DNA of 53,795 bases, counting the filler, from Sphacelaria rigidula (Eukaryota), in the NCBI GenBank assembly GCA_964200075.2. It is 4 parts of 4 records of this genome, joined end to end, with 100 filler letters (N's around TTAATTAATTAA, not from the genome) between each part and the next. Parts side by side here need not be neighbours in the genome. Positions count along the whole stretch, not along the records: positions 40,425 to 53,795 come from CAXNAA020002931.1; 3 more parts are not named here. One strand, 5' to 3'. Shown here piece by piece: positions 1-53,795 of this stretch. The translations under genes were made by a program, and so were the position numbers. Positions within the stretch are counted from its first letter, which is position 1, and each line of letters begins with the position of its first letter. The notes under the pieces are model-generated. The model saw only the letters and a list, made by a program, of their open reading frames with translations, was not told where the DNA came from and did not search any database.

Positions 1-123
1 GCAGTGGCCTCGAAAACGCAAGGGTGTATCAGAGAGAGACATTTCGTCGTTGACTGGTTTTCTGCTGCACGTCTCGTTTATTTCACGCCCGGGAAAGCCT
101 TTTGTTCACCGCATGCTCGCATT

Positions 124-600
124 GGCTGGGGTGCGCTGCTCCTCCCCGTCCAGTGTTGTGACGGGGGATGATTTTCGAAGAGGGCGGCGACGATGTCGCG
201 GGTGGTGGTATTGGGCCCACATCGACTGGGGTGCGCCGCCCCTCCCCGTCCCGTGTTTGTCGGGGGATTGTTTCAAAGAGGGCGGCGACGATGTCGCGGG
301 TGGTGATGTTAAGCCCGAACCGGCTGGGGTGCGCCGCCCCTCTCCGTCCCGTGTTGTGACAGGGGATGTTTTCAAAGAGGGCGGCGACGAAGTCGCGAGC
401 GATGATATTGGGCCCGAAATTTCAAGATGATACAGACGTGCGGTGTTGGCTGGTTGACGATGGATTGTCGTTGTATAGAGCAGCATCATCGTAATCCCCT
501 GTGTATATATCCTCGTCCCGAGTTGTGACGGGGGATGCCTAAAAAAAGGAGAAGAAGAAAAGGGCGCCGACGATGGCGCGGGTGGTGGTATTGAGGCCGG
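124..600. repeat. ~99-bp tandem repeat (3 copies plus 1 diverged partial copy) in the 3' region of the gypsy element
   Basis: GGGGTGCGC..CCCGTCC..GGGGAT..AAGAGGGCGGCGACGATGTCGCGGGTGGTG units start at 128, 228 and 326; a partial copy lies at ~514-600. Confidence 0.85.
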
Positions 601-899
601 AGGTTCACGGTGATCTAGCGTGTGGCGTTGCGTCGTTGACCATGGATTGTCACGGCGTGGAACAGCAATAACATCCCTGGTATAACGGTTGGTGTTGCAC
701 CCGCCCATGTTATCCTTGCCTTCGGATGCGTCGGACGCAGCTGTCAGGGGCTATTGTTTGCCGTCGGGCATGAGGCGGCGGTGTGACTTTACCGCCGAGG
801 AAAAAACCCCATGTTGAAGGTTCTCCTATGCACTCGGATGATGATATTCGACCAATGTAATGGAACGATTGGGTACGGTAATGTCGTCGCCGATAATAT

Positions 900-2630
900 T
901 TCTTTTATGCAGGAGACGTCCACGGTTACGTGCTGGTTGTGTGCGGTTGTAAGGAGACAACTCGTACGCCGTAATGTGGGTATGAATAAGCGCAGAGCGG
1001 TGAGGGGCCGCGTTCGGGTGCTGCGATACGCATGCTTGGCGTGCTGGAAATCAACTTGGGCTTGGTGTTGAGATGAAGCATGTTCCAAGAATTCCAATGA
1101 TGTGGCTGAAGCAATTTGTGGTGGCCCATGGATGGTGTTTCCGCTAACCTTTTGTCCCTCTGTCTCGGTATTCAATGGCACATGCAGGACACCAGGACAG
1201 AGTGGAGGCTTCCGTGGTCAGGCTTTTGGACTCGGGCTCGTCCAAAAGGCCATTGCGCGGTTGTCTGCGAGAACGTACTAGGGGTATTCGTTCATTAAGA
1301 ATACGTTGATGGAATTGAAACGTAAGCGCGTTGTGATGAGAACATAGCAACGAGTTTGGCGGCCGCTTCATTGTCGGTGCTGTTGGACGGGGAACATTTG
1401 TCTCTTGCGTGGGGCACGGGTGGTCACGTGTTGTAGTTGGGTATCTGTGCCTCCTTTTCCTTTGACGAGATCACACCGGACGTGTACCCATCCTGTTTCG
1501 TTCTCATCACCCAGTAAACCTGTGCGCAGAAGTGATTTGGCCTTTTATGGGGAAAGACGCAGTTGCGTCGACGTGTTTGGAACAACGTGAGAATTCTGAT
1601 ATGGACTCGGTGTGATGCGGTGACTACGTTGCGGCAAGTGGCGGTGTTGGCTGGGCTAACGCCTGCAGAGTTGTGCATTGGTTGCACCAGACACTTGTCC
1701 GCGGCAGGAATGACCTTAAGGATGTTGCAAAATAATGTACGAGTAAATGCTATTTGCGGCTTGGGGTCAGAAGCTTTCGCCGATCGGCGTAGAAGTGGGA
1801 TCAGTAGCCGGGTCAGGGCACGGATTAGAGGGACGAGTAGAGACCTCATTGGGGAAAGGTGGCTCATGACGCCGAGTCACATTATGGATGCTACATAAAA
1901 TAGTGGCAATGAAAGGGATACGGTAACATATGGTAAATGACTGGATAAGTGAAGAGTAGTACAGTCATGTGTCAACGAAGAGGATTGGATGCCGGAATTG
2001 GAGCCGAGACTAAGTTGTCGGTCACATGTGCACGGAAGTGTCTTGCCCCTACGGAATGGATTGCATTGGTGTGGCGGGGGAGAGCGTAGGGGAGACATGT
2101 TGTATCCGCGCGTCGGCTTAGGTTCTTGTGGAGGCTGGTGCGACTGCGCTCAGCGCAATCTCCAGATGGGAGCCAACGGTCGGATACGTGAGGAGTCACA
2201 TTGTTTTTGAACGGGTGATTTCATGAGGTTTTCCCTACCCACCCCCCACAAGCTGGGTTGGGGGCGGGAGTGCATAATGTGACAAGACTCGAAAGCAACT
2301 GCACAAAAGGCTCGATTCTGTGTTAGGGAAGAATCGATGTTTTGTGCAGAAGCGGGAAGAACTTTCCTAGATGTTTATAGTGGTTGCAGTATCTAGAAGC
2401 CATTTCAGAACACATTGGTATGCAAGATTGCCTGTGTGATGAACCCAGTGAGTCAGTTCAGTGTCGGAGAAGCAGTACGGTACAAGGGCAAGTGCATCCA
2501 CGATGAAGTGACAATAGTGGTGTCTGGGCTGAAGTCGAGGCTTATGAGATCCGGGAGACGGATGTGGTGCGACCATCAGTTGGTGACAGCATCGCGAATC
2601 GATGTTGTCTGAGATTTTCCCGCCCACCCC
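900..2630 (-). pseudogene. Gypsy integrase and C-terminal region remnants
   Basis: Fragments NLSRRADT (cf. gypsy integrase TDRFSRRAD) and SMRIAAPER, positioned 3' of RNase H. Heavily decayed. Confidence 0.6.
2132..2309. repeat. ~178-bp interspersed repeat, copy 1
   Basis: Highly similar direct copy at 3265-3440 (AGGCTGGTGCGACTGCGCTCAGCGCAATCTCCAGATGGGAGCC...GCAACTGCACAAAAG). Confidence 0.9.
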
Positions 2631-3264
2631 TTCCTTTGACGTTTTATCGTATTGGATTGGGTTTGAGGATTATCGGATTGAGTTTGCGGTGCATGGCGCC
2701 ACTGTCGAGGTTTTTTTCCTGGAAATCGGGTTTTTCCTCACCGAGGTTTTGCCGAGGGCTGGGTTTTCCCGCGGCAGTGTTGAGAGTGTGATATTATTGT
2801 CCGAACATCTTTCTGACCACCCGCCCGATGCTTTCGACGGAGGAAGTGGCGCAGAAAACGGTGTTCGATGGCAGGGTCCAGCAGGCGTGTGATATGTGAT
2901 GGGTAAGGCCTGCCCCCTGCGATGGACTGTCCGTTTTTCCTTATTTCTGGGAATCGGACACGGAGGGGATCGTGAGCACGCGATCGTGAGGGAATTCATC
3001 CGATTTTTAGTCGCAGGCGCGGTCCCACGCTATACGCGTAGCGAGACCGGAGCAGGCCGTGGGTCGACAGAACCATGGTACCCCTTCGATTGCCGGCACG
3101 CGTTATCGCCGGTGTTCCAGTGGGGTAGAGTGTGGGATGCGTGTATTTTTTCCTGGTGTGGTACACGTCGGTGGGGTTCTTGTTGGCAGGACGTTGGCTA
3201 GCGGTGTGTGTACACCACAAAATGGGTGCACACGCAGGCTGGTGGGGAGATCTGCGTTGACATA

Positions 3265-3440
3265 AGGCTGGTGCGACTGCGCTCAGCGCAATCTCCAGAT
3301 GGGAGCCATCGGTCGGATACGTGAGGAGTCACACTGTTATGAACAGGTGATTCATGAGGTTTTCCCTACCCACCCCCCACAAGCTGAGTTGGGGGCGGGC
3401 GTGCATAATGTGACAAAATTCGAGAGCAACTGCACAAAAG
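3265..3440. repeat. ~178-bp interspersed repeat, copy 2
   Basis: Direct repeat of 2132-2309. Confidence 0.9.
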
Positions 3441-3567
3441 ATTCCATTGTCAAAAATGTACTGTGCACAGTATGGAATCTATTGTTGATTGCAATAGACG
3501 CAATAGTCGATACTGTACCCAGTACACTTTTTGGCGCAACCCAGTACACTTTTTGACAATAAAATCT
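3439..3567. repeat. Small AT-rich palindromic (MITE-like) insertion
   Basis: Left end AGATTCCATTGTCAAAAATGTACTG is an imperfect inverted copy of right end CAGTACACTTTTTGACAATAAAATCT. Confidence 0.6.
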
Positions 3568-3827
3568 ATTGTCCAGGGTGTAAACGATGGGGGTTTCAAA
3601 CTGCCTAGTACTGACGCGTGTGCTGCAGCTGTTAGCCTATTCATGCCAAATGCCGGTTTGTGGCTCAGTGAGAGTGGTGTGTAGAGACCGCGATGACCAT
3701 TCCTGCTAATGAAATACACAAAGTCTTCGGTGGGATCCATGATGCGTCCCAAGGAGGATTCACTGATAGCCTTAGCCGGTATGGGTAACCCAGACAAAAC
3801 GTTGGCGTCTGCGTTTTGGGGTCGTGT

Positions 3828-4391
3828 TCAGTGTTTCAACGTAAAGTTGTAAGAAGACAGGGTTTCGAACCAGAGTTGAACCCGTGCGTTGTGTTTCTCC
3901 ATCTTCGCGAGGTATCCCAAAGGCTTATGATCTGTACAAATCACAAACGGAACGCCATACAAGTACTGACGGAGCCGTCGCACACCCCAGACTGCTGCGT
4001 CTGCCTCTTGCTTCATCACCGACCAATTATGTTCGTTTGGGAAGGTGTTTCGACTCAGATATACAATGGGGCGAACACTAGTAGATTCTTGCTCTTATTC
4101 TAACGTGCAGCCAAACCCAACTTTGGTGCAATCCGTGTGAGGTCGGAACGGACGTGAACCATTTTCAACGGCTGACCAGTCTTGAGAAAGGAGGATCGGT
4201 GGCGGCAAAAGCGTGTCAAGCCGCCGATGTGCAATTTCATTCATTTTCGATGTAAGCATGAATTTCACCTCTTGTTTTAGAAATGTTGTAAGGGGTTCGG
4301 GAGTTTGGGCTAGGTATGGCGAATACCGTCGCCAGCAGCTCAGGCCTCCGAAGAAGGGGCGCAGTTGAGGAACATCCCGTGGCGTAGGCAT
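3828..4391 (-). pseudogene. Gypsy RT connection/RNase H remnant
   Basis: MPTPRDVPQLRPFFGGLS..RPFRPHTDCTKVGFGCTLE and EADAAVWGVRRLRQYLYGVPFVICTDHKPL..HNARVQLW. Confidence 0.9.
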
Positions 4392-4413
4392 ATCGGCAAG
4401 TGCGGCAACCTTG

Positions 4414-6217
4414 CAAGGTTGTGTTCTGTAGGGTACGGGTATGTTCTGCAGGGTATGTGATTCCTTACAGGACGTAGGAACATACCGGGTACCGGTATGA
4501 ATGTCTTACCGAAACTACAAAATTGTCGACCGGTTTGAAAGTCTCACAGAAATCACAGAACTTGTCGCGTACGGTATGGGAGGCTAACCAAAAAACCGTA
4601 CCGGCAATCGAGTATTTCTTCGAGAGCATACCCGCGCCCCGAGGACAGGTAAACATTCTGTACAGAACTCACAGCACTGTCGGATAAGGGTATCGGAGGC
4701 TTACAGAACTCACAGAAATTGGCGGGTAAGGTATAGAAGTTACACAGAAAGCCGTACCCGCAACCGGGTATCATATCAAGCGCACACCCGTGCCCCCCGG
4801 TGACGATACGGGAGGCTTACAGAACTCACAGAACTATCAGGTGAGGGTATGAAAGTCTTACAGAGATTACAAAACTGTCGAGTACCGGTATGAAAGTCTC
4901 CCAGAGTTTACAGAACTGTTGGGTACCGGTGTGAAAGTCTTACAGAAGTCAAAGAACCGTAAGGTACGGTAAATACCCCAGAAATACCCCGGGTGTACAG
5001 AATACCGTACCCTACAAAACACGACCTTGGTATCATCATCACTCCTATGTTGGTACTTGCGTCACTGCAGTGGCGAAGTACAGATGATACTTCATGAAAA
5101 ATCCGAACGGCTTCACGAGGTTGATAGAGAGAGACTACGAACACTCGCAGTAGTACATGTACACGGGATCTTCAACATGTATCGGCTTCACGTACACTCC
5201 CAGAGAGTACATGAAGGAGCATTCACGACTGTCCGCTCTCTGGAAGCCCTTCGGCACGACGAAATCGTCGACGGCCTTGACGACTTCCGGTGGAAGCTCA
5301 TACTCTTTGCTGTACACATCGATGAAAGCCTGGGGTTTGATGACCACGACACAACCGCCATCAACGTCGATGACGTGCGTCTTGCTAGTTGATCCCCTGG
5401 TGGCGCAGACAAACCGCCCCGGCTCGAGCCACCACTCGAGCCTTGGAGGGATCCATCCTGACGGTCTGCAGTGCCACTCATGTTTCGTGTTTCCACTCTG
5501 CAGTACCCCGTACCCCGTCAGATTTTGCACTGAAGATGTTGGTGTACAGTGTTGAATGAAGCAGTGGGGTGGGTTGATCGGTGGGAGGTACGTGTTCAGG
5601 TCATGAGGTTGTGTTGGGATTGAACCTACTGTATACCCGTACCTCCTCAAGGTATATACCTGTGCTCGTACCTGCAATCGGGGTTATCTATACCGCTATA
5701 CCCTAACTCCGGGTAGGCGTATGGGAGGCTTACAGAGCTCACAGAAATGTCGGGTACCGATACTGGATAAAAGTCTCACAAAAGTTACAGAACTTGTCGC
5801 GTACGGTATGGGAGGCTTACAGAAAACCGGTACCGGCAATCGGGTATTTCTTCAAGAGAATACCCGCGCTCCGGGTACGGGTAAACATTGTCTACAGAAT
5901 TCACAGAACTGTCGGGTAAGGGTATGGGAGGCTTACAGAACTCACAGAAAGTGTCGGGTAGGGTATAGAGCTTGTACAGAAAACCGTACCCGCAACCGGG
6001 TATCTTATCAAGAGCATACCCGTGCCCCCCGGTAACGGTACAGGAGGCTTACAGAACTCGCAGAACTATCGGGTAAGAAAAGTCTTACAGCGATTACAGA
6101 ACTGTCGGGTACCAGCATGAAAGTATTTCAGAGTTTATAAGAACCGTCGGGTACGGTTAATACCCGGGAAAATACCCCGGGTGTACAGAATATCGTACTC
6201 TACAGAACACAACCTTG
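4414..6217. mobile_element. Composite non-autonomous hAT-type DNA transposon inserted in gypsy pol
   Basis: Left TIR CAAGGTTGTGTTCTGTAGGGTACG at 4414; right TIR ..TACAGAACACAACCTTG ending 6217; perfect 8-bp TSD CAACCTTG (4406-4413 and 6218-6225). Removing the element and one TSD restores gypsy PNLTKVAALADMP. Many ACAGAACT subterminal motifs; an extra internal right TIR ends at 5029. Confidence 0.92.
5135..5400 (-). pseudogene. Protein-like fragment carried inside the hAT element (possible transposase N-terminus or captured exon)
   Basis: Frame HVIDVDGGCVVVIKPQAFIDVYSKEYELPPEVVKAVDDFVVPKGFQRADSRECSFMYSLGVYVKPIHVEDPVYMYYC; composition differs from the flanking repeat arms. Confidence 0.45.
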
Positions 6218-6226
6218 CAACCTTGG

Positions 6227-6790
6227 TTAGGTTTGGGCTACGACCTTCAGGGGTGATGCAATGGCCCAGGAACTCGGTACGAGTCGCCAATTCGGGATTT
6301 GGAGGGGGCGAAGTTCAAAGTTGTGTTGTTCAAATCGGGCGAAGGAGGATGCCAAGGGTTCGACGTGTTCAGTAGGTGTCCTACCGTGGCACACCGAATC
6401 GTCGAGATACGTATGGCAATCCGTCAGTCGCACGGAACATCACACGTGGAAACGCCCCAGGGGCGCCGACGACACGCTGTGGTGTTACCAGCCATTCATA
6501 CAGGTCTGGCGGTTTACAAGACGTCGTCAGTTAAATAGGTTGTGGGTCTGCCACGAGCTGATGGTGGCCGGATTACATATCAAAGGTTGAAAAATACTGC
6601 CCCCCGCCAATAGAGTCGATGATTTCATCTATCCGGGGAAGAGATAGATGTGCGATTCTGATGACTGCGTTTAGTCGTTGGTAATTGACCGTCAGTCTGA
6701 TCTCACCATTCTCCTTCCGGATGACAACCAGAAGCGAGGCCCACGGAGACGTCGAATGCCTTATTCAACCAGCGGATAAGTATCCATCGG
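6227..6790 (-). pseudogene. Gypsy reverse transcriptase remnant
   Basis: HSTSPWASLLVVIRKENGEIRLTVNYQRLN, YEWLVTPQ..GAPGAF, CHTYLDDSV (YxDD motif). Confidence 0.92.
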
Positions 6791-7649
6791 GGATTACTTG
6801 GATCTTATCCGCGAAAAGAGGGTTTCTGTACGGTACGGACGCATGGCGATAGGTGAAGTGCCATTAGGAATTTCGATAATGAACGGTATTGGGGTACAGC
6901 GGCGTAAGTCCAGAGGCGACGTGGAAAACCGTTCCGAAAATTTAATCAAGATGGATCTCAGCCTATCGATCACCGGGGGTGTCCAACCATCATCAGATAG
7001 ATCAAAATCCATGTGCCACAAATGCAGGGGAGCATTATTCACTAGTTGTTTGAAACTATCACGTTGTTCTGGCGATAATCTATCCAGCAATGCAGTCGGG
7101 GGTTCTGGGTCAGGCACGTCCGACGGTTCGTTTACCACCATGGGATCAGCCTTGCGAAACGGAGCGGGGTCCGTGGTTGTCGAGTTGTCGGACGACAACT
7201 TCGGTCCTGCAGAAAGACACGCGTTTGTCAAGGCGGTCCGTAGAAGGAGCGCCAGAAGATAACCCAACAGCTAGTCGGGAAGTATGTCAAAATACAGGGG
7301 GGGTGAAACGATAGTTTGTCGACCTTAATAAACGAATACTTCGGTCTGTCGATATGCATCAACAAGGCCGTCTTGTGATTGGTCGGTATTGAGCAATTCG
7401 ACCAAGTATTGTCCGGAAAGGGCGAGGGATCCATTCTGCTCACCAGATTCACATGTATGACCTGGGGTTCACGAGAAAGGCAGGTCACGTCTTCGCCAAC
7501 ACAGTACAGTCGAAAAGCATCACCTGATGATTGTGTTGGATCATCCACATAGACATGGACCCCCGAATCGGTGTCGTGATGTCCCAATGGGAATTTTCCA
7601 GTAGCAGGACGGTTCAAAACAGGTTCGTCCGATGTATACGTATGCGTGG

Positions 7650-7951
7650 AGAAACGTAGCCAACTATCACGCCCAAGTATAAGATCAACAGACGCGGAAC
7701 CATCAGCCACTAGTAGTGCCCACTACGGAAAAGCGAGCAGATGGACTAGTGTCGTCAAAAACGTGTATACTAGGACTTACTGATTGATGAGCCTGAGTGA
7801 AGTGGAGGGACCAAACCCGCCAGAAATGCGAGGGGAATCGGTGGAGAGACAACGCTTGTCCGCCCGCCCCGGCGTCGATCATTTGTTGCCAGCAGCTGGC
7901 TGTCATGAACTCTTGAGGCAATTCTGAGTGGGGCAATGCAAGGGCCATCAA
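7650..7951 (-). pseudogene. Gypsy aspartic protease remnant
   Basis: ALPHSELPQEFMT (decayed LLDSGS-type site) and VDLILGRDSWLRF (ILG motif), upstream of RT. Confidence 0.6.
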
Positions 7952-10699
7952 AGGGCATGTTGGACGGATTCACGCCACTATATACACCTATTTGGTAGTA
8001 AAGGAGGCGTCATTCACAATCATTGCAGTACCACCGACGAGATCCAGCTCGAATTTGGGTCAGACATCTGACACATCGTGATATTGGTTTTGAGCGACGG
8101 TACTAAAATACACCCGCTGGTGATCCTACGGGACAAGATTCCGGTCGGAAGGTTGGTCGGGGCACGGATTGTCATTTGATGGCTTCTTTTTTGTATCTAT
8201 CGAGTTTTGAATTTCGTGTGTTGTGAGGGATGCACGATGCCTGCCTGGGAAGGGTAGCCATCGTGGAGGGACCCGACAACTGGTTTGCTCTGGGTCAAAT
8301 ACCTTTATCGGCCGAAGCAGGAGACGAATCACCATATCACGAAGCTGAATTTCTTACAGTATCCAGTGCGGAATGAAGACAAGACAATTCGGAAGGGGGC
8401 GGAGTTGATTTGGTCATACCCTTCAGGACACTACCCTTGTTAGTTAAGCCCGACATTGGTACAAAAGGGGATAAGTCGTCAGACGCGGACGGCTCGTCGG
8501 TCGCAACGCTATGTTTTCCTTGTGATGAAGGTACTGTCGGAGCCGCTTCATGACAAGCGGGCAAACGCCCGATTTGTAGCGATATATGTGTCCCAGGGGA
8601 TGACAACGCTATTTCGGTTTTGGGTTCTAACATCGTGCACGAGGGGTCGACAGGGAGCGGTATGGATATGTTCTAAATCTGGGAAGTACCGGCCTGCTCG
8701 ACTATAAGGCCTTCATCTAAGGGAGCCCACACCCGTTCACATCGTGGTGGGCGGGTGAGCATGCGCCATCAGAAATATCTGCAGGGTCATCCAGAGGAGC
8801 CCGCCGAGGGTCACGCATATAGCGCATCAAAGGTTCGGCTGCTCCGGGAGCTATTGGCAAATTATCTCGGACAGTCCGCCCTCGGTCACGCTCGTGGCGT
8901 ACCACCGGGTCCGCTGTCGCTTGGGGTTCCTCTCCACCCCCCTGAGCGACGAAAAGCAAGGATTCGCTACGGTTACTCTTCGCCAACGAATAATAATGCT
9001 CACAAAATAAAAGGGGATCGGGCAACGACGCTGTTGTGTGCATGGGTGTACATGTGGTCGACCTGACACCCGAGAATTTTAGGGGGCTGGTGTGCGGTCT
9101 TATGTTTGGTACCATATGATGAACAGTCGCAGGGGCAACAGCTAATTCACCAAGAGGTGTACCTGCTTCGGATGTCGTAGGGGCTACGCTACATGACAGC
9201 CGATCCCACGAGGAGAGAAGATTCAACCGGCTATGATGACTACCACTTGGGGATAAGACTGGGTAATCAGGTCGAGGATCGAAACCCTGGGGTTGGTGCA
9301 CGGGATTCTGCTGACATGGAACCCCTAATGTCAGTCTGATCGTACCCAGTATACCCGCACCCCACAGCTGAACCCGTGCTGGCCGGCGCGGATTCATTTT
9401 TATGATGTGTGTCACCTGGCCGAGCGAAAAAAAGGGTAGGGAGACTTCTGCGGTGTTTTACGGGCGATCTTTGGTTTCTGATGATGGACCCGTGGCAGAA
9501 AATGGGAAGTGAACGAAAAGTGTGAGCAAAACGAGCAGAGGGTGACAGCCTAATTTCGCGGGCAGTCGAATCCTCTGGATCACTCCACTGTATGCTATTC
9601 GGGAATGCTGGAACTTGAACACTTGCAGAACGCCGTTATGGGGTGTGTTTGGCATCAGTGGAGGAACGGGACCCGTCCTGGCGGGGCGAAGCCGCTATGC
9701 TAGGTCCGATCGCAAGGAAATGTCTACCGTCTTGTGATTGTCCCTGTTCATGTGATTGAAAGGCGCCGGATTGGGACGGGGCAGACATGGCGGGCAGTGT
9801 CAGCGGCCTGAGCCTGAGATTGCCCAAAATCGGTATTCGTTTGCTTCATTTGCTCGCTGGCCGAAAGGAGCTGTTCTCCGGTGCACATACTGACTATGTT
9901 GTGCCCGACTAGTGGAACAAGTTCAACGGATAGAACTTCAGCAGCGGTCGAGAAACTCACAATCAAAGTTGATGTAAAAAAGAGCGAAATGGCAACAGTC
10001 ACCTTCGAACGATACATCAGTTTCACTTACGCCGAATATTCCACGCGCCGAAAGATACTGGCGTACCCGCTGCACCTCTGCGCAGCACGGCAGAGAGGGG
10101 GACAAGGACACAAGCGTACGTCACAGCGCTGCGCCTTAGGCTCATCATTATCGACACTGTTGTTTTCGGAGATTTCCGCAGTTGTTGGGGATGGTAAGTT
10201 ACCTGGTGATTCTCGAATGCTTCGCGAACGCCAAGGCGTACTCACAGGGTAGCTCTCCGAATGGCTGCGTTGCAGTCTTATGTTTTCGGACTTCTCGAAA
10301 AATGAAGCTTCGGAGAAGAACTTGAGCAGATTCATTCTCGTTGAAGTCTGAACGCAGAGTCCGAAAACTTTGAAAACAAATCTGACATTTCTGAAAAAGA
10401 CGGTGTCGATCATAATGGGTCTTGGGCTTCGCCGCACCGCCCCCCTCATGCGTTATGGCTTTCATCATGTGGACAGCTTAGTAACGTTGCGGTCAGAGGT
10501 GTGGTCCAGATACTATATGGCACGCGAGTGTCGGCGTTAGGCAGTGTCTTCATGCCGTCCATCTTGTGACGATGTGGGGCTTTACGAATATACATTTTCC
10601 TGTAGTTGTCGCAACTTTGCGCACATTTATGACACTAATCTCGTTTTTAGCCCGACTTATTCCAAAAAGAAGCACCACGAAGGTTCACCGAAGATCAAC

Positions 10700-10935
10700 T
10701 GTTGCAGTCAAGCGTGAAAAGTAACGACAGCTGCCCCGTGTGTATCCCATGGCCCTCGCGTGAGGGCCCGAAATAGTACCCGGTATTACATACAAGAGGG
10801 GAGGCCGAACAATAAGGTTGAACAATAACAATGATCAAGATCGGCACCCGGCAGAAATAGGGGACTCGTTTAAAACCAGGCGCACAACTACAATATGGGA
10901 CATGTCCTCCTTCACTGCACTGCAGCATAAGCACA
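10700..10935 (-). repeat. Candidate 5' LTR of the gypsy element
   Basis: On the minus strand it starts TGTGC.. and ends ..GCAACA, upstream of the presumed gag region. There is no second copy in the contig to confirm it. Confidence 0.3.
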
Positions 10936-11572
10936 AATCACGTCCTCTACCATATGCTGTAGCAATCACTGCTTTGTGGCGTGTTTAGATTTTGCGAAGA
11001 CGGTTTGGGCTCGGCTGGCATGGCCTGAGCTGCTGTGGTGTGTTAGTCTGTAGAAAGTAGTATCAGTCGGGGCGCAGTGCTGTCTATTTTACAAACTGGC
11101 GGTCGAAACCTTCATGGTGTGGTGACAAAAGCGCCCATTTGTGGAGGTCGCCATTTTGTTTGTGTGAGGATATTTCTCCTATCCTATGACACGCAAACCA
11201 GACAAAAAGCCGTTACAGATGCAGTCCCAACTGTAGACTGTCCAAGAGGCCCGATGATCTCATATTTGTACGGCCGGCTCTGGAACCCGAGGTAACAGGA
11301 TCTTCTCGGTGGAATATCTACAAGCCCCCTGGGAACCACTTCTCTTTACATATGCCCTTAACCGGTGCCCAGTGATTCAACCGTCTGAACACCCGACTAC
11401 GGTCAATCCTTGCTCACATAACACGAGGAGAATCATCGACCACGCTTGACGGTTGCTACCGTCCACCGCAGGCCTCGCGATCTTCACATTGGCAACACCC
11501 GTGATTTCGATTCCACGTGTGCGAGGCACTCCGGATTTGTTCGGGTACAGATACGGCGACACCGACACCATC

Positions 11573-12100
11573 ATGGCGAAGAACAAGGCCAACATCAACA
11601 ACAACAACGGCGGAGCCGCCCCTGCATCCCCTGCACAACCACCCGCCCAACCCACGCCTGCGCAGGTGACAATGGCGGCTCCGGCCGGGACCTCTCTCAA
11701 GTCCCAACCGGAAAAAAAAGTAAAGGGCTCACCTCACTCACTCACAAGACCGCCAAGCAAAAGAAAAAAAGGCAGGGAAAGTCACGCCAAAGGGCGAGGA
11801 ACCCCAAGGCGGGGAGACGTCGCAGGCGGTGACGGGGGAGGTCGCTTCAACGTCTTCCGCGACGAATACGACAGCAGCGTCAGCTTGGACACGGCGGCGG
11901 ACATCGAATCAGAGACCGTTGGGGGCGGTTCGTCAACCAAAGCCGTCACCTCCGCCTCTTCTGCCGGGGAAAACCCGAGGGTGGCGGGTTTGAGAATTGC
12001 GCTTATGCCCGTCGAGAGACACGCCGACCGCGAGACCGACGCCTCCACATGGGCTCTGAGCGCGCATTGGGAAAACTGTGATCGTCTCAAGACGCGCTGA
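11573..12100 (+). CDS. Orphan ORF, low-complexity Pro/Ala- and Lys/Arg-rich protein (possible ORF1/gag of an unclassified element, or a first exon)
   Basis: ATG in context CATCATGG at 11573; 175 codons MAKNKANINNNNGGAAPASPAQPP..SKRKKGRE..; no family recognised. Confidence 0.35.
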   Translation: MAKNKANINNNNGGAAPASPAQPPAQPTPAQVTMAAPAGTSLKSQPEKKVKGSPHSLTRPPSKRKKGRESHAKGRGTPRRGDVAGGDGGGRFNVFRDEYDSSVSLDTAADIESETVGGGSSTKAVTSASSAGENPRVAGLRIALMPVERHADRETDASTWALSAHWENCDRLKTR

Positions 12101-12195
12101 AGCAGACTCATCAGGCGAACATGAGTGATGTGAATAGGCAATCAACTTCGGAGGTTGAAATTGTGCAAAGCGGTACGATACCGTTACATTGTGCT

Positions 12196-13376
12196 GATCG
12201 CGCATAAATAAACCCACACGACACTACCCAGGTTGCGTGGCGTACCACACCCACAACCCCACCTCCTCTGTCCCGGGAAACAAGAGCAATGCAGGACTAC
12301 AATTGCCTGCACGGAACAGTTCACCGGGGCCTAACGTTCAAACCCCGCCGCTTGACAACACGGTTCACTCAAGCAACGTAGGGTCCACTTCCCTTACGAC
12401 CCAAAAAACTCAAGCACCACCTCACGGTAGATTCGTACGCCTTGGGAGTGTCCGAAACACACTTTCGTTTTTACGCAGAAGCAGCACGAGTCGAACCGGA
12501 TGGTAGAGACCCCGTCAGCTTCGCCCGAGGGGTCAGTCGAACGGCTGCAGTCTAGGCCGGGCTTCTGCCACACATCATAGTCGAGACAGTGCTTGAAGAT
12601 CCCGTACATAGATAGCTTCCAAGTTGCCAGAAATCGCGCAAAAAAGCACGGAACCAATTATCTGCTGGAACGCGCGCCTCAAAATACCGATCCCTCCGCA
12701 ACTCATGCATCATCCGTCTCTGTTCATCGCACATCTCAGCCAGCGGAAAGTGTCGCTGATCAAGGTCAACAAATCGAAAAACTTCTAAGAGGGAGGTGGT
12801 GAACAGGCGGGGAACGGGGAAGATGCACCAAACGATCATCCCACCCGGGGGAAAAGCGCGGATATTCATCTTCACCCAGTGAGACAGGAAACCGAAGTAG
12901 GTCGGACAATCGAGTTGGTACAAAGCAAGATAGGCAAAGCGAGAAGAAAGAGGAGCGATACGTATAAAACTTGCAATATTTGGGCATAGCTACTCCATCG
13001 AGGACTGTCAACTGGTCGAGAGGCACAAGAACCCACTCGTTGCTTTGGGGATTTGATGGTGCTCAACGCCGGAACTATCGCCCTGCGGAAGGGAACGCGC
13101 ACAAGCAAAAAGAGCAACAACTACCAAAAAATCGACGAGTAAGATTTTTCAAGGTAGCACGCATGACGCGAGACAATGAGAAACCGGATTGTACGTTGCT
13201 TGAGTGAACCGTGTTGTCAAGCGGCGGGGTTTGAACGTTAGGCCCCGGTGAACTGTTCCGTGCAGGCAATTGTAGTCCTGCATTGCTCTTGTTTCCCGGG
13301 ACAGAGGAGGTGGGGTTGTGGGTGTGGTACGCCACGCAACCTGGGTAGTGTCGTGTGGGTTTATTTATGCGCGATC
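12196..13376. repeat. Perfect 185-bp inverted repeat pair (12196-12380 and 13192-13376) around an 811-bp spacer, cut by the contig end
   Basis: By eye the arms are exact reverse complements; the same peptide MAYHTHNPTSS..SSNV appears on both strands in the ORF track. Confidence 0.92.
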
Positions 13377-13476
13377 NNNNNNNNNNNNNNNNNNNNNNNN
13401 NNNNNNNNNNNNNNNNNNNNTTAATTAATTAANNNNNNNNNNNNNNNNNNNNNNNNNNNNNNNNNNNNNNNNNNNN
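13377..13476. other. Artificial contig spacer
   Basis: N44-TTAATTAATTAA-N44. Confidence 0.98.
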
Positions 13477-14999
13477 TGTTGTCTATCAAGTCTAACAACG
13501 GGCTGTTGCGACATTGCCCTGAACATATTCCCCCCCCCCGAAGATATCCCCCCCCCCCCCCTCCCCCATCCCGTCCCCCATGCTCCATCTGCAGTATCTT
13601 CGGCCATGACTCCGTTGTCCTGTGGTGCTGCTGCTGTAGATCCGACATGTTGGACTCCAGAACGCTGAATTCCAGGGGTTCCACGGCGATCTATAAACAG
13701 CATAAAAGTGGTTTCGCCGCATTTTGCGAACCGCAACGCGGTTCTTCTACAGCGAACCTTTTATTAGGCCATTTCTTACCGATACCAAAAAAGAAGTGGG
13801 AAAGGAACCAAGCAAAAAGAAGAACGTGCATTGGTCACCACGATATGACCCCCCCCCACCCCCCCCCCCCCCCAAGAAACAAGGAGCGGCCCTCCGTTTC
13901 GATAGCGGGGCGTTTTTTTGCGGNNNNNNNNNNAAGAGAGAAGAAAAAAAAAAAAACAAAACAAGAAACATAAATAGAACCCCCCCTTCCCCCCCCCCCC
14001 CCCCCCCTCAAGAAAAAAAGTGGCGCCGCTTTTCTTAGATGCCGTGGGGCCTTTTTTGGCAGCTGCGCATTTAAAAATAAATATTTTTGAATTTTCCGGC
14101 TCCACGAAGACGTTTTATGGGCTGTTCGCCGTGAAGGGCAACATAAACGAGCGGCGCAATGATCTTTGCCGTGGTACACACTACACACCTGTCACCTGGC
14201 CACACAGTCCGGACCTGGGGCATAAGCCCATATAAACTTCTGATCTCACTGCCCCGGGATAGAAAATGAACAGCTCTGGCCGTATCTATTGATCGACTGA
14301 GTACGACGTTCTTGACTCGGGGGAAATTGATTCAAAACTGAGTTAACACGATGATTTCTGTCCAACAGGCGCCGTGTAACACACACGCACACGCACAAAC
14401 GGCCAACGACTCCATCATGAAAGAAAGGTTGTACATACGTACTGACAACCACCGTTTCAACCCACACAGCGCCCTGAGCGCCTAGTGCTACCGATTCTGT
14501 GGCTGTAACACTCACCTGTGGCATCAATCAACACATATATGGTCGAAGAGTGAGCATCCTCAAACACGAGGTGTGCTTTGTCTCGGCTCCAACTGTAACC
14601 CTTGTAACACTTGAACTAATAACAAAACCGGTCCAAGGACCGACACTTGCTGTTGAACGGCTCCTGGAAGGAAAGCTATATGCTCCCTTGACTGTATACT
14701 TGAAGCAGGCTTAGGTGGAGACCCTCGCCCATCAGGATACAATAACATTTTCCATGGAATTCAAGTACGGTGGTCCGTGCCGTCACCCGTCGGGATACTG
14801 TGCAGGGATCGGGAGACCGAAAGATATCTTCATGACATCACCCTGAACAGCGGTGCGGACCCTCGGATACGGCAAGATACTTTTAGAACAACAATTTGCC
14901 CTCTACTCGTACGGTGCACAGATTGCACCGTACTGTCATTATCTAATGGTGTGGTGGTGAGCCCCCGCCCCTTGTGTGCCAAAGCATAGATCCTTCAAT

Positions 15000-15139
15000 A
15001 TGAGCACCAATAAGGCCTTGAAGATTGTCGTGTGTGGGCCCACGAAGGGTGGAAAGACCTCTATTGCCAACTTCATCGCTGGTCATTCGGAGCAGCTCGG
15101 CAACCCAAACATGACGTACGATCCAACGGTTGGAGCAAG
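15000..15139 (+). CDS. IFT22: IFT22 exon 1 (P-loop)
   Basis: ATG at 15000; GPTKGGKT; donor AAG|GTATTC. Confidence 0.93.
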
Positions 15140-18100
15140 GTATTCAAGCTGTGGACTACTTCTGCACGGTACAATACAACGCAGTACAGTGCAGTGCGGT
15201 AATTTAGTTCTTGCCGCCGTCGCCGCAACAACAAATCGAGCTCAACGATACAAGGTTGTGTTCTGCAGGGTACGGGTATGTTTGTAGAGCTCTAGGGTAT
15301 GACATTCCTTCCAGAAGTTACAGAAATATCGGGTACCGCTATGAAAGTCTTACAAAGTCACAGAACTTTTCGGGTGCGGTATGAGAGGCTTACAGAACTC
15401 ATAGAACCAGCCGAGTAGTAGGGTATGGTGGATACTGTACAGAACCCGTAACCCCAATCGGGTACTTCTTCATGGGTACCCATGTCCCGGGTAAGAGTAA
15501 ACACTGTGTACAGACCTCACAGAACTTGTCGAGTATGGTGTGGGGCTATACAGAAAATAGTACCCGCAGCCGGGAATCTCATGAAGAGCATACCCGTGCC
15601 CTCGGTAACAGTGCCGAAGGCTTACAGAACTCACTGCACGATCGGGTAAGGGTGTAAAAGCTTTACACAAGTTACAATACTGTCGGGTAAAGGTATGGAT
15701 ATAGAAAACCGTACCCTTACCGGGGTATTTTCATATGTTATGAGGTCCTTAACACCGTCCGTCATCGCTACATACTCTGCCTCGGTAGTAAATAGGGTGA
15801 CGCACTTCTGCTTCCTAGAAAACCAAGACACTAGCGTACCTCCACAGCAAATAGCTACACCGGAAACGGAACGCCGGTCTCGGCCTTATGGGCGTAGTCT
15901 GCATCAACATACGTATCCAAACCAAACTCCAACTGAATATATCCCAAGTTGCTACCCTTCTTGAAAAGTAAACCTGAGTCCGACGTAGCATTCAAATACT
16001 TGAGTCAGCTTGGGTTCATGAGAGAACCGAGCGACTGCTCGAACTACTTTCGCGATATCGGGCCTCGTTTGGTTCGGTGCCCACATGAAGCTTCCCACAA
16101 TCTCACGGAAAGGCACATCCACCACGGTATCTCCTTCGCTCGCATGCCTGAGGTCTGAAGAAGGGGTAGCGGCAATGGGGCTAGTCTTCGAGACGTCGAA
16201 ACAATTTAGCACACTCTTTTTGAAATGGGTTTGCGAAATCTCCAAAATACCTTTGTCCCCGTCTCTTTTGTACTCACTCCCCATGTACCACTCTACCTCC
16301 CCGAGATGTTAAGTGGGAAATCTCTGATTGAGTGCACCGACTATTACCTTAGTAACTTCCTCAGTAGCTGCTATCATGATATCGTCCACATGAAAGATCA
16401 CCATCGCCACAACGTCTTCACAGCAACCCTCAGTCGGAACACGCAGGGATCTACCAAGCATTGCTCAAAACCACACTCCACCAGGGATGGCGACAATAGT
16501 TTCTACCATGCACGACCACTCTGCTTCAAACCGTACAAAGCCTTGTTGAGGTGGACCTTACCAGATACGGATCCACAACCGGGGGGTAGGCGTAAGTAGA
16601 TATCGGTGTTCAACTCCGACTGAATGAAAACATGGTCTACATGCAAGTGCCTCAAATCCCAATCTAGCTTGCATGCCATAGCCGCCACTAACCTGTTCAA
16701 GGTAGCAGATACCGTAGGGGCAAATGTGTCAACATAGCCTACTCCCTCCACCTGACTATACCTCATAGCTACCATACGGGCTTTCGCCCCGTCAATCATA
16801 GGATGTGAATCACTTTTCCAATTATACACCCACTTCGCGCCCACAATATTGCACGCCTCTGGAATGCCAGTCACGTCTGCGAACGTTCCGGCAGCCATAA
16901 GCCCATCGAACTCATTTCTCATCGCTTCCATCCACACATCCAAGTCAGACAACGGCTCCGGCCCCGCTTCCTTGACAAAACATTGAGGGAACTCGCTCGG
17001 CTTACAGGTAACCTCCTGTACCGCCAGCAGGCCATGGATTATTTTGCCCGGGTTATGTCGTCTCTCTGAGCATGATAGTACGCAGTTCGTACTCATAGTC
17101 GCTTGTGAGTACCTCAACTATCATGAGGTTAACATCTTCCACAGGCCTACGTACCCCTAGTGCCACTAGTACGCCCACAATCTTATCCACGCGCGCGAAA
17201 AACGTGATCGGATCTTCCCTTTTCCCCATCTGCAACTCGTTAAAAAGGCGTTTCCACTTAGATTTTTCAGAGAGAGTTCTCGGGAGAAACCAGTTACATA
17301 AAAAGCGCCATCCTACACTCGGGGAGTTTGTGTCGAACACCCTATTTAATGATTCGCGGTCAGTGATACTCTCTGTCAAATATGTCCAAGCAATACGTGC
17401 TCGCCTTATGCTTGTCTCACCAAAACTTTGGTCAACCAAAACTGTGAACTAACTGAAGGATCACCTACGGGCATATCCATAGCCATACTGAAAGCCTGCA
17501 TACAACCGTTGGATGAAGCGAAACCCTCAAATCGTATTTTTTCATGAAGGAAAATCAACAATTCCTCCTAACTTGGGAACAGCAGCTTTGATGTTGCTCA
17601 TTTCTCTAGGATTCAACGCGAAAGTGCCACCTCCTGCAATCCCAACCTCACCGACAGCTGCCAGCAGGCGATCGGTGGTGATTCCACCTCTACGACCGGA
17701 AGCAGACCCTGCCCGCTCCACGCCCATAGTACCATCGAGATATGATGGTTGATCGCCACTGATGGATCTTTCAATTCGTCCGCCTCTGCTTTCCTGGGCA
17801 GCCTCGACACGTGACAACATTTCTACCAAGGTCCCTGTCTGCGCCTCAATTCTTGCGCCTCGAGCAGCGTCCTCAATTCTTCCACTGCACTGTCTTGATC
17901 AGTCATCTCAGAGCAACGATCCAAGTTCGAACTTAACGTTAACGTATTCGAATGATTTTGTTGATCAGATGGTGTTGCAGCAACAACATCCCATTTCTGT
18001 GTGCTCGAACAGCTTACTGCCCGGTTGCAGTAACTGGGACAAATATGACGGTTTGTTGCAAGTCTTTATTATTACTATCCACACTTAGGAAATTGTGTGT

Positions 18101-21100
18101 TAAGAGGTGAGGGAGGCGAGTGAGGGAGTAGGGCGTAGAGCACTACCCCGTAACGACAGCATACGACCCAAAATCTACAGTCGGCGCAAGATACGCACAG
18201 ATACGATCATAGTTCTCAAAATATAGGAGCTCGGAACAATTTGCCTTTCTCCAATCACAAGAAACGTTCTCAGTAACTTTGCCAGAATAATCGAATACCT
18301 CGCAATTTCCCCGCTCATGATTTCGGCTTCTGTTCGTAGATCAACTACATTGAACATCGGGTAGGGGTATGCCAGTGATACAGAGATTACACAACTGTCA
18401 GGTACCGGTATGAAGTCTCAAATAATTACAGAACTTGTAGGCTAGGGCATGGGAGGCTGACAGAAAAATCGTACCGGCACCCGTTTTTTTCAAGGACATA
18501 CCTGTGCCCCAGGTAAGGGTAAAATTTCTGTGCAGAACTCGCAGAACTGTCGAGTAAGGGTATGAGAGAGTTACAGAACTCACAGAACCTGTCGGGTAGG
18601 GTATGGGTGCAGTACTGAAAACCGAACCGTCCCCCGGATTTGTTTCTCATACGGACACTTTTACAAGGGTATACCCATGCTCCCGGTAAGGATACGAGAG
18701 GATTACAGAACTCACAGCACTATCGGGCATGGGTATGAAAATCTTACAGGGGTCACAGAACTGTCGGATAACGGTACGAAAGTTTTACAAAGTCGCAGAA
18801 CTGTCGGGACAGTAAATACCCGGGAAAACACCCCGGGTACACAAAAACAACATACCCTACAGAACACAGCCTTGCCAAGAGATACTTGACCTTGAAGAAT
18901 CCTCGTCGATGTGTCTGCTATTGGTTCATGGTTCTGTTGTCATTGTCATTGTCGTCGTCGTCGTCGTCGTCGTCGTTCGTCAGTGGAGCATTTACGAGCC
19001 AAGCACCAGCGTGTGCGGTGTGTGTTACGCAGTTTGTTGCCACACGGGGTACACTATACCCCCGTCTTAGCAAGCGAACAATAAAAATTACAGCCAAAGT
19101 CGACCCCTAGCTCGTGCACTGCCGCACCTTACCTCCCGAGTATCGTCCTATCGGTCGTGTGTTTGAGTACTTCCTCTGTCCCTTGAGAAAAGTAGATTAT
19201 GGGTGCAGATAAAACCTTCCCAACTGAGGTCCCTGGGTTGCTATGGTGAGGTTCATTGAAAAGATTACCAGTATGTTATACGATAGAGCCATTGTTATTG
19301 AGAGCTTTCCGGACGAAATTACCCATATTTGGGGAATACTGTGAGGATTTCTTGAGGTTGGTCTAGAACTGTCCGTTTTATTCAAGAAATTCGACGTTAA
19401 CTCGCCAACAACCTACCTCAACCACGATTGACTCGCCCGTGCACGAACCCCACATCGTAAACGGAGCCCAAAAGTATCATTGGGCCACTGTTACGCGATG
19501 GCTGCGGAGATGGCGCTGGCCATCCTGCCAGGCAAGTCAAAGGTGCCGCAGGGCATTTTACGTTCGCTCACCGAGCACTATGGTGTTGGTCCCGAGCATC
19601 CGACGAAACTATGGGGGAAAGTGCAAAGCTCAAGTAGACGACACCGGGGGCTCGATCTCTCGAACAAACGTCGGACTGCGCGGCCGCCGCTTCTTACCCC
19701 AACAAAGACCGCGGCGCTCCGGATGGTCAACAAGCAGACTCGGTCATTGACGTTCTGGGAAGTGTCCAATCGGCTGAAAGAGATCGGGCTGAGATCCGGC
19801 TCAGAGACTATGAGGGGGCGGTACAAGGAGGGGGCGGAAATGGTGGCTCGCCGCATCAAACCGTCCCTTTCCGAGGGCTAGAAGAAGCGCTAGGTCGATT
19901 TTGTCTGCGATCAGGTAGATGACACAACCGGTAACTTCTTTCACCGAGGATACACCATCCATATGGACGAAAGCTATTTTCTTCTTCTGAGACTCTAGGA
20001 GAACGTTCGAGTCTTCCCGGATGAAGCTCTTCTCGGGTCTCCCCGCGTACAGCACAACAGCCACCTTCCAAAGATTTATATTGATTGTGGCAAACGCTCG
20101 GCCGGATCCACGCCACGACCTCGGTGGAAAATATCTATATCTGACGCATTTGCTTCCTGGAAACAGCCGAGCGATGGCTCCAGATAAGCGAAGAGGGGAG
20201 AGGAGTACGAATCCGAGTGCACCATCGACGCCGAGTGGTGCAAGACGTGACAGCTCGGCGAACTCCTTCCTGCAGTCAAGCTCAAGATGCCGTGGCTACA
20301 TTCGAAGCGAGTAGTTGTCGTAGTGCAGCAGGAAGGCGCGAGCCCCACACGGGATAGAGCAACCCCGAAATTGATAACTCTGGGATGCGGTGGCATCGGA
20401 TGGTAGAGCTTATGACGTAACCTCTCCCAGTCGCCTGACTTGAACAGTAACGACTTGGGCTTCATCGCATCACTTCAGTCAAGGGTATGGGGGACGAACG
20501 CTAGTTAGATCGGCGAGTAAGTGGAGACTATCTTCAAGAAGTACGACGAGTACCACGGGAACACGTTAGAAAGGGCTTGGCAAAGCCACTTCAAGGCTTA
20601 CAAGCAAGCACTCCCTAAGTTGGGCGATAACGGCTTCAGTGTGGAGTATAACGGGATTGCGGCACGGCAGAGAACGGTAACATTGGACAGGGTGGCGAAA
20701 TACGAGAATGAGGCCTTCCCCAACGCCTGGAACCACCTGGCATCAAGTTCCAATGACTTCAAGTAATACCAACTTGTTTCACACTTTTTTAAGGTCCCCT
20801 GCACGCCGGAATAGGGGCGAAATACCCGTATTTTGGGGAGAATGTTTTTTCTCGGCCGTTCGCCCACGTAGGGTACTGTACGAAAAAAATAGAAAGGGTT
20901 CAACTACAACAACCTTAGAGATTGCACAAACATTACCGCCTAACACATCGAACACGGTGAAGCGCCCGTGTGAACATAGACGTTGCTTATGGGACAGAAT
21001 AACTATATTGCAGCCCAGGTACGTTCACTGCAGCGATGCAGGAGAGGCTGGACGGCTATTGGACATTACTTAATCTCTTCTATATTTTGAATCGTAGCGT

Positions 21101-22406
21101 AAAGCAATGTGTCTGTACTTGTATTGAAATTTTGAGGTGGTGTCGAAATGCCCGTTGCTCTATGTTCGACTGGTGTAGATCAGGCAGCAGCATTACAGGA
21201 GGGTTACTCCGCAGCTCACCGCATTCACGGTAGCGGCAGCCCTCTTATCCCGCATGGCTACCTCGTCCCCATGAAACACGCCGATGCTTGCCGAGAAAAG
21301 GATACTGGAGTGCGAAAAGCAGCCGGGCCTATCGGGTGGCAAAATACCTATCGAGATCTGGGATGTGTCCGGAGATCAAAGGCGAGCATCAAGGGCCGTA
21401 CCAGTACTGTATTGGGTGAAATGCTACAGGCGTTGTCGTTAGATGCATCGCATTTATTGAAAAGTTGAAGCGATAGGTCCTCCATGTCGATTATCTCTCC
21501 ACATCACGCCCAATACTGAAAACATGCTGTGAATGTGTGCCGTGAGGTGAGATACAAGAAGAGAATAACAGAGCAGAGGGAAAACATGGCCTGAGAACGC
21601 CGCGAACACTTGGGCATTCAAGCCAAACATGTGAGCGGTGAAACCAAACGTGGCAATGCCACGTCGATCAGGAGGATAAACTCATTCCTCAGAATTAACA
21701 AGAGTTCCGCTTACCCTTCATATCGCGACCGCCTCCTTGCGGGGCAAAACATGACCGTCCACTTACCTGCAGCTTCGAGTCGTGCTGGCCGGCAGTTATG
21801 AAGGACTTGGACGGAGTGATCATCGTCTACAACCCAGAGATACCCACCCATGATACTGAAGTTGGGATCTGGTGAGAGAGAAACGTACAACTAGACGTAT
21901 GTGCGCTTCAGGCATGCGAAATGCCACAAAAATACGCGAGGTATCCAGACGAAAAGTTTTGCACATGGTCATCCGTCCGGTGTACAGCGGATCGACTATC
22001 CAGGGTTCACTGCGAACCAGCAAGCTTGTAGAATATGAAGTCTTTCGCTGAGACCGGTGCTCCGCGAGAAGATTCGGTACCTCACATGTTCTAGGACAGG
22101 CAAAAGGTTATAGGTCGTTCTTGTTTAAATTCGCTCGATAGACCCTCGGTCAAGCTGTGCTGCTTGACTCGCACGCACCGATGAGAATTGTCTTTACCTC
22201 TTGTGCTGTCTCTCCTCTCACTTCTTGATTTCAAGGTACGATCAATTTGTGAAGAGGCAGAAGCTCTCCGACGAGCAGTGTCAGGTATTCGCGCACAGGA
22301 TCAGCAGAACACCTGCTCCAAGATCGCGTCCACGTGAGACGGTCTTGCGTTCATATGTCAAACTCTGACCATTTTTACCACCACCACCACCACCACCACC
22401 ACCACC

Positions 22407-22437
<31 letters not shown>

Positions 22438-23734
22438 ACAGTGGATTCTCGAAAATGGGGTTGAAAAAATAATGAGGTTCAACTCAAAAGCCGTGCTTTC
22501 CTTGACCTGAATTCATGACAAATGACTTTCACACGGACGACCTCATCCCTCCCGACCTCCCTAGAACTGTTTCGGGGAATTTCTAGCCTTCTGTTCCCCC
22601 ACAGGATATGTGCGAAAGCACTCTTTTGCCTCGATTTCGGGGTGAAGAAAATACGTGTTTTTGCCCAAAAATCGTGCTTTCGCGCACACATCCTTCGGGG
22701 GAATGGAAGGCTATAAATCCCCCAAAATAGTTTCAGGGAGGTCAGGAGGGATGGGGTCATCCATATGAAAGTCATTTGTCATGAATTTAGGTCAGGGGAA
22801 GCACGGCTTTTGAGTTGAATCTCATTTTTTTTCAACCCCATTTTCGAGAATTCACTGTTTACTACTACTACACAAGCGGATTCACCCACAGTAGCAACTA
22901 TGTGCTCCGCGCAAACGAGACGTACGTAGCGACCGGGGAACTTGAAAGACGCTGCTACCTGAACGGTTCAGTGGTGGAATCCATGAAAGACTGAAATGCG
23001 GGTAGGGGCATACCATAAGGCGAGAAAGACAAGAGAGTCTTAGGGAATAGGCTACAATTAATTCGCAATTCTCGGCCCGAAATAGCTCTGCTCTTGAATT
23101 TTTATGACGAAATATATATATATATATGTATATACATTCTGGTTGACCAGTTGACTCTTGAATATGACGCTGAATATGTAGATAAACGCCAACCGCTACT
23201 CCCGAACGTGTTTCGTCTCAGAGGGTACGCACGGAACAGCGTTGGAGTCCGTGCCGGGTAATGTCGGAAAGTCGATAAACAGGGTTGCCCAGATTTGTGC
23301 TTACGTTCTGCGCCTTCGTTCGTGCAAAAATAAATTGAGTGGGGAACGGTGTTTTCTTTTCCATCTGCAATAACACTAGAAGACCTATTTCGTGGATCAG
23401 TACCGCAAAAAGGTCAAAACAAATGCTTCCACCGGAAAACTCGTAGAGTACTTCTCTATGAAACCCGATCCCAGTCGCAGATGTTTCCCCTTGATCCCAT
23501 TCATGCTGCGGACAGAAAAACGTGTGGCGCGACTAATGATGAACGATTTTCCGCCAAAAATTATGTTGTTGCGATTAAAAATCATCGTGTCCTTCTGCCC
23601 CAGCGCCGAAACTGGCTGGCCTGACCAACGTAATGCACACCAACTTCGGGTCGGTGACTCAGATTCTCACTGGCTTTGAGGATTACTTGAGAGGCGTACA
23701 TCAAGCGGCGGGCTCTCGCTCGCGTGTCGGGTGA
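15000..23734 (+). CDS. IFT22: Intraflagellar transport protein 22 (RABL5), Rab-like small GTPase; complete 5-exon gene, 182 aa
   Basis: Exons 15000-15139, 21301-21381, 21773-21871, 22236-22333 and 23604-23734 splice in consistent phase (549 nt). Product: MSTNKALKIVVCGPTKGGKTSIANFIAG..YDPTVGARILECE..IEIWDVSGDQSFESCWPAVMKDLDGVIIVYNPEIPTHDTEVGIWYDQFVKRQKLSDEQCQVFAHR..PPKL..GFEDYL..*. It has the P-loop GxxxxGKT, the DxxG motif and the ESCWPA motif, and lacks NKxD, all typical of IFT22. Confidence 0.95.
15251..18874. mobile_element. Non-autonomous hAT-type element (same family as 4414-6217), split by a copia insertion
   Basis: TIR CAAGGTTGTGTTCTGCAGGGTACG at 15251; TIR ..CCCTACAGAACACAGCCTTG ending 18874; ACAGAACT-rich arms at 15251-15735 and 18357-18874; TSD is degenerate. 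Confidence 0.88.
15735..18356 (-). mobile_element. Truncated, internally deleted Ty1/copia retrotransposon
   Basis: LTR-like start TGTTCAATG at 18356; gag-like ORFs 17053-17829 (..LQMGKREDPITFFARVDKIV..); RT WMEAMRNE..KWVY..KARMVA..TFAP..LYGLKQSGRAW (16503-16960); RNase H SWFSRKQKCVTLFTTEAEYVA (~15750-15830). Protease, integrase and 3' LTR are absent. Confidence 0.92.
19170..21003 (+). mobile_element. Degenerate Tc1/mariner transposon, DD39D (plant-mariner/Stowaway-related) type
   Basis: Left TIR TA|CTTCCTCTGTCCC, decayed right TIR GGGACAGAATAAC|TA. Transposase relics: IHMDESYF (D at 19966), VVQQEGASP (second acidic residue at 20332), SQSPDLNSNDLGF (third D at 20452, 39 codons between), and C-terminal LGDNGFSV. 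Confidence 0.88.
21301..21381 (+). CDS. IFT22: IFT22 exon 2
   Basis: (R)ILECEKQPGLSGGKIPIEIWDVSGDQ; GC donor AAG|GCGAGC. Confidence 0.9.
21773..21871 (+). CDS. IFT22: IFT22 exon 3
   Basis: FESCWPAVMKDLDGVIIVYNPEIPTHDTEVGIW; acceptor CTGCAG|, donor |GTGAGA. Confidence 0.93.
22236..22333 (+). CDS. IFT22: IFT22 exon 4
   Basis: YDQFVKRQKLSDEQCQVFAHRISRTPAPRSRP; donor |GTGAGA. Confidence 0.9.
22377..22437. repeat. Compound microsatellite (CAC)n(TAC)n
   Basis: Read directly from the sequence. Confidence 0.95.
22437..22859. mobile_element. Foldback MITE, family A copy 1 (IFT22 intron 4)
   Basis: ~190-bp imperfect TIRs AACAGTGGATTCTCGAAAATGGGGTTGAA..TTCAACCCCATTTTCGAGAATTCACTGTT; second copy at 30172-30593. 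Confidence 0.9.
23604..23734 (+). CDS. IFT22: IFT22 exon 5 (terminal)
   Basis: Acceptor CCCCAG|, matching phase 1; PKLAGLTNVMHTNFGSVTQILTGFEDYLRGVHQAAGSRSRVG*. Confidence 0.85.
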
Positions 23735-26171
23735 TGGCGCCCGGTCCATATCGACGGAAGAGCCACAGACAGATAAGAGAATAGGTTCTGCTCGTCCGCT
23801 ATTGGTGCCTGATCATTGCCGTAGTTTCAGCGACGGTGGCGGTGGGCGGCGAGGACTATGTTTTTTGGAGTTGTTCGCGGAAAGGGTTACCCAAGAGGAC
23901 AGACAGCGAGGAGAACGGGGTAGGGACACCCGTTCAACATGGAGAGGCGGAGGATTTCGAGGAAAGGGCTGACGTCGGAGGGCTTGACATTTGTCTCCGG
24001 TTACAATCATTAGTTGTTATTAGTAAAGCGTTAGGGTGGGGGAGCGGGGGGGGCGGGGGCGGGTGACATACACATATAGACATGCCTGGAGTGTTCGTTG
24101 ACTTTGAGTTCCTCCTCTTGTGAGTGAGAGTTTTGGGTGCTTCATAGGTGTTTGCTCGCTGTCAAACTGGAAGAAGATATCGCGAAGCCGCCCTGCCACA
24201 GCTCATCATGGATCCTGAACAGAAGCAAGGTGACATCAGGGAAACGGTAGATGCTGAGGAGTTCAGGCTTCATTTTCGGAAGCAATGCGGCAATCCACCC
24301 CATGCAAACTCTTGAGCAACGTGGAATGTGAAAATGGGTTGAGCCCCCAACATACTCTTGAACTGATTAACTCTCCTTCTTCCGGGCAGTACCCACCTTA
24401 CTCCCCTCCCCTCCCCTCCCCATCCTCCCTGTATTAACTTTCTCGTGCGTTTTTACGACGAGAAGAAGCTTACAGAGGAGTGTTTCTTCGCCTTTGTTTC
24501 ACGTGTCTCTTGCGTGTGTTGTTTAAGCCTGCGATCTGCGCAGATTCCTTCGTGAGTCATGAACAGCTGCGTTTGCCCACTCCCCACCATTTTTTCTTTT
24601 TTTGTTACCCGCTTAATTTTTTGCGGACTTTCATGTTCATTTCTTACGATGATAGATAGGGTCGTGATTCGAACTTAGGTTCTAGAATCTTGTGGTCACT
24701 CAGTGATTGAAGATATTTCTTCTGACGCCAATTAGCATGAAACTGGGAGAAGTCCTCGACGGACACTTCTTCCTGTTTTGGGTCATTTTCCCAGGAAGAA
24801 AAAAAGCGGCCTTGCATCTTCATAATGAAGAGACAGTAACCCTTACGCTCCCCATACTTTCTCTTCTGAGATATAGCTCGTTGCCAGGCCCGCGAAAGTG
24901 TGAGAGTGGTTCATTTATGGTGTATTTAGATCGATGTCATTATCGTTGCATGAACAGGGTGATGAGCAGGAATGATGATGCGAAACTAAATTTGGTTCGG
25001 GCAATAGTAGGCGCGTAGCAGCGTGTTGCTGTGGCCGAGGGAAGGTGGTGCACGCTGTTTTTGTCCCATCATTCTGCTGTGTGTGGTGACACGTTCGCAG
25101 TACAGGCATGGGCATGGGCATGCGTATGTATGTATGTGTGCACTGCTGGCGCGATCAATGCTAGCTACTGATAGACCACCGTGACCATCAATATTTATGT
25201 CATGCGGCACACGACATGTGTGGCAACGGCTTTTTCGATATGGACTCTGCATCTCCAACAACAACAATAACTCCCTCCCTGACCCCCCAAAAGCCCATCC
25301 GTTTGGCGTCACACTAGATAGAAGAGGCCTTCTATGCCGTTCGAGGGCTGAGCCCGGACTGCGTTTACAGAGGCCGGTAAGTAATTGATGTGTGTACTAC
25401 GCCAAGTTGCATGTCTACACGGTACCACAGAGAAGATGGCGCTTCTAGGATTGTGTATCGTGACGATACATGTACGATATTATCGGTCAATACGATATAT
25501 ACATACTTCGAGTACATATATATATATATATATCTACATAGCTTATTTGTCGTCTCTCGGCGGGGGGTGGTATATATAGCGCGAAATCACATATCGCGAT
25601 ATACTCGCAGCAGGTAGACGACGCTACATGGCGGGTGCGTGTGAGTGTCGTGTGGTCATGTCTATATTGCTACGTATGAATACAGCTTCGGCGCCTCTCT
25701 CAATGCTGGCCGTCCGCAGTGCACAACTTACCAATACTTGCCGACGTGGGATGTGTCTAAGAAGAAATGTCAGTACTTCAAATCTGTGCTATGGGTTTTG
25801 TGTAGACACATATTATGAGGGTGTCCCGGGGGGGATACGGCCTCACATGGTCTCGTGGGGGACCCCGGATATCTGGCGAAATAGAAGAACAAGTCCACAA
25901 ATTCTTCCAAGAAAGTTCAGCAATATCCCATAGTACAAATGTGCAAAGCTTCAGGGTCAAACTCCAAAAACCGGCATGAGAAATCGCCCTCACGTGAGGC
26001 CAAGTGTAAGATAATCTGCTGAACTCCCTAATTTATTGATTTGAGCACTGGAACCGAGCTTTTTCTTGTGCGTTCAAGCTTGCATCGACAGTTTAGGATC
26101 AGCTTTTTTTCGAATTGCGCAACGAAACTTTGAACAAACGTTCTCAGGACTAACTGGGGACGAGTATAGTC

Positions 26172-26174
26172 TGA

Positions 26175-26207
<33 letters not shown>

Positions 26208-26365
26208 CGCACTTTTACGGACCCCCCAGGGATCCAGCCGTGGTCACATGATAGACGCACCCAAGATAAAACAGAACTGGAGCACTTCGCTGAAAAATGG
26301 GAAGAAACAGGGAAAGTAGAGCAGAACAACATAGTAGACTAAGACGTTAAAAAAAAAAGAGAAAG
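26172..26365 (-). mobile_element. 5'-truncated non-LTR retroelement 3' end with (CAAT)n tail
   Basis: GTGACCACGGCTGGAT motif followed by GCGACAATCAATCAATC..; related copies at 27600-27740 and 29605-29780. Confidence 0.65.
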
Positions 26366-26851
26366 TATTTTTCTGTGCAGTGCGATGTTACCGGTATAAA
26401 GAGAGGGTTTTGCCCGAACATGAGGCTCGCAAAGACCTCAAAATAAAAGTCACCTGGTCACACACAAAAGCAGCGGCTTGAGCCATGTTGGGCTTTCTTC
26501 AAAACTGGCCTCACAGTGCATGCATGCAGAGCAGCACGAGTTGATCTCAGGCGGTGGGAGAAACCAAATGTTTGTCTGTATTTTACAAACGAGTGGGTCT
26601 TCACCCACATGCAGAGGCTCACTAGTAGGGACTCGGTTGGTCCATAGGAGCGAGAGAGTGGTGTCCAAAGGTCGCTGCTTAGGTCCACAACCAGAGTGAG
26701 GGAGGGTGCTAGCCTCTACCCATCTCAGAATCAGAAAGACTCACCCTTTACACAACTGCCATCTACACACCTAGAACCTATAGCCTCTGCCAGACGATCT
26801 GGACGAGAGGGCTATTCAGTGAGGGACTTCTCCAGGATCCACTGGCCTCAC

Positions 26852-26951
26852 NNNNNNNNNNNNNNNNNNNNNNNNNNNNNNNNNNNNNNNNNNNNTTAAT
26901 TAATTAANNNNNNNNNNNNNNNNNNNNNNNNNNNNNNNNNNNNNNNNNNNN
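26852..26951. other. Artificial contig spacer
   Basis: N44-TTAATTAATTAA-N44. Confidence 0.98.
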
Positions 26952-27599
26952 CCCACGATGACTCATTTCAGCGTTACAACCCAGGTACACGCAGCCCAGA
27001 CACGTGGAATGGCGCAAAAGTTGCGTGGGACACCCCTTGGACCAGCGGTCAACTTTTTCCTCCCTTTCGGCCCTTTCGGGCAATCAGGCAGAAGAAATCG
27101 TGAATTTGGTGATTTTGAGTCGTGATGATTTGTCCTAACCGTGTAATGTTCACAAAAATGGCGCTGGTGAAATACTGTACATACACGCCATGCAAATTGG
27201 AATAGGTTTTGGCACGCACGTCACCACAGGTACGGATGAGGGAGTCATGCGACGGTTCGAGAGGGGTGGGGTTGACTCCAAGAAAATAAGTGCTCACAGG
27301 TGGATCAGACGACCCATACAACACACTCGCGGTTGCGCTCGAATTCTGATAACAAACGTATCAAGCATAACGATTGAGCGTTATTCATCGGTAACAAGTC
27401 CGTTCCCAACAACAGCTGCGCTTTCAACGAAGATTTGAAGCGAAATTTCGTGAAAGATATGACCCGAAATACCCACCACCAGACTCCCTTTCGTGGCGTG
27501 ACTCGAGGGCAAAACGTGAGCTGCACATGACCAAGACTCTGTTTCATTTGTTTTTCATGTCCTGGTCTTATCTGTTGTTCTGTCCCATATTTTCTGTTT

Positions 27600-27740
27600 C
27601 TTCTGTATGCTTCAGCGAGTGTTTCAAGTCCGTTTCATCTCGCCCACGCCTAGCATGTGACCACGGCTGGATCATGATCCCTGGAGGGGGTCCGGTCAGT
27701 TGAATTGCGACAATCAATCAATCAACCAACCGATCAATCG
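27600..27740 (+). mobile_element. Non-LTR retroelement 3' end with (CAAT)n tail
   Basis: GTGACCACGGCTGGAT..GCGACAATCAATCAATCAAC. Confidence 0.6.
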
Positions 27741-28328
27741 TGCCGACCCAGAAGTGCCCGTGACTCCGGCATTAGTAGAGATGTTAGTCGAAGTGTAGAT
27801 CCGCTCGATCTGCTATTTCCGAGGTTTCAAGGTTCCTACAGCGTAATGAAAAATAATATTTTTTTCACGGAGAACCCTTGAAGAACGAGTAGGGGGGCGG
27901 GGCGTGTTTTCACTCGTCGTTGGGACCGGGTTTTGGTCGTCGTTAAAGCCCGAGGGTCGATGCCAACTGTGGCGCAGGTCGGCTTTCGGCGATCGGACTG
28001 GGGGAGGTGGGATGTGCTCATGACCTTGCATGCCATAGTCATATGACCATTGACGTCGCACCCCTACAAAGCCGGGACGGAGCACGCCGGGTTTTCGGCG
28101 GACCAGGCTTGCAATCGATCGGGCTGGGGGATGTCATAGATCGCGGTCTTGAGCCAATGCGTTAATGAAATGATAGGCAAGGTTATTCGAGTAGTCGGCC
28201 TTGAGGGCTGAAACGAGGCGCCGGCGTGAGGATCGTTCGGGAGACAGATGGTATAGAACTGAGCGTTTTTGGCGATGGTTTCGATTTCCAAGAAACACGC
28301 TTCGCTTTAGTTTTTGACTAGCCGCCGC

Positions 28329-28408
28329 GCCCCGGTGGTGTAATGGTCCGACTTTCGCCATCAGGGTGGAGAGAACAAGGGTTCGATTCCCGATGCGTTG
28401 CATTTTTT
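28329..28408 (+). pseudogene. tRNA-derived sequence (SINE head or tRNA pseudogene)
   Basis: A-box TGGTGTAATGG, B-box GGTTCGATTCCC and a T6 run; the acceptor stem does not pair. Confidence 0.55.
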
Positions 28409-29245
28409 CTTCGTAGTGTCTGATTTCCACCGTGGAAAGCGTGAGAACGTGTGTAAACAAAGTAGTTGACTGAGTTTGTTTGACGTGAGTTGACGCGGTG
28501 CGGGAGTGTTGGTCATGATCCAATCAGCGAGACCGAAATGCAAGGCGTGTACCGGGGAGACATGGGTTGATCAAATGAGACCACAGACTCGTCCCGTGAA
28601 AGGAAAGAGGTTCAAAGTGCGACAAAAAACAAAAACTACATATATATATATATATATTTAAATATGTTCCGAAAGGAACTGAGGACAACTCGGTTGTAAC
28701 CCTAGTGGCTACGTACTGCCATCCGAGAGCGAAGGAGAAGAGATCGAGATCAAAACCCTGTGAAAAGCACCGCAAGAGCATCAAGGCTACCCCTCTGTTG
28801 CGTGTGTGAAGACAATCTGCGTTGGAATTTGCTGAATGATAGCTGGCTTGGTGTGGGAAGTTATCTTGTTACGAACTGTTGGAATGCTTACGTCGAACTC
28901 GAACGGCTCTCTGTTGAGCTTATTATACTGACCTTAATCTGATACGCCGGGGCATGTGCCAAAGATGGTCAGATTTTGAGGTACGCTGCCACGGTTGACA
29001 TGCGAAACTTCGCGTGGTTCAGGACCTGGCCGTTTCTTGATCGGTGTTCGGCAGAGGTGGGTAGCTCTCTCTTACTCTATAGGACTTGTGACACTACTTC
29101 CTTATCTTAATACTTCATGCCACGACCTGATGTTTGACATACGTGCACAACTACGTGTTCACAATAAGACAGGGAAGGTTAAGCTGGTGAAGCTTTTTCT
29201 TTGCTTTTCCAACCTCAGTCCGACATAGATTGACACTCATGAAGC

Positions 29246-32200
29246 TTATTCGGACAGAGATTCACACTCAAGATACTCGTCCTGGAACAGCCAGCTTTCC
29301 GGATATCTCAACTCTGGAGGCAAGGAACACAGAAAAGGAAATGTCACACCTGTTGAAATGTCAAATGCGCCGGTTGCTGCAAATTTTTGGACTATGTCTC
29401 GCAAAATCTGTTCCTTCTTCTCCCCCGTGATTATTTCGAGTCCCAGACTGAATTTCTACACACTTGAGCACAGACACAACATGTCATTTGTTTCCTCTTC
29501 TCAAATCCCGAATCGAGAGACATTGACGTTTGAATTCATTGTTCCGAAAAATATTTTTGGGTGTATCTTAATTTTGAAGGCAAAAACCGAGTGTGAGGAA
29601 ATATTTGGTTGACTGACCGATTGTCGCACTTTAACTGACCACCCATGGGTCCAGCCGTAGTCGCATGATAGATGTACCCAAGTTAAGAAAAACTGCAACA
29701 CTCGCTAAAGAAAAAGAAGGAACAGCGGAAAGTCGAACAGAACGACAAAGTAGACTAAGACGTTAAAGAAAAAAAGCAAAGCACAGGAAAAGATAGCCAA
29801 CCTAAAAAAACAAGTTGATACATATATACATATGTTGGTTGTATCTTGAATGCGCACGTAACTGCAAATTTTTACTCCACAGCTCTCAGCAACCATGCGG
29901 CCGTAATATAATCCGCAAGATGTATTCCTTCCCCCAAATAATCTGTTTTTCTTCTCTATTCACGTTCTTCACTTCTTACCATGGTTTGCACGAACTGCAA
30001 GAGCAATATCACGCATGTATGCCAACACGCAATGCCAAGGTCACGACGGTTGCTCTTTTGAATTTTCGATCCTAATCCTGGGTGGATCTGATCTTTATTA
30101 TCGTTGTTCTCGTATGTCTCCTTTTCCTCAATGTCTTTTTTATCCTTCTTTGTTTTCACCGAACGCTCGTGAAGAGCGAATTCTCAAAAATGGGGTTGAA
30201 CAAAAAAGTAAGGTTGAACTCAAAAGCAGTGCTTGCCCTGATGAAAAATCATGGCAAATGACTTTCATATGGACTACCGCATCCCTCCCGACCTCACTTG
30301 GACTATTTCGGGGGATTTCTAGCCTTCCATTCCCTCAAAGGGTACCTGCGAAAGCACTTTTGCCTCGATTTCGGGGTGAAAAAAGCGACGTTTTTTGGCC
30401 CCAAAATCTTGCCTTTGCACATACCCTGCGGGGGAACGAAAGACTGGAAACCCCCCGAAATAGTTGTACGGGGGTCGGGAGGGATGAGGTCGTCCATATG
30501 AAAGTCATTTGCCATGACTTCAGGTCGGGGAAAGCACTGCTTCTGAGTTGAACCTCATTTTTTGTTCAACCCCATTTTTGAGAACCCGCTGTTAGTGGCT
30601 ATTTCCCGTCATGTTCACGGGATATTCCGTTCCGTCCCCACGGGACGTCCCGTCAGTGAACCCGCAAGTTCCGTCCAATCTCGCGGGAAATTAAAGATAT
30701 CCTGGGGTATATTCTTTTGCCAGATGTGAGCAATGTATCTTGCCAAGAAATTAAATCTGTTGTGCTTTTCGTTTGCTGATCCATCAGAGCATCACTTGAA
30801 TAGAATAATGATATCGGCGCACATCCGTCGGGGTTGAGGCACACACCTTCCGCGACGATGGGACGAGGCGGGACGGGAATCTCTCAGGACGGTCTTCATT
30901 TTTTCGTGAAGACGGGACGGGAATCTCGCGTGACTCCATCTATTCCTTCCCGTGACAATGCGACGGGACGGGAAGTTCCCGTCCGGTCCCATCCCGACAC
31001 CCCACTTCCCGTCTTGTCCCGTCCGTGTTTTCGGGGACGTGCTTTCCGTCCCGACATTATTTTGGCAACGGAAAAGATATGTGCCCCGTTCCTTTTTCCG
31101 AGAGATGAGTATTTTTCCAGGGTAGCCGAGGTATGATTAATCGAAGTGCAAACATTCTCAGTATTCTGGGGGTAGCCATGCTATGCATTGCCACAGGCAC
31201 TGGATAGATATTTCCCAAGGTACCTCGGGTGCCCGCCCTCTGGAATACCCGGCTCCGGCTTGGTACCGAGAGAACTCAGTATAATAGTACATCCACTTAG
31301 TACTCCGGGAATCCAGGGTATCGACTGCTCGAAGTACTGAGTACTTAGGATACTCGGAATTTCAGGGTACCGAAGGTACCAACTCTCGGAAATACTCCGT
31401 AATCCAGAGTACACCGGGTATCGATACGCCAAAATAGCCGACCTTGTACCCCACGATATCCGAACGACCTGTGAACGATTTCGGTCAGGACCCGTGAAAG
31501 CACAGTAGTTATCAGTTGTCTGGGGTGTCAAACTACAACTTTATCCTTTGTAGTACGCAGAACAGCCCACCTGTCCTGTCTGCAGTTTATTCGCAACAAT
31601 GGCAAGACAGGGTGAAATACGCTCATGTCACGGTGCCCCTTCGAGGATGCGGCTCGGTACCGCGCAAACGTCAGTCAAACGTGATCGGAACCACGAAAAT
31701 TGCGGCCCTCCTACTGTACTACAATAATGAAATGAGGCTAGTTGAAGGAATATACAAAAAATACATCTCGCCAAGGTCTCCTCGAGTTAACCCGGTTCGT
31801 CGAGTCGAGGCACCCGCATCTATTTGAAGAGCAGGCTAATGCGGTGTGCACTTGGAGAGTTTGACGACGCGATGTTGCCCAACCACCTGCCGTGCATTGC
31901 GGGGTCTAACCGTGACTGTGTCGCCTGCACTTGATATGTCGCCTCTTTTCCCTTACCTTGGCTGTGCGGTCGAACACCCGTGCGCTACTGTCCAAATTGG
32001 CAAACACTCTCGGTTGGAAGCGTTTGATCTGGTCGGCCAAAGACGGCACATCGGTAGTCCCCCCGACGGAAAGCTCCAGCCGCATTGTCATATCCACTCG
32101 CTTGCCTACCTGGATAGCGCAGACGCTCTTCTCCGTGTTTTTTTTCGATTTATCTAGCAACAGCGATCTTCATTGACAGGTTGACAGTTGGTGTTGATCG

Positions 32201-33312
32201 TCTCTCGAGTCACACCTTGACCAGAGGGGCGGGTTCTCTTGAGACTCTGGTTCCGGGTGTAGTGCCGGGTACTCACATTTACAGATATTGCACGACGGTG
32301 GGTTCAGTATTCTTCTGCTCTCAGTGTTCTGTCAAGGTTGCACGGGCATGCTTCTCGCGATCTATACTACCTGCTCGAAAAACGGGCTCTTCTGACAGTT
32401 GGCAGTTGTATCTTTAATCTTCTCGTCGATCATGCAATGTCAAATACATGGGATTGAGAAAGCTGGAGACCCTTCGCCTGCAGTGCATGTAGAGAATTAC
32501 CTGTGGAGCGATTTCGAAAAACACACCGGCCTTGAACCCGCGTTCTTAAGAATTTGCTACTGGGGGTGCACGCGCCGCTGTAGAGCACCCCATGTGCATG
32601 CTAGTATAGGTGACGCTGCAAAGACACCTTTACCGCACACTGATTATGAGGATGTTCCACCACCACTTCCTGCTGCCTGTGCTAGCTAGAACAGTAGTAG
32701 CACTGAACACTGAACGTACGTGATAGAGGTCTGGAAACTTCGATTGACGTCATCCCCTCCGGCCCAGTACGAATGTACCGTGCAGATATCGGAATGTTTT
32801 TTAATGTAAAGACAATACAACAACAACAACCTCCCAAACAGTGCCTATTTCGGGACAGTATTCAGAAAGTCATCTCATCTACTCGTGCTGCACTGTCTGT
32901 GCATGGCACGGCGCTGTACGCCTCCGTAGCCTGCTGTACTGCACAAAACTATGATGTGCTATACGTGTCCGTGTCCTGTACTCTATGTACCCTTACTGCG
33001 CAGTGAAGCATAACTGGAATGCACTGTGTAGGCAGCAGCATTTGTGAAGTGCCGGAAAGTGAACTACATACGTACGTACTTGAGGGCTCGAGCTTCTTCG
33101 ATTCACAGTTACACAAACACGCCTCCTGTGAAACCCAAGAGGGTTTTTCAAAAATGCCACCTGGTTTTTTTCTAGTTCTTCTCTTTGTTTTTGCCCTCTT
33201 TCTTCCTGTCGTCCGCGGCCACCCCCCAGGCCTCGCAACGTCTTGGCTGGCTTTACGTACCTGTAACCACCTTCCAAAGACGTTCAAAACAGGAAATCTC
33301 ACGTGCTATCAC
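29246..33312 (-). CDS. Hypothetical multi-exon protein-coding gene, no recognised family; both ends uncertain
   Basis: Phase-consistent exons with AG|GT donors: 33312-33261, 32544-32501, 32109-31957 and 31638-31571 give VIAREISCFERLWKVVTERGFKAGVFFEIAPQVGKRVDMTMRLELSVGG..FDRTAKGHRDMSVFHPVLPLLRINCRQD. A possible exon lies at 30794-30721, and a terminal exon starts at 29313. Confidence 0.5.
29605..29780 (-). mobile_element. Non-LTR retroelement 3' end, copy of 26172-26365
   Basis: Shared GATTGTCGCACTTT..CCAGCCGT..GATAGA..TAGACTAAGACGTTAAA. Confidence 0.65.
30172..30593. mobile_element. Foldback MITE, family A copy 2
   Basis: Similar along its length to 22437-22859; long TIRs. Confidence 0.88.
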
Positions 33313-33795
33313 CTGGGATAGTGAGGATTTATTATTTTCTGCTCGTGCGCTTCGTTGTAATCTGAGCAACTATTTTGTGTTGCGCTCCCGTGTTTTGGCT
33401 TGGGAGGTATCAGAAGTGGTCATTTGAGCGAGAGACCGAGAGACCGAGAGACCGAGAGACCGAGAGGGAGGGAGGAAACAGGTGTGTCGGTGAGGCAGCA
33501 GCAACTCGTGGCGGCACAGCTCACATATCACCAGGGGAGAGAGGTGGAAGTTTGCTGTCTAAATCTATTTGTGGCGTCGCAGTTGACTGGCGTGAAGGTG
33601 CCCCCCTGCCAAAGGAAGCGCGGTTTGCTTTTGTGCCGGCAGTCGCCCACAGGACCGCGTGACACGCTCCCACTAGGAGCCCCTCTCACGACTCTGTTTT
33701 GGCCACGCATCACGGCAGGACGCACCAGGACTCGTTTTACCTGTACAGAGCCCTCTAGGTGAAACCGGAAATAACAACGTGAACAAGTCAAAGTT

Positions 33796-34193
33796 ATGGA
33801 GCTGGCATCCGGCCGCATTGTAGGCAGCAAGGACTCAACCACCTCTGCTGCTGCAGGTGGCGGCGGGCGCGGCTCTTCCAACTCGGGACGTGGTGGCGGC
33901 AGCAGCTCTACTTCTGTGCGAGACCGGGATTACGCTCGGGAGAGGGGACGGGGGGGCGGAGGCGGGGGGGGGGCGCTGCGGGATAGCCGAGATGACGCTA
34001 GGGATAGAGATGGCGGTGGAGGCGGCGGGATTGATTGGCAAAGCGAAGAGAGGCGGCGAGGGTCGGACACTGGTAGCAGCTCGCGGGCGAGAGGAGACGC
34101 TGGCCGTTATGGGAGTGGGAAGGTGCCTGGGGGGGGGGGGGGCGGGGATGCTGGTTACCGACAGCTGGGGTATCGCCAAAGGGATAGAAGCAG
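33796..34193 (+). CDS. Probable coding exon, Gly/Arg/Asp-rich low-complexity protein
   Basis: GC-rich open frame ..RDRDYARERGRGGGG..RDSRDDARDRD..; donor CAG|GTACGT at 34193/34194. Downstream exons were not resolved. Confidence 0.5.
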
Positions 34194-36963
34194 GTACGTG
34201 AGGTGAAACAGCTTGCCCATATGTGTGCGTTCATGTATGTCTGTGTTTATGTGGTTTAATCCATTCGTTTGTTTGTAGTTCGTGATGCGTCCAACCTCGA
34301 GAGGCACCTCGAGAGGCTTCTTCTCGTTGTCGGCGACTGTGAGCATTTGATGCCGCGTACTCGCGTACAAGTGACGACGTTATTTTTGCGGATGCTGACA
34401 CGCTGGTCTGTGCTGCCACCATTTGACCAGTGCCACAGATTACAGTACACTACAGATGGGCAAGAGGACAAGTGTACAAGGTTACTGACTGTGCGGTATG
34501 TAGTGACCTCGTACCAGCAGTACACAATAGGCGACCTGTGCTACCGAGCACGCCGACGAATATTGCGTTGGGCTGAAACATCCAGTAGCTGTGCTGTGGC
34601 AGCATATGGCGCATCAATCAAATGCCAAATGTACCTTCATAAATGTCTGGGATGACAACACATGCGCACCTGTATCAGGTATGTAGATTCAACCAAACCC
34701 TCAGAAAACGAACGGCAACTGAATCCCCCCTTTTGCCGGTAAAATTGATTGAGAACCACATGGTGGTTGCACCACTAGCCGGTTCCTCCGGCTGTCTTTT
34801 CGGTGATCTGACCATTACCGACTGTGCTGCTGTAGTGTCGAGCCCATGTGCCGTCCTTTATACGGGCGCAAAGGTGGCTAACGCGGGCTAAATCGTGCCA
34901 ACCAAGCAGCGTCCCTCCGTCGGAAAAGGGATCCGGAGTTGCCAGTCGCCTCCAAAAATTCACGTGTTCCCACGGTGGTACTACTATTAATACTCACGTA
35001 TTCGTGTAATGCCCGGAAAATTGGTGCTTTCGAGTACGAATTGCCCCCTTCCCACAACCAGGACGTATAGTTCTCACTACCGTCAGTACATGCAATAGTC
35101 TCTCCAAAAACAAGAACAATGAGGTTTAGCATCCACTGGGGGAAGAGACGGTCTCCTGCTAGGTCGGTGCTTCGAGACCGGGGAAAGAACAGACAGGACG
35201 CGCGGGGGGTGCTTTACGCGTGCTTCTGTGTCCTCATCTGTCGTTGACGCGCTGGGGGGTTTTGTCCAAACCATACCATTGGTGACGACGAGTTATTCAT
35301 GCGGACCGCACAGAGCTGTCATTTTTCGGGGATGGATGATGGCGTGCACCGTGCAAGGCGTGTAGTAGTGGAAATGATGCCGTTGGACTTGCTCACAAGT
35401 ACGACCGTTGAACACTAATGAGAGTCCGTGTTTTAAAAAACAGCCTGTCGCTCTCGCCGACGGCGCAACTGTCATGTTGGCGAAAGAATGGCGCTTTTAT
35501 ACAGCGTGGACAACGCTGTATTCTCTTAACACCCTCGGCCAATGTGTCTGGAGGGTTGTGCTGTATGATTGTCGGTACCTGCTGCTGTTTCGGGCTTCCT
35601 GATATTCTAGGAGGCAAAGACCATGGATTCCCAAGGTTGGCAGGTTTGCAGGCTTGGACCTTCACCTACTTTCGTCGTTTTGAAGCCAGCGAATCAATAC
35701 AGGAAGAGGCCACGTTAGAACTGAGGGTGCTTGGTAAAAAAATCGAGTACGAGCAGTAGTACCTTTTGGAACGAAACGTTTTAAAAAGCTGTCCCGATTT
35801 CCTCACAGGCTTCGTGAAGTTGTATGTATATAAAGTTAGAATCTGTTCCGAGAAGAAGTCGCCACGCGATCATAGTATAGTATTTCACACAAGCCGCAAT
35901 GTATGGCTACGTTATGCCGTCGATTAAACCCCTCCCGTTCACTACACTGTGCTTGTAGTGTTTGTGTACACTGGTTAACCGAAATGGAAAATCCGGTGTG
36001 TCACGTTTCTCCCTTGAGCGCCAGAAGTCACCGATGTATTCCATAAGGGCCAATAGGGACAGGTGAAGACCAATTTACTTCAGTCGAACGATATGAATGA
36101 ATCGGCGATGGTGCTCAGAAACAAGAGAAGAGCTGCTCAGCTATTCAGGGCGAGTTGCCGACTCTGAAAGTTAGCCGATGATACTGTTCCGAAAAGAGGT
36201 CTAGGAGGCGCCGAAGGACTCGACTCTTCACGCGCCGGGACCCCCGGTCGCTCAACTCTTGGCTGGGCTGTCGGAGCTGTTGAATAGCTGCCTTTTGGTG
36301 GTAAAATAACGCCGATACGCAGAAGAGGCCACTGCTACGCATGTGCTGGGCGCACCGTGCATGATACTCATGCATATGTCACGTTTGCCGTCACTTGGAT
36401 TTAACGGCACCGTGGCTGTGAAACCTGGATTGCCAACAGTAGTATTACCGTAACAACGGGCGCAGCGTGGCGTAGTTAGTAAGGAGAGTCCATGAGATAG
36501 GCGACCCGCGTGGATGTGACTGTTTTGTTATTCTGTGCCTCAGTTTTTTTTCGCGGGAAATTGCCCCCCCTACCCCCAACAGACAATTGACCAAGAAGAG
36601 CACAAGTTGACACACACAAGCAACAAGCATTGAACCGCAGCGGTGAGCTTGTCTTCCTCACAAACCCCGGCTACCCGAGCAGCTCCTGGCGTGTGGAGAG
36701 TTGGGCAAGGTGGGGGGGGGGTGATACTTACGCAACCATGGACAGTTGGCCGCTGCAGTATCACCCCGCAAAACCCAGGCACTAAATTTTAAATTTTGCG
36801 TCCATCCGGCCGAATAGTGGTCATCTACACCTACAGGGGTCATCCTCCAAAACTTGGTGTGGCTATCAACGGCCGAGCTATGCGGCCTTGTTGCATACCC
36901 GTAGTAGTGTTTCTAGTTCCACATCGAGAGTTCCCCGCCCCCCGCTGTGCTCCGTCTCGAAAG

Positions 36964-37020
36964 GGATGCGTGGCCAGTGATCAAACGACGAAGGCAAGCA
37001 ACAAATAAGACCCCCCCCCC
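36964..37020. repeat. ~55-bp interspersed motif ending in poly-C (other copies at 37782-37830 and 42341-42396)
   Basis: GGATGCGTGG.CA.TG.TCAAACGAC..AGG.AAGCAACAAAT.AG..CCCCC. Confidence 0.7.
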
Positions 37021-40000
37021 CACTTCCGGTGTGCTGATATATGATGTGACAAATGTCGGTTGATGCGATTCTACCATCAGGCCACGGCGCATCTCGAGCC
37101 CTCCCTCCCTACCGGACCCTCCTTACAGATTGTGGCGTCCAAAAAAGTAAATAAATAACCAAAATGCAAACACTTGTGTCGTTGCGGAGGACGTTGATGA
37201 AGCCACAACATAGCTCGTGTGAGTAAGTAGCCCGTGGTTTGCGCACGTGATTGCTGCAGCTTTGAAGAAGTTGAATGAAGAGAAAGGTTGAAGCTGAAAA
37301 CTTCATCGTTCCATTTATCTTCGTCTGGCTCGTTCAATCAACCATACACCCTCTGGCAAAAATTCAACGCGCCGACGCCCGGAGAAGAGTAAAGCCACTC
37401 GAGCACAACGCCAATACGGGTGCAGAGAGTTTTGCCGGTACCTCACTCTTCCGCAGCATGTGTGAGTGTCGGTATCGGTGTCGGTACGAGAGTGACCTCG
37501 CAAAACTGCACCCGCTAGACGTTGTTACCCTGTTGTGCCGAGCTCTTGTAGTATGTCCGTACGCATGGACGTTCCTTTTCGAGTGAGGTGGGTGGGGAGG
37601 CCCACTGTACGTACCAGAGTCCCGATGGCGGGCGTCGGTGAGCTGGCTACTCACTGCGAATGTCTCCAACACGGGTCATGCCTTGTGCGCGGCGTCCGCT
37701 GCTCGTCGTCACCCGTGCGCGTCCCGATATTTTGGTGACCACTCACGACCTCGAAACGCCTCTTCCCTCGTCCTCCATAGGCAATGGTCAAATGACTAAG
37801 GCAAGCAACAAATGAGCACGCCCCCCCCCCCCCTCGTCCTCCATCCCCCCCCTCCGCCCCCCCCTTCTCCCTACCTTCTTTCCATTCCTCCTCCTCTTTC
37901 GGCCTCCCCTTCCTCCCCCGACGTCGGCTTGCACTTTCGCAGGGGGATGGGCTAGTTGTGAGGCCCGTTTGCCCGTGAGTGGGTTGGGGGGGCGGGAAAG
38001 GGGAGAGGGGAGGGGCTAGCTCGCGATGTGGAAGCTTTGCTATCCTTGCGAGATTTCCCGCTTTCCCGCCCCCCTCCCCCTCTACCTGCTTCTATCTCTC
38101 CATGTCTCCCTCCCGTCCAACATAAAGTCTTGCGGCTGGTGCCCACGCAGTATCTGTGTGCGTGCAATCGCTGTCCGCTCCGGCCCTACTCATGGTGATC
38201 TATTTTTTTGTCATGTATTTTATTTGTTTTTTTCAAATGAACACGGTTAGTCAGTCGGTCGATAGCGGATGCTAGCTGTTTTTAGCTGTTGTTTTCTCAA
38301 GCTGAACTGTTTCACCTGCACGCAAGGAGAAAGGGAAGGCTTCATTAAAAAAAAAAATGGAGAAAAAAAAATATATATGTCGTATGTGGTATCTTGATAT
38401 CACGACTTGGATGTCACTATTTTTTGGTGCATAGAAAATCGTGTCGGGTCCAATCAAGAGTGTATTATAAGTCCAAATTTCTTATATCCGATAGTTTTGA
38501 GTCTTGAATTCATTTTTGTTTATTTCAAGGACTATGAAGAAGCTCGTTTTTCGAAATTGCGGGTCGGAGCAAGTTTTTGCAAACAATGGACCGCTACTCG
38601 TATAGCACAGCGTTCGAAGACATGAAATTTCGTTTGGACTGTTGTCTTCCAAACAAAAAATTTGGCATTCGTAGCAGAAGTCGTAGAACTCGTGGTAACA
38701 GTTTTTTATTGTTGCGTTTTTGTACGTGTTCATGGCCTGCAGCGCATTTAGTTTTGGCTCCCTGGTCCGGCAAGAAGCCGGCGTGCTTCGTCCCGGCTTT
38801 GTAGGGATGCGACGTCAAATAGTCTTATGACTACGGCATGCAAGATCATGAGCACACCCTGTCGGTGGATGATTTGATCTTGATTTTTTTATTGCCCCGC
38901 ATTCACTGTTCTCTCAGGTAGTCATGATCCAGTTGTGGTCATTATCCACATGATGGATGTACCCGAGACAAAAACAGAACCGAAGCAGTCGCTGAAACAA
39001 AATGAAGAAGAAACAGAAGACGTAGGACAGACCGGGGTACTCGATACTGCTACATGGTACCCCGGGAAAATCACGGTACCTATGTGCATGGTAGCCACCA
39101 TCCCTACGTTCGTCATACTCGATTATTTTGTATTGACGAACCCCCATTGGCCTCGAAGTTCAAGGGCTGCGAAGTACTTATCGTACGTTGGTACGTATAC
39201 CCTGAGGTACACCGTATTTTTTCAAGGTGTTTTTTTTTTTTAGACAATAGTACTACTCCAGGGTTCGTTCGCTGGGGATATCGGCTGCTCACACCAGTGA
39301 ACATCCCACAATTACGCTTGTACTCACTACGCTAATACCCTCGCTTGATGTGCTATTTCAGCATAGAAAAGTTCGGCACGAGCATAATCGATACAAGCTT
39401 ATTATACCTAGGAGTATCGCACGGATGAACGAAAAAAAAAAAAACGGTGTGCCAGAGCACCCCCGGGGATGACGCACCCTCCGCTGGAGTTTCGCCGTGT
39501 TTTTTGTAAATNNNNNNNNNNAAAAAAACACAAAAAAAACCAATAATACCTAAAAGAAAAGAAAAAAAAAAAAAAAAAAAAAAAAACGGTGTGCCAGAGC
39601 ACCCCCGGATATGACGTACCTTCCACTGCACTTTGGAGGACCTTTGAGGGGGTTGAAAGAGGTGAGATATCTGTTACGTAACCGGCGGTCCGAGCTCGAG
39701 GCGGTGTTGACGCCATTTTTTTGCAAAATATTGGACGGTTTAGACGAATTATCACCGAAAAAAATCACCAAATCCACGATTTTTCAGGCCTGATTGCTCA
39801 ACAAAAGAGAAGAAAAGTTCACTGGTGGTCAAAAAATTCTCGACGCATTTTTTGCGCCATTTCCACGTGCCTGGGGTGCGTGTACCTGGGTTGCAACGCT
39901 GAAAACGAAGCCTAGTGATTGATTCGTACTTCACGAATCAATCATACTAAAATCAAGTAATTTCCAGACGAATCATGAATTCGTCCGACCCGTGAAATAT

Positions 40001-40324
40001 CTCACGTTGTCGACAAGTCGACCGAACATTGTGCCCCTCCGCCGCCACAGTCTGCTTTTTTTTTATCGGGCGACTGACTAACTAGTGCAGTCGTGGACAA
40101 CTGTTCGAGGAAATAGTGTTGTGCTCAAACCGGCCTCGCTCTTGCCCGTGGTACTGACTGCATGCGTGGGCTACATGGCGATGTCGTGGCTCAAAAGGTC
40201 CGTCCATGGCTTTCTTCGTATTTCCTCTCCTCCAGGCATCCCCCCCCCCCCCCCCACTTTTTTTTTTTTCTTGTTTTTTTTTTCATCCTGATTTCTTCTC
40301 AATCTTGTAATTTGTGTTTTATTT

Positions 40325-40424
40325 NNNNNNNNNNNNNNNNNNNNNNNNNNNNNNNNNNNNNNNNNNNNTTAATTAATTAANNNNNNNNNNNNNNNNNNNN
40401 NNNNNNNNNNNNNNNNNNNNNNNN
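40325..40424. other. Artificial contig spacer
   Basis: N44-TTAATTAATTAA-N44. Confidence 0.98.
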
Positions 40425-40621
40425 GCATCCCGATATAGTACAGTAGATATCCACACGGAGCCAAAAAAATAGCCTGTCACGTTACCTACCACAGCTAGGC
40501 CTGATGAATGAATCCGATTCTTCATACGACAAAGGTGTAGTCATCCGTGCGGCGTAATACGTCACCATTCGTTCTCGTTCTACTTCGTTTTTGGGTCATT
40601 TTGTGTACATGGGAAACGCAC

Positions 40622-40726
40622 CACCCTACGGGCCACGAAGGCGCCCTTGAAAAGCTCCTCTGCCTTTTTCGATAACTGTTTTGCTGCCTCCGCGACCCCC
40701 GGTATCGCCCGCGCTCTCGGCGATTC
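40622..40726 (-). CDS. SNF2 gene exon, bromodomain helix C
   Basis: ESPRARAIPGVAEAAKQLSKKAEELFKGAFVARR; donor position uncertain by 3 nt. Confidence 0.75.
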
Positions 40727-43700
40727 CTTGAAAGGAAAAGAGTGCCATATGGCGAGGAGGATACAGGACAGAAGCAGAGACAGAGACATAGAACGGACAA
40801 ATAGCGAGGGAGATAAAGCAAGGCGGAGATAGACAGAGGAATAGATGCATAAAAAGAGAAACAGACAAGATTATGTAGACAAGCACGGGCAGATAGACAG
40901 AGGAAGACAGCCAGTCAAACAGAAGACGAACGAACAAATAGAGACAGGACAGCAACAACGAAGAGGGCAAGGGAGAGAGATGAACGGGTACATGACAGGC
41001 GGAAATGGATATGGATATGGATAAAAATATACAGAGTCAAGGATACATGAGCGAAGGTGAAGATACGGAGAGATAAAGGCAACCAGAGAGACACAAATAG
41101 ATTATGAAGAGGCAGCAGAGAGGGACAATGGGCAGCGGAAGCCCCTGATTATTTTGGGGTGGACAAATCACCGCGCATTTCTCGGACAAGAGAGGGGTGC
41201 GGTGATGGTAGGGTACGTACACTGCAGTAAAGGAAAACAACGCTCTCATGCATTAACCCTTGCGGATAAATGCACAATCCTACACACACGGAGTCGTTGC
41301 CATGAAATACAACCACAGCGAGTAATGAACACATTCAAGGTCGTGTTCTGTAGGGTACGGGTATGTTCGGTAGGGTATGATACCTCTTACAGAACATACA
41401 GAACTATCGGGTACCGGTATGGCAATGTTACAGAACTCACAGAACCTGTCGGGTACGCTATGAAGGCTATGGAGAAACCCTTGTCCGCAACCCCCGCGAC
41501 CGCGTATGTATTTGTAAAAGGGTGTACCCGTACCCCGAGTAAGCATGAACACATCGAGAAGATCGTGCAAAACTGTCGGGTACCGGTGTGGAAGGCTCAC
41601 AGACCTCAAAGAATTGTCGGGTACGTGGAAACACCCGGGGAAATACCCCGGGTGTACAAAAAGCCAAACCCTGCGGAACAAAACCTTGGACGAATTTAAC
41701 CGCACCTGTCCAAAGTCGCCAGTCGTCGCCCCATGATACAGGATCGCATTGGAAAATACTCTCCGGACGTCCGAGGCGAATTGCTCGAACGTCTCATACT
41801 GAGGCTGCGCGTCACGACGCGTGCGCGATGACGTCCGCCTGTTTTTCCCCCGAAAACACGAAATTCCAACCATTTGCGAGGGGCGGTGTATATTTCAGTT
41901 CAAGTATCCCCCCTTCCCCTTACCCATTTCATGGCCCTGTAGAAATAATCTTCACGTCGTCCAAAAACCACCGGTAAAAGCAGTATAAAGGCCCCTGTAG
42001 GCAACTCATTAGCAGCAGGAGTCTCTAAGCGCACACGAACAACTGGGTTTACGTGAACTTATGTTCTCCTATCCGTCCCCCCTTGTAGAGTGCGGATCGG
42101 TCTCCACAAAGATCCTGAAAGTTAGCCGCCCCACCGGTGTTTTTTTCAAAACACCACATTAATTCGACCATTCTGACTCGCGTTCAGGTCGTATCAAATC
42201 TTGGAACCAGCGTAGAGCCCTACTCCGACTCTCGAAACATATCGACAAGACAAAAACCAGCTTCATTTTCATAAGTCTAACAAGCCTCATTACCTGGGTT
42301 AAAAGTATCTCTCCCCCGCCCCCATGTTCTGTCCTGAAATGGATGCGTGGTCAATGGTCAAACGACTGAGGGAAGCAACAAATGAGTACGCCCCCCGCCT
42401 GCGCCTCGCACGTCTTGGACTAACAGGGGGGGGAAAGTGGTTTGGTACCGAAATTAAGAGAGATGGAGACAACGTTCGTTAGGTTTTTCACGTTCTTCAA
42501 GTAATTTCGATCCCCTAAGCAAACTTCACGAAGGGGCTTTCCCCCCAATGTCTGGCAGCTTGCTGACGCTGATCCGGCGCCAAGCAGAGATGGCTCTCAA
42601 TCCTGAAGAACCCTGGTGTGTTCCACACTACTACAGCACATCCATGAACCTAGACTCTATAGCTAGAGAACGAGCACAGCCCTGGCGGTAGCTAGTTTTC
42701 ACTGGGAACATGGTGTGCTCAAACAACAAAACGAAAAAATAAATAGCAGAATATCGAATGAAAGAAAGAAGAAGAAAATAAGCAGAAAATGAATGAAAAA
42801 ATAAATTGTGGACATAGGTGTGGAAGCCATTCCTCACGCAAACAACAACAAAAAACACGCGACAACACAGGAAAAAAAGAGAATAGAAAAAAAAGATCGC
42901 AAAATTATCATCACAGTCTCCTTCACCACTACCGCATTAAGACAGACCCCAGTGTGTTAAGCATTTCAGGGTAGCCTGATAGTAAAAGCTCCTGATCGTA
43001 TCTGGGGTCACCACGACATACATAGTGTTGTTTAGCATGGGCTCAACCCGAGGCACCATCTCATGAACAGCTGTCGAAGCCGAAGAGGCATTTTCAGAAT
43101 ACTTTTCTCCGAAGCCCCCACCTGGCGATTGCCTGCAGATCTATGGGATCGCCCACCACGTCCAAGTAGTCCACCATGCCAAGTTCCTGACAAATCGTGT
43201 GCACGTGGCAACAAGCCCACGGGGCCAACGTTTAGGGCGTACTAGGCAGGATCGGCCGACGAGCAGCTGTCACCGGCAGATCTCAAGGGTTGGGGATAGT
43301 GCTGCTAGCTCGCCGTGCCAAAGCGCACTGGCGTATACCGATTTGATTGATGATTGATTGATGATCGATTGATGTATATTAACCGGTCGCCCCGGTGGCT
43401 CAGCTGGTGGCCTCGAAAACCTTCTGACGGTTAGGTCGTGGCTTCAAATCTCGGAGCGATCTGGGTTTTTTTCTCACACCATGCCCAACAGTGGAGGGCG
43501 ACTATGGCGTGGGTACACAAAATTGGACTGAACGGTCGACGAGGGAAAGGGATTGCTGAACCCGTCTCGCGATAAAAAATAAAAGGCAAGCACCGCACAA
43601 GGAAGGTGGGGCACTAAAAACAAAGAAAAAAGAAAAAGCTCCTGTGTTGACCTTTCTCCTGTGTGACCCCGGCTGATGCGCCCGCATACACCGAAAGGTG

Positions 43701-46700
43701 TAGACTGGCGTCCAGAAAAGATGGGACAACACACACATAACACATAGTGGGTGATCTCCGACACATCCAGCCGTGGTCACAAGGTGTAGCCGTGCAGTAC
43801 TAACGGGAATCAAAACGATAACAATCTCTGGGGAAAACAGTAAAAAGGTTGAAGATCGGAGACGAATCCAACGGAGCGATCTGAGACGAATACTCAACCA
43901 TAGACAACACATAACCAAACACACGGGAAAAAAGGAGAGGAAAGGGAAGGGAAGGGAAGGGAAGGAGGGGAACAACAAAATTCAGTCCTGATAGAAATAA
44001 CAATGATACTGATGATAAACAAAAATGGCGGACCCCTACAGCATGGCTCAAGGTGAAAAAGGCTGTGCGCAGCAAAGAAAAAAAAACAAGGGAAAAACAA
44101 GGGGGAAGCACACACACACACACCAAAAGAAGTCGGAACAAAACACGAAAAATGCAGCGCGTTTGTCTTCGAAAGGAGTTGCAGCATTGACTTCAAAGCA
44201 TAGTCAAGGGGGAAGGAGGGAACGGGAGGAGGGAAGGTAAATCTTCGCCGGTAGCAGCACGATCCTCGATTGCGTGTGGTGCGTCCTTCGCTCGGAACGA
44301 TACCGCAACGCCTACCTACGAAATCAAAAGCGAGATGCGTAGATACAGCGGGGCTCCGATGATCAAAACGTCAGATCTGACGTATCGACTCTAGTTCGAG
44401 GTTGATTTTGCGCTGTCGAACTCCGAGCCTTATGCCGGATGTTACGGCAAACAAGTTTTTGGCCCACGGATTGTTCACCTTTGGGACGTTTGAGCCACTT
44501 TTTTACCCTTAAACATGGAAAATCGCCAACACACGTCTCGGGCACTTTGCATCACCACACAGAGAGGAGTCTAGTCTGCTTTTCAGATTCGCTTGGCTCC
44601 GAGGTTTCGAGATTGGCCGCTGGACAATAATTCGTGTGCAATACTCTGTGCTTGCCGATCCCCGCCAGTTTGCCCAATAATCTGTGAAGATGGCCGTCGA
44701 TTTTGCTGCACACGGATTATTGTTCAGCGGCCGCTCTTGAAACCTTGGAGCCAAGCGAATCTGAAAAGTGGACTAGGCTCCTTCCTCTCTGTGGGGTGAT
44801 GCAAAGTGTCCAAGACGTGTGTTGGCGGCTTTCCCTATTTGGGGGTCAAAGAGTAGCTCAAACGTCCCAAAAGTGAACAATCCGTGGGCCAAAAATCTGT
44901 GTGCCATAACATCCGGCCTTATTTCTACTTTTTTTTCTTCTTTTTCCGTCATACATCCAACGCTTCCCCTTCCCGGGATGAGTCGAGTCCGCAGTCTCAA
45001 GGGAAGAAAATTAACCCATCTCTCCCCCGTTACACCCTACATTTTGGTATAGTATAGCGGATTGGATCATGACCAAGCAATCCTGCACGCACCGCGTCGA
45101 CTCTCGTCAATTCCCCCTCTGCTGATCACGTCCTTGTGGTTTTAACGACGGAAGCCAGATCCTTCTCGGAGCGAAAAACTAAACTAAAATGCGTCTGCCG
45201 GGACTTGAAATCCGCGATCTCCCGCCCCAAATGGTTCCAGTTACAACTTTAATTCAGACCACTGGGGTGCGGTGGCATAAACGAAATGTGGTATAGTGTC
45301 TTCCATGGCTTGAAACCGTGAGAAAGATGTAGGTGGAATGAACGCTGGTCTCTTTCATTACTTTCGTACTACATATTATTCTGTTAATTAAAGGGGGGAA
45401 AGAGCGGAGGGGCAAAAGTCCAACAGAGAAGGAAAAATCAATGAAATACCGTGAACGCACTCGGAGGGTTTCCTCGTCCAATTCACGGCTAAAAACGCCC
45501 TCCGGATCCTCCAGCTGCAAAGCTCTCAACACCTTAACCATGGCTCCCTGTCGTTCCATGTCCCCCCAGTGCCTCCATACGTCGGTCGGTGAAGTACTAC
45601 CTCGCGAGCTGCTCGCTGCGGGCATCGGAAGCGCCGCTAGGAGAAGCGACGGATGAGTCATGGTGGATAACGCACGGCAAGGCGGATATGGGAGGTTTTC
45701 AATTGAAAACACCAAGGGTTGGGATAGAGGTGGTAAAACTTGCAGCGCCTTTGGGCCTGGCATTATCTCCCCCGCCTACTGCCCAACAAAGCAGAGTGTT
45801 ATGTGTAAAGACTCTACAATCATTGGTATAAAACACGGCGTGACTCGGCAACGTGCGGGCAGCGAAGAAGATTGTTCGTTCGACTCAATTTTGCTTCTTC
45901 CCGAGCGTCCTCGGGTAATGCATTTGTCATGATCCATCGAAAAGGAGTTGAGACAACTGTACCCTTCCCAGAGTTGGTCGCCATGTCGCCTTCATTGTTC
46001 TCCGTCAAGATCACTCCCGAGCCTTGGTACTTGTACGATTCAGCCGCGGTGGAGGTTCATCAGTGCCGTACGTACAGCGATCGGATTCCCGTACACGTAT
46101 AGTAAATGCACAACAAGGATGAAAAAGGAACGGCGCATTGTTTAGTAGGGCGAGACCACCCCCGTCCAGTCACCACACCCAAAACACATCAATCATCACA
46201 AAACGTGTACAAGGAGGCAACATCCACACGCCTGCACTCACCGGGTAGCAACCCTCTAGTCCGCAGTAGCAAGGCCAACACCGTGATCGTCTTGCCCAAT
46301 CCCGGCTCGTCGCACAGCATGCCTCCCCTTACCGGCCGGCATGGCGGCGGGGCTTTATCCCACACCATCCCATCAACAACGTTGATCCACAGCCTCCGTG
46401 CAACTGGTCTATTCTGCCAGCTGCGAGCTTGGCCTTCGGGCGTAACGCCTAGCGGGGGGCTTGCTCCGGGGTGACCGGCGTCGAGGGGCGACGCGCCGTG
46501 CTCCGATCGTACCGGGTGCAACGGAAATAACTCCGGGTGGAGGCGAGGCGCGCGGCCCCTTTCGCGGTCACGCATCCATTGGAGTCCCTGTTGAAAGTGT
46601 ACGGAACAGGACGGTTTTGTGGTCTATAAGAGCGATTTCATGTTGCGCTGTTATTAAGGGAACTCATTGAAGCTCGGAAGGGGGCCATCACCGACATGAA

Positions 46701-49544
46701 TGGGAGGCAACTTGATGTAGGTATGCACGCGTGAATGCCCACACGTCTGTGCACCCGGGAGTGAAATGGGGAGCGACAGACGCTTGCACGACGAAAACAG
46801 CTCCCGCGCAAAGGACAGTTATAGCGCGGCGGAGCTGCGGTAGCAACGGGGGCAAACCTCAGGCATCAAACACACGCCATAGATTTTGATTCAATAGTGT
46901 ATTGGGTAGGGTATCACCGATACCCGGGTATTTTGAAGAGTCGTACTGTCAGTACTCAAAATTTCGAGTGGAGTATTCACATCGTACCCACTCGGGGGAG
47001 CTACTTCTCACCGGTTTTCGTGGCACCTCTCTTCTTATTTTGATTTTCGGTAATGTTTCTTGCAAGGAATAGCAGGAAACGGCATTGGAAAGGTGAGCCT
47101 ACGTCTGTGACCACGGGTTCGCGAGGTCGGACTAATGCGCGGAAATAATAATAACAATAATAATGAAAATAATAAACCCAGCTCTGCCCTGAATTCGAGT
47201 ATTGAGATCATACACGAGTGATACTCCATACCCAGGCATTCGTGAAAGTAAATACTGCACATTTGGGTAGAGCAACGAGACTCTACCCAACTCTACCCAT
47301 CATTTGGATAGAGTAATTGAGGTCGTACCCAATCTACCCAAAACTTGTAGAAGAGTAAATACTCCAGTAGTATACTCGGGTATTCAAGAGTACACGCCGC
47401 ATACCCTACTCAACACACCCTTGTATTGTTTGACTACTTGTAGGACATGAAATGGATGCCCGAGGGATCCAGCTGTGATCATCATCTACAAAATATACGT
47501 GCTCCAGGTGAACAAGACGGCAATGCTTGCGAGAGGAAACTCGAGATAGCTCTGTACAATGCGGGCAGCATCGTATGTGGAGCAATGAGTTGTTAGTATC
47601 ATGCTTGTTAACAGGGCTCACCTCCCACACATAGGGGTAACTAAAAGTGAATACAAATATCTTCGCGCAAAGCGCGATTATGGCCGAGCGTTTGAAAATC
47701 GCCACTGGGCAAAAATCGAGGACCCACCCGAAATCAGGGGAATACACACCGTTGAAACGTTCATGGCATGCCCATTATTTTTATGCTGTAGTTCTCGCTG
47801 TGCTGTTAGGCATCCGAACACTCTACGGCGACCACGGTGCGATGTGCACTGGACAGTGCCTGAGCAGTTGTACTGCTGCATGCCGTGTTTCGGGCTGCAC
47901 AGAATTGGGGTGAGATCAAGGTGCTGCCGAAACAAAGAAAGGTTGAAACAATCGTCACGTGACGGCTGTACAGCTGTCTGTTGCGTCTTCTCTGGTACTC
48001 CAGTTATAGTCGGGGGCTGTGATCGGGGAAGACACGCCAGGCAGGTGCGTGCAGGTTGGGACGAACAAACTGAGCCAGGTTGGGACAAACAAACTGAGCC
48101 AGCACGGAGCTGCTGTTGTATCCTCGTTTATTGCCAGTAGCAGCTGTCTGTGTGGCAGCGGCGCAATGTGTAGACCAATCAAAGCTGCTGTTTGATATAC
48201 CTCCCTCTCATATCTCTCATTTCATTGAAGAAAGGTCACCGCATTTTGGTATATTTCAAGACTCTGGTCGAGATACCTTGCAACTCATAGTTCTTGCCCC
48301 TATCTGTGGGCCCAGTACCGTTAATAGGAAGACATGCCTTATCAAAGTATGGCCACGGACCACACATGCAATAAAAATATTAGCTCACCTCATGCTGGTG
48401 AGGGAAGAGATCAAGGGCAAGCCCCGGCACAAGGACGGAGCACGTGTGGTACTGAGCCCTGCAGGTCACCGTCAGCGCTTCCAAGGAATTCGCGGGTAGA
48501 TACTGCGCCACTGGAAGGCATGAGGGACGGCGCGGGATTCATTTGTGTATGGGCGTACATGTCGCGTGTTGATTTCCCCATAAACGGTATTTGTTGAATT
48601 TCTTTGGTCCGCAGCCCCGAGCGGAGAAATTTCACGGACCGTAAAATAAAGCAGCAAGTGTGCTGCTGTTCAATTTTAATTTTCAAAGAGCGCGATGGTG
48701 AGAACGCCTGAAGATTTGCGCCCCCATTGCGCCCTGCGTACAATCTATACTGCAACCCGCATCGGACACATGTTGGCCCAACTATGTAAGAGAGCGCCGA
48801 TGTGTACGCGCGAAGGGTGCTTGCCTTTGATCATCACAGCAGCTGGCACCGCATTCAGTCCGCACGCACCAGGCCCTGGCCCCACGACCGACGTCCCTCC
48901 TCGATCACCCCCAACTTCCACCACGATCCGCGGCGCTTGCGGCTTCAGCGAGGCATACACCGCATCGAGAGCATGGCCCGCCGGCTTCTTCTTCTTGCCA
49001 AGTACTGTGCTCTTTGGAGGGGCCGACTGCTGCTGCTGAGGACGCGCTTTGTGAACGATGGTTGAGATCATGTTGGTGTTGTATACAGATGTCCGATCTG
49101 GCACCTGCAGTAAAGGCGTCAGTGTCCGATCCATTGCTGTAGTCCCCCGAGAATATGCGGATAAACACGGAAGCAGGGACTGCCAGGCAGGCCACTGCTC
49201 AGTCGTGGTGGGGCTGATGCTAGCGCCCGGAATCATCGGTACGTCTAGCTCGGCCAGGAGTTCTGCTTCCACGTCTGCCTGCTTACCGGCAGCTGTACCT
49301 GCGGTACCCAGATGTTGATCACGGGAGGGCGACCCTGCTTCCAGTGGTGGACGTCGAACACCGAGATAATGAACAACGGCGGCGCCTTGATCAGCAGCAA
49401 TGGTCGTGATGACATGCAGAGGTTCCGCAGCAGGACACGTGACAGGCCGTCCCACAATCTCTAAAGTGTTGCGTGACGATGGTATCAAGCGTGCCTCTGT
49501 CCAAGCTTGAGGGACATACAGGGAGGTGTCATCGCCGACAGCAC
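40622..49544 (-). CDS. F-box + SNF2-family helicase + bromodomain protein (At3g54460-like); 5' portion only, 3' end beyond the contig
   Basis: Phase-consistent exons ~49544-48825, 48510-48389, 46587-46242, 45636-45461, 43186-43122, 41838-41706 and 40726-~40622. F-box GLNAVPAAVMIKVAQYLPANSLEALTVTCR; then LVPGLALDLFPHQHEGLQWMRDRER; SNF2 motif I RGGMLCDEPGLGKTITVLALLLRT; bromodomain KVLRALQLEDPEGVFSRELDEETLRELGMVDYLDVVGDPIDLQAIARR..YETFEQFASDVRRVFSNAILYH..VAEAAKQLSKKAEELF. Confidence 0.88.
41336..41688. mobile_element. Short hAT-type MITE (same family as 4414 and 15251), intronic
   Basis: TIRs CAAGGTCGTGTTCTGTAGGGTACG and ..CCCTGCGGAACAAAACCTTG; flanks match at 5 of 8 positions. Confidence 0.85.
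41706..41838 (-). CDS. SNF2 gene exon, bromodomain helix B
   Basis: YETFEQFASDVRRVFSNAILYHG. Confidence 0.88.
43122..43186 (-). CDS. SNF2 gene exon, bromodomain ZA loop and helix A
   Basis: ELGMVDYLDVVGDPIDLQAIAR matches the DYxxxIxxPMDLxTI pattern. Confidence 0.88.
43383..43745 (+). mobile_element. tRNA-derived SINE (intronic)
   Basis: A-box TGGCTCAGCTGG (43396), B-box-like GGCTTCAAATCT (43440), a body and a CA-rich tail. Confidence 0.7.
44433..44918. mobile_element. PIF/Harbinger-type foldback MITE (intronic)
   Basis: ~210-bp TIRs (T/G)GCCGGATGTTA..TAACATCCGGCC; 3-bp TSD TTA at 44430-44432 and 44919-44921. Confidence 0.88.
45461..45636 (-). CDS. SNF2 gene exon, bromodomain helix Z
   Basis: MVKVLRALQLEDPEGVFSRELDEETLR; acceptor CTAG|, donor |GTGCGT. 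Confidence 0.85.
46242..46587 (-). CDS. SNF2 gene exon, helicase motif I (Walker A)
   Basis: GLQWMRDRER..RGGMLCDEPGLGKTITVLALLLRTRGLLP; donor |GTGAGT. Confidence 0.92.
46897..47418. mobile_element. Degenerate MITE (intronic)
   Basis: 18-bp TIRs GTGTATTGGGTAGGGTAT and ATACCCTACTCAACACAC (16/18 match); repeated TACCC/GAGTA subterminal motifs. Confidence 0.6.
48389..48510 (-). CDS. SNF2 gene exon, F-box end and LFPHQ motif
   Basis: VAQYLPANSLEALTVTCRAQYHTCSVLVPGLALDLFPHQHE; acceptor CCAG|, donor |GTGAGC. Confidence 0.88.
48825..49544 (-). CDS. SNF2 gene N-terminal exon ending in the start of the F-box
   Basis: Long open frame ending GLNAVPAAVMIK; GC donor AAAG|GCAAGC; 5' boundary uncertain. 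Confidence 0.75.
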
Positions 49545-49963
49545 CTGACAGCAAGCACCTGAACTGAAAATTAACCCTAACTATCAAACCTCGTGATCCA
49601 TGAACCATTATTTTTTTCTTACTTTGAACACGCCCACCCCCCCCGTACGCTACTCTCCCAAACGCACGACCAAGGGCGAGCGAGCGGGACGAGTCCCGGA
49701 AATAAACGTTTCCAGTTTAAGGGACTCACAGTAACCCAGTGTATCTATATAACCCGCGGTCATTTCAATAGAAAATGGTATTATTTCGTTCTGTATTTTA
49801 ATTTCCAAAAGACATTTATAACAATGTGTACTTTGCTGCACATCAGTGCGGTATCCAGACAGTTCACATCCATCACCAGAACAAAACGACCCTATCGATA
49901 CTTCGCATCTTCGCATTCATTGCAGCACGATACAAGACCGGACCACAGTGCACGACATCTACC

Positions 49964-50308
49964 ATGGGTGAACCACTGCTAGGGAGCCTCATCTGCGGAA
50001 CCATGGCGCTGTCGATGGTGCTGTGGAATTGGATGCTGATGCGATCTCAGCAGCGCATTGGTCGGGAGTGTGCCCATGCCGCAGCAGAGCAGGCCCGCGC
50101 CAAATTGAACGCCCACGATAATGGTGATGGGCAAGAGCAACACTGCCGCGCCTATCACGAGTCAAAGGACGGACAAGCGTGGGAGCAGCAGGAGCAGCCG
50201 TCCTTGTCTCCTTCGGAAGTGAAGGGAAACAGAGACCGGGTTGACACGTTGCCTCCAACTCCTCCTGGATCCTATGCCCTTGAAGAGGGCTTCTTCCCAG
50301 AGAGGTGA
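49964..50308 (+). CDS. Hypothetical protein (first exon or short ORF) with a hydrophobic N-terminal segment, divergent from the SNF2 gene
   Basis: ACCATGG start; MGEPLLGSLICGTMALSMVLWNWMLMR.. followed by a charged region; ends at TGA 50306-50308 or at donor GAG|GTGACC. Confidence 0.45.
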   Translation: MGEPLLGSLICGTMALSMVLWNWMLMRSQQRIGRECAHAAAEQARAKLNAHDNGDGQEQHCRAYHESKDGQAWEQQEQPSLSPSEVKGNRDRVDTLPPTPPGSYALEEGFFPER

Positions 50309-53300
50309 CCGTAAACGTGTACTGTACTGTGCTAGTATACCCGTTTATTCATCAGCAGCAGCATTGAAGCACAGCAAAGAAGCCGTGTGCATGAGCCATA
50401 GAGTGTGCATGGTAGGGCAATCTAGTAGATGGTGTGCTTCGTTGCACACGGCACAGCCGCAACAGTGAAACTCTTCGTAGTAACACATCCGGTGTGAAGC
50501 TCCACTGAAGTTGACAGAATTATCATTCAACGGTCAGTGACGAAATATTGCCACTGCCAATAGTCCCTGCTTGCCCGCTCAAGAAGGTTGACGTCGCTGG
50601 TTGAACAAACTGAGCGGCAACGTTGTGTACCGCTGGCATGGGCCGTCACGGTGGTTGCTGATTGCCTGTCTACCTTGCACTGCTGGTCACTGTCCGTTCA
50701 CGATAGTGGCAGTGATACTGCGAGTGGGCATGGGTCAGTTTGTAGCCACGGCATAGGAGTACTTGTATGAGGCAGTCACGAAACATGGGCTGCTACATAC
50801 AGGTGTTCGAAAAACTCTGCATGCGCACAATCGTTGTATGCTGTCTCACACACACGAAGCACCTACTATATCTCGTGAGAAAACGCTTCCGATTTCGTTT
50901 TTGGAATTGTTCAACTCTACCCCAAGCCTTACTACGATATTGTACCGCGATGCGCAAATCCGTGACGACCCTTGATGCCATCTTGCCTGTGCCATAATTT
51001 GACAAGACCCTATTTGACAGTCAGTGCACTTAGCCATGTACCCTACAGTTCTGTCTACCGCATACGAAGGGGTACAGCAGTATTAGTCAACCGACACCTG
51101 CTGTAACTGCGTGCCTGCTGGGCCATGATTCGATCTTGGTACTGTCATCAGGTTGAACAGTTCAGCTGGAGACGAAAGGGGAGAGCACCGCGAATGTCAT
51201 TGTAGCCCTACCGTGAGATACGAGGAGAGTCTCATCACCCTGGTGGATAATATTTTTGTTTGTTGTTTCAAAAGTCAACGTTGTGTGGCGACCCAATTGT
51301 AGCAACCTCACGGCAGCCACCACCCCATGCTGTCTCAATCACCACCCTGGCCGCTAGCAACCTGGCCGTGTGCGCAACAGTAAAAACGCACAACAGTTTC
51401 CGAAGGGAGATGAAGATGTACCCCCGCCTCCGCTCAGAGCGTGGCCTGCATTTTGTTTCTTACATGAAAGGCTGAATGCAACCGTGTTCTGCAACAGCAC
51501 TGCAGGCAACAGTGTGCAGTGGAATTGACTGAAGATGGGGCCAGACAGGGCGATGGGGCCAGACAGGGCACGAAGACTACGACTCACAGCAAGAATAATT
51601 GGGTGTAGGTATTTCTTCATGGTTTGGCGGTCGTTACCCAGATTGTAGACTACGCATACATCGCGAAGTAGGTGGGGATCCTGTCGGGGAACAAAGAATG
51701 AAGTGACGATATTGACCAATCAGCATCACCCCAATGATCCCTACATTTGGTTGGTGCTTCCGTCCAGGAATAAGATCTTCCCACGGCAATTTCTGAAAAC
51801 GCGCATGGTTGGTTTTATAAGCTCTTTGGTTGATATAGGAACAGCTCCCTCCCACCTCTAAAACGATCCCACTGCTCGCCCGGAAACCCTCCATGTTCCA
51901 AAGCAAAGCTCACGATGTATAGGTCGACTCTTTGGCCGCCAGAGCACATCATGTGAGTCACGTTCTAGCTTGAAGAGTGAAAGTGATTCTAGTTAAACAG
52001 ATGGCCTACCCTCGCCATCAAGGCGTTGAGAGGGTGGGTCATACGTTGAATCGGCATCATTCTTCACTTGAGGGATGTCTGCGAGTCCCAAATCGTCCAC
52101 CCTTGTGTAACCCTTTTTATGCTCGTCCTCCATCATCACCCCGGGGGTTCGTAATTATTGTTTTTGGTGGAGAGACAACCCCTAGGTACAACTATTGCTG
52201 CGACGCGTATGCCGCGTGTCACAGCCGAGTACAGGACAACAGTCAGCACAGCTATTCGTGCATGCGCCGGGACTGGCGACCTTAAATATCGTCCTGAGGA
52301 GCCCAGCCATGGTCGTGAGACGGAAACTCTCTCGCGAAAGAAAGAAATACTCCGGAGTATGGAACAAAAAATATGAAATCAAGAAACGGACTGAACCATT
52401 TAATGAAACACGTAAAACGAACAAGAACAGAAAAACAGAAGAACAAAGAGAGGGGTGAAGAGCATATAGCATAGTGCATATACTTGTGTGTATAGGATAT
52501 GGGCAAGACAGCTAGAGATCAGTTCCCGTGTTAACCCAGCTTCCCTCACTCATCCTCAGTCGGGTACAAAGCGGGATACTCTCTCCACCATGTCTATCCT
52601 GAATTCCTCGTCAGATTCTTGCAGTCAGTTCGTTCCTTTCTGCGGAATCCAACCACTCGCAGTAAAAGCGGATGTTGGGCAGCGCGAGGACTCAGACTTG
52701 CCCTCTCACACTGTCAAGGGCACGTACAGGAGGTTATGGTCCACATGCACAGCTGTTTGCTCCTCACTGAACAGCTGAAGGTCGTGTCGTATTGGTCTCT
52801 GTTCTCCAGATAGCGCATGCTAGCGTGTTTTGAATTTCGGCCAGAGGTTTCCGCAGCCCCCCTCCCCTCCCCCAACCCCCCTGCTATAGCAACCACTACC
52901 ACTTGATCGGGACACAATCACCACGATCGGGAGTTCCGCTCATACGGGCTCATATATCTGTTGGATCCAAAGTACAATTCTACCTGACGGCAGAGGGTTC
53001 CATGTGTGCCACTGTTGCGTTATCCCACCAACCCAACCCAACCCAACCTAAAATCCAGGAGATGATATTCACGTGCCAGAGTAGTGGAACGAGCCAGGAT
53101 AATATTCACGTGCCAACGCAATGCACGCCGTGAACCTCCGGGTACAGAGGTGGCCACCCCTGAAATATTCACAGGGCGAAAACAGGTTTTGCCGTGGGCA
53201 ACGGGGGTCAGGCGCTCTGAAGAATAAATGGTCCCGTATGGGTAGAGCTATTACATACTTCGAAGTATATAATCGTGATTCTGCGAGAACAGGAAAAACC

Positions 53301-53795
53301 CTGCGTCGATATGCACACCACCAACCTCTCATGAAGAGCCGAGCTTCTCTCCATAGACCCCCCTTTCTATGGTTCACTGGCTGCGTGCTGCTGGGGTCGG
53401 CGTCGGTTGGCGATGACGCTATAAAACACGCCACTCACTACGTAAGCTAGGCAACCAAGTTACCGTGTTTTTTTGCGCTCTTGCGTTTTTGTTTTTGCGG
53501 TAACCATGTTGGTAGTCCAGCTAGATCATGTTGTGCGGCGTGAGAGAACCTCAACCCCGCGCAATGGCGATGATCGTACTACTTGGTGGGTCAATGGTGA
53601 GGCACCCATGAGGCAGTGTAAAAGCCGTGGCTGTCTCAGGAAATGGCGATGCCAAACGATAAAGCAACTCATTGGAGGCTGTCATCCAAATGCAAGATAA
53701 TCAGTAGGCCTCAGGCTCAACAATCTTGGCAGGATGCAGCTCACTCTTCATGCGACTCGCCGACCCGCCACGGCGCTTCGCGCTTGGTGATTGAG

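Follow-up and report, generated by a model that had tools for sequence, protein, structure and literature searches.

The 5' part of a probable SHPRH/CHR39-type SNF2 ATPase gene with an inserted bromodomain in the brown alga Sphacelaria rigidula

Enzymes of the SHPRH/CHR39 type matter in that they combine a DNA translocase with ubiquitin-ligase modules. SHPRH carries H15 and PHD domains at the place equivalent to the bromodomain or CW insert discussed below and, to our knowledge, has no F-box. Rad5 has a HIRAN domain, and we know of neither a bromodomain nor an F-box in it. The plant protein At3g54460 is AtCHR39, a member of the SHPRH subfamily (PMC10051476, which also gives the expansion of the SHPRH name; table in PMC3781322). 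In the account given in PMC10051476, the SHPRH/CHR39-type enzymes are poorly understood apart from the ubiquitination of PCNA in animals and, in Brassica, a growth phenotype linked to DNA methylation. A SNF2 ATPase and a bromodomain also share one polypeptide in the Snf2/Brahma-type remodellers (Brahma-like layout, Table 2 of PMC4030286), but there the bromodomain is C-terminal, after Helicase_C, the ATPase is one of the Snf2 subfamily, and RING and F-box are missing. In the brown alga Saccharina, a male-specific transcript is labelled 'SHPRH (K15710)' in PMC6742357, a label that does not imply identity with the gene described here.

The window that we analysed, the whole stretch of 53,795 nucleotides, is made of four S. 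rigidula contigs (GCA_964200075.2) joined by spacers. One contig carries a minus-strand gene from 40622 to 49608 that runs off the contig end at 40425 (Table 1). With a probability of roughly 0.8, we read this stretch as the 5' 1.73 kb of the coding sequence of an expressed brown-alga SNF2 ATPase of the SHPRH/CHR39 type, Rad5/16-like, into which a bromodomain is inserted. Its layout is about 245 residues of no known family, a helical F-box-like motif of about 45 residues, LFPHQ and Walker A, and a bromodomain of about 150 residues. The spliced exons give 1731 nt, or 577 codons, with zero stops, so that the seven exons of the preliminary description, proposed to splice in consistent phase into an F-box, LFPHQ, motif I and a bromodomain, form one open frame. 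Searches by tblastn with P0001, a near-identical public model of the locus, and with the Ectocarpus-type orthologues P0003 and P0008 yielded seven blocks in collinear order on the minus strand, lying between 40616 and 49446; the remaining three contigs gave no match to the gene. Among public records, the closest is an incomplete S. rigidula model.

Table 1. Features of the gene and of its contig (positions along the window)
Feature	Position	Strand	Content
Contig CAXNAA020002931.1	40,425-53,795		Carries the gene
Exon 1	48825..49608	-	Codons 1-261; N-terminal region and first half of F-box-like motif
First half of F-box-like motif	48858-48835	-	LNAVPAAV, in exon 1
Intron 1	48511..48824	-	314 nt, GC-AG, phase 1; ends GCAAGC...TTCCAG
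Exon 2	48389..48510	-	Second half of F-box-like motif; LFPHQ (48409-48395)
Exon 3	46242..46587	-	SNF2 N-terminal region; motif I / Walker A GGMLCDEPGLGKT at 46326-46288
Exon 4	45461..45636	-	Linker, bromodomain helix Z, beginning of ZA loop
Exon 5	43122..43186	-	ZA loop, conserved Tyr (MVDYLD), DPIDL, into helix A
Exon 6	41706..41838	-	Helix B and beginning of BC loop; FSNAILYH at 41756-41733
Exon 7	40622..40726	-	Bromodomain helix C; donor GT at 40621-40620
Artificial spacer	40325..40424		44 N, TTAATTAATTAA, 44 N; terminates the gene-bearing contig

Five introns have GT-AG ends and the sixth has GC-AG ends; exon 7 is followed directly by GTGCGT. Each of the sequencing runs X1, X2 and X3 contained contigs bearing all six joints, which connect the seven exons and, as had been proposed, tie the bromodomain exons to the motif-I exon; the DNA run X5 showed none of the six joints and covered the introns. 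The RNA status of X1-X4 is a tool's guess and X1-X3 all come from one study; their contigs served to establish joints and not to gauge expression. Depth was about 40-135 in exon bins compared with 0-3 in unique intron bins. A single 5624-nt contig of X2 covers every exon listed for it and runs about 3.9 kb beyond exon 7; its first 30 nt past 40621, translated by hand, stay in frame (..DRGEALAERL) and resemble P0008. We weighed the possibility that a chimeric model or a mis-assembly had fused part of an SNF2 gene with a bromodomain gene next to it, given the shortness of the contig and an incomplete public model with errors at two junctions. Single transcript-like contigs from three runs nevertheless span motif I through the bromodomain and further, and in independent assemblies of many taxa a single polypeptide carries these elements in this order and then motif Ia; we give such an artefact hardly any weight.

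The outer limits of the gene model had been placed at 40622 and 49544. The 3' limit falls exactly at the donor, whereas the 5' limit is not an exon start: transcript-like contigs cover exon 1 from 48825 to 49552/49553, short of the ATG at 49608. The frame is open to this ATG, which is the probable start codon as judged from the sequence, and which fits the N-terminus of the orthologues only loosely; tblastn with P0003 and P0008 aligned over exon 1 from 49446 to 48817. The N-terminal 261 residues matched no Pfam family and had no usable match in the ESM Atlas. In the AF2 model of the Ectocarpus-type orthologue, the N-terminal region is built of beta strands with a pLDDT of only about 36-75.

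The F-box announced by the preliminary description stood in part, as a motif that in brown algae stays below the Pfam cut-offs. We scored the Ectocarpus-type segment homologous to the exon 1-2 region against the three Pfam families (PF00646, PF12937 and PF15966) and obtained 18.5 bits for F-box_4 (cut-off 32), 15.0 for F-box-like (24.3) and 12.9 for F-box (20.5). F-boxes usually carry a Trp after CK, and the aligned brown-alga segments are without it. A six-sequence profile compared with the PDB gave weak matches at E 0.19-1.4. These results are what would be expected if the motif did not bind Skp1, the enzyme acted through its RING only, and the segment were an N-terminal extension of helices packing against the ATPase, an explanation to which we assign somewhat less than an even chance. 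Against it, seven of the nine weak PDB matches, with E values of 0.3-1.4, are to F-box proteins and fall on the F-box itself; in P0015, a GC-rich CW-type homologue, the corresponding segment reaches the F-box-like cut-off (24.4 vs 24.3 bits); F-box and F-box-like matches at E<=0.001 occur in 4/25 and 3/25 family members, and in 6/35 and 8/35 of a second set; Galdieria members are named F-box protein, with PF00646; and the AF2 model of P0003 folds the segment into a cluster of short helices (residues 254-257, 260-267, 272-279 and 283-289) at pLDDT 80-91.

Exon 3 alone matches the Pfam family SNF2-rel_dom (PF00176) at 37.4 bits (cut-off 24.9), and the orthologues score 114-167 bits, with Helicase_C present in P0008 and P0014. 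LFPHQ and GG.LCDEPGLGKT are invariant columns of alignment A1 across the brown-alga proteins, P0014 and the CW-type P0015; this is the signature that the preliminary description gave for the At3g54460 family. The gene shares with CHR39 and the green-lineage F-box/zf-CW/SNF2 proteins these two motifs and an F-box or F-box-like motif just upstream of them, as well as a reader between motifs I and Ia and, in the orthologues, RING cysteines and Helicase_C. In this comparison P0015 and plant entries for which PF07496 had been precomputed represent the CW form and stand in for At3g54460. The RING of the orthologues has six Cys columns at least 90% conserved among 60 family members, and the Pfam RING-type matches in the family are mostly under the cut-off. 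The likeness to SHPRH lies in the Rad5/16-like SNF2 domain, the RING predicted between the lobes and the chromatin-reader domains in the N-terminal half; no linker-histone or PHD family of Pfam was listed among the 60 family members scanned. The nearest solved structure is Rad5 of K. lactis (PDB 6L8N/6L8O), with E 8.4e-15 by sequence and 4e-16 by fold. Rad5 is likewise an SNF2 translocase with an embedded RING, the RING here being that of the orthologues, but identity in the structural alignment is only about 13%. In the orthologues, the bromodomain is followed by the remainder of lobe 1, a C3HC4 RING and lobe 2; judging from these proteins and from the length of the X2 contig, the Sphacelaria gene should likewise hold motifs Ia-VI, the RING and lobe 2. 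In a search for the remaining Sphacelaria exons among proteins 344-1096 residues long, none of the 44 listed matches to the post-bromodomain part of P0012 came from Sphacelaria.

The bromodomain is complete and split over exons 4-7, as had been claimed from the DNA. In the spliced public model P0001 it scores 33.0 bits against a Pfam cut-off of 21.7 (PF00439), and exon 6 alone gives a partial match of 19.1 bits; six of the eight proteins scanned, namely five orthologues and P0001, exceed the cut-off (24.8-42.5 bits). Among PDB entries searched with phmmer, CBP matched at E 3.4e-7, and its ZA-loop Tyr and helix-B Asn align with ours. AF2 places helices Z, A, B and C of the left-handed bundle at model residues 234-250, 284-292, 306-324 and 354-374. 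The pLDDT is about 79-92 for most of the domain but drops under 50 in the BC loop (328-346). The top Foldseek matches of this model are all bromodomains (CBP, p300, BRD1 and BRD9; target TM 0.79-0.85). The domain resembles CBP/p300-type bromodomains, its best sequence and fold matches, in its four-helix bundle, ZA-loop Tyr and helix-B Asn, and differs from them in a longer BC loop, in a His for the anchoring Asn, and in being embedded in an ATPase lobe. In the 1043-residue Ectocarpus-type AF2 model, it occupies the stretch from the Walker A helix to the strand of motif Ia. This is the same inter-motif segment that holds zf-CW in P0015 and in the plant proteins, and the preliminary description was right to place the bromodomain where those homologues carry a CW finger. 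We found no match to zf-CW (PF07496) in the window exons or in the brown-alga orthologues, compared with 40.4 bits in P0015.

The proposal that the domain is an acetyl-lysine-type reader is unproven, because the position of the acetyl-lysine-anchoring Asn (the N of CBP LYN) is a His in exon 6. Of 35 family bromodomains, 17 have His at this position and 13 have Asn, while 4 carry a different residue and 1 has none. His is found in all nine brown-alga sequences that cover the site and also in the nearest relatives. The domain might be a pseudo-reader, in which the fold is kept but acetyl-lysine is no longer read, leaving a structural or regulatory insert in lobe 1 or a domain for another ligand. 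These His counts speak for it, as does the variable length of the BC loop just past the His, which is Gly-rich in Ectocarpus. In BRD4, Ala mutants of the anchoring Asn abolish peptide binding, as stated in PMC3326523. The rest of the pocket is nevertheless kept (the PF-type Phe, the ZA Tyr, P-x-D, and the helix-B Asn in 7/9 brown-alga sequences, with K in P0008 and Q in P0012), and the His is fixed across a clade with an SH-aLRT of 98, which speaks for selection on the anchoring position. We regard the loss of reading as possible but doubtful. Since His replaces the anchoring Asn throughout this clade, the ligand there may be something other than plain acetyl-lysine, and the conserved His offers a concrete pocket variant that can be tested.

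Of the 150 nearest cluster representatives at 50% identity, examined with a family profile, 25 have a bromodomain at the motif I-Ia site, and Pfam confirms it in 17 of these 25. Because of this spread over several eukaryotic groups, the statement that 'this lineage' had placed the reader was too narrow. Outside the brown algae, the bromodomain form is present in further ochrophytes, in a diatom and a bigyran, and also in three choanoflagellates (Salpingoeca kvevrii, Choanoeca flexa and Hartaetosiga balthica) and in Rhodelphis; Chrysoparadoxa, Nitzschia and Incisomonas are the other members identified by name. In an unrooted tree of the helicase core, 17 of the 18 bromodomain rows fall in one half and all 8 CW rows in the other, a further difference from the CHR39-type proteins, which have the CW finger instead of the bromodomain. 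An innovation of brown algae that replaced an ancestral CW finger would agree with the strongest and closest matches being all brown algae and with the existence of CW forms in plants, but the taxa just named and the division of the tree make it very improbable. The bromodomain-bearing branch of the family is both old and widespread and did not arise locally.

The core tree requires at least six changes of reader state and, as it has no root, gain and loss of the bromodomain cannot be told apart on it. A single exclusive clade of all 18 bromodomain rows was rejected (AU test, p 1.3e-5). Of the long inserts in relatives classed as non-bromodomain, those of group L1 (4 proteins) proved to be divergent bromodomains (hhalign 98.6%), and those of groups L2-L4 were ruled out as bromodomains (5%, 0.1% and 0.1%). 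Only tentatively, and with the odds against us, we suggest that the bromodomain form might be the older state of the whole F-box/SNF2/RING family, predating the split of stramenopiles, choanoflagellates and Rhodelphis. The motif I-Ia site might then be a fixed socket in which readers (bromodomain, CW or none) were exchanged or lost, retargeting the translocase and E3 ligase to different marks, and the change from Asn to His in brown algae might mark a shift in ligand away from plain acetyl-lysine.

From its family, the protein would be an ATP-driven translocase on double-strand DNA and also a RING E3 ligase. The inserted reader may recruit the enzyme to a modified lysine on chromatin or gate it there, and the F-box-like motif may dock Skp1. 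The gene is real and represents an undescribed variant within the SHPRH/CHR39-type SNF2 family. The domain exchange is well supported, but it concerns a family already known and opens no long-standing question. On sequence evidence, the bromodomain layout appears widespread among protists, and its occurrence across several eukaryotic supergroups provides a natural experiment on how a reader inside the ATPase lobe might steer the enzyme. The preliminary description had not known this architecture as a described family, and our full-text literature search, which covered main texts, likewise returned no description of an SNF2 protein with an internal bromodomain and an F-box. Orthologues are, on the other hand, already listed automatically with the Pfam domains SNF2 and Bromodomain, among them the UniProt/NCBI entry of Ectocarpus siliculosus, and to that extent the layout is already annotated.

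The public model P0001 contains two errors: a wrong donor for intron 1, where the GC-AG intron was missed, and 12 intronic codons kept at the end of exon 6. For the latter, the joint 40725>41705 sets the donor at 41705, in place of 41670 in the public model. The joint of intron 1 (48510>48825, with plus-strand ends CT..GC) was present in X1-X3 and absent from X5, and the spliced junction reads like Ectocarpus at the same point. A public model that is wrong at a GC-AG intron represents a class of error worth checking genome-wide in brown algae.

The minus-strand gene carries the start of SNF2 lobe 1 with a complete bromodomain fold between motifs I and Ia, as the tools show; the architecture is real and conserved, has an unusual pocket residue, and is a domain exchange within a known family. 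The window consists of four contig pieces of 13,371-13,376 bases each, separated by three spacers across which adjacency is biologically meaningless, and the gene lies on the last piece (40425-53795), running past the contig end. We searched the whole window by tblastn with P0001, which is the public partial model of the locus, shares 97% identity with the motif-I reading frame and is titled 'unnamed protein product, partial [Sphacelaria rigidula]', and with the Ectocarpus-type orthologues P0003 (1043 aa) and P0008 (1409 aa), and recovered seven collinear minus-strand blocks from 49446 to 40616. The other three pieces gave no tblastn match to any of the three queries.

Contigs from the transcript-like runs X1-X3, all from a single study and RNA by guess, contained six joints, and we set the exon limits after one-base shifts of these joints, marked as fitting equally well. 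Depth in these runs was about 40-135 in exon bins compared to 0-3 in unique intron bins, and none of the six joints was present in the DNA run X5, in which the introns were covered. The gene is expressed and spliced. One 5624-nt X2 contig spans each exon listed for that contig and continues about 3.9 kb past the exon 7 donor; beyond 40622, 30 loose nucleotides continue in frame by hand translation (..DRGEALAERL) and agree with P0008 there. Five introns are GT-AG and one is GC-AG (phases 1, 0, 1, 0, 2, 0), and the joined frame has 577 codons and no stop, with GTGCGT directly after exon 7.

Features of the locus and of the window, by position
Feature	Position	Strand	Basis or remark
Exon 1	49608-48825	minus	tblastn and contig joints; 5' end predicted
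Exon 2	48510-48389	minus	tblastn and contig joints
Exon 3	46587-46242	minus	tblastn and contig joints
Exon 4	45636-45461	minus	tblastn and contig joints
Exon 5	43186-43122	minus	tblastn and contig joints
Exon 6	41838-41706	minus	tblastn and contig joints
Exon 7	40726-40622	minus	tblastn and contig joints
Six joints	40725>41705, 41837>43121, 43185>45460, 45636>46242, 46586>48388, 48510>48825		X1-X3 contigs
High-depth intron stretches	42296-42606, 43229-43850, 44473-45094, 46961-47271		introns 2, 4, 5
Nested inverted repeats	44434-44917		arms 135 nt at 87% and 85 nt at 85% complementarity; in high-copy intron stretch
Artificial spacers	13377-13476, 26852-26951, 40325-40424		44 N + TTAATTAATTAA + 44 N, all identical

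The preliminary description had proposed seven exons in consistent phase, and the collinear blocks, the six joints and the open frame agree with it; its 3' limit is the exact exon 7 donor, and the splicing of the bromodomain exons to the motif-I exon is seen as joints in the X1-X3 contigs, RNA by guess, and in none of the DNA of X5. At its 5' limit, 49544, an acceptor is possible, but contigs of all three runs extend to 49552/49553; 55 nt separate their ends from the in-frame ATG 49608, up to which the frame is open. This ATG is the predicted start codon; the N-terminal peptide read from it is outside the contigs and bears only a loose resemblance to the orthologues' N-terminus. Two AG acceptor-like sites are found near the 5' end (49560-49559 and 49546-49545).

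The transcript-like contigs also differ from the public gene model. Intron 1 (48511-48824) is GC-AG in the contigs, and the junction made through this GC donor reads like Ectocarpus; P0001 takes its donor at a GT further downstream, together with another acceptor, and so has six wrong residues instead of three within the F-box-like motif. P0001 also extends exon 6 by 12 intronic codons, after 41705. In Ectocarpus sp. CCAP 1310/34, the orthologue is seemingly split on one 35,945-bp contig into two models, P0010 and P0184, of 446 aa (SNF2 plus Bromodomain) and 714 aa (remaining SNF2), probably an annotation break.

The SNF2 motif I claimed earlier was recovered by Pfam, with PF00176 scoring 37.4 bits for the motif-I exon alone; the orthologues score 114-167 bits. 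The orthologues go on with the rest of the ATPase, with RING cysteines (six, nearly invariant) and with Helicase_C, which Pfam detects in P0008 and P0014, a further relative. The nearest solved structure is Rad5.

The bromodomain was likewise found where it had been predicted, over four small exons (exons 4-7). Pfam Bromodomain scored 33.0 bits in P0001 against a cut-off of 21.7 and 24.8-42.5 bits in five orthologues; it was present in six of the eight proteins scanned, the exceptions being the CW-type homologue P0015 and the Phaeothamnion protein P0013. A phmmer search of the PDB had 185 matches at E<=1, CBP among them at E 3.4e-7. The AF2 model of P0001 shows helices Z, A, B and C; its pLDDT is about 79-92 across most of the domain and drops under 50 for the BC loop (328-346). 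Its top Foldseek matches were all bromodomains (target-normalised TM 0.79-0.85), at E-values of only about 2e-3 because the query contains long low-confidence parts. In the AF2 model of P0003 (1043 residues, mean pLDDT 73.8), the Walker A helix (412-422) precedes the bromodomain and the motif Ia strand (649-653) follows it.

The fold is complete, and an acetyl-lysine-type reader had been proposed, but one defining feature is absent: the acetyl-lysine-anchoring Asn of CBP (N of LYN) aligns with a His (..ILYHG..). The domain retains the ZA-loop Tyr, the PF-position Phe, P-x-D and the helix-B Asn. Among 35 family bromodomains, the anchoring residue is His in 17, Asn in 13, another residue in four and missing in one, and all nine brown-alga sequences covering the position have His. 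We infer that the His could act as donor there; no less plausibly, its fixation may reflect a changed ligand. In the partial P0013 (Phaeothamnion confervicola), the insert after motif I is swollen by Ala-rich low-complexity sequence and holds bromodomain fragments only, with no Pfam match and a local profile score of 48 bits across the first half; it may represent a reader in decay or a poorly modelled gene.

The F-box was upheld in part. All Pfam scores of the Ectocarpus-type segment are below threshold (F-box_4 18.5, F-box-like 15.0, F-box 12.9 bits), and the homologous segment of P0015 barely reaches the F-box-like cut-off (24.4 versus 24.3 bits). A six-sequence profile of the segment matched nine PDB sequences at E<=10 (best E 0.19), seven of them F-box proteins aligned over their F-box. 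At E<=0.001, F-box and F-box-like were detected in 4 and 3 of 25 bromodomain-form members and in 6 and 8 of 35 other long-insert members, and the AF2 model of P0003 has a compact helix cluster at 254-289 (pLDDT 80-91). We call the motif F-box-like, a positional homologue of the family's true F-boxes, with Skp1 binding only putative. The first ~245 residues gave no Pfam family and no ESM Atlas lead.

Placement of the bromodomain in this lineage, as first suggested, proved too narrow. Ten of 15 relatives found via the motif-I exon have precomputed SNF2 plus Bromodomain, including an Ectocarpus siliculosus entry (NCBI, UniRef), and one, P0015, has zf-CW. A P0003 scan of 1.84 billion cluster representatives gave 5426 matches at E<=0.001, of which the best 150 were kept. 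An iterated profile made from the brown-alga insert, run on 163 proteins, placed a bromodomain straight after motif I in 35 of them, 25 of these being among the best 150 of 5426; Pfam confirmed 17 of the 25 at E<=0.001. Among 35 other long-insert members, Pfam found Bromodomain in none and zf-CW in two; by hhalign, four are divergent bromodomains (98.6%) and three other groups are not bromodomains. A motif pattern identified the CW finger in 13 of the best 150 of 5426. Named bromodomain forms include Chrysoparadoxa australica, Nitzschia sp., Incisomonas marina, Rhodelphis marinus and the choanoflagellates Salpingoeca kvevrii, Choanoeca flexa and Hartaetosiga balthica; Corymbia (plant) has the CW form, and Pythium insidiosum, Mallomonas annulata and Galdieria (annotated as F-box protein) have no reader domain.

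For an unrooted tree (90 rows, 382 columns, quick method, LG+G4) we used the helicase core that follows the insert, omitting 73 of the 163 proteins as too short or without recognisable motif Ia. Brown algae, Chrysoparadoxa and the relatives P0014, P0017 and P0018 make up a six-member clade (SH-aLRT 98) in which every member has His; its sister group (83) is an 11-row clade (99) containing the Asn-type proteins, Nitzschia among them. One half of the tree holds 17 of 18 bromodomain rows and the other all eight CW rows. A single exclusive clade of bromodomain rows was rejected (AU p 1.3e-5), with at least six state changes; gain and loss are not distinguishable because the tree is unrooted.

At3g54460 is AtCHR39, reported in one subfamily with At2g40770 and human SHPRH (PMC3781322; PMC10051476), and F-box domains are reported in two soybean SHPRH-subfamily members (PMC10138738). 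The signature and layout are common to the CHR39/SHPRH family, but here a bromodomain occupies the CW finger's place. Snf2/Brahma-type proteins also combine SNF2 and bromodomain, but theirs is C-terminal and the subfamily is another (PMC4030286). The architecture had not been recognised as a described family; full-text literature searches, covering main texts, gave no description of it, but automatic public records list SNF2 plus Bromodomain. By analogy with the family, the protein would be an ATP-driven double-strand DNA translocase and RING E3 ligase, with SHPRH, reported to polyubiquitinate PCNA (PMC10051476), as the model for these activities; the inserted reader may recruit or gate the enzyme on a modified chromatin lysine, and the F-box-like motif may add a Skp1 link. 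Constitutive male-specific expression in Saccharina gametophytes is reported for a transcript with the annotation SHPRH (K15710) (PMC6742357).

The high-depth stretches in introns 2, 4 and 5 look like very abundant repeat families: summed X5 contig depth there is about 9e4 to 5.6e5, compared to about 30 in unique sequence, and depth in the RNA-like runs is likewise high. The nested inverted repeats resemble a foldback or MITE-type element in form.
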